Source: an uncultured bacterium (GTDB taxonomy: Bacteria; Fidelibacterota; Marinisomatia; Marinisomatales; UBA1611). Taken from it: a stretch of DNA of 64,000 nt. The translations under genes and the position numbers were made by a program. The notes under the pieces are model-generated. The model worked only from the letters and a program-made list of their open reading frames with translations. It ran no database searches and had not been told where the DNA came from. Positions 1 through 64,000 of this stretch are shown here, piece after piece (within the stretch, counting starts at the first letter, position 1; each line of letters opens with the position of its first letter). The DNA is taken from the NCBI GenBank assembly GCA_943788175.1, contig CALSPG010000001.1, forward strand, positions 256,001 through 320,000. Reading direction: 5' to 3'.

Positions 1-1403
1 TTCCATCGAGTTCTTGTCCCGTCTTCAATCTCATCAAGAGGCCTATTGGTTATTTCACGAGAACGCAGTGCAATAAGTTCTTTTTCACCTGCTAAATAAT
101 CAATAGCATTCATTAAAAAGACCATATTCTCAGGAATGGACATTCCTGCATCATCTGCTAGAAACTTTGAATCAGAAACTAGAATTAACTCCCCACCGGT
201 AGCTAGCCTAGAGGCAGCGCCAACAATTTTACTATCCTGATTTAGGTTTTGGAGAAACGGGTTATTTTTTGGATCGGGACTAAGCATAAATCTACCCGCC
301 ATGATGCCAGATTTATTAGAACTTGAAAATAGATCAGTCACTCCAATTACTTCGTCGCTTAGTAATGTATCTAGAACTATTTCACTTGGGAAAAAGACAT
401 GTATCTGTTCGAGACCACTAACCACAAGTTCCTGATCATTAAAATTCTTAATTATTGGAAGAAATGGATATTCCATTGGTACGTTCATCCGGATAAAGCC
501 CATTTGCTGTTGGACTTGTACACGCCCACAAGATTTATCTAGAACTAGATTTTTGTTAATAATTAGACCGTATGACTTTAATAAAGAGAATATATTTGAG
601 TTTATTGGATTTGCTTGCTGAACTTGCATGTCGGTTAAAACAGCGCCTTGGGCCATAAAAATGTTTTTGCCAGAATTCATAAAACTTTGAATATTAGTAA
701 TTGAATTATCGTCTAAAGTATCCGTAGCTCCACTTATTAACATCACATCAATATTATCCATTATTAAATCTTCATTTGAAAGATCTAATGATTGAACATT
801 ATGATGTTGTCGTAATTGATTAGAAAGGTTTTCAGTTTTAACCTCTTCGGTTTTCGAAAGGTTCACAATGCCCACTGTTTTTTTATTTGTATTTACTAGA
901 GTTTTAATTTTTGTTGTTATTAAATATTCTAAACCAGTAGCAGTTTGAATAACGGGTATAGTCTCTTTTTTATCCTCATAAAGCATCACCATTCCTAAAT
1001 ATACTTTCTTAATCTCTAGCTTGTCATCTTCAACAACCTGCATCTGAACAGGTTGTATACCATCCTTTTGTGCTTCTTCTTGTAGTTTTTCATTAGATTC
1101 CGGATCAGTAAAGAAAAATCGAATGTTATCAGACTTGGCTTCATACTCTTCAAGCAAATCTTGTAAATATCTTTTAGTATTAGATAGCTCGCCAGGGAGA
1201 TCGTTAGAGAAGTACACCTTCATAGTTAATAAGTCGTCAATTTTATCTACGATGTTTTCGCTCGAGCTACTCAGAGAATACATTTTGTTGTCAGTAAGAT
1301 CAAAACGTTTGTACCAGTTTCTACTAATTAAATTGAGTAATAATAATGCTCCTATTAAAATGAGAAGATATATTGTGAGAGAATTTCTATTTTTTACTAA
1401 CAT
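1..1403 (-). CDS. GldG-like ABC transporter auxiliary component (3'-truncated by window edge)
   Basis: Not in the ORF track. Read by hand from ATG at 1403 (MLVKNRNSLTIS...). Contains KRFDLTDNKMYSLSSSS, IQPVQMQVVEDDKLEIKKVYLGM and NAIDYL motifs. Lies directly downstream of GldF/GldA-like genes. Confidence 0.8.
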   Translation of the reverse strand, partial: MLVKNRNSLTIYLLILIGALLLLNLISRNWYKRFDLTDNKMYSLSSSSENIVDKIDDLLTMKVYFSNDLPGELSNTKRYLQDLLEEYEAKSDNIRFFFTDPESNEKLQEEAQKDGIQPVQMQVVEDDKLEIKKVYLGMVMLYEDKKETIPVIQTATGLEYLITTKIKTLVNTNKKTVGIVNLSKTEEVKTENLSNQLRQHHNVQSLDLSNEDLIMDNIDVMLISGATDTLDDNSITNIQSFMNSGKNIFMAQGAVLTDMQVQQANPINSNIFSLLKSYGLIINKNLVLDKSCGRVQVQQQMGFIRMNVPMEYPFLPIIKNFNDQELVVSGLEQIHVFFPSEIVLDTLLSDEVIGVTDLFSSSNKSGIMAGRFMLSPDPKNNPFLQNLNQDSKIVGAASRLATGGELILVSDSKFLADDAGMSIPENMVFLMNAIDYLAGEKELIALRSREITNRPLDEIEDGTRTRW

Positions 1404-1407
1404 GTAT

Positions 1408-2121
1408 TTAACTCCATCTCCGAGACTCAACAAGTCTCGTGGTTAGAAAAAGGAAAAAACCTATCACAGAACCGAAATAAATAAGATTTCGAGTGTCGAT
1501 AACGCCTCTAGATATGTTGGAGAGATGATATTCAACGCTTAAATATTGTATCGTACCAGCAAGTAAATCCGGCATAAAGATCAAAACTTTATCAAAAAGC
1601 CAAAAAACAAAAATAATAGCGATGCCTACAATAAAAGAAATAACTTGATTATCAGTAACCGCGCTTGAAAACATACCAACAGAAGCATACACTGAACCAA
1701 CAAGGAGTAAACCTAGGTATCCAGTAAAAACAGCACCATAGTCAATTGAGTTTCCAAAAGAAGAAAGGGTAATAAAATGTAATGATGTAGTCAAAAGTGC
1801 TATGGCAATGAGTGCAACTGCTGATAAATATTTGCCAACTACGATATCTCTGTCATCAATAGGAAGTGTAGAAATAATTTCAATTGTACCAAGTCCTTTT
1901 TCTCTAGATATGAGTCCCATTGTTATTCCCGGGATAAAAAATAGGTACACCAAGGGTACAATATTAAAAAGTGTCCTTAAATCAGACTGACCATAAAGAA
2001 AAAACGTTGTTGTAAAGAACCATCCGTTCAGTAGCGCAAAAACGACAAGAAAAACATATGCCATTGGGCTATCGAAAAACGATTTTAGCTCCCTTTTAAA
2101 AATTGTTAGAGTGTTATGCAT
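1408..2121 (-). CDS. ABC-2 permease, GldF-like
   Basis: Six-TM pattern; KRELKSFFDSPMAY N-terminus and SRGVIDTRNLIYF C-terminus typical of GldF. Confidence 0.85.
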   Translation of the reverse strand: MHNTLTIFKRELKSFFDSPMAYVFLVVFALLNGWFFTTTFFLYGQSDLRTLFNIVPLVYLFFIPGITMGLISREKGLGTIEIISTLPIDDRDIVVGKYLSAVALIAIALLTTSLHFITLSSFGNSIDYGAVFTGYLGLLLVGSVYASVGMFSSAVTDNQVISFIVGIAIIFVFWLFDKVLIFMPDLLAGTIQYLSVEYHLSNISRGVIDTRNLIYFGSVIGFFLFLTTRLVESRRWS

Positions 2122-3065
2122 TATGAAGGCTTACCATTGCTTGTTAAGTTTCGAAAAATATCCTCAAGGTTTTGTTTTGTGGCTACCATTTCTAAAATAA
2201 CCCATTTTTTAGAAACGGCATAATTGAATATATCAGCACGAGGATCTTTGTTATTTGAATATTCAATATTAATGTTAGTGTAAGAATCGTTTTTAGTAAT
2301 GCTATCTATATCAATAGATGGAATAGTCGCTTTCATATCTTTAATATCATTTTCATTAGCATTACTAACATCAATACTTAACTCAACTTTACCGCCAGCT
2401 GAATCTTTGAGAAGCGATTCACTAGAACCATCAGCTACAATAGAACCTTCATTGATAATTATGATTCTATCAACGGTAGCTTGTATCTCTTGTAAAATAT
2501 GAGAAGACATTAAAACAATTTTTTCTTTTCCAAGTTTTTTTATTAATTGTCTTATTTCAACAATCTGGTTTGGATCTAATCCAGTTACCGGCTCATCAAG
2601 AATTAGTATTTTTGGGTCGTGAATCATCGCAGCTGCTAAGCCAATTCTTTGTTTATAACCTTTAGAACAGTTGCCAATAGTTCGATGAGCAACAGCATTT
2701 AAAGAACATTCTTCAACAACTTTTTGAAATGCATTTTTAAAGTCGTTACTGGGAATACCTCTTATATCTGAAATAAATTTAAGATAATCATGAACTCTCA
2801 TTTCACTGTACAGGGGATTGAGCTCAGGTAAATAACCTATATCTTTTTGTATATCCGATGTGTCATCTTGTATGTTTCTATTTCCATAATAAACGTTGCC
2901 TGATGAGGGGGAGATGTAACCAGTCATTATTTTTAACGTTGTGCTTTTTCCGGCACCATTAGCACCAAGGAAACCAACTACTTGACCGTCCTGCAATTCA
3001 AAAGATATAGACTTTACTGCTTTTACGTCATCATAGTTTTTAGATAAGTTGTCTACTTTAATCAA
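2121..3065 (-). CDS. ABC transporter ATP-binding protein, GldA-like
   Basis: Walker A GANGAGKST, signature SKGYKQR, Walker B ILILDEP. Confidence 0.9.
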   Translation of the reverse strand: MIKVDNLSKNYDDVKAVKSISFELQDGQVVGFLGANGAGKSTTLKIMTGYISPSSGNVYYGNRNIQDDTSDIQKDIGYLPELNPLYSEMRVHDYLKFISDIRGIPSNDFKNAFQKVVEECSLNAVAHRTIGNCSKGYKQRIGLAAAMIHDPKILILDEPVTGLDPNQIVEIRQLIKKLGKEKIVLMSSHILQEIQATVDRIIIINEGSIVADGSSESLLKDSAGGKVELSIDVSNANENDIKDMKATIPSIDIDSITKNDSYTNINIEYSNNKDPRADIFNYAVSKKWVILEMVATKQNLEDIFRNLTSNGKPS

Positions 3066-3256
3066 AATATGTTCTCTGCTTTTTTATATCGTTAATGTTT
3101 AAATAATTAAAAAGTTCCAAAAATTTTAGACGAAATATTAATACTAAATATTTTTATGGTAAAATAATATTTTGGTTTGCGCACAAATTATATAAATATT
3201 TTTTAGTCTATATAGTCATATATACAATAGAATGTTTTTTTAAGCTTTAATAAAAC

Positions 3257-3286
3257 TTGACAATAGTATTTATTTGAAAATAACTT
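3257..3286 (+). promoter_or_regulatory. Putative sigma70 promoter for the Lys-rich gene
   Basis: TTGACA (3257-3262), 18-bp spacer, TAACTT; RBS AAAGGAG just before ATG 3353. Confidence 0.45.
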
Positions 3287-3352
3287 ATGATAACTGATAA
3301 ATGTATATCAGTGTTGTCGACAAACAATAACAGTTAACTAAAGGAGAATAGA

Positions 3353-3628
3353 ATGAAACGTTTCTATAGATTATTTATCTCTCTTCTCGTCATCGTTGGT
3401 ATCGTTGCAGTAGCTCCAGCTACTACAGTTGAAACCAAAACAGAGCAATGCGCAGTCAGCGCAGGTTCTTGTGGTGGTGGAGATTTCGTTTATGCAGATG
3501 CTGCAGATGATATCAAGAAGAAAAAGAAGAAGAAGAATAAGAAGAAAAAAGGAAAAGAAGGAAAAGGCAAAAAAGGTGGATCTTGGGGTAAGTGGAAGTC
3601 CAAGTGGAAGAAGAAAAGCTCTAACTAA
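3353..3628 (+). CDS. Small exported lysine-rich protein
   Basis: Strong RBS, signal-peptide-like N-terminus, two Cys, K/G/W-rich C-terminal tail, own terminator. Confidence 0.8.
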   Translation: MKRFYRLFISLLVIVGIVAVAPATTVETKTEQCAVSAGSCGGGDFVYADAADDIKKKKKKKNKKKKGKEGKGKKGGSWGKWKSKWKKKSSN

Positions 3629-3646
3629 TTTTCTTTTCTAATTAAC

Positions 3647-3680
3647 AATAAAAAAGGCGCTTATTTGCGCCTTTTTTATT
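3647..3680 (+). terminator. Intrinsic terminator (possibly bidirectional)
   Basis: AATAAAAAAGGCGC-ttattt-GCGCCTTTTTTATT perfect inverted repeat. Confidence 0.85.
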
Positions 3681-3758
3681 TTAGGAAGTTGCCTAAAAAT
3701 TTTGCTACTTTCTCTTTACTTGTACGATCATTCTTAAAAACTTTTAGTAGGATAAAAA

Positions 3759-4580
3759 ATGATAATATATAAAATATTAGTTTGTTTGTTTTTAGCTGTA
3801 CCTGTATTCAACTTAACCTATGCGCAAGATGATGTTGAAGAAAATAGCTTTGAGTCTTCGCATGACTTATATATTGCTTTCGATCAGACCAGTGGGAATA
3901 CAAATAATTTAGTTTCTGGTGCTGAGTACAGTTTTTCTTTATTAGGAGATCTCTTATCTTTTACTGATACAGAATTTTCTTTTTCTCTTAATGGTAATTA
4001 TGCCACCCTTGAAGAGGAACCTTATGCTCTCGATGGCAATATTCACACACAACTTGATCTTTGGGCAAATCAAAAATATTCTCCTTTTTTGTTTTTTGAC
4101 TACAGCTTTGATCGCTCGTTAGGTTTAATCAATAGAACAGACGTAGCACTTGGCGCTAAAGTTAGGCTAGGTAAAATCTTTTCTCTTAGCTATGCCTTTA
4201 TGTTTGAAGAAGAAGAATATGATTCAGTAGAAACTTTTTCCAGACATTCGTTTCGTCCAAAAATAAAATTAGTTTTATCTGAAGGCGCTCTTTTTATGGA
4301 CTACCGAGCCTTTTATAAGCCACGAGTTGAAGATTTTAATGATTATCTTCTAGAAAATACTTTAGTTCTATCTATTGCAACATTTTATGAAGCATTATCT
4401 GTAGATATTACATTGCAACATAGTTATAATAGTAAATATGAGGGAGACAATAAAGTTCTCAAACCTTTAGAAGAATGGGAAAGTGAATACGATTCCGACT
4501 ATGGAGATTTTGTATCTAAAGAGACTTTCTATAAAGATACAGATTTGTCCGCTTCCATCGGCTTTAGTTTATCTTTCTAA
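3759..4580 (+). CDS. Outer-membrane beta-barrel protein, DUF481-like
   Basis: Signal peptide, TSGNTN motif, alternating beta-strand pattern, C-terminal Phe. Confidence 0.6.
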   Translation: MIIYKILVCLFLAVPVFNLTYAQDDVEENSFESSHDLYIAFDQTSGNTNNLVSGAEYSFSLLGDLLSFTDTEFSFSLNGNYATLEEEPYALDGNIHTQLDLWANQKYSPFLFFDYSFDRSLGLINRTDVALGAKVRLGKIFSLSYAFMFEEEEYDSVETFSRHSFRPKIKLVLSEGALFMDYRAFYKPRVEDFNDYLLENTLVLSIATFYEALSVDITLQHSYNSKYEGDNKVLKPLEEWESEYDSDYGDFVSKETFYKDTDLSASIGFSLSF

Positions 4581-4606
4581 ACCTTTTTTAATTAATTCTT
4601 AAAAAC

Positions 4607-4634
4607 GGGCGCAATTACACTTGCGCCTTTTATT
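4607..4634 (+). terminator. Intrinsic terminator immediately upstream of leuS
   Basis: GGCGCAA-ttacac-TTGCGCC followed by TTTTATTT. Confidence 0.6.
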
Positions 4635-4640
4635 TATACT

Positions 4641-7058
4641 ATGGACTATAATCACCTAAAAATCGAAAAAAAGTGGCAAAAGTTTTGGGAGGATAACAAT
4701 ACTTTTAAAACTGAAGATTCGAAAGAAAAAGAAAAATGCTATATTCTTGACATGTTTCCTTATCCTTCTGGTTCAGGTCTACATGTGGGGCATCCTCTTG
4801 GCTATACTGCCACAGACATATATTCTCGCTTTAAAAGACTAAATAATTTTAATGTGTTACATCCTATCGGTTGGGATGCTTTTGGTCTACCTGCTGAGCA
4901 ATATGCACTAAAAACTGGCACCCACCCAAGCATTACTACTGAAAAAAATATAAATCGTTATAGGAAACAGTTGAAAATGCTTGGCTTTTCATATGATTGG
5001 GATAGGGAGGTAAATACAACTGATGCCAACTATTATAAATGGACGCAATGGATTTTCTTGCAACTATATAAAAAAGGACTCGCCTATGAAGCTGAGGTAC
5101 CAGTTAATTGGTGTCCTGAATTAAAAGCAGTTTTATCAAATGAAGAAGTCGTCGATGGGAAATCAGACATAGGAGGACATCCAGTTGAACGCTTGCCAAT
5201 GAGACAATGGATGTTTAGAATTACTGATTATGCAGAATCTTTATTGGAAGGACTAGAAGATTTAGATTGGCCAGAAAGCGTAAAGGAGTTACAACGTAAT
5301 TGGATTGGAAAATCAAATGGTTGTGAAGTTGATTTTAAAGTAAAATCTTTAAATCAAAGTATTACTGTATATACAACAAGACCAGATACGCTTTTTGGTG
5401 CTACTTATATGGTCCTTTCTCCAGAGCATCCACTAGTAGATAAACTCGTATCTAATGATCAAGTAGTACAAGTAAAAGATTATAAGAAACTTGCCTCAAT
5501 GAAGTCGGATTTTGATAGAGGGGAAATCAATAAAAACAAATCTGGTGTGTTTTTAGGATCATATGCTATAAATCCAGTAAATGATGAAAAGATACCAATC
5601 TGGATTGCTGATTATGTCTTGATGAGTTACGGCACAGGATCAATCATGGCCGTACCGGCACACGATGAAAGAGACTATGAATTTGCAAAGAAATTTAAAC
5701 TACCTATTAAAGAAGTTGTTTCTGGTGGATACATAGAAAAAGAAGCTCATAAAGACACTGATCATGGAGTTATGGTTAATTCGTCAAACAATCGAGATCT
5801 TGATTTAAATGGCTCTAGTATCAAATCAGCGATTGAGCAGGTAATTATTTGGCTTGAAAAAAAGCAATTAGGTAAAAGAAAAACTCAATATAAGCTTAGA
5901 GATTGGCTTTTTTCTAGGCAGAGATACTGGGGTGAACCAATTCCAATAATTCATCACAAAGATGGTAGTGTAGTACCTCTTGATAATTCAGATTTACCTT
6001 TAACACTTCCTCAAGTAGAAAAATATGAGCCTACTGGTACAGGGGAGTCTCCTTTAGCTGGTATATCTGATTGGGTTAATACGGAGGATGGAAGAAGAGA
6101 AACAAACACAATGCCTCAGTGGGCGGGATCGTGCTGGTACTATTTACGTTATATTAGTCCGAATGACAATAGTGTTGCATGGAATAAGGATGATGAGAAA
6201 TACTGGATGCCTGTTGATCTCTATGTTGGAGGCGTAGAGCATGCAGTTTTACATCTTCTATATTCAAGATTCTGGCACCACGTGCTTCACGACTTAGGTT
6301 TAGTATCAACCAGAGAGCCATTCAAAAAGCTTTATAATCAGGGTATGATTGGCGGGGAAGATGGTCAAAAAATGAGTAAATCCAGAGGGAATGTTGTAAA
6401 TCCTGATGATGTTGTTGAAAAGTTTGGAGCAGATAGCTTTAGAGTTTATGAGATGTTTATGGGACCATTAGATAAGTCAAAACCATGGAATACTAAAGGT
6501 TTGCAAGGTTCGTACAGATTCATACAAAAAGTTTGGAAAGCTTGTATTGAAAATAAAGATAAGATAAATAATCGAAATGAATCTTCTGACCAAACGATAA
6601 GAATTCTCCATCAAACTATAAAGAAAGTCACTAAAGATTTAGAAAACTTGAGTTTTAATACTGCTGTATCACAAATGATGATTTTCATTAACCATATTTT
6701 AACGCTTAAAAGTTATGACGAGGATGTAATTAGGTCTTTCCTGATCATCCTAAATCCATTTGCTCCACATATTTCAGAAGAAATAAATGAATTATTATCA
6801 TTAAGTAATGGCGAACCAATTTCTAGTCAACATTGGCCTAAGTATGTTGAAAGTTTAATTGCTACAGCAAACATGACAATTGCAGTGCAATTTAATGGAA
6901 AAACTAGAGGAACTATTGATGTGAGCACTGATTCTAGTAAAGATGAAATTATACAAAATATTACTAAAAACGATAATTTTAAGAAGTATTTTGTAGATGT
7001 CGAAATAGTAAAAGAGGTCTACGTTCCAAAACGTTTAGTGAACTTAGTATTCAAATAA
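4641..7058 (+). CDS. leuS: Leucine--tRNA ligase
   Basis: MFPYPSG..LHVGH (HIGH) and KMSKS motifs; TTRPDTLFG editing domain. Confidence 0.98.
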
Positions 7059-7092
7059 CAACTGTCAATCATTTTAAATTGAGGATTCGAAC

Positions 7093-10000
7093 ATGAGGTT
7101 TTTTATAAAAAATATTTGTATCTTTTTTTTATTAACTGTTTTCCTATTTGCTGATGATAATATTAACAACCAGATAGAAAACGATCATAGGATTAGGAAT
7201 TTTGCTTTTATAGGACCTTTTTCAAAAGATTTTAACTCTGATTCACTAGCTAAGTCCTTTAGCTTCAAAAATATTGAAATTGAAAAAGATTTAGTAATTA
7301 ATGGATCTAAATTTAGGTTTCTTAAACCACCTGCTTCTAATGGTTCCATAGGCTTTCATAATATTTGGCATTATTATCCAGAAATTCAGACCGAAGAAGT
7401 TGTTTTAGCTATATCTATAGTTAATTCAAAAACTAATCAGTCTATAACTGCTTCTATTTTTAACGAATGGTATTGCAAAGCTACTATATATATAAATGGT
7501 AAAATTATTTATGACCCGAATAGCAACGTAAAATCAGAATTTTCAAGAGGTTTATTAAAGGCTGGTGATAATTTAGTGATTGTGAAAATTGACGCAATCA
7601 GAGAACCTGGCTTTAATTTAGTTCTTTATCCTGAAACTAGAGCAGAGGTTTCAGGAAAAGTACTCGATTCTTTTGGGAAACCTGTACCGTATGCTTCTGT
7701 AAGATTATATGAATTAAATGAAAAAAGATGGGTTTCTGGCGATGCAAATTCAAAAGGTGAATATACATTAAATATATTTCCAGCTAATAATGAAGGTGAG
7801 TATAATTTATTCTCAAGCGCTGGAGATGATAAAAAATATTTTAAATTATTAAATAACATCAGACCAGGTGATAGAAAGACTTTAAATATTAAAGTTGGCC
7901 CAAGGCCAAAAATAAAAGGTAAAATTTTAAATCTTGATGATAATGGTAGGCAAAGTGGAGTGGTCGTACAAGCTGTTGGCTTAAATAGTAGTGGTAAAGA
8001 GGATAAAAGGCAAATATTTACTAGCCAAAGTGATGTAGAAGGTGAATTCAATTTCAATAATTTACCAAATTCTCATAATTTTTTAATTAGAGTTCACGGT
8101 GAGAAAGACTTTATTTATTATCTGGACAAAAATGGTAACAACAAAGTTTTTAACTTAAATAAACCAAATGACAGTTTTGAAAGCTTAAAGTTTAATGTTT
8201 CTCGTACTTCACGAGGTACTTGGAGTCAAATTACTTATACAGATGGCTTAACAAGTAACTACTCTATGTCGAGCGTAATTGATGAAGAAAATAAGTTTTG
8301 GTTTGGTACTTATACAGGAATTTCTATTTATGATGGTCAAGAAATAAAAAATATTACTCAATATGATGGCTTACCTCAGAGCCCGGTTCTTAGTCTCTAC
8401 AAAGATAATAATAATAAAATATGGGCTGCTGCTGCAGATCCTTTCTGGAAAAATGAAGGTGGCTTAGTAAAGTTTGAAAATGAAAAAATACAAAAAGTAT
8501 TTTCTGATGATGATGGATTTCCTTACAAAAATATTAGAGCAATTTCTCAAGATATAAATAATAATATGTTAATAGGGGGTAATGGAGGTCTTTCTATTTA
8601 TGATGGAAATAGTTTTACAAACTATTCTGCTTTAGATGGTATTCCTTTTGGCTACATTACTGATATTATGGTAGAGGGAATAAATATTTGGCTTGGTTCT
8701 TTAGATGGGTTAGTGCTTTACAATGGTAAAAAGTTCAGAGTCTATAACAAGGATGATGGATTAATTAATCAATGGGTCAGATGTATTAAAAAAGGTCCAA
8801 AGGGAAATATATGGATTGGAACTCGAGGTGGTATATCTATTTTTGACGGAACTAAATTTAAAAATATTAATCGTTTGCAGGGTCTTCCAAATAGAGAGAT
8901 TAATGATATTTACTTTGATGATTCAGGGGAAGCTATTATAACGACTCAAAGAGGTGTCTACAGGTATAATAGTACTACATTTGTGCGACTTAACCCTAAA
9001 ATGGCAGGGCATGATTTTGGCCTTCGAAATGTTCATCAAATTAATCGATCAAGCGATGGCATTTATTGGTTTAATGATTGGAGTGGCTCAGGTATTGTAA
9101 AATATGATCCAAGGTCAATTATTAATACTACATTCACTGATAGTTTCCCCAAAACTAGTATTAATGATATTGAAGTAGATAAAAATAGAAATTTATGGTT
9201 TGGAACAGCAAATCATGGATTGATTAAAGTCTCAGAAAATAAAATTGTTAAAAAATTAAATAGAGAAAATGGTTTGAGGTCGAATGAAGTTTTAGCTATT
9301 GATTTTGATATATATGGTAATGTTTGGATAGCTACAGAAAATGCTTTGTCTAAATATGATGGTAGAGAAATAAAGAATTATACTGTTGAAGATGGTCTTC
9401 CATCAAGCAATATTAGAGATTTAGTTGCGGATAAAAGAGGTTTTATATGGTTAGCAACCCAAAAAGGCGTAACGAGATTTGATGGATTAGAAGCAAAAAA
9501 TTTCGATGAAAAAAATGGCCTTACTGCTCAGGTATCAACTGGCCTACATATTGCCAAGGGTGGTCCAAATGATATTATTGTTTTTAGTATATACAATTAT
9601 GGATTCTCTATACTTAAAGATGGCAAATTTACTAATTACGGTGTAAGTGAGGGGCTCCCTGACCCAAGGATATCAGGTGTAGACATAGATAGCGAAGGTA
9701 ATATTTGGTTAGGTTCTGATGGCTCCGGTGTAATAAAATTTGATGGAAATAATTTTAAACAGTATAAAAGAGAAGATGGTGTAGCTAATCCTGAAATTTG
9801 GACTCTTCATGTAGATGATTATGATAGAGTTTGGATAGGTACTTATGGAGGCGGTGTTGGATTTTACGATGGTGAAACATGGACTACACTTGATAAAAGA
9901 GATGGTATTGTTGATAATGATATTTCAGCGTTAACTAGCTTTGGCGGGAATGTATTTTGGTTTGGAAGTGGAAAGGGCGCAGGGTTTAGTGAATACAGGC

Positions 10001-12039
10001 CTTCAAAATCTCCTGGTTTTTCCATAGTTAAAGAGGTGGTTACTTCCAATAAAAGATATGATTTAAAGAACAGAGCCATATTGCCAAGTTCAATTACTAA
10101 TAATAGATTAAGTTTCATTGTAAATGCTGCAAATTATAATACTCACAAGGACAAACAAAAGTTTAGATATAGAATAAAAGAAGTTTCCGAAAGTTGGAGC
10201 GAACCATCAAATAAATCTATTTTTGAATGGGTTCCGAAAAATGCCGGTTTATACACATTTGAAGTCCAATCAATTGATCGAGACTTAAATTATTCAAAAC
10301 CCGCTAGTATTTCATTTAATATTGATTATCCTTGGTATCGGGAGCCAAAAACTGCTTTCCCATTTTGGGGAATTATTATATTCATATTGTCTTTATCTGG
10401 TGTATCTACAAAAAATTATATAAAACAAAGAAGAGTAGCTTCAGTACTGAGGAGGGAGGCAGCAGAAAAAGATAGAATTGCTAGAGAACGATTAGAAGAA
10501 AAAAATACTGAGTTACAAGATTCTCAAAAAGAAGCAGAGGCAGCAAATGAGGCAAAGAGCACTTTTTTAGCAAACATGAGTCATGAATTAAGAACACCGT
10601 TAAATGCTATTATAGGTTATAGTGAAATGCTTATGGAAGATGCAGAAGATGAGAATGAGGATTTCATTCCAGATCTTGATAAGATAAATGGTTCTGGCAA
10701 ACATCTACTTGGATTAATTAATGATATCTTGGATTTATCTAAGGTTGAGTCTGGTAAAATGGAATTATATATTGAAGAATTCGATTTAAAGAAAATTGTT
10801 AGTGAGGTAGAGGCAACAATTAAGCCTCTCATTGACAAAAATAACAATAAACTTGTGATAAAGTACAATGCAGTTGAAGATAAAATGTCTGCTGACTTAA
10901 CTAAAATTAGACAAATACTACTTAATCTTTTGAGCAATTCAGCAAAATTTACAAAAGAAGGTACGGTTACAATATCTGTTGATAAATCTAAATCGATTAA
11001 AAATGCTATCGATTTTAATATATCAGATACTGGCATAGGGATGACTCCTGACCAGGTTGATAAGGTATTTAAACCATTTACTCAAGCAGATGAAAAAACT
11101 ACAAGAAAGTTTGGTGGAACAGGACTAGGGTTAACAATAACAAAAATGTTTGCAGAAATGATGGGAGGCGATATAAACCTCAAGTCCAAAGAAGGTGAAG
11201 GGACAACTTTCACTGCAACCATTCCACTAAAAGTTAAAGATTTAAAGGTATCGCAACCTGTTAATAATGGTGGAATAATTAAAGAAGATGATTCTGATTA
11301 TAAAGTTTTAGTCATTGATGATGATGATAATGCACAAGATATGATGAAGAAATTTTTAGAGAAGCAGAATGTTAGTATAATACAAGCTAAATCTGGTGAA
11401 GAAGGCTTAAAACTCGCAGCTGAACATTTACCTGATGCTATTACTTTGGATGTGATGATGCCTGAAATGGATGGTTGGGAAGTGCTCACAGCCTTACAAG
11501 CAAACGATGTTACTAAGAATATTCCAGTCATTATGCTTACTATGGCTGATGAACCTGATATTGGTTATTCATTAGGCGCAACTGACTATTTAACTAAACC
11601 TGTTAATTGGAATCAGTTATCAAATATTCTAAGTAATCACAAGATTGAATCGGCCTCGCAGACGATACTTATAGTTGAAGATGATGATACTACAAGGGAA
11701 ATGTTAAAAAAGAGCCTTACGGGCCATGATTTCAAGGTTAGAATAGCAACCAATGGTAAAGAGGGGCTTGAAAAAGTAAAAGATTCAAAACCTGGCTTAG
11801 TTCTTCTTGATTTAATGATGCCAGAAATGGATGGGTTTGAGTTTGCTGAGAAACTAAGAGAAAATAAAGATTGGTTGGATATTCCAGTTGTGGTTATAAC
11901 CGCAAAAGACCTTACTAGTGCAGATCACAAAAGACTAAAAGGGAATGTTGAAGCGATAATGCAAAAAGGTTCTTACAGCAAAAAAGAACTAATGTCTGAA
12001 GTTGGAAATAGAATTAAACTGTTAAAAAAACGGAGTTAG
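7093..12039 (+). CDS. Hybrid sensor histidine kinase (beta-propeller sensor, Y_Y_Y, TM, HisKA, HATPase, 2x REC)
   Basis: Many DGL...D..G.IW.GT propeller repeats; [37 protein letters not shown]; two LD.MMP receiver domains. Confidence 0.93.
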
Positions 12040-12043
12040 GCTT

Positions 12044-12403
12044 ATGTCAAAAATATTAATTGTTGAAGATAACGAGATGAATAGAGATATGCTATCTAGG
12101 CGTTTAGAGAGGAAAGGTTTTGAGGTAGTAATGGCAGAAGATGGTAAAAAAGGTGTAGATATGTCAAAAAGTGAAACCCCTGATCTGATATTAATGGATT
12201 TGAGTTTGCCAATAATGGATGGATGGGAAGCAACTTCAACAATTAAGTCAGAAGAAAGTACTAGAGACATCCCAATAATAGTCCTTACTGCTCATGCTAT
12301 GTCCGGTGATAGAGAAAAAGCGCTCGAAGCTGGGGCTGATGAGTACGATACTAAACCTATTGATTTCAAAAGGCTTTTAGGGAAAATTAAAGATTTTATT
12401 TAA
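12044..12403 (+). CDS. Single-domain response regulator (DivK-like)
   Basis: ILIVEDN, LILMDLSLP, LTAHAM, TKP. Confidence 0.92.
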   Translation: MSKILIVEDNEMNRDMLSRRLERKGFEVVMAEDGKKGVDMSKSETPDLILMDLSLPIMDGWEATSTIKSEESTRDIPIIVLTAHAMSGDREKALEAGADEYDTKPIDFKRLLGKIKDFI

Positions 12404-12434
12404 AAATATCATTTTTTAGAGTCCCTCTTTTATA

Positions 12435-14013
12435 ATGGATAAAAGAACACAAAATGCTTTTCTTGGGAAGGCAAGGCATAATCTCAAGAACCCCGTCAAT
12501 GCTATTCTTGGTTATAGTGAAATGTTAATTGAAGATTGTGAAGATGAAGGTTTTATTAGCTTGATACCAGATATAAAGAAGCTAAATCAGGCTGGTAATG
12601 ATATATTATCATCCATTGAAGAAATATTCAGTGATAAGGCACTGGCCGATTCAGAAAATTCAATATCTGGAATGGCTAAAGAAATGGAAATAGCACTCCG
12701 AACTCCTCTAAATACAATAATTGGATATTCTGAGCTTTTAATTGAAGAATCAGACAGTGTTACAATTGATAATTTTAAAACTGATATTGATAAAATAACA
12801 CAGTCAGGTAGGTTGTTAGAGGAGGAATTGAGAAGTATAATAAGTTTTGATTCTAAAAATATTAAAAAAATAGGAGATCAAAATTTAAACCACGGAAACC
12901 TTTCCATGGTGCAAGATGTTCTTGATAGTATAATTCCATTAGATCAAAAAGATAAAAAACCTAAAGATGACGGGGACTATTTTGGCCGTTGATGACAATA
13001 AAAACAATACTGATCTTCTTGATAAAAGATTAACGAAAAAAGGTCATGAGGTTTTTACAGCAAACAATGGTAAAGATGCTCTCCTGCGTTTGAGCATTGA
13101 TAGAAATCAAATAGATGTGATTTTATTAGATATTGTTATGCCTGAAATGAATGGTTTTGAGGTTCTAAAATATTTGAAAAATGACAAACGCTATTTTGAA
13201 ATACCTGTAATTATGATATCGTCAATGGATGACACGGATAGTATATATAGATGTATTGAAAATGGCGCTGATGACTACATTACAAAGCCATTTGACAAGT
13301 CAATACTTGATGCCAGAATTTCATCGTGTATTGAAAAGAAACACCTTAGAGATAAAGAAAAGGTTTTGATGAAAAAACTAGCTGAGGAACAAGAAAAGTC
13401 AGAAAACTTATTACTTAATATTCTTCCAGAAGATATAGCATATAGATTGAAATCTGGAGAAACAAATATAGCTACCAAGCATAAAGGTGTTTCAATTTTG
13501 TTTGCAGATATTGTTGATTTTACACCTCAGTCTAAAAATTTACAACCCAATGAACTAGTAGTTATATTAAATAAAATCTTTTCTTGTTTCGATGACTTAT
13601 CCTCAAAATTTAAAATAGAAAAAATTAAAACTATTGGAGATAGTTATTTTGCTGTCGGAGGACTAAACAGTGAATCACTAAAATCATCAAAAAATTTAAT
13701 TGAAATGGCAAAAGAAATGATAACAGAAATCGATGTTCTTAACAATGAAACAGAAAAAATGGACATCCAATTAAGAATAGGGATACATTGTGGTGATGTA
13801 GTAACGGGAGTAATTGGGAAGCATAAATTTGCTTATGATCTCTGGGGTTCTGCAGTAAATATGGCAAGCAGGATGGAATCAACTAGTCTCCCAGGTAAGA
13901 TCCAAGTAAGTGAAGAAGTAAAATTACTAGTTGCAGACAGTTTTAAATTTCAAAAAAGAGAAAAAATAAAAATAAAAGGACTAGGGTATATAAGTACTTA
14001 CTTTATTAAGTAA
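12435..14013 (+). CDS. HisKA-like x2 / REC / class III adenylate-guanylate cyclase; appears as ORFs 12435..12992 and 12967..14013, probably one gene with a frameshift
   Basis: RHNLKNPVNAILGYSEML and ALRTPLNTIIGYSELL helices; REC (ILLDIVMP); cyclase motifs LFADIVDFT, KIKTIGDSY, YDLWGSAVNMASRMES. The ORFs overlap near A-runs at ~12955-12966. Confidence 0.8.
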
Positions 14014-14024
14014 TGAAATATTAT

Positions 14025-15098
14025 TTAAATGCTAATATTATTGATTATAGATATAATTAAAATACTAGAAAATCCTACAGTCGTTGCCGCAATAAGACCT
14101 ATATAAAAAGGTTTTATACCTAGTTCTTTAAAATTATCAAAAGAAGTATTAAAACCAACTGCAGCCATTGCAATGATTAAAAAGAATTCTGCAATTTTTT
14201 TAATAAAAACTATTGAATTTTTCCAAGTAGCTAAATATATCTCATTATCAAGAAAATAAAAATCACCTAATGATCTAATGCAACCAAAAACAATAAAACC
14301 TATTACAAAGTAAGGGAAAATAGCAGAAATTTTATACGATTTTTTTTGTACAGACATTGATTTATGAGCTAAATAGGGTATAACAATTACCATAAGCGTA
14401 TTTCTAATTAATTTTGTAACAGTCGCAACAGCAATAATATTTGGTTCTTCATATTGATCGCTGTAAATCATAGCAGATCCAGCTACTTGAGCTGTCTCAT
14501 GAATTGAACTACCAAGGAAAAGACCTGCTGAAACAATATCTTGAGAAAATAAAAAATGCGCAAATATTGGGTATAAAAACATTGCAAAGAGTCCAAAAAT
14601 TGTAATATTCGCAATTGCATAAGTAATTTCTGATTTTTTAGCTTTAATTGAAGGCGCTAAAGCCACAATTGCTGTAGCTCCACAAATACTGGTGCCGACA
14701 GCAATTAGCAATGATAGTTTTTCTGATATCTTAAGATTTTTTCGTAACACCTGAACTAAGAATATAGTAATGATAATGCACGGGATAACGACAATTAACC
14801 CTTTAGTACCATAACTAATTAAATCTATTAGGCTTAAACGTATCCCTAATAAAATAATTCCAATTTTTAGTAATACTTTTATACAAAAATCTAAACCAGG
14901 TTTTAGTGCATTAATAATCATTGAGTTGAAGTTTGCAATTGATATTCCAACTATAATGGCTATCATGATTGGTGATATTGGACTTTTTTCAAATCCAAGT
15001 AAATGTATTCCTAGATATTCAGATAGTTGAATTGATGTTATCGCAACTGTTATACAGGCTATAATACCAAATGCTTTACTCTTAAAACTTTCGGACAT
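14025..15098 (-). CDS. YeiH / putative sulfate exporter family membrane protein
   Basis: GTSICGATAIVA, GSSIHETAQVAG, ATVTKLIRN motifs. Confidence 0.88.
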   Translation of the reverse strand: MSESFKSKAFGIIACITVAITSIQLSEYLGIHLLGFEKSPISPIMIAIIVGISIANFNSMIINALKPGLDFCIKVLLKIGIILLGIRLSLIDLISYGTKGLIVVIPCIIITIFLVQVLRKNLKISEKLSLLIAVGTSICGATAIVALAPSIKAKKSEITYAIANITIFGLFAMFLYPIFAHFLFSQDIVSAGLFLGSSIHETAQVAGSAMIYSDQYEEPNIIAVATVTKLIRNTLMVIVIPYLAHKSMSVQKKSYKISAIFPYFVIGFIVFGCIRSLGDFYFLDNEIYLATWKNSIVFIKKIAEFFLIIAMAAVGFNTSFDNFKELGIKPFYIGLIAATTVGFSSILIISIINNISI

Positions 15099-15263
15099 TA
15101 AATATATATCCTATTATACATAATATATGTTATATGCCATTAAGATATCGAATTGTATGTTCTATTATATAAAATATATTTAATAACTAATATATCATAC
15201 AGTATAATTTTTAAGGACAAACTTAGATTTTTGATAGATAATATTTTTTAAGAAGTTAAATAA

Positions 15264-15299
15264 AACAAAAAAAGGAACACCTAAAGTCCCTTTTTTGTT
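15264..15299 (-). terminator. Intrinsic terminator
   Basis: On the minus strand AAAAAAGGGAC-loop-GTTCCTTTTTTT, just after the 15322 gene. Confidence 0.65.
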
Positions 15300-15321
15300 G
15301 ATATAGTTTTGTATTGGAAGT

Positions 15322-15855
15322 TTATTTTTCTGCCGCCTTAGCTTCTTCCTCTTTCATTTTTTGAATGCTTTTAATAATACTTGGAAGAGACTTTATCTCT
15401 TTTAAATCTTTAGTTAATTGTTCCTTTGATTGTTCCAAGTCAGCAAGTTTTTGTTTTGTTCGCCTAGCACTGCTTCGGACATCATCAGATAAGTCTTCAA
15501 GGTCATTTGTTACATTCTTAAAATTTCTTCCAGTCTCTCTTATAAAGTTATCTAACTTAAAGTCCACATCATCAATTAAACTGAGTAATGAATCGGTATT
15601 TTTGATTATCAGATCAGTATTGTCTATGATATCTATTTGTGCCTTTCGCAGGTGTTTACCTCTTCCAATAAATCTTAAATTGTATTGTCGAAGACTATCG
15701 GCAAATTGATCTTCAACTTTGTCCACAAGCTTTTGATCAATTGTATTGATTTCATCCATTCTTTTATTCAGCTCGTCTGCTAAATATTGAAAATATCCAG
15801 CCCCAAGAAAAAGAACGATAAGTAACCCAATGATAATTTTATCCGCATTTCTCAA
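15322..15855 (-). CDS. Hypothetical membrane-anchored coiled-coil protein
   Basis: N-terminal TM helix followed by a long heptad-like charged region. Confidence 0.65.
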   Translation of the reverse strand: MRNADKIIIGLLIVLFLGAGYFQYLADELNKRMDEINTIDQKLVDKVEDQFADSLRQYNLRFIGRGKHLRKAQIDIIDNTDLIIKNTDSLLSLIDDVDFKLDNFIRETGRNFKNVTNDLEDLSDDVRSSARRTKQKLADLEQSKEQLTKDLKEIKSLPSIIKSIQKMKEEEAKAAEK

Positions 15856-15880
15856 TTTTTATTTCCTTTATTTATTAATG

Positions 15881-16222
15881 CTACTTTAAGCCTTCAAGCC
15901 GTTTTTCCCATTCACTCATAATTTCAGAATCTAAGTTTGATGACTGTTCATGATTTTCTTGAGTGTTTGGTTCACTAGATATTGAATCATTACCTTCCAT
16001 TAAAGTATGAATAATTTCAGCTCTCTTATCAGAGTTGCCTTTTACGGCCTCGGTTAGTTGACTGATCTCATCATTAAAATCATTAATGGTACGGTCGAGC
16101 CTCATAACCAGTTCATTAAATAATTCTTCTCCATAAGAAGAATTAATTCCTTCAAGTAGGTCATCTAGCTTTTCGTTTAGATAGCCTAAACGACTATCCT
16201 GATTGTTAAACTCTATACTCAC
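15881..16222 (-). CDS. Hypothetical acidic helical protein
   Basis: Co-oriented ORF filling the gap; plausible composition. Confidence 0.6.
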   Translation of the reverse strand: MSIEFNNQDSRLGYLNEKLDDLLEGINSSYGEELFNELVMRLDRTINDFNDEISQLTEAVKGNSDKRAEIIHTLMEGNDSISSEPNTQENHEQSSNLDSEIMSEWEKRLEGLK

Positions 16223-16302
16223 AATAGACTGTAAATTTATATAAACGAATGTATTTATGGGAGATTATTTTTATAAATTTTAATAATTTCATAAAACTGT
16301 AA

Positions 16303-16749
16303 TCATCTCCTCGTTTTTACTAGTTTCAATCCTCTCTTTTCAAGTGCATCTATTATGGGGAGAAATATTTTTTTCTGCAATCGATAAGGTAATTTATCAA
16401 CAGTTTTTATTTTTAAAATATCATCTGGATTGCCTATTCCAGATGTTACAATTTCATATTTCCCCATACCAACCACCACTACTAAATCATTGATATTAAT
16501 TGATAAAGCTAAAAAAACCTTTCCGGTATTTAGTTTAAATAATTTATAATCAGTTAATATGAACCCAGACTCAGGAGCGTAATGAATAATATCGTATTCT
16601 TGACTTTCTAGATAATCTTTGATAGTTGGCATGATATCTTTGATTGAACCATTATACTGAAAGTTTATATTCATTCGAGGTGGCTCAGGACAGGTTGAAA
16701 TCTTAATTGAGCCGAGCGAAATTATTAAAAGAGTAAATAATGCGCGCAC
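16303..16749 (-). CDS. Hypothetical exported protein
   Basis: Signal-like N-terminus; directly downstream of lepB. Confidence 0.6.
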   Translation of the reverse strand: MRALFTLLIISLGSIKISTCPEPPRMNINFQYNGSIKDIMPTIKDYLESQEYDIIHYAPESGFILTDYKLFKLNTGKVFLALSININDLVVVVGMGKYEIVTSGIGNPDDILKIKTVDKLPYRLQKKIFLPIIDALEKRGLKLVKTRR

Positions 16750-16756
16750 GAAAATT

Positions 16757-17929
16757 CTAGTTTATCAGTGTACCTATTCTATTCAATCTTGGAATCCATG
16801 TTTTTAAATCCAATGAGAAATACGCAAATAAAGCCTCTCCAAGAATAAATTTTTCTGGAATAAGTCCCCAATATCTTGAATCCAAACTGTCATCTCTATT
16901 ATCACCCATAGCCCAATAATAATCTTGTTTTACTTCGTATATCTTCCATTCATTTAATGGTTTACCATTGACTTCTAAAAACTCAAAATGACTATCTAAA
17001 ATTTTTGTCGACCATGGATTAATTAAATTACCTTCTCCCCAGCCAAAGTATGGGTCGAAAACAGAAGGATGGTCTTTTCTTCTATGCAATTCAAATGGAT
17101 CTTGAAGTGTAAAGTTATATGTTTTGGATTCACTTACAAGTTTGGCTGTATTCCCATCCATCATCATTATTGGGAGTAACTCACGCCAATTGGTATTTGT
17201 ATTAATCTCAAACTTGTCACCTTTTTTTGGTATCACTATTGGCCCCATATTATCTTTATTAATATTAGTTTCAGAACTTAAATATATTTCTCTTTGTTTT
17301 ATTGATCTTGGGATTTCCTTTTGGGAGAAAACAAAGTTTTCAGGAAGTTCTGTTAGAATGCCATTTATGTATACTTGTTTATGATTAATTATAATTGTAT
17401 CACCAGGGCCGGCAACACACCTTTTAACGTATTTAACGTATTTATCTCTGGGATATTTAAAAATTAAAACATCTCCGACTTCTGGAACTTTAAATCTTGG
17501 TAGCTGAAAAGAAGGTATAAAAAATCCGATATCAGTATATGGAATACCTACCCAATCAGGAGTTCTGAGGCCATATACAAAACGACTACCAATTAAAAAA
17601 TCTCCAGTCATAATTGTTTTTTCCATGCTCCCGGTAGGTACAATGTATGCTTCCAAGAGAGTTACTTTAACTGATAGAGCAATTAAGACAATAATAACAA
17701 TTGCCTTTAATTCAGATAAAAACTTTTTATTTCCGGTACTTAAGCCTGTAAGCGCAAATCCAATTGCACCTAGAAATATTTTTGAGGGCATACCATATCT
17801 CTCATTTAAAAAAAGAGAATAAATAAGGATAAGTACCCCTAAAGCTGCCATTACTTTATTTTTAATTTCGTAACCTAATAGTATCATTTTTTTATAATTG
17901 ATTTTAAAATTCTCTAAAGATTTAAACAA
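16757..17929 (-). CDS. lepB: Signal peptidase I
   Basis: PTGSM (catalytic Ser), YVKRC (Lys), MGDNRDDSLDSRYWG. Confidence 0.95.
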   Translation of the reverse strand: MFKSLENFKINYKKMILLGYEIKNKVMAALGVLILIYSLFLNERYGMPSKIFLGAIGFALTGLSTGNKKFLSELKAIVIIVLIALSVKVTLLEAYIVPTGSMEKTIMTGDFLIGSRFVYGLRTPDWVGIPYTDIGFFIPSFQLPRFKVPEVGDVLIFKYPRDKYVKYVKRCVAGPGDTIIINHKQVYINGILTELPENFVFSQKEIPRSIKQREIYLSSETNINKDNMGPIVIPKKGDKFEINTNTNWRELLPIMMMDGNTAKLVSESKTYNFTLQDPFELHRRKDHPSVFDPYFGWGEGNLINPWSTKILDSHFEFLEVNGKPLNEWKIYEVKQDYYWAMGDNRDDSLDSRYWGLIPEKFILGEALFAYFSLDLKTWIPRLNRIGTLIN

Positions 17930-17981
17930 TCAGTTCCATATTTAACCATATAAAGCTTTAAGAATTTAAACCTGTCTTTTA

Positions 17982-18569
17982 TTATAAGATTCTACTTTTT
18001 TTATTTTTCATAGGTTTAAAAGTTAATCTATGTATCGGTGATGGATTGCAGTTTTTCAATGCATTTAAATGGAATTTAGTTCCGTAGCCTTTGTTGTTTT
18101 GAAAACCAAAATTAGGATATTGTAGTGCATAAGTTTCCATTAATTTATCTCTGCTTACTTTTGCATATATTGAAGCAGCCATAATACATTCTTCAGAATT
18201 ATCTCCTCCAACGATATTTTTATTAGGTAAATCGATATCTAGTTTATCTAATCCGTCAATTAAAACTAAATCAGGTCGTTTTTTTAAATTTTTTATCGCA
18301 TCTTTCATTGCTTGAATAGTAGCATTTCTTATATTAACCCTATCTATAGTAGAAGCTTCTATTGACGCGATGCCTATACTGATGGCTATTCGTTTTATTT
18401 TTATTGATAGCTCAATTCTTTTTTTTGCGCTTAGCTTTTTTGAATCATTAAGCCCAACAATATAATGTTTTGTTGGTAAAATCACAGCAGCTGCAACTAC
18501 TGGCCCAGCTAACGACCCTCTACCTACTTCATCCACTCCGCAAATATATTTTTTTAAATTTTGTATAAT
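17982..18569 (-). CDS. rnhB: Ribonuclease HII (start uncertain)
   Basis: YICGVDEVGRG, DSKKLS, LIDG, AASIYAKVSRD. The reading frame extends upstream of the GTG at 18536. Confidence 0.92.
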   Translation of the reverse strand: MIQNLKKYICGVDEVGRGSLAGPVVAAAVILPTKHYIVGLNDSKKLSAKKRIELSIKIKRIAISIGIASIEASTIDRVNIRNATIQAMKDAIKNLKKRPDLVLIDGLDKLDIDLPNKNIVGGDNSEECIMAASIYAKVSRDKLMETYALQYPNFGFQNNKGYGTKFHLNALKNCNPSPIHRLTFKPMKNKKSRIL

Positions 18570-18668
18570 GATTTTCTCTTAATTTTAAAATTTTAATTTC
18601 TTGATTGTCGTTCCCAAGTCTTTATTATAATATATGTTCTTAATTTAAATGAAACATTAGGTATAACA

Positions 18669-20246
18669 ATGGACAGAAAACAATCTGGGATAGTTTTTTT
18701 TGCAATAATAACATTTTTGCTTTACGCATTCGGTGTTGAATTATTTGAACAAGTCTGGAGTTTTCCTAAGATAAGGGAAATCCCTTTAATGGTATTGGCT
18801 TTAGTAGGGACAGGCGTTTTTGCCACTGTAAGACTCGGTTTTCCTCAACTAAAATATTTAAAACATGGAATTAATGTTACTGCTGGTAAGTATGATGACC
18901 CAGCTGACAAAGGTGACTTAAATCATTTTCAGGCATTGACAACAGCTCTTTCTGCAACTGTTGGTGTTGGAAATATAGCAGGTGTGGCAACGGCAATGTA
19001 TTACGGTGGACCAGGTGCATTATTTTGGATGTGGATTACTGCTTTTTTTGGCACTACTCTAAAATATGCGGAGTGCACTCTATCAGTCAAATATAGAGAA
19101 ATAAACTCTAGTGGTTTCACCGCAGGTGGACCTATGTATACGATTGAAAATGGCATGGGTAAAAAGTGGAAATGGCTAGCGATAGCTTTCGCAGGTTTCG
19201 CTATAATTTGTTCTTTTGCTACAGGAAATGCGATACAATCCTTTACTATCTCAGATCAAATTTATTCTGAATCTGTGCAACTTCTTGGTTCAGATCACTT
19301 TTTAAACTTAGATAGAACTTTATTTGGTATTATAAGTTTTAATTTTCAGCAAATATTCATTGGTATTATTCTAGCCACTGTTGTTGGTGCAGTAATTATT
19401 GGTGGTATAAAAAGGATTGGCCAAGTTACTGGCTACCTAGCACCAATTATGGCGGTAATATATGTATTAGCTTCTGTTTTAGTACTCGTCTATCATTCAG
19501 AAAAGATTGGCGAGTCTTTTTCACTTATTTTTAATGGCGTTTTTAATCCTACTGCTACTGTCATAGGAGCTGGAGGCGGCGCTTTAATGACAATGCTTAA
19601 TACTATGTTAATGGGTATTAAAAGGGGTCTTTATTCAAATGAAGCTGGGCAAGGAAGTGCTGCAATCGCACATTCTGCAGCAAAAACAAATTTTCCAGTA
19701 CGAGAAGGCGCCGTAGCAATGCTCGGGCCGTATATAGATACTATTATTATTTGTACTTTAACTGGTTTAGTAATTCTATGTACTGGTGCATGGAAACATA
19801 CTGAGTATTATGTAAGTATATCTGCTAGTTCTATTGAAGAATATAATAATGCAATAACTATAGGTATTTTTAGAGGTATGGATTTAATAAATGGAAGTCT
19901 CCTGACATCATTTGCTTTCAAAAATGGTTTAAGTTGGATTTTTAACTATGGAGATAAGATAATTACCCTATCTGTATTATTGTTCGCAACCTCTACTGCT
20001 ATTAGTTGGTCTTTTTATGGTGATAGAGCAACAGAATACCTCTTTGGTGAAAAGGCAATATATTGGTACCGCTTAGTCTATATCCTTTTTGTTTTTATAG
20101 GAGCAAATGCCGGGATAGAAACGGTTTGGGCGTTCGGAGATGCTGCCCTTGGATTTATGACATTCCCTAACCTTATATCAATAATTTTTCTTACTGGAGC
20201 ATTGAAAAAAATGACTCAAGAATATTTCAAAGTAAATAATGAATAA
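18669..20246 (+). CDS. Alanine/glycine:cation symporter (AGCS) family
   Basis: ALSATVGVGNIAGVA, GGPGALFWMW, GGPMY, SNEAGQGS. Confidence 0.93.
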   Translation: MDRKQSGIVFFAIITFLLYAFGVELFEQVWSFPKIREIPLMVLALVGTGVFATVRLGFPQLKYLKHGINVTAGKYDDPADKGDLNHFQALTTALSATVGVGNIAGVATAMYYGGPGALFWMWITAFFGTTLKYAECTLSVKYREINSSGFTAGGPMYTIENGMGKKWKWLAIAFAGFAIICSFATGNAIQSFTISDQIYSESVQLLGSDHFLNLDRTLFGIISFNFQQIFIGIILATVVGAVIIGGIKRIGQVTGYLAPIMAVIYVLASVLVLVYHSEKIGESFSLIFNGVFNPTATVIGAGGGALMTMLNTMLMGIKRGLYSNEAGQGSAAIAHSAAKTNFPVREGAVAMLGPYIDTIIICTLTGLVILCTGAWKHTEYYVSISASSIEEYNNAITIGIFRGMDLINGSLLTSFAFKNGLSWIFNYGDKIITLSVLLFATSTAISWSFYGDRATEYLFGEKAIYWYRLVYILFVFIGANAGIETVWAFGDAALGFMTFPNLISIIFLTGALKKMTQEYFKVNNE

Positions 20247-21027
20247 AGGAGATAATCATATTTTTTTAGAAACGGCAATTTTTGCTGCAAAATCGGCAGC
20301 GACCGTTATCAATTCATCTTATAATAATTCTGTTAAAACTTACAAAAGCTTAACAGATCTTGTTACTCAAACGGATATTGATTCTGAAAAAAAGATTATA
20401 GAATTAATAAGTTCAAAATTCCCAGATCATAGTTTCTTAGCAGAGGAATCTGGAAAAAAATTGAAACCTTCCAAATTTACATGGGTTATCGACCCACTTG
20501 ATGGCACTACGAATTTTGTACATGGCTATCCCTGTTACGGAATATCTATAGCTTTGATGCACGAAAACGAAACTATAGTAGGTGTAGTGATTGAGTTGCC
20601 TATGAATAATATATATTTTGCGACAAATACTAGTTCGGCTTATTGCAATGATGATATTATCCAGGTCTCAAAAAATAAAGATCTTATTAATAGTCTTCTA
20701 GTTACTGGCTTTGGATATAACCATGGAGATAAATGGAATTTTAATATGGAACTATTTAAAAAATTTACAGATTTAACACAAGGAGTTAGAAGATCAGGAG
20801 CAGCGGCTGTTGATTTATGCCATACTGCATCTGGAAAAGTCGACGGATATTGGGAATTTGATGTTAAGCCTTGGGATTTGGCTGCCGGCGCTTTAATTGC
20901 TAAACAAGCTGGTGCAAAGCTAACAAATCTTAAAGGAGAAAAATTTTCAATTTTTGATAATGAAGTACTAGTATCAAATAACTTAATTCATTCCGAAATG
21001 GTTAATACTGTTCATAACCTTAGTTAA
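20239..21027 (+). CDS. suhB: Inositol monophosphatase family protein
   Basis: WVIDPLDGTTNF and WDLAAG motifs. Confidence 0.88.
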   Translation: MNKGDNHIFLETAIFAAKSAATVINSSYNNSVKTYKSLTDLVTQTDIDSEKKIIELISSKFPDHSFLAEESGKKLKPSKFTWVIDPLDGTTNFVHGYPCYGISIALMHENETIVGVVIELPMNNIYFATNTSSAYCNDDIIQVSKNKDLINSLLVTGFGYNHGDKWNFNMELFKKFTDLTQGVRRSGAAAVDLCHTASGKVDGYWEFDVKPWDLAAGALIAKQAGAKLTNLKGEKFSIFDNEVLVSNNLIHSEMVNTVHNLS

Positions 21028-21727
21028 ATTGATCAATGAATTGCTTTTCCGTCCAAGTAGCTTCAATTGAAACTATTTTATTACTTTTTCGAGATGTTTT
21101 AATTATTTCTATAGCTCTAAAGCTATAATTAGGTCCTTTTTCTACTAGGCTTCCCTCCCAGCTGTAATGGATAACAAACCTGTTTTTTTTTGAAAAAATA
21201 TCTATTATACTCAATTCGTAATCAAACCACCTATTTCCATAACTTTTTATATCTTCGATAAATTTATCAGAACGTTGCTGGAGCTGCTGTTTTGTCAAAA
21301 ATACCAGGGTCGACATAGACTCGCCATTTCTACTAAATATTAATTTTAGCGAATCACCAGCCGCACCCTTGGTTTTTCTTATAAAATAATCTTCACTATT
21401 ATTATTACTTAACTTATAATCATTTACCTGAAGTATTACATCGCCCTTATTTAACATATTAGTTGCTTTAATAAAAGGCGATACCGCTTTAATCATTATC
21501 CCAAGATTTGTCACTTCAGTAGTTATACCTAAACCAACGTATGGAGAATGATAATATATAAAATTATTGTCAAGAAAAAGGCTAACAGAGTCAATGTTAG
21601 CGCTATATCGAGATTCTAGAAATTTGATAATTTGAATTTCTTTTTTATTTTGGCCTAAAGTTAAGGAAAGGAAAAAACTTAAAAATATAGTGATTTTGAT
21701 TAAATAATAACGTTTCATTGAAATCAA
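21020..21727 (-). CDS. Exported protein, SnoaL/NTF2-like fold with PDZ-like insert
   Basis: YVGLGI...LNKGDVILQVN...GDSLKLIFSRNG PDZ pattern, flanked by SnoaL-like segments. Confidence 0.55.
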   Translation of the reverse strand: MISMKRYYLIKITIFLSFFLSLTLGQNKKEIQIIKFLESRYSANIDSVSLFLDNNFIYYHSPYVGLGITTEVTNLGIMIKAVSPFIKATNMLNKGDVILQVNDYKLSNNNSEDYFIRKTKGAAGDSLKLIFSRNGESMSTLVFLTKQQLQQRSDKFIEDIKSYGNRWFDYELSIIDIFSKKNRFVIHYSWEGSLVEKGPNYSFRAIEIIKTSRKSNKIVSIEATWTEKQFIDQFN

Positions 21728-21741
21728 ATCTAGCTATCTAT

Positions 21742-22620
21742 TTATTCTATTTTAAGGTTTTTAATAATGTGATTAATTGTATCAGGAGTGGAGCCACAGC
21801 AAGCACCAAGAACACTAGCGCCTTTGCTAGCGGCAAACATTAATTGTTCTGCAATATCTATATCATTTATTTTACTATCGATATATCCATCTTTTGTTGG
21901 CATGTCCTCTCCCAAGTTTGGATATACACCCCACTTACCTGGCCAATGTCTTTTTATTTTTGGTATTGCTCTAATGGTGTTGTGAATTGTTGAGCAGTTT
22001 ATAAGTATTGTATCAACTGAATTATTATAAGCGAGCCTAAAAACTTCTGTAATATTTGTACCATCAAGAATTTGATTTTCATTTTTTAAAACCATACTTA
22101 GCCACTTCTTTTTATTTGTATTAATATCAATTTCTAATAGTGTCTTAATTTCCTCAAAATTGCCCATCGTTTCATAGAGTAATAAGTCAACGGCTTGATG
22201 ATTAAATATATTAATTAGATGAATATATTCATCTATAGCAATCCTTTTACCTGGAAAATCGTTTGGTTCGTAACAATCTTCTAATGGTCCTATAGATCCT
22301 GCAACCAAAACGTTTCTTCCCTTTCTGGCTGTGTTAGCAGCTTCTATAGCTAATCTAAGTGATTGTTCACTTTTAACGACGGCATTAGAATTACTGTATC
22401 CAGCTTTTCTAAAAGTTCTAGGAGTAGTTCTAAACGAATTAGTAGTGATTACATTACATCCGCTTTTAATATATTCTTTATGAATAGCTATTACATCATC
22501 AAAGTTTTCATAATTAGCAACAGCAGACCATAACGGTAATGGCGCTTTAATACCTCGCATCATTAGAGCGGTACCCATAGCACCATCTAAAATGAGTGGT
22601 ATTTGAATGTCTGAATCCAT
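21742..22620 (-). CDS. Homocysteine S-methyltransferase family protein
   Basis: LDGAMGT, AGSIGP, INC and GACCG zinc ligands. Confidence 0.9.
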   Translation of the reverse strand: MDSDIQIPLILDGAMGTALMMRGIKAPLPLWSAVANYENFDDVIAIHKEYIKSGCNVITTNSFRTTPRTFRKAGYSNSNAVVKSEQSLRLAIEAANTARKGRNVLVAGSIGPLEDCYEPNDFPGKRIAIDEYIHLINIFNHQAVDLLLYETMGNFEEIKTLLEIDINTNKKKWLSMVLKNENQILDGTNITEVFRLAYNNSVDTILINCSTIHNTIRAIPKIKRHWPGKWGVYPNLGEDMPTKDGYIDSKINDIDIAEQLMFAASKGASVLGACCGSTPDTINHIIKNLKIE

Positions 22621-22653
22621 AGTTTAAATTAAATAATATTATTTTTAATAAAA

Positions 22654-23955
22654 TTGTATTTATACCTTCTATGCATGAGTAAAATAAAAAATACTATGCT
22701 AGTTGTGATTTTGACAAGTTTTGTTATTTGTCAAAAGACATATATTCAAGCCGGTAGGCTCATTGATGGTATTACAGAGATTCCAATAGAGATGGTGACA
22801 ATTGTTATTAATGGTAGCATAATACAAGCAATATTAAGAGGACATATACAGCCTGGACCTAAAGATAGCCTAATATCATTAAAAGAATTTACTGTATTAC
22901 CTGGTTTGATGGACATGCATACCCACTTATCAATTCAAAGTAGTCCAAAAAGTTATATGGAAAAATTTTATATGGACCTTGATGAATATGCATATAGGTC
23001 TATACCGTATGCAGAAAAAACACTTATGGCTGGTTTTACAACTGTTAGAGAGCTTGGAGGAGTTATTAGCAATAGCTTGCGTGATGCCATAAGCGCTGGC
23101 TATGTAAATGGTCCAAGGATTTTCAGTGCCGGTAAATCAATTGCCACAACTGGAGGCCATGCGGACCCTTCAAGCGGATTAAATATGAATTTTTCAGCAG
23201 ATTTAGGACCTGAAGATGGTGTTATTAATGGACCCAGTGATGCAAGAAAAGCAGTTCGTCAAAGATATAAAAATGGTTCTGATTTAATAAAAATTTCTGC
23301 TACTGGTGGTGTATTGAGTGTAGCTAAGAATAGTAAAAATCCTCAGTTTACAGAATCAGAAATTAAGGCCATAGTTGAAGCTGCTCAAGATTACGATATG
23401 CATGTTGCTGCTCATGCGCATGGCCCTGAAGGTATGAAGAGGGCTATTAGGGCGGGTGTTCATTCAATAGAACATGGTACTATAATGGACGGCGAAGTTT
23501 TGGCATTAATGAAGAAGCATGGAACATATTATGTGCCGACGATATCTGCGGGTATGTTCGCGGCTGAAAAAGCAAAAATAATTGGTTATTATCCCCCTAT
23601 CATTATTCCTAAGGCATTAGAAATTGGTCCTAGATTATTAAATACTTTTACTACTGCTTATAAATTCGGTATTAAGATCGCATTCGGTACAGATTCAGGC
23701 GTTTCGTATCATGGTAATAATGCAATGGAGTTTTCATATATGGTAAAGGGCGGCATGACTGAAATGGAAGCGATTAGATCAGCAACTATTACTGCATCAG
23801 AAATGCTAGGTATTAGTGATGAATTAGGGTCAGTTGAATCAGGAAAGTTAGCAGATTTAATAGCTGTTGAAGGAAACCCAATTAAAGATATAACAGCACT
23901 TCAAAATGTTGTTTTCGTAATGAAAGAAGGTAAAATATATAAATTACCAAAATAG
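22654..23955 (+). CDS. Metal-dependent amidohydrolase (Xaa-Pro dipeptidase-like); start probably ATG ~22675
   Basis: DMHTH, IKISATGG, AAHAHG, SIEHG, FGTDSG. Confidence 0.9.
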   Translation: MYLYLLCMSKIKNTMLVVILTSFVICQKTYIQAGRLIDGITEIPIEMVTIVINGSIIQAILRGHIQPGPKDSLISLKEFTVLPGLMDMHTHLSIQSSPKSYMEKFYMDLDEYAYRSIPYAEKTLMAGFTTVRELGGVISNSLRDAISAGYVNGPRIFSAGKSIATTGGHADPSSGLNMNFSADLGPEDGVINGPSDARKAVRQRYKNGSDLIKISATGGVLSVAKNSKNPQFTESEIKAIVEAAQDYDMHVAAHAHGPEGMKRAIRAGVHSIEHGTIMDGEVLALMKKHGTYYVPTISAGMFAAEKAKIIGYYPPIIIPKALEIGPRLLNTFTTAYKFGIKIAFGTDSGVSYHGNNAMEFSYMVKGGMTEMEAIRSATITASEMLGISDELGSVESGKLADLIAVEGNPIKDITALQNVVFVMKEGKIYKLPK

Positions 23956-24486
23956 TTAATTCATTTTTCCCCTTCTTAATGCATAATCATGTGATCTTTC
24001 CGTAATTATTTCCATTGCTTCTTCTATTTCAAGTTGATAATGATTCGGTAGTAATTGAACCCACCAGTTTGGAATCATGCTTTGTAAAATCTTTTGTGTG
24101 CTAAGTGGTCCTAACCCATTTCCATAATTATTTTTAAAATAGACATTAAGTTTAGATTTCCAAAATCCTTCTTTCACATCTTGGACAAACACTAACCATT
24201 CAAAATATTTAGCCAAATAACTACCTATGCCAATAATAATCGAAACAAAAATTATTGTCATAGATAATTTTAAATCTTCATAAAATAAAGATAAAAACCA
24301 CAGATTAATAATCATTAAAAATGTCCCTATCAATAAACCATGTTTAGAAAGCCATATAATTTGTGGTAACAGTTCACAAAATCGCTTTTTGCTTTGCATA
24401 GTAAGCCAGGTGGCAAAACTCCAGCTAAGAGTTAGCAATATAACTAAAAAAATTAAATGAGGCTGAACATCTGTATGTATGAACAT
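23956..24486 (-). CDS. Hypothetical membrane protein (3 TM)
   Basis: Three hydrophobic segments and a soluble tail. Confidence 0.6.
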   Translation of the reverse strand: MFIHTDVQPHLIFLVILLTLSWSFATWLTMQSKKRFCELLPQIIWLSKHGLLIGTFLMIINLWFLSLFYEDLKLSMTIIFVSIIIGIGSYLAKYFEWLVFVQDVKEGFWKSKLNVYFKNNYGNGLGPLSTQKILQSMIPNWWVQLLPNHYQLEIEEAMEIITERSHDYALRRGKMN

Positions 24487-24504
24487 AAAATTAAAATAGA
24501 CAAA

Positions 24505-26172
24505 CTAGTTAAAAGCTCTAAAAACTTCTTTTCCATTGTATATTGTATTAAGAACTCTTGTTTTTAATATATCATCGATTTTAATAGATGTTATATCTTT
24601 TGATAATACCACAAAATCGGCTAGCATGTCTTTTTGCAAAACTCCTATGTTTTTTTCACTAAATACTGCATACGAATTATTATTTGTATAACAAGATATT
24701 GCTTCCTCAACTGTTAATTTTTGTTCCGGATTCCAGCCACCTGGATTGCTACCATCAATCGTTTTTCTTGAAACAGCAGCATAGATTCCAAACAATGGGT
24801 TTAATGGTGTTACATCCCAATCAGATCCAAAAGTCAGGTTTACATTTTTATCTATAAATGTTTTAAAAATATAAGTCCTTGACATCAAATCACTATTAAT
24901 TCTTTTATGCATCCATCTAGTATCATCGATACAGCCATAAGGCTGCATTGATGGAATTATGTCATTGTTTATAATTTTTTCAATTGCATCTTTGGTTAAA
25001 TGTTGGGCGTGCTCAATGCGTATTCGTCTATCAATCAAACCATTGACTTTATTCAAATTCATAGATTGCTTTATTATCCAATCATTTGCTTTATCTCCGA
25101 TGGCATGGATTGCTAATTGAATGCCGTTTTTATCTAAATTTGTTATCATTTTCTTAAAGCTATTAGTGTCTTTTATACGCATGATACCATTTGTGTTTTT
25201 ATCATCAAGATAATGGTTGTGCATCCATGCGGTTCGAGATCCAAGAGAACCATCTATCATTGCCTTTATTCCATCCCACCTAAGTATGTTATCCCCTTTT
25301 CCATATTTATCAATCAAGTCAATTAGTTTTTCCCAATCCTCATACCATGTATAGGTTTTTATTCTCAAAGTTAATTTATCTTTATTTCTTCTAAACGTTT
25401 GTAAGTCATCCCAGGTCGCCATATCATGAATTTGAGTAATTCCTTGAGAGGATGCGTAATTCATAGAAGTTTTTAAAATACTGTCTTGTTCAGAGTGTGA
25501 CTGCTTTGGAATGAGTTTTCGAACAATATCAATTGCTGTGTCTTTAAGTATACCAGTTGGAATTCCAGTATTTATATCTTTAACTATTTCACCCCCAACA
25601 GGGTTGGGGGTATTTTCATTTATATTTGCTTCTTCTAATGCTTTTGAGTTAGCAAGTGCCATGTGACCATCTACCCTACTTACAAGAACTGGGTTATTAT
25701 TTGTAAGACTATCTATCCAAGACTTGTTGGGTAGTGCTCCACCCCAGTTTTCATGGTCCCAATTACCACCTTGTAACCATAGACCATTATTAATATTTGG
25801 GATGTATTCTCTGAAAGCATTAATAAATTCATATTGAGTTAGTGAATTTTGGAGACTTATGTTATTTAATTTTGTTCCACCGTAAATAAAGTGAGTATGA
25901 TTATCTATAAAGCCAGGAAGTAAAAAATTATTCTTTAAATCAATAAGTTTAGTATTACTACTTATTAAGTGACTGTAATTATCGATACCTAATTCTAGGA
26001 TGCGATTATTTTTTGTTGCTATATAATTTTGCCTTGTGTCTTCTTTGATACCAGTATAAATATTACCATTAAAATAAATTATGTCTGCTGTTTCGATGCT
26101 AGCGCATTTTAATAAAAAAAATGAGAACGTTAGAATTATCAAATTTTTAATATTAATAATATATTCCCCCAA
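24505..26172 (-). CDS. YtcJ-like amidohydrolase (Amidohydro_3), probable lipoprotein
   Basis: IDNHTHF, DGSLGSRTA, AIHAIGD, RIEHAQ, FGSDW. Confidence 0.9.
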   Translation of the reverse strand: MGEYIINIKNLIILTFSFFLLKCASIETADIIYFNGNIYTGIKEDTRQNYIATKNNRILELGIDNYSHLISSNTKLIDLKNNFLLPGFIDNHTHFIYGGTKLNNISLQNSLTQYEFINAFREYIPNINNGLWLQGGNWDHENWGGALPNKSWIDSLTNNNPVLVSRVDGHMALANSKALEEANINENTPNPVGGEIVKDINTGIPTGILKDTAIDIVRKLIPKQSHSEQDSILKTSMNYASSQGITQIHDMATWDDLQTFRRNKDKLTLRIKTYTWYEDWEKLIDLIDKYGKGDNILRWDGIKAMIDGSLGSRTAWMHNHYLDDKNTNGIMRIKDTNSFKKMITNLDKNGIQLAIHAIGDKANDWIIKQSMNLNKVNGLIDRRIRIEHAQHLTKDAIEKIINNDIIPSMQPYGCIDDTRWMHKRINSDLMSRTYIFKTFIDKNVNLTFGSDWDVTPLNPLFGIYAAVSRKTIDGSNPGGWNPEQKLTVEEAISCYTNNNSYAVFSEKNIGVLQKDMLADFVVLSKDITSIKIDDILKTRVLNTIYNGKEVFRAFN

Positions 26173-27325
26173 CTAATGAAAGTAGCCAGGCTGTAAATAA
26201 ACCTGCATAAATACCTATTATATTACCAATTACACCCATTAATAAACCTACTGGTGCAAGAGACTTTTTATAAACAGTTGCAATAATAGGTGCACTAACG
26301 ACACCACCAATATTTGCTTGACTGCTAGTTGCAATCAAAAACATTGGAGCTTTTAATAACCGTCCACCAAAAAATAAGATTATTGCATGAATAAATATCC
26401 AAAGTATGCCTACAGCAATATAATAAGGAAGGTCTCCAATTTGTGTGATATTGGCTTTTGCTCCAATTGTACCTAAAAGTATGTATAAAAATAAATTTCC
26501 AACATGGGATGCCCCTGCATTATTTAAGTCTGATAGTCTAGTAAAAGATAAAGAAACACCAATTAGTGAAACTAAAATTATTGTCCATCCAAAACTAGTA
26601 ACTACTTTCCCTAAATCAGGGATTAGCTTGCCCAATTCTAAAGAAAGGAGCCCAAAAAATAAACTAACAACTACGATTGTTAATAAATCGTTAAAAGAAG
26701 TAGGTCGTTTTGAATCTTCTGTGCTCATTTTTATATTTAAATCATCGATGATACGAGTATCAGCATCATTCCATTTATCTATACTTTTTTGATGGCCTGA
26801 TATTAAAATTACAATCCCCATCCAACCATACCCAACGACAGTATCAATAACAATCATATTTCCAAAAAGATTATCGCTGGTGCCAATTGATTTACCGATA
26901 GCAACCATGTTTGCACTTCCACCTATCCAACTACCTGATAACGCCGCTAAGCCCATCCAGGCATCCTCTGGTAAAAAGCTTCCAAATACAAGTAGGGATA
27001 TAGGACCACCTAAAACTATACCTAGTGTGCCAAAAAGCATTGTGCCAATAGCCTTAGATCCAAGAGTTGAAAGAATCTTTATATTTGAAGATAATAGCAA
27101 TAATATAAGAGCTGGAGGCAATAAGTATTTTGAAGTCCACGAATAGATAGGAGAAGCAGTTGGTATTATTCCAATACCTGAGCTTAGCATCGGTAAAAAG
27201 TATATCCATATTATTGGAGGAGCGTATTTAAAAACTTTTTCTAAAGCGCTTATCGACTTTAGGTAGTGTATTAAACCTATTAAACTAACGATATAAATAA
27301 ATATTGCATTTGGATCTTTTATCAT
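26153..27325 (-). CDS. DUF819 family membrane protein
   Basis: GSWIGGSANMVA and SQANIGG motifs; multi-TM. Confidence 0.85.
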   Translation of the reverse strand: MIKDPNAIFIYIVSLIGLIHYLKSISALEKVFKYAPPIIWIYFLPMLSSGIGIIPTASPIYSWTSKYLLPPALILLLLSSNIKILSTLGSKAIGTMLFGTLGIVLGGPISLLVFGSFLPEDAWMGLAALSGSWIGGSANMVAIGKSIGTSDNLFGNMIVIDTVVGYGWMGIVILISGHQKSIDKWNDADTRIIDDLNIKMSTEDSKRPTSFNDLLTIVVVSLFFGLLSLELGKLIPDLGKVVTSFGWTIILVSLIGVSLSFTRLSDLNNAGASHVGNLFLYILLGTIGAKANITQIGDLPYYIAVGILWIFIHAIILFFGGRLLKAPMFLIATSSQANIGGVVSAPIIATVYKKSLAPVGLLMGVIGNIIGIYAGLFTAWLLSLVGGIYY

Positions 27326-27394
27326 TTTAGGAAAAAAATAAATAGTTCATTAAATAATTACGATAATTTGACAGAAAAAACAGTACTTTTAAGA

Positions 27395-29125
27395 TTAATT
27401 AAGAAAACAAGAATTAAAAAAATCAATCATTTTAGGTTTTGTATATGGAAGTGATTTAATGAAAGATTCAACATCGGATCCTGAAACCACCTCAGCTTCT
27501 TTCAGACACTCTATTGCTTTATCAGACTTACCAAGTTTAAAATAACATGCGGACAAATAAAATAAATTCTGTTGCATTAATTTTACTTTTCTAAAGCTTT
27601 CTATAGCTTTCTCATAATTTTCAAGCCAAAAATAACACATTCCTTCCTCCACATATAAAATATCATGAGAAAATGGGTCTAACCTTGTAGCCCTATTAAG
27701 CTCCTTTAGTGCGCTTTCTATATCACCGGTGTATATTAAAACTAATGCATACCTAGAAATAATATAAACATCACTTGGGCATAAATCTTTTGCTTTTTCG
27801 AGATGATAAATGCCTAATTCAATATCTTTTTCAAAAAAGAATTTTATAGATCCCATAACACGATGAGCTTCAGGGTCATTAGAATCTAGTTCTAGTGCTT
27901 TATACGCTGATGCGATTGCAGATTTAAATAATGCTGAATCTGGTTTAGTTTCCCAATCAGATAAATTTCCCAATGAGCATGCTCTCCATGCATGAGCGCG
28001 AGCGTAGTTAGGATCAAGGTCTATAGCTTTCTCAAAAAACTTTACAGCATTTTCAGTATTTTTTTTTATTACATTCCCTTTTCTAGCATAGTCTAATCCT
28101 TTTAATACTAACTCATAAGCTCCCATATTTTCAGGCCTTTTTGATTTAATATTCTCTAGCGCATCTGATTCTACTCTACCAACAATAGTGGAGACAATCT
28201 GCTCTGCTATTTGATCTTGAACGTCAAATACTTCATCAATAGACAAATCATAATTGTTCGTCCAAAGCGATTTTTTATTTTCAGTTGAAACAAGTTGCGC
28301 ATTTATTCTCATTTTTTTTCCTAACCTTCTTACGCTCCCATTAATGACGTACTTAACACCGAGTTCCTTTCCAATTTCTGAAAAATCTTTACTTTTATTC
28401 CTATAGGCAAAACTAGCATGACTTGAAATAACTACAAGCTTATTAAATCTTGAAAGCATGGAAAGAAGATCTTCACAAAATCCCTCGCAAAAATATTCTT
28501 GTTCCTCGTCATTACTTAAATTTTTAAACATCATTACGGCAACAGACCCTGGTTCAACTTCTTTTACTTCTTTTTGTATCTTATCAGAATCTTGAGTAAA
28601 CCTAGGTGTTCCTTTATTTTCCAAAACATGAAAAGCCTTAATTGGGAATTCGATATTTTTTAAATCTAATTGACCAGCATCTTCAAACGAGACCATAATT
28701 TTACGATTAATCATATCAAAAACTGTTTGAGATACACAAATACCTGATGGCTTGGCTGCAGCTTCGAGTCTGGCAGCTATGTTGACGGCATCACCGAATA
28801 AGTTGTTTTCTGTTATCATTACATCGCCTATATTAATTCCGACTCTAAAAATCATAGTTTCAGAATCCTCCAACCCATGATTCATCGTTTTCATTTTTAG
28901 TTGAGTATCTACTGCTGCCTGAGCAGCTTTTATTGGACTAGCGAATTCAGCAATTACACTATCGCCTGCACTGCCAAAGATGATTCCGTCATGATCATCA
29001 ATAATCTTATCAATCACCTTTCTCCTTTCTTTAAGGATCTTTAATGTATTGACTTCATCTGTACCCATCATTTTACTAAAGCCTACTACGTCTGAAGCAA
29101 AAATTGTAGCTAATTTTCTATCCAT
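27395..29125 (-). CDS. Class III adenylate/guanylate cyclase with TolB-N-like and TPR domains
   Basis: RKLATIFASDVVGFS, GDAVNIAARLE, SVAVMMFKNLS, TPR repeats. Confidence 0.9.
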   Translation of the reverse strand: MDRKLATIFASDVVGFSKMMGTDEVNTLKILKERRKVIDKIIDDHDGIIFGSAGDSVIAEFASPIKAAQAAVDTQLKMKTMNHGLEDSETMIFRVGINIGDVMITENNLFGDAVNIAARLEAAAKPSGICVSQTVFDMINRKIMVSFEDAGQLDLKNIEFPIKAFHVLENKGTPRFTQDSDKIQKEVKEVEPGSVAVMMFKNLSNDEEQEYFCEGFCEDLLSMLSRFNKLVVISSHASFAYRNKSKDFSEIGKELGVKYVINGSVRRLGKKMRINAQLVSTENKKSLWTNNYDLSIDEVFDVQDQIAEQIVSTIVGRVESDALENIKSKRPENMGAYELVLKGLDYARKGNVIKKNTENAVKFFEKAIDLDPNYARAHAWRACSLGNLSDWETKPDSALFKSAIASAYKALELDSNDPEAHRVMGSIKFFFEKDIELGIYHLEKAKDLCPSDVYIISRYALVLIYTGDIESALKELNRATRLDPFSHDILYVEEGMCYFWLENYEKAIESFRKVKLMQQNLFYLSACYFKLGKSDKAIECLKEAEVVSGSDVESFIKSLPYTKPKMIDFFNSCFLN

Positions 29126-29164
29126 GTAATACCATTCCTATACATTGATTATTTGTCAAAAGTT

Positions 29165-29476
29165 TTAATGCGTGTTTTTATTATTTTTATTATGCCAGTG
29201 CCCATGCTCAACAGACCATATTTTACCATTAGGGGCATCACCTTTAGGTCTTTTTAAATTTCCTGTCTTTTCCGAAAAAGGTTTTGGTGATAAACCAGAT
29301 GAAGCATTAGAAGAATTAAATTTTGTACTACCAAAGAAAAAAATCGTAACTATACCTAACGAAATAACAGCAAGGTATACCAATTGAGCAGATTGGCTAT
29401 TTTTTTTCAATTGGTGACACTGTTTATACTTTTTCCCACTTCCACAGTTACATACTTCGTTACGACCAATTTTCAT
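29165..29476 (-). CDS. SEC-C motif membrane protein with C-terminal His motif
   Basis: IGRNEVCNCGSGKKYKQCH, one TM helix, GKIWSVEHGHWH. Confidence 0.8.
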   Translation of the reverse strand: MKIGRNEVCNCGSGKKYKQCHQLKKNSQSAQLVYLAVISLGIVTIFFFGSTKFNSSNASSGLSPKPFSEKTGNLKRPKGDAPNGKIWSVEHGHWHNKNNKNTH

Positions 29477-29692
29477 AATATCATATTCCTTTCAAAGTTT
29501 AATCCTAAACTGATTTACTAACAATATTAAAAGACAATAGCTCATTGAAATAATAATTAGCGACATAATAAGTCTCAAATATTGCATGATTTATTTAATG
29601 AAATTTTGATTTAGTTCTCATATCATTCATAGTAGCATAAAACTTTATTATAATCCATTAATACTAGCCTCATGTAGCATCTATAATCATAT

Positions 29693-31837
29693 TTATTTTA
29701 TTAAATTATTTGACGTTACACTGTAACTAGAATGAAGATTCTTTTTAATATCATTAATATTACTCCAAACTGGTTTCATTTTTTTCTCTGAAAATAATTT
29801 TGATTGATTATTAAAAAATTTTGAATTTTTATCATTTGTACTAGATCCGAATTGATGAATAGACTTTGCGCTTACTTTCCCTTCCGGGCTCCATTCAACT
29901 ATTTGAACATAACAGTCACCAACTTTTGCAACCATCCTGCCATCTTCCCAAGTTGAATATATAGCTCTCATATTTCCAGGACCACCATCGAGCGGATAGC
30001 TAACATCACCTCTTATTAGACGCTGTACTTGTCCAAGGGGAACATCAAACCTTCCAAAACTACTTTTTAATTTAGAAATAGATTCTTTTAAATTTTTAGT
30101 AATTTGAGTAAGATCATGCTCGTAGTTAGAAATATCAAACTCAAGGGGGAATGTAAGAATCGCTAATGCAGCAGCTCTATTATCAAAGTCTGTTCTTAAA
30201 TTCCAATTTTTTAGCAAGTCCACAGCTGCTAATAATTCTAAATCTTCAGTTTTAAAGTCTTCAATAAAACTATCAATAGCAAATGCCATTACTGAATTTT
30301 TTGCATACTGATTATCAAATTTATAATTATAAAATTCACTTCTACTAATTTTACGATCTCCTCCGTAAAGTTTTATAGCTCTAAGCGATCTATTTGTTTG
30401 ATGAGTCTCAATACCGGCATCCTTTGTGATACCCTTTGAGGTTATCTCTTCAAGAAAACCCGTAGCTAAAAATGGGTTGGCATTACAATTTTGGAAATAC
30501 CCAGAAGGTGGATTTGTAGTTTGAGGAAGATTTTGAAATTTTATATATTCATTCCAGTTGGTTTTAGATGTGTTACCCTTAACAATTTGATTCCAATTAT
30601 AGCCCTTACTCCTTTTTGGTATTAGTGCATTATATACATAAAAGATATTTCCTTCTTTATCAGCATACCCAGTGTTGTACATTGGTAGCGCCTGCATTTC
30701 CATAGCACTTTTAAATTCTTTCATGTTCTTTGATTTATTCATTCTATAAAACTGCTCTACAGTCCTCATTTCATTTATTCCTGCATATTTTATTGCGTAC
30801 GTACCATGTGATTGTTTCAATACAGGTCCATGAATAGATTTATATACTTTCTTTTTAACTGTCCACTTAAAAGGCCCGAGAATCTTTATTTTTAATTTTA
30901 TTTCTCTAGAATCTAAATTTTTCCATTCTCCATCATAAAAATATTGATTTTCATTTAATGGATTTATTTCCAATTCGTAAATATCAATTAAATCAGGGTT
31001 ATTGGAGGTAAAAGACCAACCAATATTTTCATTATGACCATGATTTACCAAAGGCGAACCTGGAAATAGTCCACCAGTCATATTTAGACCATCTTCGCTA
31101 TGTATTTGCGCTTCATACCATGCTGTCGGACCGCTCCATGGTTGATGTGTATTTAATAAAAGTCTAGTATATCCATCCTCGGATTTAATAGGTGCAACTG
31201 CGATAACATTACTACCAATTAAATCAATATTCAGAGGATCAAAATCATCATTTTTAGAATTAATATTTGAAGAAAAGCTTGGTTTACTACTTTTAAATAA
31301 TTTACCTAAAACTTTTTCTATACCGTATAAATAAGGAATTTGATACATCCATCCAGCAATGATGTCCTTCCCCGTTAGCGGAAATAATTCTTTTTCTACC
31401 TCTTGTTGATGTTCAAATGCATATTTATTAATGCCCTGAGCATATGCTTCACAAATAAGCTTAATATGTTCAGGAATTTCATCATCATAACGGTTATTTA
31501 TATCCTCCCAAACGCCAATAAGTTCAACATAATAGTCAACAGGTGAAAATTTAACTCCATACTTGGCGCCAAGCATACCTCTAGCACCCAATAGAAGATC
31601 TTGAATAGTTTTAAAATCATCCTCTGCATGTGCGAATGCAAGTCCGAAGACAGCATCCGCATCTGTTTTTCCAAAAATATGAGGTACGCCCATAATATCT
31701 CTATATATATCTGCTGAAAAAGTTCTAGTTGAGTTATCTACTTTACTTGTCATAAAAGGAGCCATAGAGCTACATGAATAAACACTAAACAGAATAAAAA
31801 CCAATATTATATGAATTCGATTTATTATTTGTATCAA
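29693..31837 (-). CDS. Penicillin/AHL acylase family Ntn hydrolase (lipoprotein)
   Basis: IYRDIMGVPHIFG, AHAEDD, GSNVIAV (N-terminal nucleophile Ser), NTHQPW. Confidence 0.92.
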   Translation of the reverse strand: MIQIINRIHIILVFILFSVYSCSSMAPFMTSKVDNSTRTFSADIYRDIMGVPHIFGKTDADAVFGLAFAHAEDDFKTIQDLLLGARGMLGAKYGVKFSPVDYYVELIGVWEDINNRYDDEIPEHIKLICEAYAQGINKYAFEHQQEVEKELFPLTGKDIIAGWMYQIPYLYGIEKVLGKLFKSSKPSFSSNINSKNDDFDPLNIDLIGSNVIAVAPIKSEDGYTRLLLNTHQPWSGPTAWYEAQIHSEDGLNMTGGLFPGSPLVNHGHNENIGWSFTSNNPDLIDIYELEINPLNENQYFYDGEWKNLDSREIKLKIKILGPFKWTVKKKVYKSIHGPVLKQSHGTYAIKYAGINEMRTVEQFYRMNKSKNMKEFKSAMEMQALPMYNTGYADKEGNIFYVYNALIPKRSKGYNWNQIVKGNTSKTNWNEYIKFQNLPQTTNPPSGYFQNCNANPFLATGFLEEITSKGITKDAGIETHQTNRSLRAIKLYGGDRKISRSEFYNYKFDNQYAKNSVMAFAIDSFIEDFKTEDLELLAAVDLLKNWNLRTDFDNRAAALAILTFPLEFDISNYEHDLTQITKNLKESISKLKSSFGRFDVPLGQVQRLIRGDVSYPLDGGPGNMRAIYSTWEDGRMVAKVGDCYVQIVEWSPEGKVSAKSIHQFGSSTNDKNSKFFNNQSKLFSEKKMKPVWSNINDIKKNLHSSYSVTSNNLIK

Positions 31838-31850
31838 AGCGTAAACACTC

Positions 31851-32792
31851 CTAACTATTTAAATTTGATTTCATTCTATTTTTTAAAAACAAGACTATGC
31901 TATTTACTTGATTTTTATTTGATGCGGTAAAAGTTGTTAAATATTTATTATTTATATTAATTCTATAACCTAAAATGCTATTACCTCTTAGATTTACGTT
32001 GTAAATAGAATCGTATGGAATAATTACTAGTTTTTTATTTAAGGTTTTTAATACCCTTATATCTTTTTCAGTAAAAAGAGTGCCAGTTTTCTTTAACCAC
32101 CTGTTAAAATAAAATAAAATTACGTCAGAGAGTTCTAATTGATAGTTTTTACTTAAACTATCCATAAACCAAAATGGATTGAAAAAATACCTGTCATTGT
32201 GCTCAAGATTATCTTTTAGCAAGCGGGTATCACGCTCAAGCTTAATTTGATGCCTATAAAATAGACTTAAACTATCTTTATCTGGGAATTTTTGACCATT
32301 AAATGGACTAATCAATAAATTAGAAATTGAATTAAAAAATTTAATATTATCATAAACAATTAGATTTATATCTGATATGTCAAAGATATATCGGATTTCA
32401 TTATTATTTTTTGGTCTTAAACCAATTACCAAAGTATCCTCGGTTAATATTTCCATTAAAAGTAATTCGGGATTAGGACAATATGAACTTTTACCATCTT
32501 TTGACATAGGCCAATTGCCCTCATAGAAACCGTACTTATTTAAGTTGTAATAAATATTTGCATTAGAAGTATTAGCAAATTCACCCCAATTGATAATAAG
32601 ACTAAGGTCATTACCATTTATATAAATTGTTATTTCACCTCTGACTCGAGATGAGAAGACTCTCTCTTCGTTAGAACTATTTTTTTTTAATGTTAATATC
32701 TTATCATCAATGACATTCTTTTTCCAACTAAAGTTCATAGAAAACAAAAATTCTACAAATACAAGAAGTGCTATAAAAAAAATATTATTCAA
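31851..32792 (-). CDS. Hypothetical exported protein
   Basis: Long ORF with signal-like N-terminus. Confidence 0.6.
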   Translation of the reverse strand: MNNIFFIALLVFVEFLFSMNFSWKKNVIDDKILTLKKNSSNEERVFSSRVRGEITIYINGNDLSLIINWGEFANTSNANIYYNLNKYGFYEGNWPMSKDGKSSYCPNPELLLMEILTEDTLVIGLRPKNNNEIRYIFDISDINLIVYDNIKFFNSISNLLISPFNGQKFPDKDSLSLFYRHQIKLERDTRLLKDNLEHNDRYFFNPFWFMDSLSKNYQLELSDVILFYFNRWLKKTGTLFTEKDIRVLKTLNKKLVIIPYDSIYNVNLRGNSILGYRININNKYLTTFTASNKNQVNSIVLFLKNRMKSNLNS

Positions 32793-32800
32793 GATATGAT

Positions 32801-32828
32801 AAAAAAAATCCCCGCATAGCAGGGATTT
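32801..32828 (-). terminator. Intrinsic terminator
   Basis: Minus strand AAATCCCTGC-tat-GCGGGGATTTTTTTT. Confidence 0.7.
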
Positions 32829-32848
32829 GATTAGAAAAAATTAAATAT

Positions 32849-33580
32849 CTATTGCAACGACAAATAGAAGCTAACGCAAGAAGAATCGGTATTAAACCAA
32901 GAGCCTTCAAGATTCACATTCCCACTTACATTATCGATAGAATACGTAAATGTTCTTTCGATAGTTGATTTGAAGCTACCATATTCTAGGTTATTGCAAG
33001 CATCAACATCAGTAATGTACGAAGGATTATCAAAAGAGTTGACGCATACAGAATCCATTTTTACAGTAACGGTTGAGTTAGCCTCATTAGAAGTCCAAGT
33101 GCCAGTTATAGCCGCACTTTGGCTGCATTCAGTTGTCTCAATATTATACTGATTATGTTCGTAATAGTTATTGCAGAACTCTATTGGTGTATAATCATAA
33201 TATTCGTAATAAGAGTCACTACAACCTTCGCTATTACTCCATGTGCCATAATAGTCCTCACACTCATATTTTAGGTTTACGCTTTGATCAAAAAACAATT
33301 GCAAGCTCCCATCTGATAATAACCAAAGATTATAGTTATCTATGTATGAATCAGTAAGGACATTTGAAGTGCTATCTTCTGTTTTTACGCAACTAGAAAA
33401 AGAACTAATAGAATCAGCGTACCAATCACCAATAATTGGGTTTTCAGTCTGAGAATCTCCATCAGCATCCCAGAGATCATCAATTTGCTCTTCGCAGCTA
33501 GAAAAGAATACCGCCATGAACACCGCCATAGACGATAATAATAAAGAGCGAATTTTAAATAATTTGGATATTATTTCCAT
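32849..33580 (-). CDS. Acidic Cys-rich lipoprotein, possibly lipocalin-like
   Basis: Lipobox FSSC, IIGDW motif, RBS AGGAG. Confidence 0.7.
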   Translation of the reverse strand: MEIISKLFKIRSLLLSSMAVFMAVFFSSCEEQIDDLWDADGDSQTENPIIGDWYADSISSFSSCVKTEDSTSNVLTDSYIDNYNLWLLSDGSLQLFFDQSVNLKYECEDYYGTWSNSEGCSDSYYEYYDYTPIEFCNNYYEHNQYNIETTECSQSAAITGTWTSNEANSTVTVKMDSVCVNSFDNPSYITDVDACNNLEYGSFKSTIERTFTYSIDNVSGNVNLEGSWFNTDSSCVSFYLSLQ

Positions 33581-33681
33581 AATATTCTCCTAAAAAGTAA
33601 ATATTTATAATAATTATTCAGATTGTACTATAAATATACCTAAAAAAAATTAATATTAGATATATAAACAAAAAATTAATA

Positions 33682-34365
33682 CTACAATAAGTGTGCGTTC
33701 ATTTCTCGAATGAATTTCTTTTTATCATCATTATCGTTATCAAAAGTTGCGCCTATTATATTTTGGCCGTTTTTTCCTTTAATTAACAAAGCTCCGCTTG
33801 ATATTTTCATTTCTTTCAATATTAACACTCGTTCCTTAGAAAGTCTATCAAAGTCAAAATAGTTTTTACTATAATAATTAGATAACATCATAATATCTAA
33901 TATTAGACTTATGGAGCTTTCTTTATCTAATTCAAAACTTTTCATCCATTTGTAGTATAAAAACAAGAAAACTTCATAATTAAAATATAATTCACTAGAA
34001 TCCTTACGCGTTTTCCAGTATTTCCGATGATCATTATAGAAAACCATTCTATTTGATAACTCTAACTTATTTAAATCGTTTTCTTTCAAAAAAGAATTAC
34101 TACTCAACGCGGTTTTTCTAACACGCGTCTCTAATTCATAAAACTTAGTTATTTGATTTATTTGTGCTTTAGATTTTCTTATAGCATCTTCTGGGGTTAT
34201 CGTAAAGCACTTAACAAGGTTTAGCTGAATCATCCCGAAAAATATCCAATCATTTTTAGTTATAATTTTTTTGTCAATAAAAGATTGAAGTTCGGGGAAA
34301 TACAATCTGAGTTTTAATCTTATTTCCCTAATAATTTCTCTTTCTACTATTCTTGATGTTTTCAT
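33682..34365 (-). CDS. Hypothetical protein
   Basis: 227-aa ORF co-oriented with its neighbours. Confidence 0.6.
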   Translation of the reverse strand: MKTSRIVEREIIREIRLKLRLYFPELQSFIDKKIITKNDWIFFGMIQLNLVKCFTITPEDAIRKSKAQINQITKFYELETRVRKTALSSNSFLKENDLNKLELSNRMVFYNDHRKYWKTRKDSSELYFNYEVFLFLYYKWMKSFELDKESSISLILDIMMLSNYYSKNYFDFDRLSKERVLILKEMKISSGALLIKGKNGQNIIGATFDNDNDDKKKFIREMNAHLL

Positions 34366-34366
34366 G

Positions 34367-34525
34367 TTACAACTCTAAGTCAATAGTTTCTAAAGAATCT
34401 GGCTCAGATATAACTCTATTGTAATTTTCATAAAAAGACAAATCTACATTTGTTAAAATAAAAATTATTAAAACGAAAATGATGACGATGAATAAAATAT
34501 ATGTATAGTTACTGTTTTTTTTCAT
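34367..34525 (-). CDS. Small single-TM protein (52 aa), not in ORF track
   Basis: MKKNSNYTYILFIVIIFVLIIFILTNVDLSFYENYNRVISEPDSLETIDLEL*; the stop lies 1 nt before the next ATG. Confidence 0.6.
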   Translation of the reverse strand: MKKNSNYTYILFIVIIFVLIIFILTNVDLSFYENYNRVISEPDSLETIDLEL

Positions 34526-34552
34526 ATAGTCTAATTATTTACGTTTTGATAA

Positions 34553-34759
34553 TCATATTTTAAAAAAAAACTTTCGTAGTAACTTAAAAAGGAATTTTAA
34601 AGTTGATGTTACTATTTCTTGTTTTATATAAGGATTTGAGTAAAAAAACTTTCCTCGCTTGAATATCATACTGAGTTCTTTTCGATTTAAACTTATAAAC
34701 CTATATATATACCAAAACACATAGGCGACTATTACGAAAATGATTATTCTTAAATACAT
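34553..34759 (-). CDS. Small membrane protein
   Basis: N-terminal TM helix, basic tail. Confidence 0.5.
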   Translation of the reverse strand: MYLRIIIFVIVAYVFWYIYRFISLNRKELSMIFKRGKFFYSNPYIKQEIVTSTLKFLFKLLRKFFFKI

Positions 34760-34799
34760 AGTCTGACACTAAAAGCATTATAAAATATTTCAAGTATAA

Positions 34800-36146
34800 T
34801 CATTTTAGATATATCATTTTGTTTGATAAGAGTGTTTTATCTACGATTAATTGATAAAAATAAACGCCCGAGCTTATTTCTTGGTCAAATTGATTTTTGG
34901 CGTTCCAATTCATTTCATAATAACCACTATGTTTAAAATCACTAATTATATTTTTAATCAAATTTCCTCTTAAATCATATATGGATAAGTCTACATTTGA
35001 ATCGCGATGTAATAGAAAAACAAAATTTGTATACCCGTTAAATGGATTAGGATAATTATTCATTTCAAGTTTATAACTTTCAGGTAAATTAATATCAATA
35101 CCCAGGTAATTGGTTTTTAAAGAATTAATTAATCTTTGTTTACCATCTATAATATCATAACTAAGAGCCCATATCATTAAGCCGCCAATTTGATTATCTT
35201 TCACATAATCACTTTTTCGCGCAATAGAAGTAGAATCTTCTATGGTAATGATTTGGTCTTGTGTCGAATTTCGTAAATATGGTGATTGAGCTGTATTATC
35301 CCAATTATAATCCCAGCCGTTATTAATATAATGCTCATATTGATTATACAGTAGTGATGATACTTCACCTTGAAAAGACTGATTTATGTCTAAAGCATTG
35401 TATTGTTTGCCATAGAAAGCCAAACCGATATTAATCTTACTTCGAGGAATACCTCGGGTATTTGAAAGGTAATTAAAACCAGTGCTTACTGCTCCATCGG
35501 GATCGTTCACGGGAGAAGGATATAATGGTGCATTGTGACCTGCGTGATCGGTCCAAGACCCATGGAAATCATATGTCATTGCATTAAAATAACTAACATT
35601 TTGGATCAATGAATTAAAATCATAATGCTGCCCAGACCAATTGGAAACAGGTACAGCCATAGATATTAACCACTCAGGATATAGTTCATTAAATGCTTGT
35701 CTTAATTCAGCGATAAAATGACTTAAATTATTTTTTTGAGTGACACCGGTTGGATGCTCCCAATCAATGTCAATTCCATCATAATTGTTATTTTCGCAAA
35801 TACTAATGATATTATCAATAAAAATAGAACGCGCTTCTTCGGATTCGACTGATGGTGCAAATCCCCATGAATTTCCCCAACCGCCTAAACTCAGTAAAAT
35901 TTTTGCACCATGGTCATGTACAACGCTAGTAATTGATTGAGAAATCATATCATCATAGTGTAAAATATTACCCTCTTCATCAGGCCATGCGAAAGCATGA
36001 TTTACATGTGTAATTACACTATAGTCTATTTCTGAAGGATGAAGATTTCCTTGAACCCATTGTGGATAATAACCAACAACCCGTTGTGAAAAAGAAATAT
36101 CAAAAACACAGGTACATAATATTATAGTAGCTAGTAATAATTTCAT
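34800..36146 (-). CDS. GH18 chitinase-family glycoside hydrolase with C-terminal FlgD/T9SS-like domain
   Basis: SLGGW, DGIDIDWE (DxxDxDxE), MTYDFHG; NYPNPFN tail. Confidence 0.92.
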   Translation of the reverse strand: MKLLLATIILCTCVFDISFSQRVVGYYPQWVQGNLHPSEIDYSVITHVNHAFAWPDEEGNILHYDDMISQSITSVVHDHGAKILLSLGGWGNSWGFAPSVESEEARSIFIDNIISICENNNYDGIDIDWEHPTGVTQKNNLSHFIAELRQAFNELYPEWLISMAVPVSNWSGQHYDFNSLIQNVSYFNAMTYDFHGSWTDHAGHNAPLYPSPVNDPDGAVSTGFNYLSNTRGIPRSKINIGLAFYGKQYNALDINQSFQGEVSSLLYNQYEHYINNGWDYNWDNTAQSPYLRNSTQDQIITIEDSTSIARKSDYVKDNQIGGLMIWALSYDIIDGKQRLINSLKTNYLGIDINLPESYKLEMNNYPNPFNGYTNFVFLLHRDSNVDLSIYDLRGNLIKNIISDFKHSGYYEMNWNAKNQFDQEISSGVYFYQLIVDKTLLSNKMIYLK

Positions 36147-36241
36147 TCTTAATTGAAGATTAGCGAATTTAATATTAGATAGCTAATCTAGTTATCAAAA
36201 AAAGTAATAAATAATTAAGGAATATCTTTAAAAAGCTAAAA

Positions 36242-39200
36242 CTACTTTAGTAGTATCATTTTTTTTGAACTATTAAACTCTTTTGTTTGTAGGGATAAAA
36301 TATATACACCTGCGGGTAAAATTGAACCTAAATTATTTTCTCCGCGCCACATAATTTCTTTATATCCTGGTGATTGAACAGAATTAACTAAAGACTTTAC
36401 ATTTTCACCTTTAAGGTTATATATATTTGCATTTACAATTGTTCTTATTGGTAATTCATACTGAATCTTTGTTATAGGGTTAAATGGGTTTGGATAATTC
36501 TGCTTTAACAAGAATAAATGTGGAACAGGATCGATTTCGGTATCTAGCTCTCCATTAAAACAGCTTCCAACTTCATATGTATGTGGTTCCGCGGATGTGT
36601 TCCTCTCTAAACCATTATACGAATATGTGTAATAAAACTGTATCATCTCACCTTCATTTGCATTTATTTGAAATGGAATATTAGGGCTTACATTGTATCC
36701 TGGCGGTGTTCCCCCTGTGCTATAATAAAGAATACAAGTTGGGTTTCCCACATGCCCTTGACTTGGTATAAAAGTAAGCGTTGGGTTATTTATATCGTCA
36801 GAAAATTCATATGTATAGTCGCCATTGCCTGGACCGCCTATGCATGATGGCGCCTCAATTATTTCAATTTCAAATGAGTTTGATTCAGAAGATAAGCCAT
36901 CATCGTCTGTTGCAATAACCTTGATAGTATGATACCCCAATGAAATGTTTTCCCAAAGGTATTCAAATGGTTCTTCAATTATTTCGGTAATAATTATGTC
37001 ATTATCATAAAATTGAATTAATTCAATCTCTCCATCAATATCAGTCGCACTAGCAATAAGCTCTATAGAAGTTCCCTGATAATATGTCTCACTTAAATTG
37101 GATGTATTTAAGGAAACAGAAGGTGATAGGTATTCAGAATCAGAAACAAAAATATTTACGTAATCTTCTGATGAGTGAGAATTATCATCTACAATAAGTT
37201 TAAATTTGTATGTTCCCTCTATTAATCCTGTGATATTTGTTTCTACAGTTAGTGGTGTTACTATACTTACAGTATTAGGGCCAAATATTTGAACCCATTG
37301 AAAATTTAAATTATCTGTATCAATATCTGAACTTAAGCTACCATTAAGAGTTGCAGTTGAATTTGGTAAAATTACTAGTACATCCTCCCCTGCGTTTGAT
37401 AATGGTGGGTTATAATCTAAATTTCTATTAAACGTAAAATTTAACCTACCTAGATTAAATCCACCCTGTATAAAAACAATCCTTAGAACATGTTTTCCTG
37501 TATTTAGTTCAATGTTTTGAGAATTTCCCGTTTGCCAGTTATACCAATCCCCTGTATTAGCAGCATATATATTATCACTAACTATTTCTCCATTTATCTC
37601 AAAATGAAAAGGGCCACCTCCACCCGCAATATCTGAAGCATATCTATAGTCTAAGTCATAGTAGCCAGCGGCAAGAACATTTATCGAGTATTCAACCCAT
37701 TCACCTGGCTCAATCCAGCCCAGAGTTGGTCCTTCGATATTTCCAGAGTATTCGACATCAACGTATTCATCAGTCCTATAGTCTCCTTCATTGTTAAGTG
37801 AATTATCAAAATATGAAATATTTTGGCCTAAGCCTCCTTCAAAAGCATCATATTTACCCGGTTCAATAATACCCGGGATATTGTTTTCAGAATTGTTATA
37901 GGCTAACTGTTCCCCAACAACAATTGTAATAAAATTGGTTAATCCAAATTCAGAACCAGAAAACATTTTACCGTAAATATTATGAGTTCCCAAAGACAGA
38001 TTTTGGGCTGTGAACTCAAATGGTTGTGATGTTACCTCACCAATTAGATCTCCGTTATCATAAAACTCTAATCTTGTAATATTTTGATTTTGGGATTCAA
38101 AGCTAATTAAAGCACTACCATTTATGTATGACTGAACAAAATCTGTTTGTATTGAACCTGCTATAGCTTCTCCTCTATTTGTGCCCATGTCTTTTGGATT
38201 CACGGTTAATTGATATCCATCAGAAAAAGATACTAATAACGGTTCTTCCGTATAATTATGAGCGGCGTATGTAATCTGTCCATTCTTATTAAAACTAGCA
38301 GCAATTGGCCAGTTAGCTGTGATTTCAGACCTATATTGTCCTAATGCATTCATACTATGTAGCCAGTAATATGTCTGAGCATCTGAGATTCCAAACTTTA
38401 AAATTCTATCTGGATTCGAATTGTAAAGTTCAATTGCAGCAGGAGCATCAATATATGAAAGGTATTTCCAAAACACATCATGCCATAAATTTGGATTTAT
38501 CTCATTGTTTAAAATCCCTGTATTGCTAGTGATCTCTGTCCATAGATTAGTAGTATATTCTAAATTATGAGATAAATAAAAAGACCCACCATGAATTGGA
38601 TACATTTCAATACCGTAGGAAGCTGCTATATCATTAGTCCAGAATGTCCCGTTGTCATATGAATTCCCCCAGACCCTTGAGACTAAGCTATATTGTTGAT
38701 TATCACCAAAGTTTCTATTGTACATATCAAACCAGTACTCATCAATAGCTGTTCTTTCTGTGGTATATAAATAAATACCTAGGTCTCTGATCTCATCATT
38801 ACCTGTAACGCTTCCCCAGTGTATTAATGAGGAATTAAACTGCATGCTTTCAGAGGTAGATTCTTGGTCATTTCCTTGAGGGAAAGTAGCAAATCCATTT
38901 GCCCAGCAGTGGCCTGCAAAAGGGCTAAAACTTCTTAAAAATGGGTAATTAGGGTCATCTCTATTAGATGATGCAGCATCTCTCACTAAATGATTTACCA
39001 TCTCACCCCATTCATCTGCCCAACCGGGATCAAATTGTTCGATAAATGATGCAGCATGAATAAAATAACCCCAATGAAAATGATGATCGTTAATATTGTT
39101 ATCTTGACCATGCCCTGAAGGGTAACCAATTAATGTGGACCAAGTAGAATTATAGTAGAAAATAAAAGCAACTTCAGATGAAGAAGCTGTTAACCAATCT

Positions 39201-40390
39201 TCTAACCTATTTTTGACTGTCACAATCATCTGATCTCTTGCTTCTGTATTACCTAATTCATGAGCTATTCTAGCGGTCTGAACTAAGCGGTTCATTACTT
39301 GGCCTTCGTTGTAAGAGTCGGTCCATGTTGCAAGTTGATTATTCTCAATTTGTGAAATTTTATTTTGTAAATCCGCTGGATTATAACTCTCGCTATAATG
39401 GGGCAAATCTGGTAAAGTTGGAAGAATCCCGGAAAATAAATTTTTTGTACTGAAATTATTTCCATTTAACATTTTTAGTTCACCCCTTACGCTATTATAT
39501 GAATATTCATATGGATAGGGTGACTCATCAGATAAATTATTCCATTGGTGAGGAAGTAAACCTTGTAAAATATTTTCGTATGAGCCTTCTTTAATATCTA
39601 CTTCTACTAAAAAGTCAGTATAAACGACTGAGTTGTTATTATCATATGACCATTCAACAGAGGTATTTTGAGGAAAAACGTAGGCATATTTCTGTAGATC
39701 CGCGACAACTGAATTAAGGTTGCTGTAGTCTTGTGGCAGCATAGCAAGTGACCAATAATTTTGACCATTTAAGCTGGAGGTATACTTATTACCAGATTGT
39801 TGCCAAGAACTCCCGGTAGGAGCATAAATAACAAAATCTGCTCCATTTCTGGCATCCTCTATTATCATTTTTTCACTTAAAACAGTGACTTGACCTAAGT
39901 TTACTTCTATTTCAACTTCTGAATTTGTGTCTTTATTAAAATAAATAAAAGGCATGCCTACGCCAGAAGTGGCTTGGAGGGAATTATTTTCATCTGTCCA
40001 GTCTAACGTTACAGTCCAATCAGAAAAATCATATACTTTTGCTTTAGATGAGCTCAATCCAGATAGACCAATAATTATTGGTTCTTGATCATCGTATACC
40101 CCCCATGGTAAATAACTCACAACTAAACCTTTATTTACTGTTTTAAGAGCCATCGGATAGTTAAAGAGATTACTTACATGGTCATTTTTTATAACCGAGG
40201 ACCACCAATCATTAGTTGGTATATGCTTGTTTGAAGCTGGTCCAATTGTTTGTGGTTGTCCTGATGGATAGCTATTTCTTCCGGCCTCATCAGTACCAGG
40301 AAAACTAGTCGTGTAGCTACCAGAACCGACTTGAACAACTTGTGAAAAAACAAAGTTTATTAAAAATAATATTATAGTGTATTTAATCAT
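36242..40390 (-). CDS. GH81 endo-beta-1,3-glucanase with Ig-like, CBM6, PKD and C-terminal sorting domains
   Basis: PTNDWWS, NDHHFHWGYF, DQESTSE; CBM6-like GWIEPGEWVEY..TGDWYNW; NYPNPFNP tail. Confidence 0.9.
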   Translation of the reverse strand: MIKYTIILFLINFVFSQVVQVGSGSYTTSFPGTDEAGRNSYPSGQPQTIGPASNKHIPTNDWWSSVIKNDHVSNLFNYPMALKTVNKGLVVSYLPWGVYDDQEPIIIGLSGLSSSKAKVYDFSDWTVTLDWTDENNSLQATSGVGMPFIYFNKDTNSEVEIEVNLGQVTVLSEKMIIEDARNGADFVIYAPTGSSWQQSGNKYTSSLNGQNYWSLAMLPQDYSNLNSVVADLQKYAYVFPQNTSVEWSYDNNNSVVYTDFLVEVDIKEGSYENILQGLLPHQWNNLSDESPYPYEYSYNSVRGELKMLNGNNFSTKNLFSGILPTLPDLPHYSESYNPADLQNKISQIENNQLATWTDSYNEGQVMNRLVQTARIAHELGNTEARDQMIVTVKNRLEDWLTASSSEVAFIFYYNSTWSTLIGYPSGHGQDNNINDHHFHWGYFIHAASFIEQFDPGWADEWGEMVNHLVRDAASSNRDDPNYPFLRSFSPFAGHCWANGFATFPQGNDQESTSESMQFNSSLIHWGSVTGNDEIRDLGIYLYTTERTAIDEYWFDMYNRNFGDNQQYSLVSRVWGNSYDNGTFWTNDIAASYGIEMYPIHGGSFYLSHNLEYTTNLWTEITSNTGILNNEINPNLWHDVFWKYLSYIDAPAAIELYNSNPDRILKFGISDAQTYYWLHSMNALGQYRSEITANWPIAASFNKNGQITYAAHNYTEEPLLVSFSDGYQLTVNPKDMGTNRGEAIAGSIQTDFVQSYINGSALISFESQNQNITRLEFYDNGDLIGEVTSQPFEFTAQNLSLGTHNIYGKMFSGSEFGLTNFITIVVGEQLAYNNSENNIPGIIEPGKYDAFEGGLGQNISYFDNSLNNEGDYRTDEYVDVEYSGNIEGPTLGWIEPGEWVEYSINVLAAGYYDLDYRYASDIAGGGGPFHFEINGEIVSDNIYAANTGDWYNWQTGNSQNIELNTGKHVLRIVFIQGGFNLGRLNFTFNRNLDYNPPLSNAGEDVLVILPNSTATLNGSLSSDIDTDNLNFQWVQIFGPNTVSIVTPLTVETNITGLIEGTYKFKLIVDDNSHSSEDYVNIFVSDSEYLSPSVSLNTSNLSETYYQGTSIELIASATDIDGEIELIQFYDNDIIITEIIEEPFEYLWENISLGYHTIKVIATDDDGLSSESNSFEIEIIEAPSCIGGPGNGDYTYEFSDDINNPTLTFIPSQGHVGNPTCILYYSTGGTPPGYNVSPNIPFQINANEGEMIQFYYTYSYNGLERNTSAEPHTYEVGSCFNGELDTEIDPVPHLFLLKQNYPNPFNPITKIQYELPIRTIVNANIYNLKGENVKSLVNSVQSPGYKEIMWRGENNLGSILPAGVYILSLQTKEFNSSKKMILLK

Positions 40391-40592
40391 GTTTAATTTT
40401 ACTAAAATAATTAATTATTAATCGAAAACATTTTAAATACTTAACCTTGAATTATACTTTTGCATTTTGTGTTTTCAATTAAAAAAAACAAATCTTCCAT
40501 AATTTTAAATACGTCCTTTAATCGTATACTGGTTTTTGTTAAACTCCCCTCCTAAAAATTTATAAATTTAAAAAAGAGACCTAAAATCAAAT

Positions 40593-42200
40593 ATGATTAC
40601 TACATCTAATATTTCCATGCAATTCGGTTCGAAGCCATTATTTGAAAGTATATCCGTCGCTTTCTCTGATAAAAATAGATATGGCCTCATTGGTGCAAAC
40701 GGTTCTGGAAAATCAACCTTTATGAAAATACTTACGGGTGAATTAGAACCTACCTCTGGAACCGTATCGATTGATAAAAATAAACGAGTTTCAAAACTGA
40801 GTCAAGATCAGTTTGCATATGAAGATATAAAAGTATCTGATTGTGTTATTATGGGGGCACGATTTGCTCTGGAAAATCAAAAATGAGAGAGAAAAAACTT
40901 TATAGTCTGCCTGAAATGACTGATGAGCAAGGAATGAAAGTCGCTGAATTAGAAGTTGAATTTGGGAGAGATGGATGGATATACGGCTGAAGCGAATGCT
41001 GAGGAACTGCTCCTGGGACTTGGAATTCCAATCGAAGACCACGACAAGCCAATGAGTTCTATTGCTCCAGGTTTGAAATTACGAGTACTCTTAGCGCAAG
41101 CTCTATTTGGCGGACCCAGGCATACTACTATTGGATGAGCCGACAAACAATCTTGATATAAATACTATTCGATGGCTTGAAAACACGTGTAAAAAAACAA
41201 AGATTGTGTTGATGATTGTCATCTCTCATGATAGGCGATTTTTAAATAGTGTATGCACAAATATGGCAGATTTAGATTACGGCGAAATAAGGGTTATTAC
41301 AACGGAAACTATGATGACTTTATGATTGCAGCAACCATGGCCAGAGAAACACTTATGAACGAGAACGCAAAAAAACAAGCAAAGATAAAAGAATTACAAT
41401 CATTTGTTAGTCGTTTTTCTGCAAATGCATCTAAAGCCTAAGCAAGCTACATCAAGGGCAAACCAAATAAATAAGATAAAATTAGAAGATATATAATTCT
41501 TCTAGCAGGGTTTACCCATTTATTAGATTTAAGCAAGAACAAAAAAGTTGCATAACAAGGTGGTTGACATCGAAAACATTTCTAAGTCTTATGATGATTT
41601 AAATGTTATTAAAAAATTTAATATGACTATTAATACTGGCGATAGAATCGCTATTGTTGGTGAAAATGGAATCGGTAAAACAACTTTACTTAAATGTATC
41701 ATTGAAAGCAGTTTTTCTGATAACGGTATTATTAAATGGTCTGAAAATGCATCTATTGGCTATTTTGCGCAAAATCACAGCGATGAATTCAAAGGCGATA
41801 TAAGTTTGATTGATTGGATGGCTAAATGGAGTCATAAAGATGATGATCTAGAAACTATAAGAGGCACATTAGGTCGATTATTGTTCAATCAAGATGATAT
41901 TAATAAACCAATTAGTGTATTATCTGGCGGAGAACAACGTCGAATGCTAATTGGAAAAATCATCCTACAAAGGGCAAATGTCATTATATTAGATGAACCG
42001 GACTAATCACTTAGATATGGAATCAATAGAAGCCCTAAATCATGCTCTAAGTATATTTGAAGGAACAATTATTTTTGTTTAGCCATGATAGAGAGTTTAT
42101 CTCTTCTCTTTCAACTAGACTATTAGAAGTTCGAGAAGAAAAGATAGTAGAGCACAGTGGGGGGTTATGAAAGTTATAGGGACAGTATTAATGGAAGCTT
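40593..42200 (+). pseudogene. ABC-F family ATPase (YbiT-like), broken by several frameshifts (possibly sequencing errors)
   Basis: Consecutive fragments carry [38 protein letters not shown]; end coordinate approximate. Confidence 0.85.
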
Positions 42201-42211
42201 AGATAAAAGTA

Positions 42212-42376
42212 TTAATCATGTCCTCTTTCTGAAGGATCATTTACATCTTTGCTAAAAGCAGATTTTGAACCTGTCTTATTTGTAACTATTTTTTCTTCTA
42301 GCTTTTTAGATTGGCCATCATCTTCAGTTAGACTGGTACTTGAATAGTTGTTTTTATTTTTTTTTGTTAAAGGCAT
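42212..42376 (-). CDS. Small hydrophilic hypothetical protein (likely start MPLTKK at 42376)
   Basis: Follows the likely cimA stop; the ORF track gives a longer 42212..42424 version. Confidence 0.4.
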   Translation of the reverse strand: MPLTKKNKNNYSSTSLTEDDGQSKKLEEKIVTNKTGSKSAFSKDVNDPSERGHD

Positions 42377-43998
42377 ATCTTTATTAAGCTGATTGTAATT
42401 CTTCCACCGCTTTTTTTTCTCCATTTAGATATTTGAGCAAGCCTAAAGTTAAAACTGTCACTTAAAGCTTGCCTACTAGCATCAATAATATTTTTCGAAA
42501 CACCAATTGTTGACCACGACTCATCTCCATATGTGCTTTCAATCAAAACTCTAACCTTTGCGCCAGTGCCTTCTTGTTCATTTAATACGCGAACTTTATA
42601 GTCAGTTAGTCTAACATCTTTTTAAGTGCGGAAAAAAAATCGAGACAAGGCCTTGCGAAGAGCATTATTCAAAGCATCAACAGGACCATCTCCATCAGAA
42701 GCTGTGTGCTCAATATCTCCATCTACCAAGACCTTTAAAGTAGCATCAGATTTTGCGCTATCATTTTCACCATGCGAAATATGTACGTTTGAATCTATAA
42801 CAGTAAAAAAAGGACTATATTCACCAGACAGCTCTCGAATAATAAGCTCTAGAGATGCATCAGCTGCTTCAAATTGATAGCCTTTAAACTCTAACTCTTT
42901 TACTTTAGAAATCAGTTTACCAGTAATTTCTTTGGAGTTTTTAAAGTTTATATTTAATTCATTTGCTTTAAAGCTGATATTACTTTTTCCAGAAAGGTCA
43001 GAAACAAGAACTCTTTGCTTATTTCCAACTATGTCTGGTTTTATATGTTCATACATAGAGCTATTTTTCATAACTGCGCTAACGTGTATTCCACCTTTGT
43101 GGCGCGAATGCAGATTTGCCTATGAATGGAGCTTGAGTGTTAGGAGGCATATTCATAATATCATAGGTAAAACTCACCAAACTGGCAAGGTTCGGTAACT
43201 TTAAGTCAGTCTTTGTAGTTACATTCATTTTTAATACTAAATTTGGTATTACTGTTGCTAAGCTAACATTTCCGCATCTTTCTCCTACGCCATTTATAGT
43301 TCCTTGAACATGTAATGCTCCTCCTGTATACTGCCGTTAGCGTATTTGCGGCAGCTAAGCCACTATCATTATGTGAATGAATACCAATTGGCAAAGAATA
43401 CCGTTCAACAACTTTTCTTGGTGACATCATAAATATTATTTGGGAGAGAGCCACCATTAGTATCACACAATACTAGTGTATCTGCACCGCCATTTACGGC
43501 CGCATCTAACATTTCTAATGCAAATGATTCAGATTGTTGATATCCATCAAAAAAATGCTCTGCATCAAAGAGGACCCGCACTCCGTTTTTTGAAAGAAAA
43601 GCAACAGAACGCTCAATAAGTTTTGCATTATCTAGATCAGATATTCCTAGTCCATGTTTAGAATGTAGTTGCCATGTTTTACCAAATATCGTAATCACTC
43701 CAACCTCAGCTTCTAACAATGATAATAAGTTGTGGTCTCCCTCAACATTACTTAGCTTTCTAGCTGTAGAACCGAAAGCACATATTTCTGATTGTTTTAG
43801 GTTTATGGACTTAATTTTTTTGAAGAAACTTTTATCTCTGGGATTGCTTCCAGGCCAGCCGCCTTCTATAATGTTAATACCAAAATCATCTAATCGCTTA
43901 GCTAGTCTAATTTTATCCTCAACCGATAAATTAACGCCTTCACCTTGCGTTCCGTCCCTTAAGGTTGTGTCAAATAATTCTATTGCTTTATTTTTCAT
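42367..43998 (-). pseudogene. cimA: Citramalate synthase (LeuA-like), frameshifted (possibly sequencing errors)
   Basis: DTTLRDGTQGE, IEGGWPGSNPRD, DAEHFFDG, LCDTNGG, YEHIKP..VGN, LVSDLSGKSN, GYQFEAADAS, GDGPVDAL in successive frames. Confidence 0.85.
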
Positions 43999-44011
43999 TT
44001 TCTAAACCTAT

Positions 44012-44650
44012 CTAATTAAATAACCACGGAAATTTATTTTTATAATTATCTTCAAAGTTCTTTATAATGTCAATATTCTCTAAGGTTTGGCCAATTTCAT
44101 CTAGCCCTTTTATAAGGGATTCTTTTTGATAAGGATTTATTTCAAATTTAATTTCATTATAAAAATTATCATTGACGACTTGATTGGTTAAATCAATTGT
44201 CAATTCATAGTTTTCTTTTTCTAGGCAATCATTAAAAAGAGTATTTATGTCTTTTTCACCTAGCTCTATTGGAAGAATGCCATTTTTAAAACAATTATTA
44301 TAAAAAATATCAGCAAAGCTTTTAGCTATGATGGCTTTTATTCCAAAATCTTTAATAGCCCAGGCAGCATGTTCGCGGCTAGAACCACATCCGAAATTTT
44401 CTCCAGTCAATAACACAGAAGCTCTATTATGGGGCTTTTTATTTAATATAAAATTTTTATTTATACGTCTTATAGAATGATCTTGACCGGGTTCACCCAT
44501 ATCTAAATATCTCCACTCATCAAATAGATTCACTCCAAATCCTTCTCTAGATATAGATTTAAGATATTGTTTCGGTATAATAGCATCTGTATCAATATTG
44601 TTTTTATCAAGTGGAGCTACAATTCCTTTGAATTTTCTGTACTTTTCCAT
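44012..44650 (-). CDS. leuD: 3-isopropylmalate dehydratase small subunit
   Basis: NIDTDAIIP, NFGCGSSREHA. Confidence 0.97.
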   Translation of the reverse strand: MEKYRKFKGIVAPLDKNNIDTDAIIPKQYLKSISREGFGVNLFDEWRYLDMGEPGQDHSIRRINKNFILNKKPHNRASVLLTGENFGCGSSREHAAWAIKDFGIKAIIAKSFADIFYNNCFKNGILPIELGEKDINTLFNDCLEKENYELTIDLTNQVVNDNFYNEIKFEINPYQKESLIKGLDEIGQTLENIDIIKNFEDNYKNKFPWLFN

Positions 44651-46032
44651 TATATGCTTTCAATATCTGTGAAATGACCAGCCACAGCAGCAGCTGCAGC
44701 CATAGCAGGACTTACAAGATGAGTACGCCCACCCTGCCCTTGTCTTCCTTCAAAATTTCGGTTGGAGGTCGATGCACACCTTTCACCTGGATTCAGTCTA
44801 TCTGCATTCATTGCGAGGCACATAGAACAGCCCGGATCTCTCCATTCAAATCCAGCTTCAAGAAATATTTTATCCAATCCTTCTTCTTCTGCTTGTCTTT
44901 TTATTGGACCTGAGCCTGGAACTACCATTGCAAGTTTTATAGAGGTGCTAATTTTTTTATTTTTTACAACTTCTGCCGCTGATCTTAAATCTTCTATTCT
45001 ACTGTTTGTACAAGATCCAATGAAAATTTTATCAAGCTTAATATTTCTGATTTTTGTTCCAGGAGCCAAGTCCATGTACTTAAGAGCTGAGGAATAAGAT
45101 TTTTCTGCTCCAAGAGGAATTTCTCCATTTATATTCGTTACCATCTCTGGGGATGTTCCCCAGGTCACCATAGAACTAACATCTTCTCCATTAATATCTA
45201 TAATTTTGTCAAATGATGCGTTGCTATCAGAGTTAAGTGTCTTCCAGTACTTAACTGCTTCTTCAAATTTATTTTTTGATGGAGCATAATTTTTATTTTG
45301 TAAATAATGAATAGTTTTATCGTCTACTCCAATAAGACCTGCCCTAGCCCCAGCCTCAATAGTCATATTGCATACTGTCATTCTTCCCTCCATAGAAAGC
45401 GACCTAATAACAGAACCGCCAAATTCAATAGAATATCCAGTTCCTCCTGCAGTGCCAATCTTACCTATTATAAATAAAATTAAATCTTTAGCTGTAATCC
45501 CATTTGATAGTTGACCATTAATATTAATTAGCATAGTCTTAGATCTTTTTTGAATTAAACACTGAGTCGCCAATACATGCTCTACTTCAGAAGTACCGAT
45601 TCCAAATGCTAATGTACCAAATGCACCATGTGTTGAGGTGTGTGAATCACCACAAACAATAGTCATTCCAGGTAATGTCAAACCTTGCTCTGGACCAATA
45701 ATATGGACAATACCTTGACTAGGATCATTCATACTGAATTTTTTTACATTAAAGTTTTCGCAGTTTTCTTCAAGAGTCTCAACTTGAATTTTTGAAACGG
45801 GGTCAGTTATTCCTTTATGCCTGTTCTTTGTTGGGATATTATGATCAGGTACAGCAAAATTTGAATTGGTCCTCCAAAGCCTCCTCTTTGCAATCCTCAA
45901 TCCTTCAAAAGCTTGTGGAGATGTGACTTCATGAATATAATGTCTATCTATATAAAGTAAGTCAAAACCGTTTTTATTAGATTTAACACAATGGGAATCC
46001 CAAATTTTATCGTACAGTGTTTTTGGTGTCAT
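44650..46032 (-). CDS. leuC: 3-isopropylmalate dehydratase large subunit
   Basis: [38 protein letters not shown]. Confidence 0.97.
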
Positions 46033-46035
46033 GTT

Positions 46036-47619
46036 CTACACGTTCACAGATTCTTCAATAAATAAAAGATATCTACTGTTTTTATCATTTTCATATTGGT
46101 TTAATGCGTCTAAATAAGCTTTAACACTTGCTTTGATTGTATCGGTTGATGTTCCCTTTGATATATATAAAGAGTCATTAATAAACAGTCTTATTATCAC
46201 TTCTCCGAATGCATCCTTTCCGCTGGTTATCGATCTAACCTTGTAATCATGAAGCTTAATATCATAATCAAGCTTTAAAGCTCTCTTGATAGCTTTAAAA
46301 CAGGCTGCTACAGGCCCATCACCTGTTGCAGATTCTTGTTCAATACTATCTGGTGTCTTTATGCGTACAGTAGCGGTGGGTATAGTATTAGTGCCATTAT
46401 TAACATGAAGGTAGTCCAGTTCGTATGAGTTATTTTTATTCACATTTCTATCGCCCATCAATATTCTAAGGTCATCATCGAATATTTCTTTTTTCTTATC
46501 CGCTAATTCTAAAAACTTAGAATAAACTTTATTCATCTCTTTATTAGTAAGCTCGTATCCTAATTCAGATAACCTAGATTGGATACCATGCCTACCAGAA
46601 TGACGACCAAGTATAATTTTACTTTTATTTAGACCTACAGACTCAGGAGTCATTATTTCATAAGTTTCTCTGTTTTTTAAAAATCCATCTTGATGTATAC
46701 CTGATTCATGAGCAAAAGCATTGTCACCAACAATGGCTTTATTTGCTTGAACAATCATACCAGTATGTTTAGAAACCATTTTACTGGTATTATAAATTTC
46801 TTTTGTGACTATATCTGTATCAAAGTCCCAATAATCATTTCTAACATTCAGACTCATGACTATTTCCTCGAGAGAGGCATTACCAGCGCGTTCACCTATG
46901 CCATTTATGGTACACTCAACCTGTCGCGCCCCTGATGATATCGCAGACAGAGAGTTTGCTACTGCCAACCCTAGATCATTATGACAATGAACACTAATAA
47001 TTGCCTTTCGAATATTTCTAACCTTCTTCTTTATTAATAATATTTTTTCACCAAATTCTAAAGGCATAGTGTATCCAGTCGTATCAGGTACATTAATTAC
47101 TGTCGCGCCAGCATCAATGACAGCCTCTATAATCTCGCACAAATAATTAATATCTGTTCTACCAGCGTCTTCAGGAGAAAACTCAACATCATCTGTTAAT
47201 GTTTTAGCATAGGTGACTGCATCAGCTGCCATTTTAATAACTGTTTCTCTTTTCTCGTTAAGATTTATACCGTATTTCGTATCTGAAAACTTTCCCATGA
47301 TATGAATATCAGAAGTGCCCGCAAATGTATGAATACGATAATTATTTGCATTCTTTAAGGCCTCATACGCTTTCTTTACATCTTTCGGAATTGACCTCGC
47401 TAGAGCGGCTATTATGGGACCATCTGTACTGCCTGATATTCTTTCTACAGCCTCAAACTGAGCTTTTGAAGAAACAGGAAAACCAGCTTCAATTACATCA
47501 ACATTTAATTTTGATAGTTGTTTTGCTATCTCGACTTTTTCTTCAATTTCAAGAGAAGAGCCAGGTGCTTGTTCTCCATCTCTAAGGGTAGTATCAAAAA
47601 TAACTATTTTATCGCTCAT
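46036..47619 (-). CDS. leuA: 2-isopropylmalate synthase
   Basis: DTTLRDGEQ, HCHNDLG, GERAGN, HESGIHQDG. Confidence 0.96.
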   Translation of the reverse strand: MSDKIVIFDTTLRDGEQAPGSSLEIEEKVEIAKQLSKLNVDVIEAGFPVSSKAQFEAVERISGSTDGPIIAALARSIPKDVKKAYEALKNANNYRIHTFAGTSDIHIMGKFSDTKYGINLNEKRETVIKMAADAVTYAKTLTDDVEFSPEDAGRTDINYLCEIIEAVIDAGATVINVPDTTGYTMPLEFGEKILLIKKKVRNIRKAIISVHCHNDLGLAVANSLSAISSGARQVECTINGIGERAGNASLEEIVMSLNVRNDYWDFDTDIVTKEIYNTSKMVSKHTGMIVQANKAIVGDNAFAHESGIHQDGFLKNRETYEIMTPESVGLNKSKIILGRHSGRHGIQSRLSELGYELTNKEMNKVYSKFLELADKKKEIFDDDLRILMGDRNVNKNNSYELDYLHVNNGTNTIPTATVRIKTPDSIEQESATGDGPVAACFKAIKRALKLDYDIKLHDYKVRSITSGKDAFGEVIIRLFINDSLYISKGTSTDTIKASVKAYLDALNQYENDKNSRYLLFIEESVNV

Positions 47620-47628
47620 TATGGTTCT

Positions 47629-48711
47629 CTAATCTTTGTTAGTTAAAAGTTTTCTATAGTTTTCTATTACCAGTTCTGTGAATTCAACAGTCGATAAATT
47701 TTTATTTTTATCGTTTACAATATCAGGAGTTCCATATCCTGCATCTAATGAATCACTAACCGCTTGATGAAGATTCGATTCTATAGTTTTTTCATTAAAT
47801 GAAATACCCATCATCATTGCAATAGACAGAATAGACGCTATAGGGTTCGCAATATTTTTACCCGCTAGGTCCGGAGCAGAACCATGAACTGGTTCATACA
47901 TAGAAAAATTATCACCAATACTTGCAGATGGTAGCATTCCTAAGCTTCCTGTAATCATAGCAGAGATATCACTCAAAATATCACCAAATAAATTTTGAGT
48001 GACAATTACATCAAACTGCTTAGGGTTATGAATAATCTGCATTGCAGCATTATCCACATACATATCAGATAACATTACGTCTGGATAATTTTTATGAACA
48101 TCATGTATAATATTTTGCCAAAATTGAGAGCTCTCTAATACATTTGATTTATGAACTGAGACTAAGTTTTTTGAACGACTTTGAGCCAGCTTGAATGATA
48201 CATGGGCGATTCGTTCAACTTCTTTTTTTGTATATTCTAATGTATTCCAGCCTCTATCCGCTTCTAAACCCCTAGGACTACCAAAATATATTCCGCCCGT
48301 TAATTCTCTTACAATCATAATATTCGTACCTTCAATTATATTAGGCTTTAAGCTAGATGAATGAACTAAAGCTTTAAAAATATTTGCCGGTCTTAAGTTC
48401 GAGAACAGAGAAAGTGATTTTCTTAATTTTAAGAGTGCTTGTTCAGGTTTCTTATCATGCTCTACATTGTCCCACTTGGGACCACCTACAGCACCCAAAA
48501 AAACAGAATCAGAAGACAGGCAAGCTTCTAGAGTGTCGTTCGTGAGAGGTGTATCATATAAATCAATAGATTTACCCCCAATTTCCTTTTCTATAATAGT
48601 AAATTCTAATTCACTGTGCCTTGAGACTTCTTTTAATACTTCTACAGCGGAAGTAGTTATTTCAGGTCCTATTCCGTCACCAGGAAGCGTTATTATGTTA
48701 TAATTTTTCAT
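47629..48711 (-). CDS. leuB: 3-isopropylmalate dehydrogenase
   Basis: PGDGIGPE, RELTGGIYFG, NLFGDILSD, EPVHGSAPD. Confidence 0.97.
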   Translation of the reverse strand: MKNYNIITLPGDGIGPEITTSAVEVLKEVSRHSELEFTIIEKEIGGKSIDLYDTPLTNDTLEACLSSDSVFLGAVGGPKWDNVEHDKKPEQALLKLRKSLSLFSNLRPANIFKALVHSSSLKPNIIEGTNIMIVRELTGGIYFGSPRGLEADRGWNTLEYTKKEVERIAHVSFKLAQSRSKNLVSVHKSNVLESSQFWQNIIHDVHKNYPDVMLSDMYVDNAAMQIIHNPKQFDVIVTQNLFGDILSDISAMITGSLGMLPSASIGDNFSMYEPVHGSAPDLAGKNIANPIASILSIAMMMGISFNEKTIESNLHQAVSDSLDAGYGTPDIVNDKNKNLSTVEFTELVIENYRKLLTNKD

Positions 48712-48828
48712 ATTAATTAATTCGGTTATTATATTTTAAATCAACACTGATAAATAATCTGCATAATTAAGAAGTTTTGTGGAAGAATGTATTCCCAAGT
48801 ACCGCTCAAACAGAATTATTATTTCTTA

Positions 48829-48966
48829 TTAAGCGGTCAGAAAAGCGCGAATAATAATCAGGGATAAGATAACGTAATTAATAAAGAGGACTAAGACATG
48901 TTTTCTTGGTCCTTCAAACGAAGGTAATTCTAGCAGTTTAGTTCTGATGTGATTTATTGACTTCAT
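48829..48966 (-). promoter_or_regulatory. Putative branched-chain amino-acid leader peptide (45 aa)
   Basis: MKSINHIRTKLLELPSFEGPRKHVLVLFINYVILSLIIIRAFLTA*; its stop codon is within a hairpin ACCGCTTAA...TTGAGCGGT upstream of leuB. Confidence 0.6.
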
Positions 48967-49202
48967 TAATAACGTTTACTTAGGAAATTTATTTTAATAA
49001 AATAACTACCGTAAATTAAAAATTAATTTTTTATACGCAAATAAATAATATTTTAAAGTAGCAATACTGTATTACTTCAAAATTTCATTTAAGATTGTTA
49101 AAAAACCATAGTAAACTTGAAGTTGTAATTAAAAATTAATTAGACAAATACTTTAATAAGTACAATTTATTAATTTATTAAAACCAATATAAAGTAAACA
49201 TT

Positions 49203-50792
49203 GTGTGTGGAATATTTACCGTTTATAACACTGACTACCGATGGGATTCTCTAGAAGATTCATTTAATAAAATATCTTACAGAGGTCCAGATTCAAGTAG
49301 CCATTTACATGTTAATAATAAGCTAACAATGGCTTTTCATCGGCTTGCAATAATGGGCTTAAGTGATTCTGGTAACCAGCCAATGAAGCATCCAAATGAT
49401 GATTCTCTAACTCTTATGTGCAATGGAGAGATTTACAATTATAAAGTTCTTGCTCAGAAATACAACTTTAACCTTTCAACAGGATCTGATTGTGAAATTA
49501 TTTTACATTTATTTAAAGAGCTAGGATTGATGAAAACTATAAATCAGCTAGATGGTGTATTTATGTTTACTATATATGACGAAATAAATGATATCTTATA
49601 TGCTGGTCGTGATCCTATGGGTGTTAGACCAGGATTTATTGCAAATACTGAAGATGAAACAATTATATCATCAGAGGCTAAATCTTTAATCAAATTTTCT
49701 AAAAATATTATCCCTTTCCCTCCTGGCACGTGGTGGTCTTCAGATAATCCATCTAAATTTGAAAGATATTTTCACTACGATTCAAATAAGCCTTCATCAG
49801 ATAATGAAAATGTACTTCTAGGAAATGTTAAATCTTTACTAGTTGAAGCAGTCTTAAAGAGACTAATGTCAGAAAGAGAGATAGGTTGTTTGTTATCTGG
49901 TGGACTTGACTCTAGTTTGATTGCAAGCATAGTCTCGAAGAATTACAGTGGGGGAAAGTTAAATACTTTCTCTATTGGTATCGATAGTAGTATAGATCTT
50001 CAATATGCGCAAATAGTTGCAAATTTTATTCAATCAAATCACCATAGTATTCAAATATCTGAAAAAGAATTTTTAGATGCGATAGAAACGGTTATCTATA
50101 ACATAGAATCATATGACACTACTACTGTTCGAGCAAGTGTGGGTAATTACCTAGTTTCAAAATATATAAAAGAAAATACAGACTGTAAGGTCATATTTAA
50201 TGGTGATGGAAGTGATGAAGTGTGTTGCGGCTATTTATACCTTAGAAACGCACCTAATTCCAAAGACTTACAATTGGAAAGCGAGAAACTCGTTAAAGAA
50301 CTTTATTTATTTGACGTTTTAAGATCAGATCGTTGTATCAGTTCGAATGGATTAGAAGCGCGCACGCCATTTTTGGACAAAAAATTTGTAAAATATTATT
50401 TATCTATTCCAGCAGAATTAAAAACATTCAATACAAAAGATAAAATTGAAAAAAATCTGCTAAGAAAAGCATTTGATGATGAGACATTCTTGCCAAAGGA
50501 TGTGTTGTGGAGGCGTAAAGTAGCCTTTTCTGACGGGGTGAGTTCACAAGAAAAATCTTGGCATAAAATCATTCAAGAATACGTAAATAAAAAAATAACA
50601 GATAAAGAATTCTTAAATGCTCAAAGATTAATGCCTCATTGCACTCCGTTATTAAAAGAGAGTTATTACTATAGAAAAATATTTGAAAATTTTTTTCCAG
50701 AAAGTGAAAAGCTCATTCCGCACTTTTGGATGCCAAAGTGGTCAGATGCAACTGACCCTTCAGCAAGAGAATTAAAAAATTATAAGGAATAA
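49203..50792 (+). CDS. asnB: Asparagine synthase (glutamine-hydrolysing)
   Basis: N-terminal MCGIF, RGPD, HRLAI, NGEIYN, LSGGLDSS. Confidence 0.95.
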   Translation: MCGIFTVYNTDYRWDSLEDSFNKISYRGPDSSSHLHVNNKLTMAFHRLAIMGLSDSGNQPMKHPNDDSLTLMCNGEIYNYKVLAQKYNFNLSTGSDCEIILHLFKELGLMKTINQLDGVFMFTIYDEINDILYAGRDPMGVRPGFIANTEDETIISSEAKSLIKFSKNIIPFPPGTWWSSDNPSKFERYFHYDSNKPSSDNENVLLGNVKSLLVEAVLKRLMSEREIGCLLSGGLDSSLIASIVSKNYSGGKLNTFSIGIDSSIDLQYAQIVANFIQSNHHSIQISEKEFLDAIETVIYNIESYDTTTVRASVGNYLVSKYIKENTDCKVIFNGDGSDEVCCGYLYLRNAPNSKDLQLESEKLVKELYLFDVLRSDRCISSNGLEARTPFLDKKFVKYYLSIPAELKTFNTKDKIEKNLLRKAFDDETFLPKDVLWRRKVAFSDGVSSQEKSWHKIIQEYVNKKITDKEFLNAQRLMPHCTPLLKESYYYRKIFENFFPESEKLIPHFWMPKWSDATDPSARELKNYKE

Positions 50793-50810
50793 TTCAGCCA
50801 TTTTGTAATT

Positions 50811-52307
50811 TTATTTTAAAAGAACCATTTTCATGGACTGTTGACTTTCATTTGTTGTTAGTCTAAAAAAGTAAAGCCCGGCAGAAACAGCATTTCCATT
50901 TCTATCAAGAGAATTCCACGCAAGAGTCTTGAATCCCGCAGTTTGATGTCTATTTAATAATGTTTTTACCAACTTTCCTTTAGCATCATATATTGAAACC
51001 TTAACAATACCATCAAATGGGAGTTCGTAATTAATTGCCGTAGAAGGATTAAATGGATTTGGATAATTTTGATGCAACATAAACTCTTTTGGTAAATAGT
51101 TGTTACTATGTGCATATAGCGATGAGTTTACTATTAATGTTTCGCTGTAAGGCCCTCTATTTCCTGCATGATCAAAAGCAGAAATTCTATAATAAACAGT
51201 TACACTTTCTAAATATTCTAAGTCTGAATGAAGGTTATTTGTTGTAACAATAGATTCATATTGGTCTGTCTCAAATAATGGGTCAGCAGATTTATCAATT
51301 TCATAATAGTTGAAATCACTATCAGATATGTGGTCCCAACGTAGTTGAACAGAATTTTGATTTAGAGTAAAGTTAAAATTTGCTGGAGTATTTGGTGCAA
51401 GATTATCTATTGAATAACCATATCCAACAATACTCACAGGGTTGATATCAATCTCATAGTTTTGTGCTATTACTCTAAAACCTGTCATTCCGTTGTGTTG
51501 ATCGGAAGAGTCTGATAAAGTCAGAGCTTCATAGTAGTATACCTTTTCCCCTAATCCTCCGAAAGATCCAAGATTTACCCAATTAGGATCATCAAACCGT
51601 TGAATAGTATAGCTATCTATACCATGGGGGTGAGCATCTACATCAATCATAGATCTATTAATTTCTAAATAAACGCGCCCACCTTGATCATCAGATATAT
51701 CTTGTATGCTTATAATATTAGGAGAAACATCTATGGGGCCTGATCTCCAATAAGAGACACCTCCGCCTCCGCCTCCACCATCGCCGTCTCCACCTCCTCC
51801 GGGCCAACCTGTGCCATTACCTGATGTCCAGCTAGTAAAATTAATATCATAGTATTTTTGGTCAGGTATTGAATAAAACGAACCGACCGTTCCAGGTAGA
51901 AATTTAGGAACGTAAATAATGTTAAATACACCGACTGCAAGATATTCACTTACATATGCAAAAGAAGGACGACCTCTCCATAGCGTATTAGACGGTGAAC
52001 CAGATATGTAGCTGTTTTCAGTAATTGGATTATATATAGCTTGGTTGTTTCCCCGCATGAGAGCAACATCATCTGAAATTATGTCCCAATTATCAGAATC
52101 GGTAGGGTCGGCATAATCTTCTTTCTGATAATAAACTGTCCCTTCATTGCAGAATGATATGGGTAATTCGTCACAGCAATTATCTTCGCCATACGCATAT
52201 TCCAACACATCAATACCTTGTCCGTTAATATGATTCTGATACATCTCAAGACACTGAGGATACGATAAAGAATTTATAATAAGTAATATTAGTAAAATTC
52301 TAAGCAT
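50811..52307 (-). CDS. Secreted protein with Gly-rich loop, FN3-like and C-terminal sorting domain
   Basis: Signal peptide; DQGGRV motif; DNLAPNTP..YYRISAFD FN3-like segment; NYPNPFNP tail. Confidence 0.8.
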   Translation of the reverse strand: MLRILLILLIINSLSYPQCLEMYQNHINGQGIDVLEYAYGEDNCCDELPISFCNEGTVYYQKEDYADPTDSDNWDIISDDVALMRGNNQAIYNPITENSYISGSPSNTLWRGRPSFAYVSEYLAVGVFNIIYVPKFLPGTVGSFYSIPDQKYYDINFTSWTSGNGTGWPGGGGDGDGGGGGGGVSYWRSGPIDVSPNIISIQDISDDQGGRVYLEINRSMIDVDAHPHGIDSYTIQRFDDPNWVNLGSFGGLGEKVYYYEALTLSDSSDQHNGMTGFRVIAQNYEIDINPVSIVGYGYSIDNLAPNTPANFNFTLNQNSVQLRWDHISDSDFNYYEIDKSADPLFETDQYESIVTTNNLHSDLEYLESVTVYYRISAFDHAGNRGPYSETLIVNSSLYAHSNNYLPKEFMLHQNYPNPFNPSTAINYELPFDGIVKVSIYDAKGKLVKTLLNRHQTAGFKTLAWNSLDRNGNAVSAGLYFFRLTTNESQQSMKMVLLK

Positions 52308-52639
52308 AAATGTTTTCTCATTTGAATTATAACGAATAAATATTCGATCAAAATGGACATAAAAGCAAATTACTAATGTAAATGCAATCGGTTCTTAACC
52401 GAGGTTAATAATTAAGCTCATTATAAAATGATAATGAAACCATATAAAGCAAAAATTATTTTTTTAAAAATATTAAGTAATCTTGATGACGCATTGTATT
52501 ATAATCAACATTTTAAGTTTTTAAAACTACGTTTCAATTATTATAATTAGATGTCTATTAGGGTGAGATAAAAAAATGGTTTTCTATAAATAAAAATATT
52601 AATGCTAGAAAATTGTTATTTTTTTTTTTAATTTTAGTT

Positions 52640-52723
52640 ATGTTTTTATTTCAACATATAATCAAATCTTCCTTCGTTTGGTGGCCATCCCGGCCATATA
52701 TATCCTTTAATTACGCTTCGTAG
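52640..52723 (+). promoter_or_regulatory. Putative Trp leader peptide / attenuator of trpB2
   Basis: MFLFQHIIKSSFVWWPSRPYISFNYAS* with tandem TGG TGG, followed by overlapping alternative hairpins. Confidence 0.75.
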
Positions 52724-52797
52724 CGTACTACTCCAGTACATAAATTTTAAAAAACATTCGCATGCGAATTATTTTCGCCTGCTAAATAATAAGGAAT

Positions 52798-54153
52798 ATG
52801 ATGAATATTAAAACAACTTTAACAGAAGACAGTATCCCAGAAAATTACTATAATATAGCAGCAGACTTAAAAGAACCTCTATCTCCAGTTTTACATCCTG
52901 GAACAAAAGATCCAGTTGGGCCAGATGATCTATCTCCAATGTTCCCGATGGAGCTCATTGGGCAAGAAGTAAGTCAGGATAGATACATAACAATACCAGA
53001 TGAAATTCGAGATATATACCGATTATATCGTCCTACGCCTCTATATCGTGCAAGATCGTTAGAGAAGGCATTAGATACACCAGCAAAAATATACTATAAA
53101 TATGAAGGTGTTAGCCCAACTGGTAGCCATAAACCAAATACGGCGATCGCTCAAGCATATTATAATAAAAGAGAGGGTATTGAAAAGTTGACAACAGAAA
53201 CAGGTGCAGGTCAATGGGGATGCTCATTGGCATTTGCTTGCGCAAAGTTTGGAATAGATCTTGATGTTTTCATGGTAAAAGTAAGTTACAATCAAAAACC
53301 CTACAGAAGAGCAATGATGGAGGCTTACGGTGCAAACTGTATAGCCAGTCCCTCTAAGTATTCTGAAGTCGGTAGAGAGATATTAGCGAAAACTCCAGAT
53401 TCAACTGGGAGCTTAGGAATAGCTATTTCTGAAGCAGTTGAAAAATGTGTTACAGATTCAAATACAAAGTATGCTCTTGGTTCTGTTCTGAACCATGTTC
53501 TAACACATCAGACAATCATAGGACAGGAAGCAATGGAACAACTAGCAAGTATCGAAGAATATCCTGATACCATAGTTGGTTGTACTGGAGGTGGAAGTAA
53601 CTTTGCAGGTATTGCTTTTCCTTTCCTTGGTAAATCACTTAGAAATGATGAAAGTATTGAATTAAGGGCAATAGAACCTTCTGCATGTCCTAGTTTAACT
53701 AAAGGTAAGTTTGCTTATGATTTTGGAGATACAGGTGGAATGACTCCTCTAGTAAAGATGCATACACTTGGTTCAAACTTTATACCTTCTGGTTTTCATG
53801 CCGGTGGTTTGAGGTATCATGGAATGGCTCCTATTGTAAGTCATTTAGTTAATAACGGATATGTTAATCCAGAATCATATACGCAGTTAGATGTTTTCAA
53901 AGCCGGACTCTTATTTGCTAAGAATGAAGGTATTATCCCAGCTCCTGAGGCGAACCATGCTGTGAAGGGTGCTATAGAGGCGGCTTTAAGAGCTAAAGAA
54001 AGCGGTGAAAATAAAACGATTCTTTTTAACCTTTGTGGACATGGGAACTTTGATATGCAAGCTTATACAGATTACTTTGAGGGCAAGTTATTTGATCAGG
54101 AATATTCAGATGAAGAGATTGGTATGGCACTATCGGGACTTCCTTCCGTTTAA
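52798..54153 (+). CDS. trpB2: TrpB2-type tryptophan synthase beta (stand-alone)
   Basis: KYEGVSPTGSHKPNTA, TETGAGQWG, GSLGIAISEA, HAGGLRYHG; no trpA in window. Confidence 0.92.
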   Translation: MMNIKTTLTEDSIPENYYNIAADLKEPLSPVLHPGTKDPVGPDDLSPMFPMELIGQEVSQDRYITIPDEIRDIYRLYRPTPLYRARSLEKALDTPAKIYYKYEGVSPTGSHKPNTAIAQAYYNKREGIEKLTTETGAGQWGCSLAFACAKFGIDLDVFMVKVSYNQKPYRRAMMEAYGANCIASPSKYSEVGREILAKTPDSTGSLGIAISEAVEKCVTDSNTKYALGSVLNHVLTHQTIIGQEAMEQLASIEEYPDTIVGCTGGGSNFAGIAFPFLGKSLRNDESIELRAIEPSACPSLTKGKFAYDFGDTGGMTPLVKMHTLGSNFIPSGFHAGGLRYHGMAPIVSHLVNNGYVNPESYTQLDVFKAGLLFAKNEGIIPAPEANHAVKGAIEAALRAKESGENKTILFNLCGHGNFDMQAYTDYFEGKLFDQEYSDEEIGMALSGLPSV

Positions 54154-54282
54154 AAGTGATTATGATATAGCTAATGAAGGAGGTAATTGTTTTTAAATAA
54201 AGGGCTTTGCCTCCTTCTTTTGTAAATCGTCTTGAAACTATATCATTCTTTTAAAAAGAAATAATTGCTTTTTTATGAATTG

Positions 54283-56451
54283 CTATTTTAGCAATATCAT
54301 CTTTCTAGTTTCTCTAAAATCTCCTGCCTGAATCGTATAGATATACATTCCAGCAGCAACAGACTGACCTAAATTGTTGGTTGCATTCCATGTAACATGG
54401 TGATATCCAGCGCGTTGAATTTTTGATGACACTAGTGTACTTACTTTACGACCCATTACATCATAAATTGCTAAATAAACCATACCATCTGTAGGAAGCT
54501 CATATGATATAGACGTATTTGGATTAAAAGGATTAGGATACGCTGGATAAAGCGCAAATTTTCCAGGCAGGGTTTCTAAATTTGGGGTGGTTGACACTGT
54601 TGACACACGTGTCATCTTCCTCTCCATAGTCATATAAAAGCTATTGACGTTTTCCAATCCAGAAAGCATAGGTAATGGCATTGAGTCCGCCACCATTCGT
54701 ACGCAATCATCCATGCTACCATAATAGGCTGAATAATCTTCACATGGATATTCTTTAATACCAAGGATTAATGTATCAGCACTTTGTTGATAAAAATAAG
54801 AATCCCAATCACCTTCCTGGTAGTTGTAATCCTCAAAGTCAATTATATATAAAGAATCTGCGCTGGCATACCAATAAAAGTCTAAGGTATCAATCATTTC
54901 TTGGCCATCAATGTCCTCAAATGTGTTTATTTCATTTCCTGTCGAATCTTCAAAGAAATTCATATATGTAGGTTCTTCATTTTCCATTATATCTTCTAAA
55001 AACATTGAAGGAAGTTTTGTTTCAACACCAGCTAAGAGTTCAACCATTTTAGGGCCAATAGAACCATCTAAAGTAGCAACTACAGACCCGTTTGAATTAT
55101 AAAGGTTAAGGTAGTTAAATGTAACCATGTAATTATTTGTATCTACGCTTACATAATTAGAAAAATTATCCGCGTTCGATGAGAATATATCGGGTTCTTC
55201 ACCGAAAGGCGTAAGACCTTGCGCAAGCACTATTCCTTGATCTACGAAGACGGAAACCATGAAAGGATTATCTACTCCATCAATAGGAAATCCAAATATA
55301 AAAGCAAAAATATCATTAAAGTCAAAATTCATAATGATAAAATCAGGATCATCTGAGTCATCATTACCACTACCAGAACCACCAGCTAAATATTTTGCAG
55401 CGCATTGCCCATCACCATCTTCGCAATCCCAACAGACGCAAGTTTCATCGCCATTTTCAAATCCTATGTTACCATCATTATTAACATAAATTTGGTTCCA
55501 TCCTTCGCCATAAAAAACAAATTCTGATGACAATGCCTGGTATGAATAATCATCATCTTCTACTTCAATCTCATTTGAATACTCTCCTTCAAGATTGGAA
55601 ACAGTATCAGCACTAACAGAGTATTCAGAAAAATCATCATTTGGTATAAATGTTATCTTTTTATAGGCCATATCTAACTCATTTATTCCAGAAAAACCCT
55701 CAATTGGGACTAAAAAAGACTCGCCAGAAGATTCACTGAGATCTACGTTGGTAAATTCCCCATTACCATCTCCAATTCCTATGGCCAAACCGCCAGCAGC
55801 ATCAGCAACATTTGCGCCAGTTAAAAAGAGATCTTGGTAAGTAATTACTATCTTATTCGTACCATAAAAAAGCTGAATTTGAAATGTGTTTAATGCATCT
55901 GAATTATCATATAAAGGAACATCAATGAACGTAATATTTGCAGTTGTATCAGTTTCATCAAAATATATACTGCCACTAGTAGGATCTAAATCAGTTAAAT
56001 AGGCGCCAATTCGAGGTCCATAAGTATAGTCATCTTCATCGATATCGCGATTTTCTTCATCTCCTTCATCCCCTAGATTCATAAGGTCTCCATAAACTAA
56101 ATAAAATAGTTCAGTATCGTATTCACTATTAATAACACTAATACCTCCATTGGCAGTATCCATTCCCATTAAAGAAAGCATATTTGGAATATTTTGATTT
56201 GTTCCTACCGTTACAAATGTGCCAACTTCGGCAGGATCCATTTTCCATTGGCCAACTAAATTGTCCATATCCATAATAAAATTAGAACGCTCGCTTGAAT
56301 TAGATTGCGATCTAAATCTTTTTAAATCCTCAGGTGCATAAATGTTGTATTTATGTTGAAGCTTCTTTAGGTAATTATTTGTTTTATTCTGGAAGCCTTC
56401 GGCAGCAAAACATAATGAAAGAGAAAAAATAAATAAAATTGTTCTTTTCAT
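54283..56451 (-). CDS. Acidic secreted protein with nidogen-like insert and C-terminal sorting domain
   Basis: Probable start MKRTILF at 56451 with AAGGAG RBS; AYPNPFNP tail. Confidence 0.8.
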   Translation of the reverse strand: MKRTILFIFSLSLCFAAEGFQNKTNNYLKKLQHKYNIYAPEDLKRFRSQSNSSERSNFIMDMDNLVGQWKMDPAEVGTFVTVGTNQNIPNMLSLMGMDTANGGISVINSEYDTELFYLVYGDLMNLGDEGDEENRDIDEDDYTYGPRIGAYLTDLDPTSGSIYFDETDTTANITFIDVPLYDNSDALNTFQIQLFYGTNKIVITYQDLFLTGANVADAAGGLAIGIGDGNGEFTNVDLSESSGESFLVPIEGFSGINELDMAYKKITFIPNDDFSEYSVSADTVSNLEGEYSNEIEVEDDDYSYQALSSEFVFYGEGWNQIYVNNDGNIGFENGDETCVCWDCEDGDGQCAAKYLAGGSGSGNDDSDDPDFIIMNFDFNDIFAFIFGFPIDGVDNPFMVSVFVDQGIVLAQGLTPFGEEPDIFSSNADNFSNYVSVDTNNYMVTFNYLNLYNSNGSVVATLDGSIGPKMVELLAGVETKLPSMFLEDIMENEEPTYMNFFEDSTGNEINTFEDIDGQEMIDTLDFYWYASADSLYIIDFEDYNYQEGDWDSYFYQQSADTLILGIKEYPCEDYSAYYGSMDDCVRMVADSMPLPMLSGLENVNSFYMTMERKMTRVSTVSTTPNLETLPGKFALYPAYPNPFNPNTSISYELPTDGMVYLAIYDVMGRKVSTLVSSKIQRAGYHHVTWNATNNLGQSVAAGMYIYTIQAGDFRETRKMILLK

Positions 56452-56655
56452 AATTAAGACTCCTTGTAGTTTTTTAACTAATTGATAAGACATTTAAAAT
56501 TAGGGATATAGTATAGATTTATTATAATAATTATTGAGTTTATTTTTCGACATATAGAGCTAAAAGAATTACTAATAAACTTTATCAAACGGCTGAGAAA
56601 AGCTAGTGTGGTGCTCATAAAATAAAGTAGAGAACTATAAAAACCAGTATATATA

Positions 56656-56771
56656 AAACTATGAAATTTAGGTATAAAGCAAAAAACCCCACTAAAAGTG
56701 AGGTTTCTCGTCGCGTACCCGGGGCCGGACTCGAACCGGCACGGTATTGCTACCAACGGATTTTAAGTCCG
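56656..56771 (-). repeat. att-like direct repeat: 3' part of tRNA-Leu plus terminator
   Basis: Near-identical to 58053..58168 (offset 1397 bp); identity stops at the 5' side of the anticodon stem. Confidence 0.93.
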
Positions 56772-56908
56772 CTTACGAGATTGTCGTGAAAGGCACTTTT
56801 TGTACAACACTGTACAACAAATTACGAGGTTAGTTCTCTCATCACCACCTGGCATGAGAAGTGCCATATGAAATTTTCTTAAGCGCAAAATGATTTTTAT
56901 AAATGATA

Positions 56909-57867
56909 TTACCATGATATAACAACTAGTCCGTTGCCTTCTCTACCTGTCATAGTGTACCTCCATCTGGGTCTGGCATAGTATGCGTTTCCTGCTATAC
57001 TCTGATCCGCATTAGATACTCCTCCAACATAACCTGAACCGCCGCCGCCACCGCCACCATCAGCATCCACCAGCCGCCACCACCATAATAGCCACCTCCT
57101 CCTGCGCCACCATCCAGCAGATTACCTCTAGTAGCTGTTTGATTTCCTCCTAGTGCCAAGTGAACCTGCCTTCTTGAATCACAACCGTCACTGTTGCATA
57201 CCAACTGCGCACCACCTGCTGATTGCGTCCCACCACCGCCACCAGTTCCCGATACCATTGCTCCTCCTAGGGTCACCATTACCGCCAGTTAATGCTTCCA
57301 CCTCCATAGCCTCCATGCAATGCATAAGAAATGTATCCAAGCACTTCCACCGCCTCCACCGGAGCTACAATGACTACGATTTGTGAAAGCATTACCTCCA
57401 ACTGGAACGAACATCAGCTTGCGCCTCCACCGGACTTCCAGCATATGCACTCAGTTTTAGTATGATCCTCCACCATTGAATCCTCCGTTAACCATAGTAC
57501 AAGACCATCCAGATGATTTCCTACATCTGATCCGGATGAATCGCCTTGTCCTCCTACATAGACATAGAGAAGGGTTTCTCCTTGATGTTACGTTTAAAGT
57601 CTCCAGTTGCGTATGCCTCCTTTGCCTGCACCCCAACTACGAATAACTAGTTACATTACCTCCTCTGCCCACCCCATAGCCTTAATTGTAATTGTGCTTA
57701 CACCAGACGGTACGGTAAAAGTTTGTTGTGAGCCAGTGTAGCTAAAAGTCTGGGAACCTGATGAGCTAACTGATGTGTGTGGCTTATGTGCGCCATGAAA
57801 TGATGGCAATGCTATTTGAGCATTTATAAAATTTAATAATAGCAATTAGATAAATATAAATTTTCAC
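56909..57867 (-). pseudogene. Secreted glycine-rich protein, many frameshifts
   Basis: Fragments: signal peptide + NAQIALPSFHGAHKPH, QTFSYTGSQQTFTVPSGVSTITIKA, GGGGGYYGGG, ending GNGLVVISW*. Confidence 0.7.
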
Positions 57868-58076
57868 ATATGAAATTATAAAAGAATAGTTTCGTAATAC
57901 GATATTAGTTTCAATTTTTGAGCAACGTGCAACAAACAACCAAGTACATGATTCACTTACTAGCATTATTTCAAATAACTAAAGTGTTGTACAAAAAAAT
58001 ACATGTACAACATTGTACAACACTTATATTCCATAATATGCCATAATATGCCAAACTATGAAATTTAGCTATATAG

Positions 58077-58104
58077 CAAAAAACCCCACTAAAAGTGAGG
58101 TTTC
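58077..58104 (-). terminator. Terminator of the tRNA operon (duplicated at ~56680-56707)
   Basis: Minus strand AAACCTCAC-tttta-GTGGGGTTTTTTG. Confidence 0.75.
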
Positions 58105-58112
58105 TCGTCGTG

Positions 58113-58196
58113 TACCCGGGGCCGGACTCGAACCGGCACGGTATTGCTACCAACGGATTTTAAGTCCGTAGTGTCTACCAATTCCACCACCCAGGC
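58113..58196 (-). tRNA. tRNA-Leu (anticodon TAA)
   Basis: GCCTGGG/CCCGGGT acceptor stem, ACGGA-CTTAAAA-TCCGT anticodon arm, long variable arm, GGTTCGAGTCC T-loop. Confidence 0.96.
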
Positions 58197-58219
58197 AATA
58201 AAATTTCAAAAACATAATG

Positions 58220-58293
58220 AGGCGTCGGCCGGATTCGAACCGGCGAATAACGGTTTTGCAAACCGGTCCCTTAAACCACTTGGGTACGACGCC
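58220..58293 (-). tRNA. tRNA-Cys (anticodon GCA)
   Basis: GGCGTCG/CGACGCC acceptor stem, CGGT-TTGCAAA-ACCG anticodon arm, GGTTCGAATCC, U discriminator. Confidence 0.93.
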
Positions 58294-58380
58294 ATTGATA
58301 TAATAAAACTTACATAGTTTTTTTAAGACAACAATCTAACTTTTTATAAAATTATGCTCTCATACGCAATAAATTAACAT

Positions 58381-58611
58381 ATGGATTATAAAAGAATAAC
58401 CATGTATAACAGACTAAGAGATTATTTTATACCAGCAGCTGTACTAGATGAAATATTCCAAAGTCATAAAGATATTACAACGCTTGAAAACGCATACGAT
58501 TCTTTGATTCAAGATGGATTCAGTGAAGATGGTGCTGCAGAGAAAATTGCTAAATTAGTATTTGAAGAGACTGGTATTGAGCCAGATTACGGCATAGATG
58601 AGGAAGAATAA
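58381..58611 (+). CDS. Small acidic hypothetical protein
   Basis: 76-aa ORF with globular composition. Confidence 0.6.
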   Translation: MDYKRITMYNRLRDYFIPAAVLDEIFQSHKDITTLENAYDSLIQDGFSEDGAAEKIAKLVFEETGIEPDYGIDEEE

Positions 58612-58943
58612 AAATAATTAAACTGATAATTTTTACTTATCGGTTGTTCTATTTGGTATTCTGTGCCTTTATTCACATTTAATACTAAACTATCTAGAAG
58701 TGGATAGTTTTTCTCTACTAATGTTTCAGTATTTATTTTTCCAAGACTATCCAAAACCATATTACAAACTCTAACTGCCCTATTTCTAGTGTATCCCTCT
58801 TTAGTATCTTGCCATATTATTGGATTAATATCCATCTTGCTTTTAAGCAGTAGCATTTGGTGGTAGACAATAGAGTCAATAGCTATTGGTTCTGCCGAGT
58901 TGGAAAGAGAAAAACCAAGCAAAAGGCATAAGAAACTTCTCAT
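58587..58943 (-). CDS. Hypothetical exported protein (start MRSFL at 58943)
   Basis: ATGA overlap with the upstream stop; signal-like N-terminus. Confidence 0.55.
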   Translation of the reverse strand: MRSFLCLLLGFSLSNSAEPIAIDSIVYHQMLLLKSKMDINPIIWQDTKEGYTRNRAVRVCNMVLDSLGKINTETLVEKNYPLLDSLVLNVNKGTEYQIEQPISKNYQFNYFYSSSSMP

Positions 58944-59278
58944 TTTACTACAGTAACTAAACCTACGAAAAAATAAAATATTATTGCTGTGACGCACATA
59001 CCGTAAGTTGAAGTCCAACTTGACATAAACTTTGACTGCTCGAAATCTCTATTGTATTCATTAATTTGAATCTGGTCAATTAGTGTCTCACCGCCTTTTT
59101 CTCTACATAATTTTGAAGCTTTAAAATATCGAGGAAGATCCTTTACAGGTAGGGCTTTAACTCCAAACTTTCTTGCAAAAGTAACAGTTCGGTCGGAGCA
59201 AGGATTATTTACATTAAGATTATCTTGAGAATAAATTATAGAGAAACAAATAATAAAGCTGCGTACTATATATTTCAT
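58940..59278 (-). CDS. Hypothetical protein with signal peptide and C-terminal TM
   Basis: Translationally coupled to both neighbours. Confidence 0.6.
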   Translation of the reverse strand: MKYIVRSFIICFSIIYSQDNLNVNNPCSDRTVTFARKFGVKALPVKDLPRYFKASKLCREKGGETLIDQIQINEYNRDFEQSKFMSSWTSTYGMCVTAIIFYFFVGLVTVVK

Positions 59279-60016
59279 TTTAATGCATAAACAACTTTAA
59301 AAGTAAAAATAGGAATTTCATCAATTTTCATCTCCGGTCCTTTTACAGTTTTCCCCTGAAAACGCCACTTGTTCTTTTTATAGTTATTATTCAAAAAACC
59401 CATTTTAATATCAATTCCAATCCACGGCCTTATGTAGTATCGATATCCGAGCATCCCCGAAAAGCCTAGCCAATCTGTTACCATCGTATTTTCAGAAGCA
59501 ACCTGACTCAATGGGCTCTCATCTCCAAAACTATTTAATAATTCATTCCAATCATCTGTGATTGTGTTAACGCCGCTACCATCTGAACTCGAAGGCTTTG
59601 TTTCAAGAATGAGTCTAGACCGACCCCATATTGGAGTCAATGTAAAATTCAATTCAACTTTTGGTTTAAGTCTGAAGAAAGTTTCCAGCGGAATCATTCT
59701 ATAATTTATGGTACGATAGAAAACAGGCTTACTAGTTGCAAACCCTTCTAATCTTCCAATATCAATTGATTTAAGAACATTATAACCAACCCTAGCATTA
59801 TGAAAGAATTCATAATAAACACTAAAATTAATTAGCAAATTCCTTGTGAGTATATTTCCAGTAGGAAAAGATACTAACTCATTACTGTCAAAACCTTCCA
59901 TGGTAGGTTCATAGAAGCCTGTACCAAAATCAATACTAATTTTTGGCTGACTATATAGTGATACCACTAAAAAGTAGCAATGGAATACTTTTAAACTGTA
60001 AAATTTGACTCTTCAT
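59275..60016 (-). CDS. Probable outer-membrane beta-barrel; signal peptide separated by a 1-nt frameshift
   Basis: Beta-strand pattern (GMLGYRYY, FTFKVVYALK); upstream ATG at 60016 is in a different frame. Confidence 0.55.
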
Positions 60017-60039
60017 TAGACTATCGTAATTTACACCAC

Positions 60040-60912
60040 ATGAAACGATTACTAGAAATATTCTTATTTTTATTCGCAGTGCTTTATGGCGATAGTTTAG
60101 ATACGGATGTAAGTCATGTCATTATTGATCACAAGGGAAACTCTATTATCGCCATTGTTGACTCTATTGATCTTGATAATGTTTATTACAAACTTAAAAG
60201 CAATAATGAACCAGGAAAGATGGATATCAATAAAGTGTATTACATCTATAATGATTTTGATAGGATATTTCATTATGACTGGAGTTACTATGAGAATTTG
60301 AGAAGGATCACAAATAGAACAGGGAAAATAGTCACCTTGAAAAATGATAGTATAGAATTTAAAAATATCGAATTTACTTCGAATAGAATTTATCCAGAGA
60401 TTTTAGTGCATGGAACAAATGATACCTCATTTTATATGAAATCTTTAGATGTTTATAAAATTGAGACTGACTATTCTGTGCTTCATTATGCAGCTAAACG
60501 TGGTTTTTGGTATAGTTTCTCAGCATTTATATTATCTCTGCTGCTATTGATACTCGACTTAAATGGGATGATTCGAGACGATTTTCTCCTCAGGTGTGGG
60601 ATCAATACAATGATTTATTACCATCTGTAAAGTTTATGAACTTAAAACCAACTGGTGTAACGTTTGCTTCAGTATCATATTTAATACCAATGTCTGTTCT
60701 AGCATCGATGTTTTGGGATATTTATAAAGATAAACGTTCTTTTTATTTTCATCCGCTAGAAAAAGAGACACCATATCCGCGAACAATGTATGTATTTTCA
60801 CCTAAGCATCTAATGCAAGCTTTTGTAAAAAAAGTCATTAGTACGAATCGAAAGAAGTAATATTGGTAATTATATTATTTCAAATATTAGAAAAAGAGTG
60901 AATAAGAAGTAA
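60040..60912 (+). pseudogene. Hypothetical membrane protein split by frameshifts
   Basis: Overlapping ORFs 60040..60630 and 60594..60860 read as one continuous protein; end approximate. Confidence 0.5.
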
Positions 60913-60917
60913 GAAAC

Positions 60918-62800
60918 ATGTACAGTATAGTTAAGATTTATCGCCATTTTGTTTTTCTTCTAATAATTGTGTTTTTTTCTTGTGTGGATAAAGATCCTAC
61001 ATTAATACAGCTTCCTGATACAACTGCTCCCACTGGGTATATTGTAAGCCCGTTAAATGGTAGTTCGGTTTCTGGTAATACATCGCTTCAAATTATAGCG
61101 ATTGACAATGAAGAGGTCGATACTGTTTTTTTCATGATTAAAGGACAAAACGATAACAGCTACCGTAATATCGATTCTACTACCAATGTCTCAAATGATA
61201 TTTGGCAAGGTAGTTGGGATACAAGGAATGTGCAATGGGTCGAAAATGAAAATTATTTTATAACATTCAAAGCCATAGAATCTAGTTGGCAACTCTTATA
61301 TTGCTTCGCCGATAATCGTAAAACTTGACAATCAAGATGATGAGTCCCCCAACGGATATATTAAGAATCCTATCACAGGTCAAACTGTAAATGGCATTGT
61401 TTCAATTGAAGTTGAAGCAACGGATAATAAAGCGATACAGTATGTAAGTATTTTTGTAAATAATGAAATTAAAATAACCCATTTAACCGAACCTTTTAAT
61501 TATGATTGGAATACTGAGTTAGTCACAGATGATCTTGTTTATTCTATTTACGCAGTGATTGTAGATATCGATAATAACAGAACAACAATACCACCAATTA
61601 GTGTAACCGTTAATAATAACCTTCCTATAGATGTAGCTCCTCCTACTGGTGCATTAACTAGTCCACCAGCAGGTTCTGTAGTTTTTGGTAATACTGCTAT
61701 ACAGGTTACGGCTGCTGATGATCAACTTTTAGATTATATTGAATTTTATATTGATGGAAACCTTAATGGATCCTTTGATTGTAAACGGACCTAATTGCAC
61801 TGCCTCATATGACTGGGACACTTTAATAGAAACCGAAGGAGAACATACTATTCAAGCTATTTTAGTTGATGGCTGGAATAACAAAACAGTTTTAACCCCA
61901 GTAACTGTAATTGTTAATAATATAGATCAGGATGACATACATCCTACCTCGACTATAATCTCTCCTGCATCTGGCGCATTAGTTTCCGGGCAAGTAATAA
62001 TTGAAACTTTAATTAGTGACAACACGGGTATTGATAAAGTTGATTTTTTTATAAATAATGTATTTGTACACGTAGATAGTAGCGGACCAGATTATACATA
62101 TATTTGGGATACAGATACTGTTCCAGATGATGAAGATTATATTTTAGGTATTATAGCATATGATTTAATTGGAAATGAAGGTCCTAGTACGCCAATCACA
62201 GTCCATTTAGATAATGATGATAACGTATTACCAAATGGAACAATAACGTACCCATATGCTGGACAAGTTGTTTCTGGCATTGAGCAAATTTCCGTTTATG
62301 CTGTTGATAATGCAGAAATCGATTCAGTATCTCTTTACATTGATAACGTATTGGTTTTTTCTGATACTAGTGAGCCGTATGAATATGATTGGAATACAAA
62401 TTTTGAGATTGAAGATGTGAACCATATAATAGGATCAATTATTACAGATGCTTCAGGAAATCATTTTGAAGTTCCTTCAATAAGTGTTTTTGTAAATAAT
62501 ATTCCAAATGATTCTAATCCCCCAACAATAATTATTTCTAGCCCTCTTGATGGTCAAACTGTTTCAGGTGTCGTTAATTTTGCCGCACATGTAGATGATG
62601 ATACAGGAATAGCTAGTGTGGAGTTTTTTATTGATGGCTTTTCTGTAAAAACAGATTCTGAAACACCGTACTCTTTTTCTTGGGACACGACTATCAATAT
62701 TGGTGTACATGGCAATGAACACGCACTATCTGCTATCGTTGTTGACTTGGCAGGAAACACAACTTTTTCTCAACCAATTTTAGTTACAGTAGACAATTAA
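60918..62800 (+). pseudogene. Lipoprotein with tandem bacterial Ig-like (Big_7-type) repeats, frameshifted
   Basis: Lipobox FFSC; repeated D..PP...I.SP..G.TVSG...A.DN..I..V.F.ID......PY.Y.WDT units. Confidence 0.8.
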
Positions 62801-62801
62801 A

Positions 62802-64000
62802 ATGATTCTTCGTTTAAAATATTATATAATCATTCTTATTGTACTTTTAAGTTGTGAAGGTCCATTTTTTGAAATTCCTCCTGAACCTGACACAACGGCT
62901 CCTTTAGTTGAAATCACTAATCCCGCTGATCAAGGAGTGCTGTCTGATTCTGTTTTAGTTACTATTTACGCTTCTGATAATGATGCGATTAAAACCGTGC
63001 AATTATATATAAATGATTCCTTAGTCTTGATTCAGCAGAAGCCCCTTATCAGTATTTTTGGAACACCTTAGATTATACTGAAGATCAATTTCATAATCTG
63101 CGTGCAAGGGCAGTTGATTTTGCTAATAATGATAATCAAACTAGTCCAGTCCGAGTAATTGTGGATAATAATGATAATATTAAACCAACTGGATCCCTGC
63201 TCTACCCATTTAGCGGTCAAACGCTTAATGGTGTAATAACTATAATTGCTGATGCTGCTGATAATGATTCATTATCTTCCGTTGTTTTTTTTATAAATGG
63301 TGATTCAGTAGGAGTAAAAACAGCGGCTCCATTTTCTTACGATTGGAATACTTCTCTTGAGTTTGATGACTACTCATATGTCATATCGCTCAAAGTAAAT
63401 GATGCCAGTGGTAATTATATACTCTTGGGCCGATAAGCGTTACGGTTGATAATGAAGAGAATATTCAAGTTGATACTACGCCACCTACAGGTACAATAGT
63501 CTACCCCCCTATGGCGGCAACTGTTTCTGGAACTATAATTATTCAAATAGATGCTTTCGATAATGAAGAAGTGAGTAAAGTAGAGTTAACCATAGATGGA
63601 ACCAATCCGATTATTGATGATAGCTCGCCTTATGAATTTACTTGGAACACCAACGATGCAAGTGAAGATAATAATCATTTCATTGCTGCAACTGCTACAG
63701 ATAGTAGCGGAAATACAACAAATCTAATGCCAGTAACTGTTTTTGTAGATAATGAAGAAAATATAATAGATGATAATATTCCACCATCAGTAGTAATAAC
63801 AAGTCCTGCAGCGAATCAGACTGTCAGCGGTTCAATTCTAGTGACAGCAGCTGCATTTGATAATATTGGAATTTCTAGAGTTGAGTTTTATCGAAACTCA
63901 ACTATTTATGAAAGTGATGCTAACTACCCTTATGAAGTCTCTTGGAATACCCTGTTGGATGACGAGGAAAGTTCGCATACCTGGTTTGCGAAAGCATTCG
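62802..64000 (+). pseudogene. Second Ig-repeat lipoprotein, frameshifted, runs off window
   Basis: Lipobox LLSC; the same repeat unit continues to the window end. Confidence 0.75.

Follow-up and report, generated by a model that had tools for sequence, protein, structure and literature searches.

The analysed window is a 64,000-nucleotide stretch of contig C1 from the genome of an uncultured bacterium of the Marinisomatales (G000; 2.27 Mb in 12 contigs, 92% complete). It carries an intact tRNA-Leu(taa) gene (58112-58196, minus strand) and, directly upstream of it in the direction of reading, the partner gene tRNA-Cys(gca) (58219-58293, minus strand). Both were called by ARAGORN and Rfam, and the pair was present in most of the relatives searched. 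The repeat finder detected a direct repeat of 128 nt at this site, the copies of which (56644-56771 and 58041-58168) are 94% identical and spaced by 1397 nt. The repeat spans tRNA positions 29-85, that is, from the second base of the anticodon stem to the 3' end, where 57 of 57 bases are identical, and includes about 70 nt beyond the tRNA. For this downstream part, folding predicts the same hairpin, with a U run after it, in both copies (-17.1 kcal/mol, z -4.8 and -4.7); the simple consensus terminator scan left the hairpin after tRNA-Leu uncalled, but the folding supports a terminator. Hence, the description given in the initial annotation, an insert flanked by copies of the 3' part of tRNA-Leu plus terminator, was confirmed and extended; the 116-nt core reported there (56656-56771) and the tRNA-side copy share 97% identity.

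The two copies differ in their apparent source. The distal copy (56644-56771, minus strand), the attL core, consists of the displaced host terminator hairpin and the 3' 57 nt of the tRNA (56715-56771), and the distal copies of G000 and of the sister species G001 have common variants missing from the tRNA-side copies. The tRNA-side copy (58041-58168, minus strand), the attR core, is phage-derived, being 96% identical to the phage contig L127 described below, and it provides the terminator and the 3' 57 nt of the working tRNA-Leu. Because this copy resembles the phage ones, the earlier proposal that the tRNA gene was restored by element-borne sequence is supported. The same is true for an insert bounded by att sites with a crossover at the anticodon stem-loop: identity with the distal copy stops at 58168/58169, which sets the 5' bound of the crossover.

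The repeat is not an assembly artefact, a possibility that had been raised at the outset. The same structure was found in G001, over two contigs overlapping by 141 exact bases, and the left junction (56742-56856) was bridged with zero differences by a 115-nt contig of the independent run X2, one of four public short-read runs from four studies the contigs of which were used here (X1, X2, X4, and X7).

Between the repeat copies lie 1269 bp of unique DNA (56772-58040), single-copy in the genome. ORF and profile searches revealed no open recombinase gene in this insert, and the repeat finder detected no inverted repeat at its ends. Most of the insert is taken up by a gene for a putative glycine-rich secreted protein of the ALK/LTK GRD type (56909-57875, minus strand), which is broken in the assembly and is recognised by its intact counterparts matching PF12810 (ALK_LTK_GRD). 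In G001 the counterpart is open over 321 codons and matches nearly the whole model (E 8.6e-25, 88.6 bits), and in the related metagenome contig L122 it is open over 289 codons (E 3.9e-31, 109.3 bits), the cut-off being 24.5 bits. In the window only short ORFs in three frames were found, the longest of 94 codons, and at least eight frame switches are needed for a stop-free crossing of 56909-57875 (shuffled sequence: mean 12.7, range 6-19). The pieces of the window's own gene gave zero Pfam family matches, and the genome-wide PF12810 search was empty at E <= 0.001; their homology was seen in tblastn, with pieces 33-73% identical (35-73% for those with E <= 1e-7). At both ends of the gene, comprising the 5' end, the C-terminus, and the 3' untranslated stretch, DNA identity between the window and L122 is about 89%, whereas the middle aligns poorly or not at all among the window, G001, and L122. 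Judged from these homologies, the cargo is a host-type gene predicted to encode a signal-peptide-bearing, ALK/LTK-type glycine-rich protein, decayed in this assembly. Of the earlier statement that the insert holds one cargo gene and no recombinase, the lack of an open recombinase gene stands; the cargo gene is not open here, and 24 codons remain of an integrase gene.

The GRD gene may not be truly dead. An extra base at 57840 is missing in near-identical contigs of all four metagenome runs and also in G001 and L122, and an Xer-type gene elsewhere in the genome contains one frameshift, located in a poly-A run; part of the breakage could therefore be an assembly error. Against such an error, the listed long contig pieces of the flanks, of about 1.0-1.2 kb each, match the window gap-free. 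The gene middle (about 56897-57658) had no contig cover in runs X1 and X2 and was met by short divergent pieces only in X4 and X7, a gap that has no bearing on absence or variability of this part of the gene. The G+C content of the insert, reaching 53.5% in comparison to about 33% in the flanks, was considered as a sign of foreign origin and set aside, since it can be attributed to glycine codons; the intact GRD homologues contain about 21-31% glycine.

Both ends of the insert are of phage origin. Next to the distal repeat copy lies the P' arm of a phage attachment site (56772-56860), 98.9% identical over 89 nt to phage contig L127, with two TGTACAACA boxes placed 10 bp apart (56801-56809 and 56811-56819). 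Its inner part (56822-56860, minus strand) contains, according to the translation and the L127 alignment, the last 12 codons and the stop of a phage tail gene (FSCQVVMRELTS and stop); the corresponding L127 ORF of 255 aa (L127:3886-4653), located on the far side of attP from the integrase gene, ends with DIFSCQVVMRELTS and stop. At the opposite end the P arm (57983-58040) is 96.2% identical to L127 and comprises an inverted box (57985-57993), an A run, two direct boxes (58004-58012 and 58014-58022), and then CCATAATATGCC repeats. It is preceded by the last ~21-24 codons and the stop of a phage integrase gene (57908-57982, plus strand), found by tblastn with the L127 integrase. Residues 349-372 of that query aligned at 57908-57979 with 87.5% identity (E 8.5e-6), the sole significant match in the genome; clear homology is provided by EQRATNNQVHDSLTSIISNN and stop at 57920-57982, and DNA identity of the remnant with L127 is 96.8% over 63 nt. 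In L127 the integrase gene (L127:2530-3648) ends with AEQRATNNQVHDSLTNIISNN and stop, immediately ahead of the boxes.

Homology of the two ends to the phage breaks off near 57908 and 56860. The 1.27-kb insert retains no complete phage gene, and tblastn detected no other parts of the phage elsewhere in the 92%-complete genome. The insert thus appears, on the alignments, to be two prophage ends without the phage body, in the place of which the GRD gene and its upstream region are found. Direct repeats of the tRNA 3' part, two attP-like ends, and residual phage coding sequence inside are what a prophage remnant is expected to display, and all of them were observed.

The parent phage was traced with a 22-mer from the P' arm, which matched six metagenome contigs and four viral contigs. 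L122 is the element in a related host, L121 carries a different gene, and the other eight contain an attP-type junction in the order P arm, terminator plus tRNA-Leu half, P' arm. Phage genes were found beside such a junction in 4/6 metagenome contigs and 4/4 viral ones, and the attP-type junctions in the metagenomes were located in full phage genomes. The gene order is integrase gene, arm boxes, tRNA-Leu half, arm boxes, tail gene. A tyrosine integrase of 370-372 codons and a Cro/C1-type regulator are encoded on one side of attP, and tail genes, a tape-measure gene, and more structural genes on the other. PF00589 was matched by the L126 homologue of the integrase, the 370-aa ORF adjoining attP scoring 30.1 bits (cut-off 27.1 bits), and a 788-aa ORF matched the tape-measure family TMP_3. 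The search with the L127 integrase returned nine loci, four of them with the exact 57-nt tRNA-Leu half, and added three new contigs. In total the family has 11 phage contig records, drawn from public collections of metagenomes and viruses; some of these records may be one sequence present in two collections. A larger, integrase-bearing parent, the finding that the initial annotation had set against its own reading, therefore exists; it is a temperate phage the attP of which matches both ends of the insert.

Of the L127-type integrase this genome has nothing but the remnant, and the family search detected a relative in only one of 53 other genomes (37% identity). The phage arms were absent from 28 shorter loci of relatives (L011-L038). 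An origin of the GRD gene from the parent phage was considered and rejected: no GRD homologue was found in the examined parts of phage contigs L123-L139, and the nine viral loci with GRD-like domains are unrelated, having no protein in common with the parent phage and no tRNA piece. The accessible part of a paper on Marinimicrobia (PMC4611503) reports podoviruses from single cells and no prophage.

The TGTACAACA boxes, pointed out in the initial annotation, proved to be a real feature of the arms. The window contains six of them (0.48 expected), five within the element: two in the P' arm, and two direct and one inverted in the P arm, all five being kept. Genome-wide there are 15 occurrences, with no other cluster besides the five at the element. 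The same boxes are present in phages L123, L127, and L129 (in L129 the P' arm only was compared). Other phage variants, with integrases 93-94% identical to that of L127, have different boxes in both arms, namely TGTACCTAA in L132 and L138 and TGTAACTAA in L133, and the more distant group L124-L126, L128, and L130 has TGTCACAA and TGTAACAA. On account of their position, 10-bp phasing, presence in both arms, and co-variation among the phage variants, the boxes are regarded as putative arm-type integrase-binding sites.

Comparison of the three lineages carrying the element gave two different signals. G000, G001, and L122 have in common the point at which the integrase remnant joins the region upstream of the GRD gene, and in all three the integrase remnant is of the L127 type, which points to one origin. 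Identity of the window with G001 amounts to 94.6% in the integrase remnant, 80.8% in the 5' end plus promoter of the GRD gene, and 88.7% (left) and 90.3% (right) in the flanks; with L122 the values are 95.9%, 88.9%, and 91.5% (right flank). Identity with the sister lineages is at about the same level in the inner segments as in the flanks, so that the scar looks vertically inherited since its origin. The arms behave differently. The P' arm of the window, nearly identical to that of L127, is only 84% identical to G001 (by a second measure, 99% to L123/L127 and 76% to G001), and the P-arm boxes are 96% identical to L127, only 79% to G001, and without a match in L122 for this segment. The P arm of L122 is in turn 91% identical to phage L132, and the P' boxes of G001 are equal to those of phage L133. 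The box segments of the three lineages hence match three different present-day phage variants, and local variants have apparently replaced the sequence of the arms.

Altogether, these data make it probable that a temperate tailed phage in tRNA-Leu(taa) collapsed and left the insert as its remnant. The phage would have integrated by a tyrosine-integrase crossover in the anticodon stem-loop region of the gene, in the common ancestor of the G000 species, its sister species G001, and the L122 lineage. Both attL and attR would survive complete, each with a core (tRNA half plus terminator) and an arm with phased 9-bp boxes, and beside the arms the last codons of the phage integrase and tail genes would remain, the whole phage body having been replaced by one host-type GRD gene. 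The scar would then have been inherited vertically, with the GRD gene decaying in this assembly, while in each lineage the box segments were presumably overwritten by the arms of the locally circulating phage variant. Repeated lysogeny followed by loss through recombination between phage and remnant is the most likely route of such overwriting: the phage might integrate at one core and be lost via recombination between the end of its integrase or tail gene and the matching remnant.

The features of the arms also fit a different view, one that comes near to the proposal of the initial annotation. A P' arm 99% identical to a present-day phage and five intact boxes are expected from a site still in use equally as from a passive scar. 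According to this view the GRD units of 1.1-1.4 kb would be active, satellite-like mini-elements, once derived from a phage by internal deletion and moved by the integrase of a helper phage in trans, or in cis as co-integrates; the arms would have to match the helper, which would explain the co-variation of the boxes. We consider such an active non-autonomous element unlikely, though a number of observations speak for it. Both attachment sites are complete and 96-99% identical to present-day phages, and the three lineages have three box types, each found in a phage variant with an integrase 93-94% like that of L127. The tRNA-Pro array of this genome is an example of integrase-less, att-bounded units piling up beside an integrase gene. 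On the other side stand the same inner junction in three lineages with identity following the host flanks, and the lack of a GRD homologue in the examined parts of phage loci L123-L139, the nine GRD-bearing viral loci being unrelated.

No sign of movement at tRNA-Leu was found, which also counts against an active element. We fetched 20 regions of relatives and left out three, two without tRNA-Leu(taa) and one with only ~0.1 kb downstream; a second partial copy of tRNA-Leu(taa) was detected in none of the remaining 17 regions (16 relatives, 2.8-12.3 kb downstream covered). In G002, of the same genus and with flanks ~75% identical, the tRNA and terminator are followed by an unrelated gene. The joint 56771 to 58169, expected from an empty site, was not listed in contigs of the four runs, although contigs could miss rare empty sites, and a joint 56847 to 57700 in run X4 comes from a G001-like variant. 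Neither a mini-circle junction (the circular joint asked for in the initial annotation), nor a tandem array, nor an empty Leu site within the species was seen in the relatives and the four runs, and no composite element at the tRNA-Leu site was seen in the relatives or in the contigs of these runs. The idea of an integron-like cassette system at tRNA-Leu was abandoned: no array and no empty site within the species were seen, and a phage parent was found.

A further counter-point to a passive scar comes from the sister species. G001 has a second unit of the same design at tRNA-Ser(gga), delimited by 61-nt repeats with a spacing of 1448 nt and carrying one open GRD gene of 337 codons; it would be surprising if two remnants of chance deletions had both come to hold one gene of this same kind. 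Its ends have paired boxes, GGTCCCAGAAT occurring twice together with GGTCCCAAAAT and GGTCACAAAG, the pairs being of the GGTCCC type. In G000 the site is precisely empty, with the G001 flanks aligning to C6:81181-82278 and C6:82218-83232 with a 61-nt overlap. This empty site, cited in favour of movement along with the intact gene of the twin, could be equally well explained by gain in G001 or by loss in G000 via recombination between the 61-nt repeats. No parent phage of the tRNA-Ser unit was found, three exact patterns giving zero matches among viral contigs, and no integrase remnant was recognisable in it (all tblastn E > 0.8).

Another single gene for a secreted protein occurs beside the same P' arm. 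In L121 the Leu P' arm and the tail-gene remnant are followed by a gene of 1303 codons, the product of which is M43-protease-like and type-IX-secreted; the tRNA comes after this gene, and a P arm is nearly lacking. As both ends of this contig fall in the repeat, we take it as a lead only. The suggested family of units with single secreted-protein genes thus gains from the tRNA-Ser twin and the different gene of L121, but at tRNA-Leu neither an array, nor an empty site, nor a mini-circle accompanies it.

Mobilisation in trans by a phage integrase is possible. Within the genome the search for a cognate enzyme covered four tyrosine-recombinase loci with five PF00589 matches: two of the Xer type (one split), one 308-aa integrase of the tRNA-Pro island, and one broken. 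None of the matches is on C1 and none is near TGTACAACA boxes, where the initial annotation had proposed to look for an integrase, so that a resident cognate integrase was rejected, the L127 type being absent bar the remnant. A more specific version, in which the GRD units are phage-dependent mini-elements made of a minimal attP fragment and one fast-evolving secreted-protein gene, and are inserted, excised, or taken along by the integrase of a matching helper phage, strikes us as rather doubtful. If it were true, the boxes of the arms would change together with those of the helper phage, and temperate phages would spread genes for variable surface or secreted proteins among uncultivated marine bacteria while not carrying them in their own genomes. 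The element would then be a very small phage-dependent one.

A descent from a non-phage integrative island (ICE, IME, or tycheposon-like), as in the other tRNA islands of this genome, was also weighed, with the att-bounded insertions at tRNA-Pro, Val, Asp, and Arg and their whole or broken island-type integrases as the argument for it. We regard it as very improbable. Genes for a tape-measure protein and a Cro/C1-type regulator, as well as tail genes, are present on the contigs matching the arms, and identity between the phage integrase and the island integrase of this genome is only 28% (107 residues). An assembly artefact or a simple local duplication without a mobile element, suggested by a repeat longer than short-read k-mers at which public short-read contigs break, is almost certainly wrong given the same structure in G001 and L122, the X2 contig bridging the left junction, and the phage attP matches of both ends.

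Among known systems, the insert is closest to a defective prophage, its unusual traits being the extreme reduction, the complete arms that track present-day phages, and the recurring GRD cargo. As in cryptic prophages at tRNA genes, there are Campbell-type attL and attR with tRNA parts, truncated phage genes, and an identified parent phage; unlike in them, the 1.27 kb lack any complete phage gene yet keep every box, the interior gene is not of phage type, and the arms match different phage variants in each host lineage. CIMEs similarly lack integration and transfer genes, retain attL and attR, and are in principle excisable or co-mobile, but they have been described as decayed ICEs or IMEs of Firmicutes moved by conjugation, whereas the insert is phage-derived and its mobilisation only hypothetical.

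The accessible part of a study on Prochlorococcus (bioRxiv 10.1101/2020.12.28.424599) describes tRNA genes as hot spots of integration, with partial tRNA copies and degenerate remnants, and tycheposons as elements defined by an integrase, most of them also with a replication module. As far as that description goes, the streamlined marine genome, the tRNA hot spots, and the partial tRNA copies are shared. The insert has neither an integrase nor a replication module, and its parent is a tailed phage; with only a 24-codon integrase remnant and no other open gene it was not classified as a tycheposon. The likeness to an integron cassette is that of a single-gene unit without its own recombinase at a recombination site. 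No attC, attI, integron integrase, or array was found at the locus, the sites being phage-type attL and attR with arm boxes, and this assignment was rejected as well: the ends are tRNA repeats and phage arms, there is no terminal inverted repeat, and C1 has no PF00589 match. A PICI-like phage satellite, with its own integrase, replication, and packaging-hijack genes, was likewise discarded, the 1.27 kb holding only one non-phage gene.

The reading of the locus as a tRNA integron is thereby replaced by a history that can be checked, a phage scar with a parent phage named by contig. On the basis of the exact 57-nt tRNA match and the host-like terminator, a family of uncultivated viral contigs is tied to a host lineage and an exact attachment site. 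The phage variants, with integrases 93-94% identical and attachment-site boxes of the TGTACAACA, TGTACCTAA, and TGTAACTAA types, form a natural series suited for studies on the evolution of arm specificity.

In this streamlined marine genome 36 tRNA genes were found, of which five or more have att-bounded insertions, a pattern resembling that given for Prochlorococcus in the accessible part of the study cited above. Besides tRNA-Leu, a partial 3' copy of tRNA-Val(tac) marks a 10-kb insertion with a truncated integrase-like ORF, and one of tRNA-Asp marks a 2.1-kb insertion (49% G+C) with a broken ABC-transporter gene. A partial copy of tRNA-Arg(ccg) is placed on another contig, ~10 kb from a broken integrase. 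One of the insertions is a tandem array: at tRNA-Pro(tgg) a 308-codon integrase gene is followed by six tRNA-Pro fragments bounding units of 1.5-7.8 kb, and each of these fragments has a terminator and its own boxes.

The insert at tRNA-Leu(taa) holds a broken GRD gene (an ALK/LTK-type glycine-rich secreted-protein gene). The base at window position 57840 was absent from near-identical contigs in all four public runs inspected, as well as from the sister species (G001) and the metagenome contig L122, which carries a related element with an intact GRD gene. Removal of this base placed the GRD signal peptide in frame with the remaining N-terminus. Elsewhere in the source genome (G000), an Xer-type recombinase gene (C6:193261-194314) is interrupted by a single frameshift within a stretch of A residues (poly-A run), and the same gene forms one unbroken frame of 351-357 codons in three relatives, which hints at homopolymer indel errors in the G000 assembly.

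A second single-gene GRD mini-element, bounded by 61-nt repeats with paired GGTCCC boxes, was found at tRNA-Ser(gga) of the sister species (G001:C233; L071:1037-2573), and its exact empty site is present in G000 (C6:82218-82278). A 315-aa GRD gene also lies immediately upstream of tRNA-Val(gac) in another relative (L073; G007:C166:1472-3921); this contig ends 5 nt beyond the gene start and the gene context cannot be judged from it. The metagenome contig L121 (positions 1-4374) shares the P' arm and the tail-gene remnant with the window. Next on this contig come a gene for a type-IX-secreted, M43-protease-like protein of 1303 aa and then tRNA-Leu; it has neither P-arm boxes nor an integrase remnant. 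It may be mis-joined, since the repeat contains both its contig ends.

The tRNA-Pro(tgg) island of G000 (C8:7401-27526, partly L062, and C7:407050-410257) encodes a 308-aa integrase with the PF13102 and PF00589 domains, followed by six partial tRNA-Pro copies, every one of them with a terminator and CACTGG-type boxes. The units between these copies are 1.5-7.8 kb each and hold no integrase. The segment C8:8351-10595 is repeated at the end of C7 with 99.5% identity, the C7 version having an extra block of approximately 900 bp; strain variation or a real duplication could account for this.

Two further tRNA-bounded inserts were noted in the same genome. The 2.1 kb insert at tRNA-Asp(gtc) (C6:296005-298102), with a partial tRNA copy of 29 nt at its boundary, has a G+C content of 49% versus 33% for the genome, and its ABC-transporter gene is split across two frames. 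The 10 kb insert at tRNA-Val(tac) (C5:326504-336415) has boxes of the GGAGGACAC type at each end. Its partial tRNA-Val copy is adjoined by an ORF of 267 aa whose HSLRHTYAVRR motif resembles that of tyrosine recombinases; the PF00589 profile gave no match to this ORF. One relative, a member of a different genus, has a second, incomplete tRNA-Leu(taa) 3' end (L021:103-138; reported matches of 36 nt with 89% identity and 25 nt with 100%) some 310 nt away from the complete gene; this partial copy stands at the start of contig G029:C107.

Four IMG/VR phage contigs (L131, L132, L133 and L138) encode integrases that are 93-94% identical despite differing arm boxes (TGTACAACA, TGTACCTAA, TGTAACTAA) at attP, directly past the integrase stop codon. 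The tRNA core is identical across these attP sites. The box variants appear to form a natural series in which arm specificity has switched.

The left neighbour of the element (window 54283-56493) encodes a protein of 736 aa that carries a type-IX secretion C-terminal sorting domain (Por_Secre_tail, FlgD_ig), and its ...TKKMILLK tail recurs at the end of many tRNA-island genes in G000.

Follow-up and report, generated by a model that had tools for sequence, protein, structure and literature searches.

In phage lambda, a heterobivalent tyrosine integrase acts on an attP that carries the arm-type sites P1, P2 and P'1-P'3. In mycobacteriophage L5 and the phages of cluster K, several short arm-type repeats flank a core that overlaps a tRNA gene. 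Genomic islands in tRNA genes with an anticodon-centred attP were reportedly described by Williams in 2002. Such islands form a common class, with 2,083 of them listed in PMC4383910. The CIMEs of streptococci have lost the integration genes and kept attL and attR, and they can undergo tandem accretion with incoming elements (PMC5704250).

Here, we analyzed a tRNA-Leu(UAA) locus in a 64,000-nt stretch of DNA from an uncultured bacterium, referred to as the window (genome G000, a 92%-complete assembly). Our main reading, to which we assign a probability of about 85%, is that the short repeats at this locus (boxes) are arm sites of a lambda-type integrase (Int) of uncultured marine tailed temperate phages that target the anticodon stem-loop of tRNA-Leu(UAA), and that the window holds an integrase-less prophage leftover. 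Arm-type sites at a tRNA-borne prophage leftover are textbook biology, and the finding itself is therefore ordinary.

The element is bordered by a 128-nt direct repeat (56644-56771 and 58041-58168) with 94% identity between the copies, and the cassette measures approximately 1.4 kb from repeat to repeat. Each copy contains the part of tRNA-Leu(UAA) that begins at the 5' side of the anticodon stem and runs to the 3' end, followed by a trailer of about 70 nt with a terminator hairpin, oriented on the minus strand. The left copy consists of the displaced 3' part of the tRNA (56715-56771) and the native trailer with its hairpin (56644-56714). The right copy comprises a trailer supplied by the element and the 3' part that completes a working tRNA, a stretch also found in the phage attP described below. 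The intact tRNA-Leu(UAA) spans 58112-58196 and is accompanied by tRNA-Cys (58219-58293), both on the minus strand; its anticodon stem-loop (58153-58169) is the presumed core and crossover region. The junction between repeat and element lies at 56771|56772. At the other end, identity between the repeat copies stops at 58168, and the boundary 58168|58169, on the 5' side of the anticodon stem, is the same in the phage attP. The ends are recognizable, as in the Islander islands, by a tRNA that was regenerated on one side and a 3' fragment displaced on the other, and identity between the copies likewise begins at the anticodon stem. In contrast to these islands, the repeat does not stop with the tRNA but extends about 70 nt further into the trailer.

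The 1,269 nt between the repeats had a G+C content of 44.5% versus ~33% in the surroundings. Next to the left end, the minus strand carries a remnant of the final gene of a phage tail module, a 255-aa ORF of which the 3'-terminal 12 codons (...FSCQVVMRELTS*) and the stop are left (56822-56860). This remnant was matched to the ORF at 1191-1958 of phage contig L044, and the DNA identity with L044 reaches 56860. It is followed by a cargo gene (56909-57866, minus strand) for a glycine-rich protein with a signal peptide, of the PF12810 (ALK_LTK_GRD) type, which is broken into pieces in three frames with in-frame stops. On the plus strand, codons 349-372 and the stop of an integrase gene (int) remain at 57908-57982. 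The encoded stump is 87.5% identical to Int residues 349-372 and was the sole match in the genome when the phage integrase was used in tblastn; the five PF00589 matches of the genome are all located on other contigs. T9SS sorting domains were noted in genes flanking the cassette.

No complete integrase gene was found between the repeats, so that the element lacks the integrase of its own that characterizes an autonomous element, and tblastn detected no other copy of this integrase in the assembly. Islander demands an integrase gene within the island, whereas here there is none, and unlike lambda the element keeps neither int nor xis. Classification as a phage satellite of the P4 or PICI kind was rejected, since these require their own integrase and helper-hijack genes and the cassette holds one cargo gene and two gene stumps. 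Like a CIME, the element has lost its integration genes and keeps both att ends, and two metagenome contigs contain tandem arrays. CIMEs originate from ICEs or IMEs and are transferred by conjugation, whereas this element stems from a tailed phage and its mobilization is only hypothetical. Save for its phage origin, the element thus agrees with the definition of a CIME. The missing int and the broken cargo gene would also suit a different view, in which the boxes are former integrase arm sites and the cassette is now an inert, vertically inherited scar whose perfect boxes reflect young age or chance survival. We regard such a scar as possible but doubtful, and return to it below.

The box TGTACAACA was present on the plus strand as a tandem pair in the short arm (56801-56809 and 56811-56819) and as a second pair in the long arm (58004-58012 and 58014-58022). 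An inverted copy on the minus strand (57985-57993) starts three bases past the integrase stop. In addition, the 15-nt TTTTTGTACAACACT (56797-56811) recurs without mismatch in reverse-complement orientation at 57983-57997, and CCATAATATG is repeated in tandem at 58031-58050 on the plus strand. The initial annotation had reported all of these positions correctly. It had also seen no box on the chromosomal side of the displaced tRNA fragment, and our window scan for TGTACAACA agreed, as the chromosomal side was box-free at both repeat copies. The boxes lie inside both ends of the element, next to a core that falls on the tRNA anticodon stem-loop, which supports its reading of them as arm-type sites. 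The arrangement resembles that of lambda, with boxes of 9-10 bp and a 10-bp spacing on both arms, of which one is long and one is short, and in mixed orientation. However, the core is here a tRNA anticodon stem-loop, whereas the attB of lambda is intergenic.

Within the window TGTACAACA was counted six times compared with a mean of 0.48 after shuffling, and 0 of 100 shuffles reached six. The whole genome contained 15 copies in 2,265,538 bases, where ~29 were expected from the base composition. Five copies fall within ~1.2 kb versus 10 single copies across the remaining 2.26 Mb; given that the latter are all singletons, the Poisson probability of five copies in ~1.25 kb is below 1e-10. Exact tandem pairs were found genome-wide only at the two ends of the element. 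A chance origin of the boxes was rejected on the basis of the window shuffles and the genome-wide counts. The sixth copy in the window (30673, minus strand) is unrelated, and one further place, on C6, matches the tandem pair with 2 mismatches.

The long-arm boxes are located ~120-170 nt upstream of the start of the cargo gene and the short-arm boxes past its end, a position that would be compatible with regulatory sites of the glycine-rich gene. We consider this explanation, or that of a chance repeat without a role in recombination, highly improbable. Chance is excluded by the counts, and the same five-box layout recurs in phage attPs that have no glycine-rich gene nearby. Rfam matches between 56400 and 58400 were confined to tRNA, by which a reading as another known RNA was rejected as well.

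Scans with the junction and the box pair, which had been proposed as a searchable signature, indeed led to uncultured phage contigs with an unsplit attP beside a gene for a 372-aa integrase. One of these, L044, is a marine contig of 19,968 nt, and the viral contigs L061 and L069 are identical to it in layout. In L044 int is followed, 3 nt past its stop, by the inverted TGTACAACA, and then by a tandem pair, a CCAT...ATATGCC stretch and the trailer; the attP continues with the 3' part of tRNA-Leu, the core, the 29-nt spacer, a second tandem pair and the stop of the 255-aa ORF. The inverted box has the same position in L044, L061 and L069 as in the window. A third viral contig, L065, has the same short arm. 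The tRNA part of the phage attP is letter-identical to that of the host. The viral contigs encode a tape-measure protein, a single-stranded DNA-binding protein (SSB), a DNA methyltransferase, an exonuclease and a primase/helicase, and the 255-aa ORF follows the tape-measure gene as the last gene. No glycine-rich gene was found on three viral records, which are 44-65% complete.

Compared with the phage attP, one arm in the window showed 94.0% identity (250 nt) and the other 96.1% (205 nt), with all five boxes letter-perfect. This argues against a scar. The suggestion of the initial annotation that the cassette is still recombinable does not hold for the cassette by itself, which has no integrase of its own. 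As no other copy of the integrase was detected in the 92%-complete assembly, any remaining ability to recombine would have to depend on an integrase supplied in trans. Moreover, with neither int nor a directionality factor in the cassette, it would be movable only by a co-resident phage with TGTACAACA boxes (type A below). That a co-infecting phage of this type could excise or recombine the cassette in trans has, in our estimate, about even odds.

Between the core and the first box lies a spacer of 29 nt (56772-56800), which reads cttacgagattgtcgtgaaaggcac followed by tttt. It is identical in the related genome G001 and nearly invariant in 21 sequences (16 distinct), its first 8 nt being fixed by the search pattern in the metagenome junction scan. 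On the long arm, the CCATAATATG doublet belongs to a conserved piece of phage sequence between the boxes and the tRNA trailer. It is kept in phage attPs of several box types, even where Int is only 50% identical, and is a candidate site for an accessory protein.

Relatives of the integrase were absent from 50,697 deposited phage records according to tblastn. A second viral scan yielded 42 loci, of which 32 were processed and 10 dropped owing to matches that were truncated or began beyond residue 1; one further locus was too short downstream, leaving 31. Within ~400 nt after int, an 8-mer was repeated at least four times in 7 of the 31 loci and three times in one. The remaining 23 had two or fewer copies, indicating that attP is not directly downstream of int there.

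The 372-aa Int matched phrog_1 'integrase' with an E value of 1e-14. Its score against Pfam PF00589 was 21.9 bits and hence under the curated cut-off of 27.1, and in NCBIfam only XerS was matched (18.6 bits, cut-off 267). Residues R222, H310, R313 and Y346 were invariant in eight Int sequences, so that the R...HxxR...Y signature is present beside the attP. The residue aligned with what we take to be the second catalytic His of lambda Int (GHKSD) is Asp in this integrase (GDKSD). An AlphaFold model (pLDDT 79.6, 8-row alignment) predicted strands at residues 3-7, 13-19 and 26-31 and a helix at 34-52 (pLDDT 81-88), ahead of the core-binding and catalytic domains. The best Foldseek matches of the model were to full-length lambda Int (1z1b, 1z1g and 5j0n; E about 1e-8), with alignments beginning at model residue 1-2; Brujita Int, XerA and Tn1549 Int were matched too. 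Assessed within the full-length predicted structure, Int is thus predicted to have a separate N-terminal domain of the arm-binding type composed of three strands and a helix. Lambda Int carries such a beta-sheet/helix domain as well and is the best match of the predicted fold, whereas the sequence identity to it is only 14-18% and the Pfam score is under the cut-off.

The phages differ in the word used for the box. Three types have their own word at all five positions, namely TGTACAACA (type A), TGTACCTAA (type B) and TGTAACTAA (type C). In Int residues 1-36, type A differs from B and C at 14-17 of 36 positions (39-47%), and B from C at 12 of 36. In residues 37-372, in contrast, the three types differ at only 8-9 of 336 positions (97-98% identity). 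Further types with TGTAACACT, TGTAACAAT and TGTCACAAT showed the same layout and the same relation of box and N-terminal domain. Positions 13, 15, 27-29 and 32 separate the integrase found with TGTACCTAA from both integrases found with TGTAACTAA. Judged from about seven related types, Int residues 1-36 change jointly with the box word, and Int probably binds the boxes. Lambda is unlike this system, in which the box word varies from phage to phage while the rest of Int is 97-98% identical. Such a series of box words matched by N-domain changes among closely related phages also distinguishes it from L5 and cluster K.

A second protein had to be considered here. Upstream of int, and adjoining it, the phages encode a protein of ~260 aa with an apparently excisionase-like helix-turn-helix (HTH, motif GISRQTxDRW), which differs among types A, B and C (42%, 70% and 37% identity). 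The boxes could then be operators or directionality-factor sites bound by this protein and not by Int. However, box type does not track the HTH protein. L071 and L055 share 86% identity in it and have different boxes, whereas a common box is found in L096 and L055 with 32% identity only, and in L071 and L054 with 45%. In all three comparisons the N-terminal domain of Int follows the box. Furthermore, boxes on both arms between two convergent gene ends are not in an operator position. We therefore judge binding by the HTH protein to be improbable and continue to favor Int.

Metagenomes were scanned with a 22-nt junction between tRNA and element. The scan gave 20 loci, some of which represent one sequence recovered from separate samples. 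A tandem pair of 9-mers was present 29-30 nt past the junction, with the offset and spacing seen in the window, in 19 of the 20 loci; the 20th was cut off. The pair was TGTACTAAA/TAGTACTAA in five loci, TGTAACTAA twice in three, TGTAACAAT/TATAACAAA in three and TGTATGACA/TCTATGACA in two. Doubled TGTACAACA, TGTAACACA and TGTACCTAA were found in one locus each, and three mixed pairs accounted for one locus each (three loci in total). When the 21 short arms, including those of G000 and G001, were aligned (16 distinct sequences), the boxes formed variable columns inside nearly invariant flanks. None of the 20 loci contained a full-length prophage integrated at this tRNA, and integration by these phages is consequently deduced from the att identity.

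Two genomes of the same genus were informative. G002 has the tRNA and the same trailer without interruption and thus represents the empty site. In G001 the same tRNA harbors a homologous insertion. Its cargo gene is intact and encodes 288 aa, and the product matched PF12810 (E 5e-25), phrog_5811 (E 1e-28) and several PHROGs of unknown function. The initial annotation had named absence of the motif from homologous insertions as evidence against its reading. Taken literally this is the case, as TGTACAACA is absent in G001; yet boxes of other words occupy the same five positions, by which the arm-type reading is strengthened. These are TGTAACTAA twice in the short arm, and TGTACTAA (inverted), TGTACTAAA and TAGTACTAA in the long arm. 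In terms of box words, G001 is a hybrid of two types.

The arms of G000 and G001 are 82% identical over 357 nt and the flanking DNA is 87.6% and 89.7% identical. With the divergence of the arms close to that of the flanks and the cassette at the same place, old vertical descent fits as well, a point in favor of a scar. Among 54 genomes of the family the exact box pair was found in G000 only, and among 233 genomes of the order the 25-nt junction was restricted to G000 and G001. In an all-species contig collection the single matching contig agreed with the G001 match in contig number and position. No genome of the host genus has a full prophage or an Int of the same family. Relatives are carried by G013, a member of the same family, and by G215. 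The relative in G013 has a different target, lying beside the 5' part of a tRNA(CAT) with AGTAACA boxes.

Variation within the population points in another direction than a scar. Over 2,014 nt of host flank, the metagenome contigs L040 and L042 share 99.7% and 99.8% identity with the window, yet their cassettes are only 87.6% and 81.7% identical to that of the window, with many indels and other boxes. Boxes of the TGTACTAA type occupy both arms in L042. In L040 they are confined to the short arm, and the long arm, where the contig ends, retains the inverted TGTACAACA; the replaced patch of ~45 nt holds just the short-arm boxes. Near-identical flanks with differing cassettes and boxes indicate that the locus was exchanged recently. 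The exchange may have occurred by site-specific recombination or by homologous recombination via the conserved flanks, as the population data are compatible with both. Moreover, two metagenome contigs contain two junctions 3,048 nt apart and thus stacked elements in tandem arrays, which likewise counts against a scar.

The int stump (residues 349-372; 344-372 in L041) occurs together with the glycine-rich gene in G000, L040, L041, L047 and L057. In L042 and L046 the stump was not reported by tblastn at E 1e-4; the alignment nonetheless shows it in L042. The cargo gene is open in seven of eight cassettes (G001, L040, L041, L042, L046, L047 and L057) and broken only in G000.

Logan contigs of four marine runs, which break at repeats, were compared with positions 55500-59300. 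Over the cassette flanks they showed 0-2 differences per 1.0-1.2 kb, and 56900-57650 was almost uncovered. Since the cassette interior is unsupported by independent assemblies, the frameshifts within it may be artefacts of assembling a polymorphic locus. A contig joining 56771 to 58169 was absent in the four runs, where contigs break at repeats and cannot show absence; the lack of an excised or empty form among these contigs is accordingly a weak argument for a scar. In run X5 one contig had a joint 57892>58026 with a side of 30, a signal too weak for interpretation. A 115-nt unitig of run X2 equals the short arm of the window, and a 109-nt unitig of X5 reads TGTAACTAA boxes. Both lie wholly within attP-like sequence, so that free phage is a possible source.

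Under our main reading of the boxes as arm sites, Int of the live phage would grip the boxes with its N-terminal beta-sheet/helix domain and work on the anticodon stem-loop with its core-binding and catalytic domains. By analogy with lambda, Int protomers would bridge the arm boxes (N-terminal domain) and the arms of the anticodon stem (core-binding domain). Crossover probably takes place within the anticodon loop, and strand exchange in these 7 nt would create the junction 56771|56772. The element would bring the 3' part that repairs the tRNA gene. A lambda-like mechanism of this kind would account for the abrupt end of identity, for the location of the boxes and for the regeneration of the tRNA.

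We tentatively propose, as a possibility we would not yet rely on, that the cassette (1.2-1.4 kb) is a maintained integrase-less passenger of the phage family. It would keep the arms and the glycine-rich gene and be excised, exchanged or stacked in trans, with the rapid joint divergence of boxes and N-terminal domains, over an unchanging core and catalytic part, giving rise to recombination-incompatibility groups. In the accessible parts of the open-access literature we found described neither a temperate phage of this host group nor a natural series of arm-box and N-domain variants.

The exact match of attP and attB ties an uncultured marine tailed phage family to an uncultured host genus. 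At least six box words go together with N-domain variants of an integrase that is otherwise 94-98% identical, which points to residues that may read the arm DNA. The locus is an exchange hot spot within one population, and the MAG consensus may be chimeric here. If the passenger proposal is true, related phages and cassettes could use one tRNA-Leu site without excising one another, and the natural series would be a set of ready-made orthogonal pairs of arms and N-terminal domains. If, in addition, the host belongs to SAR406, this uncultured group would gain its first temperate phage system with resolved attP and attB.

Beyond the boxes of the cassette, the candidate arm-type sites of about 9 bp, the host genome contained only one further tandem box-like pair, TATACAACAATGTACAAAA with 2 mismatches (G000:C6:74625-74643). 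A different repeat family (D2) was found in the window at 11434-13166, where a 53-nt stretch occurred four times with 60-72% similarity and at spacings of 360, 388 and 932 nt. These copies resemble a domain that is repeated within one gene or across two.

The attP and the cassette were present in several variants. In the viral contig L097 the long-arm box pair directly abutted the short-arm flank within the first 70 nt past the integrase gene. This attP lacked the tRNA part as well as the core and looks like a deletion between both box pairs. In two metagenome contigs (L049 and L039) a large gene, instead of the glycine-rich gene, followed the short arm with the 12-codon stump of the 255-aa phage ORF. 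According to our reading of its C-terminus, the large gene would end with a T9SS-type sorting tail. Additionally, the site in L049 was unsplit from the long arm through the core to the short arm, and a third variant of the glycine-rich gene adjoined it.

Stacked elements at tRNA-Leu were found on two contigs, Ga0114997_10000412 (L046 and L047) and Ga0115000_10000284 (L058 and L052). Here, an open frame of 618 aa with a signal-peptide-like N-terminus was located between two cassettes. It was adjoined by a second, diverged tRNA-Leu 3' part, which was preceded by TGTCACACAGTGACACAG and had a different terminator. The open frame and the diverged 3' part may represent a third kind of island with the same target.

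In the viral contigs L062, L064 and L068 four TGTACAACA boxes arranged as two tandem pairs were present at locus position ~1950-2060, immediately after a tRNA-Phe(GAA)-like 5' part ending past the anticodon stem. The contigs belong to an unrelated phage group, and tblastn revealed no similarity to the 372-aa integrase. This group may have arrived at the same box word independently.

Residues 335-339 of the 372-aa integrase (L044:2199-3314:-, beside the unsplit attP of a phage contig) read GDKSD, which we take to align with the GHKSD of lambda Int, whose His is catalytic. Judging from this motif, the integrase family seems to carry an Asp at that position. At L123 in G013, a genome of the host's family, a protein related to this integrase (E 5e-96) is encoded beside the 5' part of a tRNA(CAT). 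Boxes of the AGTAACATAT type were located on both sides. Together with the tRNA(CAT) 5' part, these boxes argue that, in related hosts, other tRNAs serve as targets of the integrase family.
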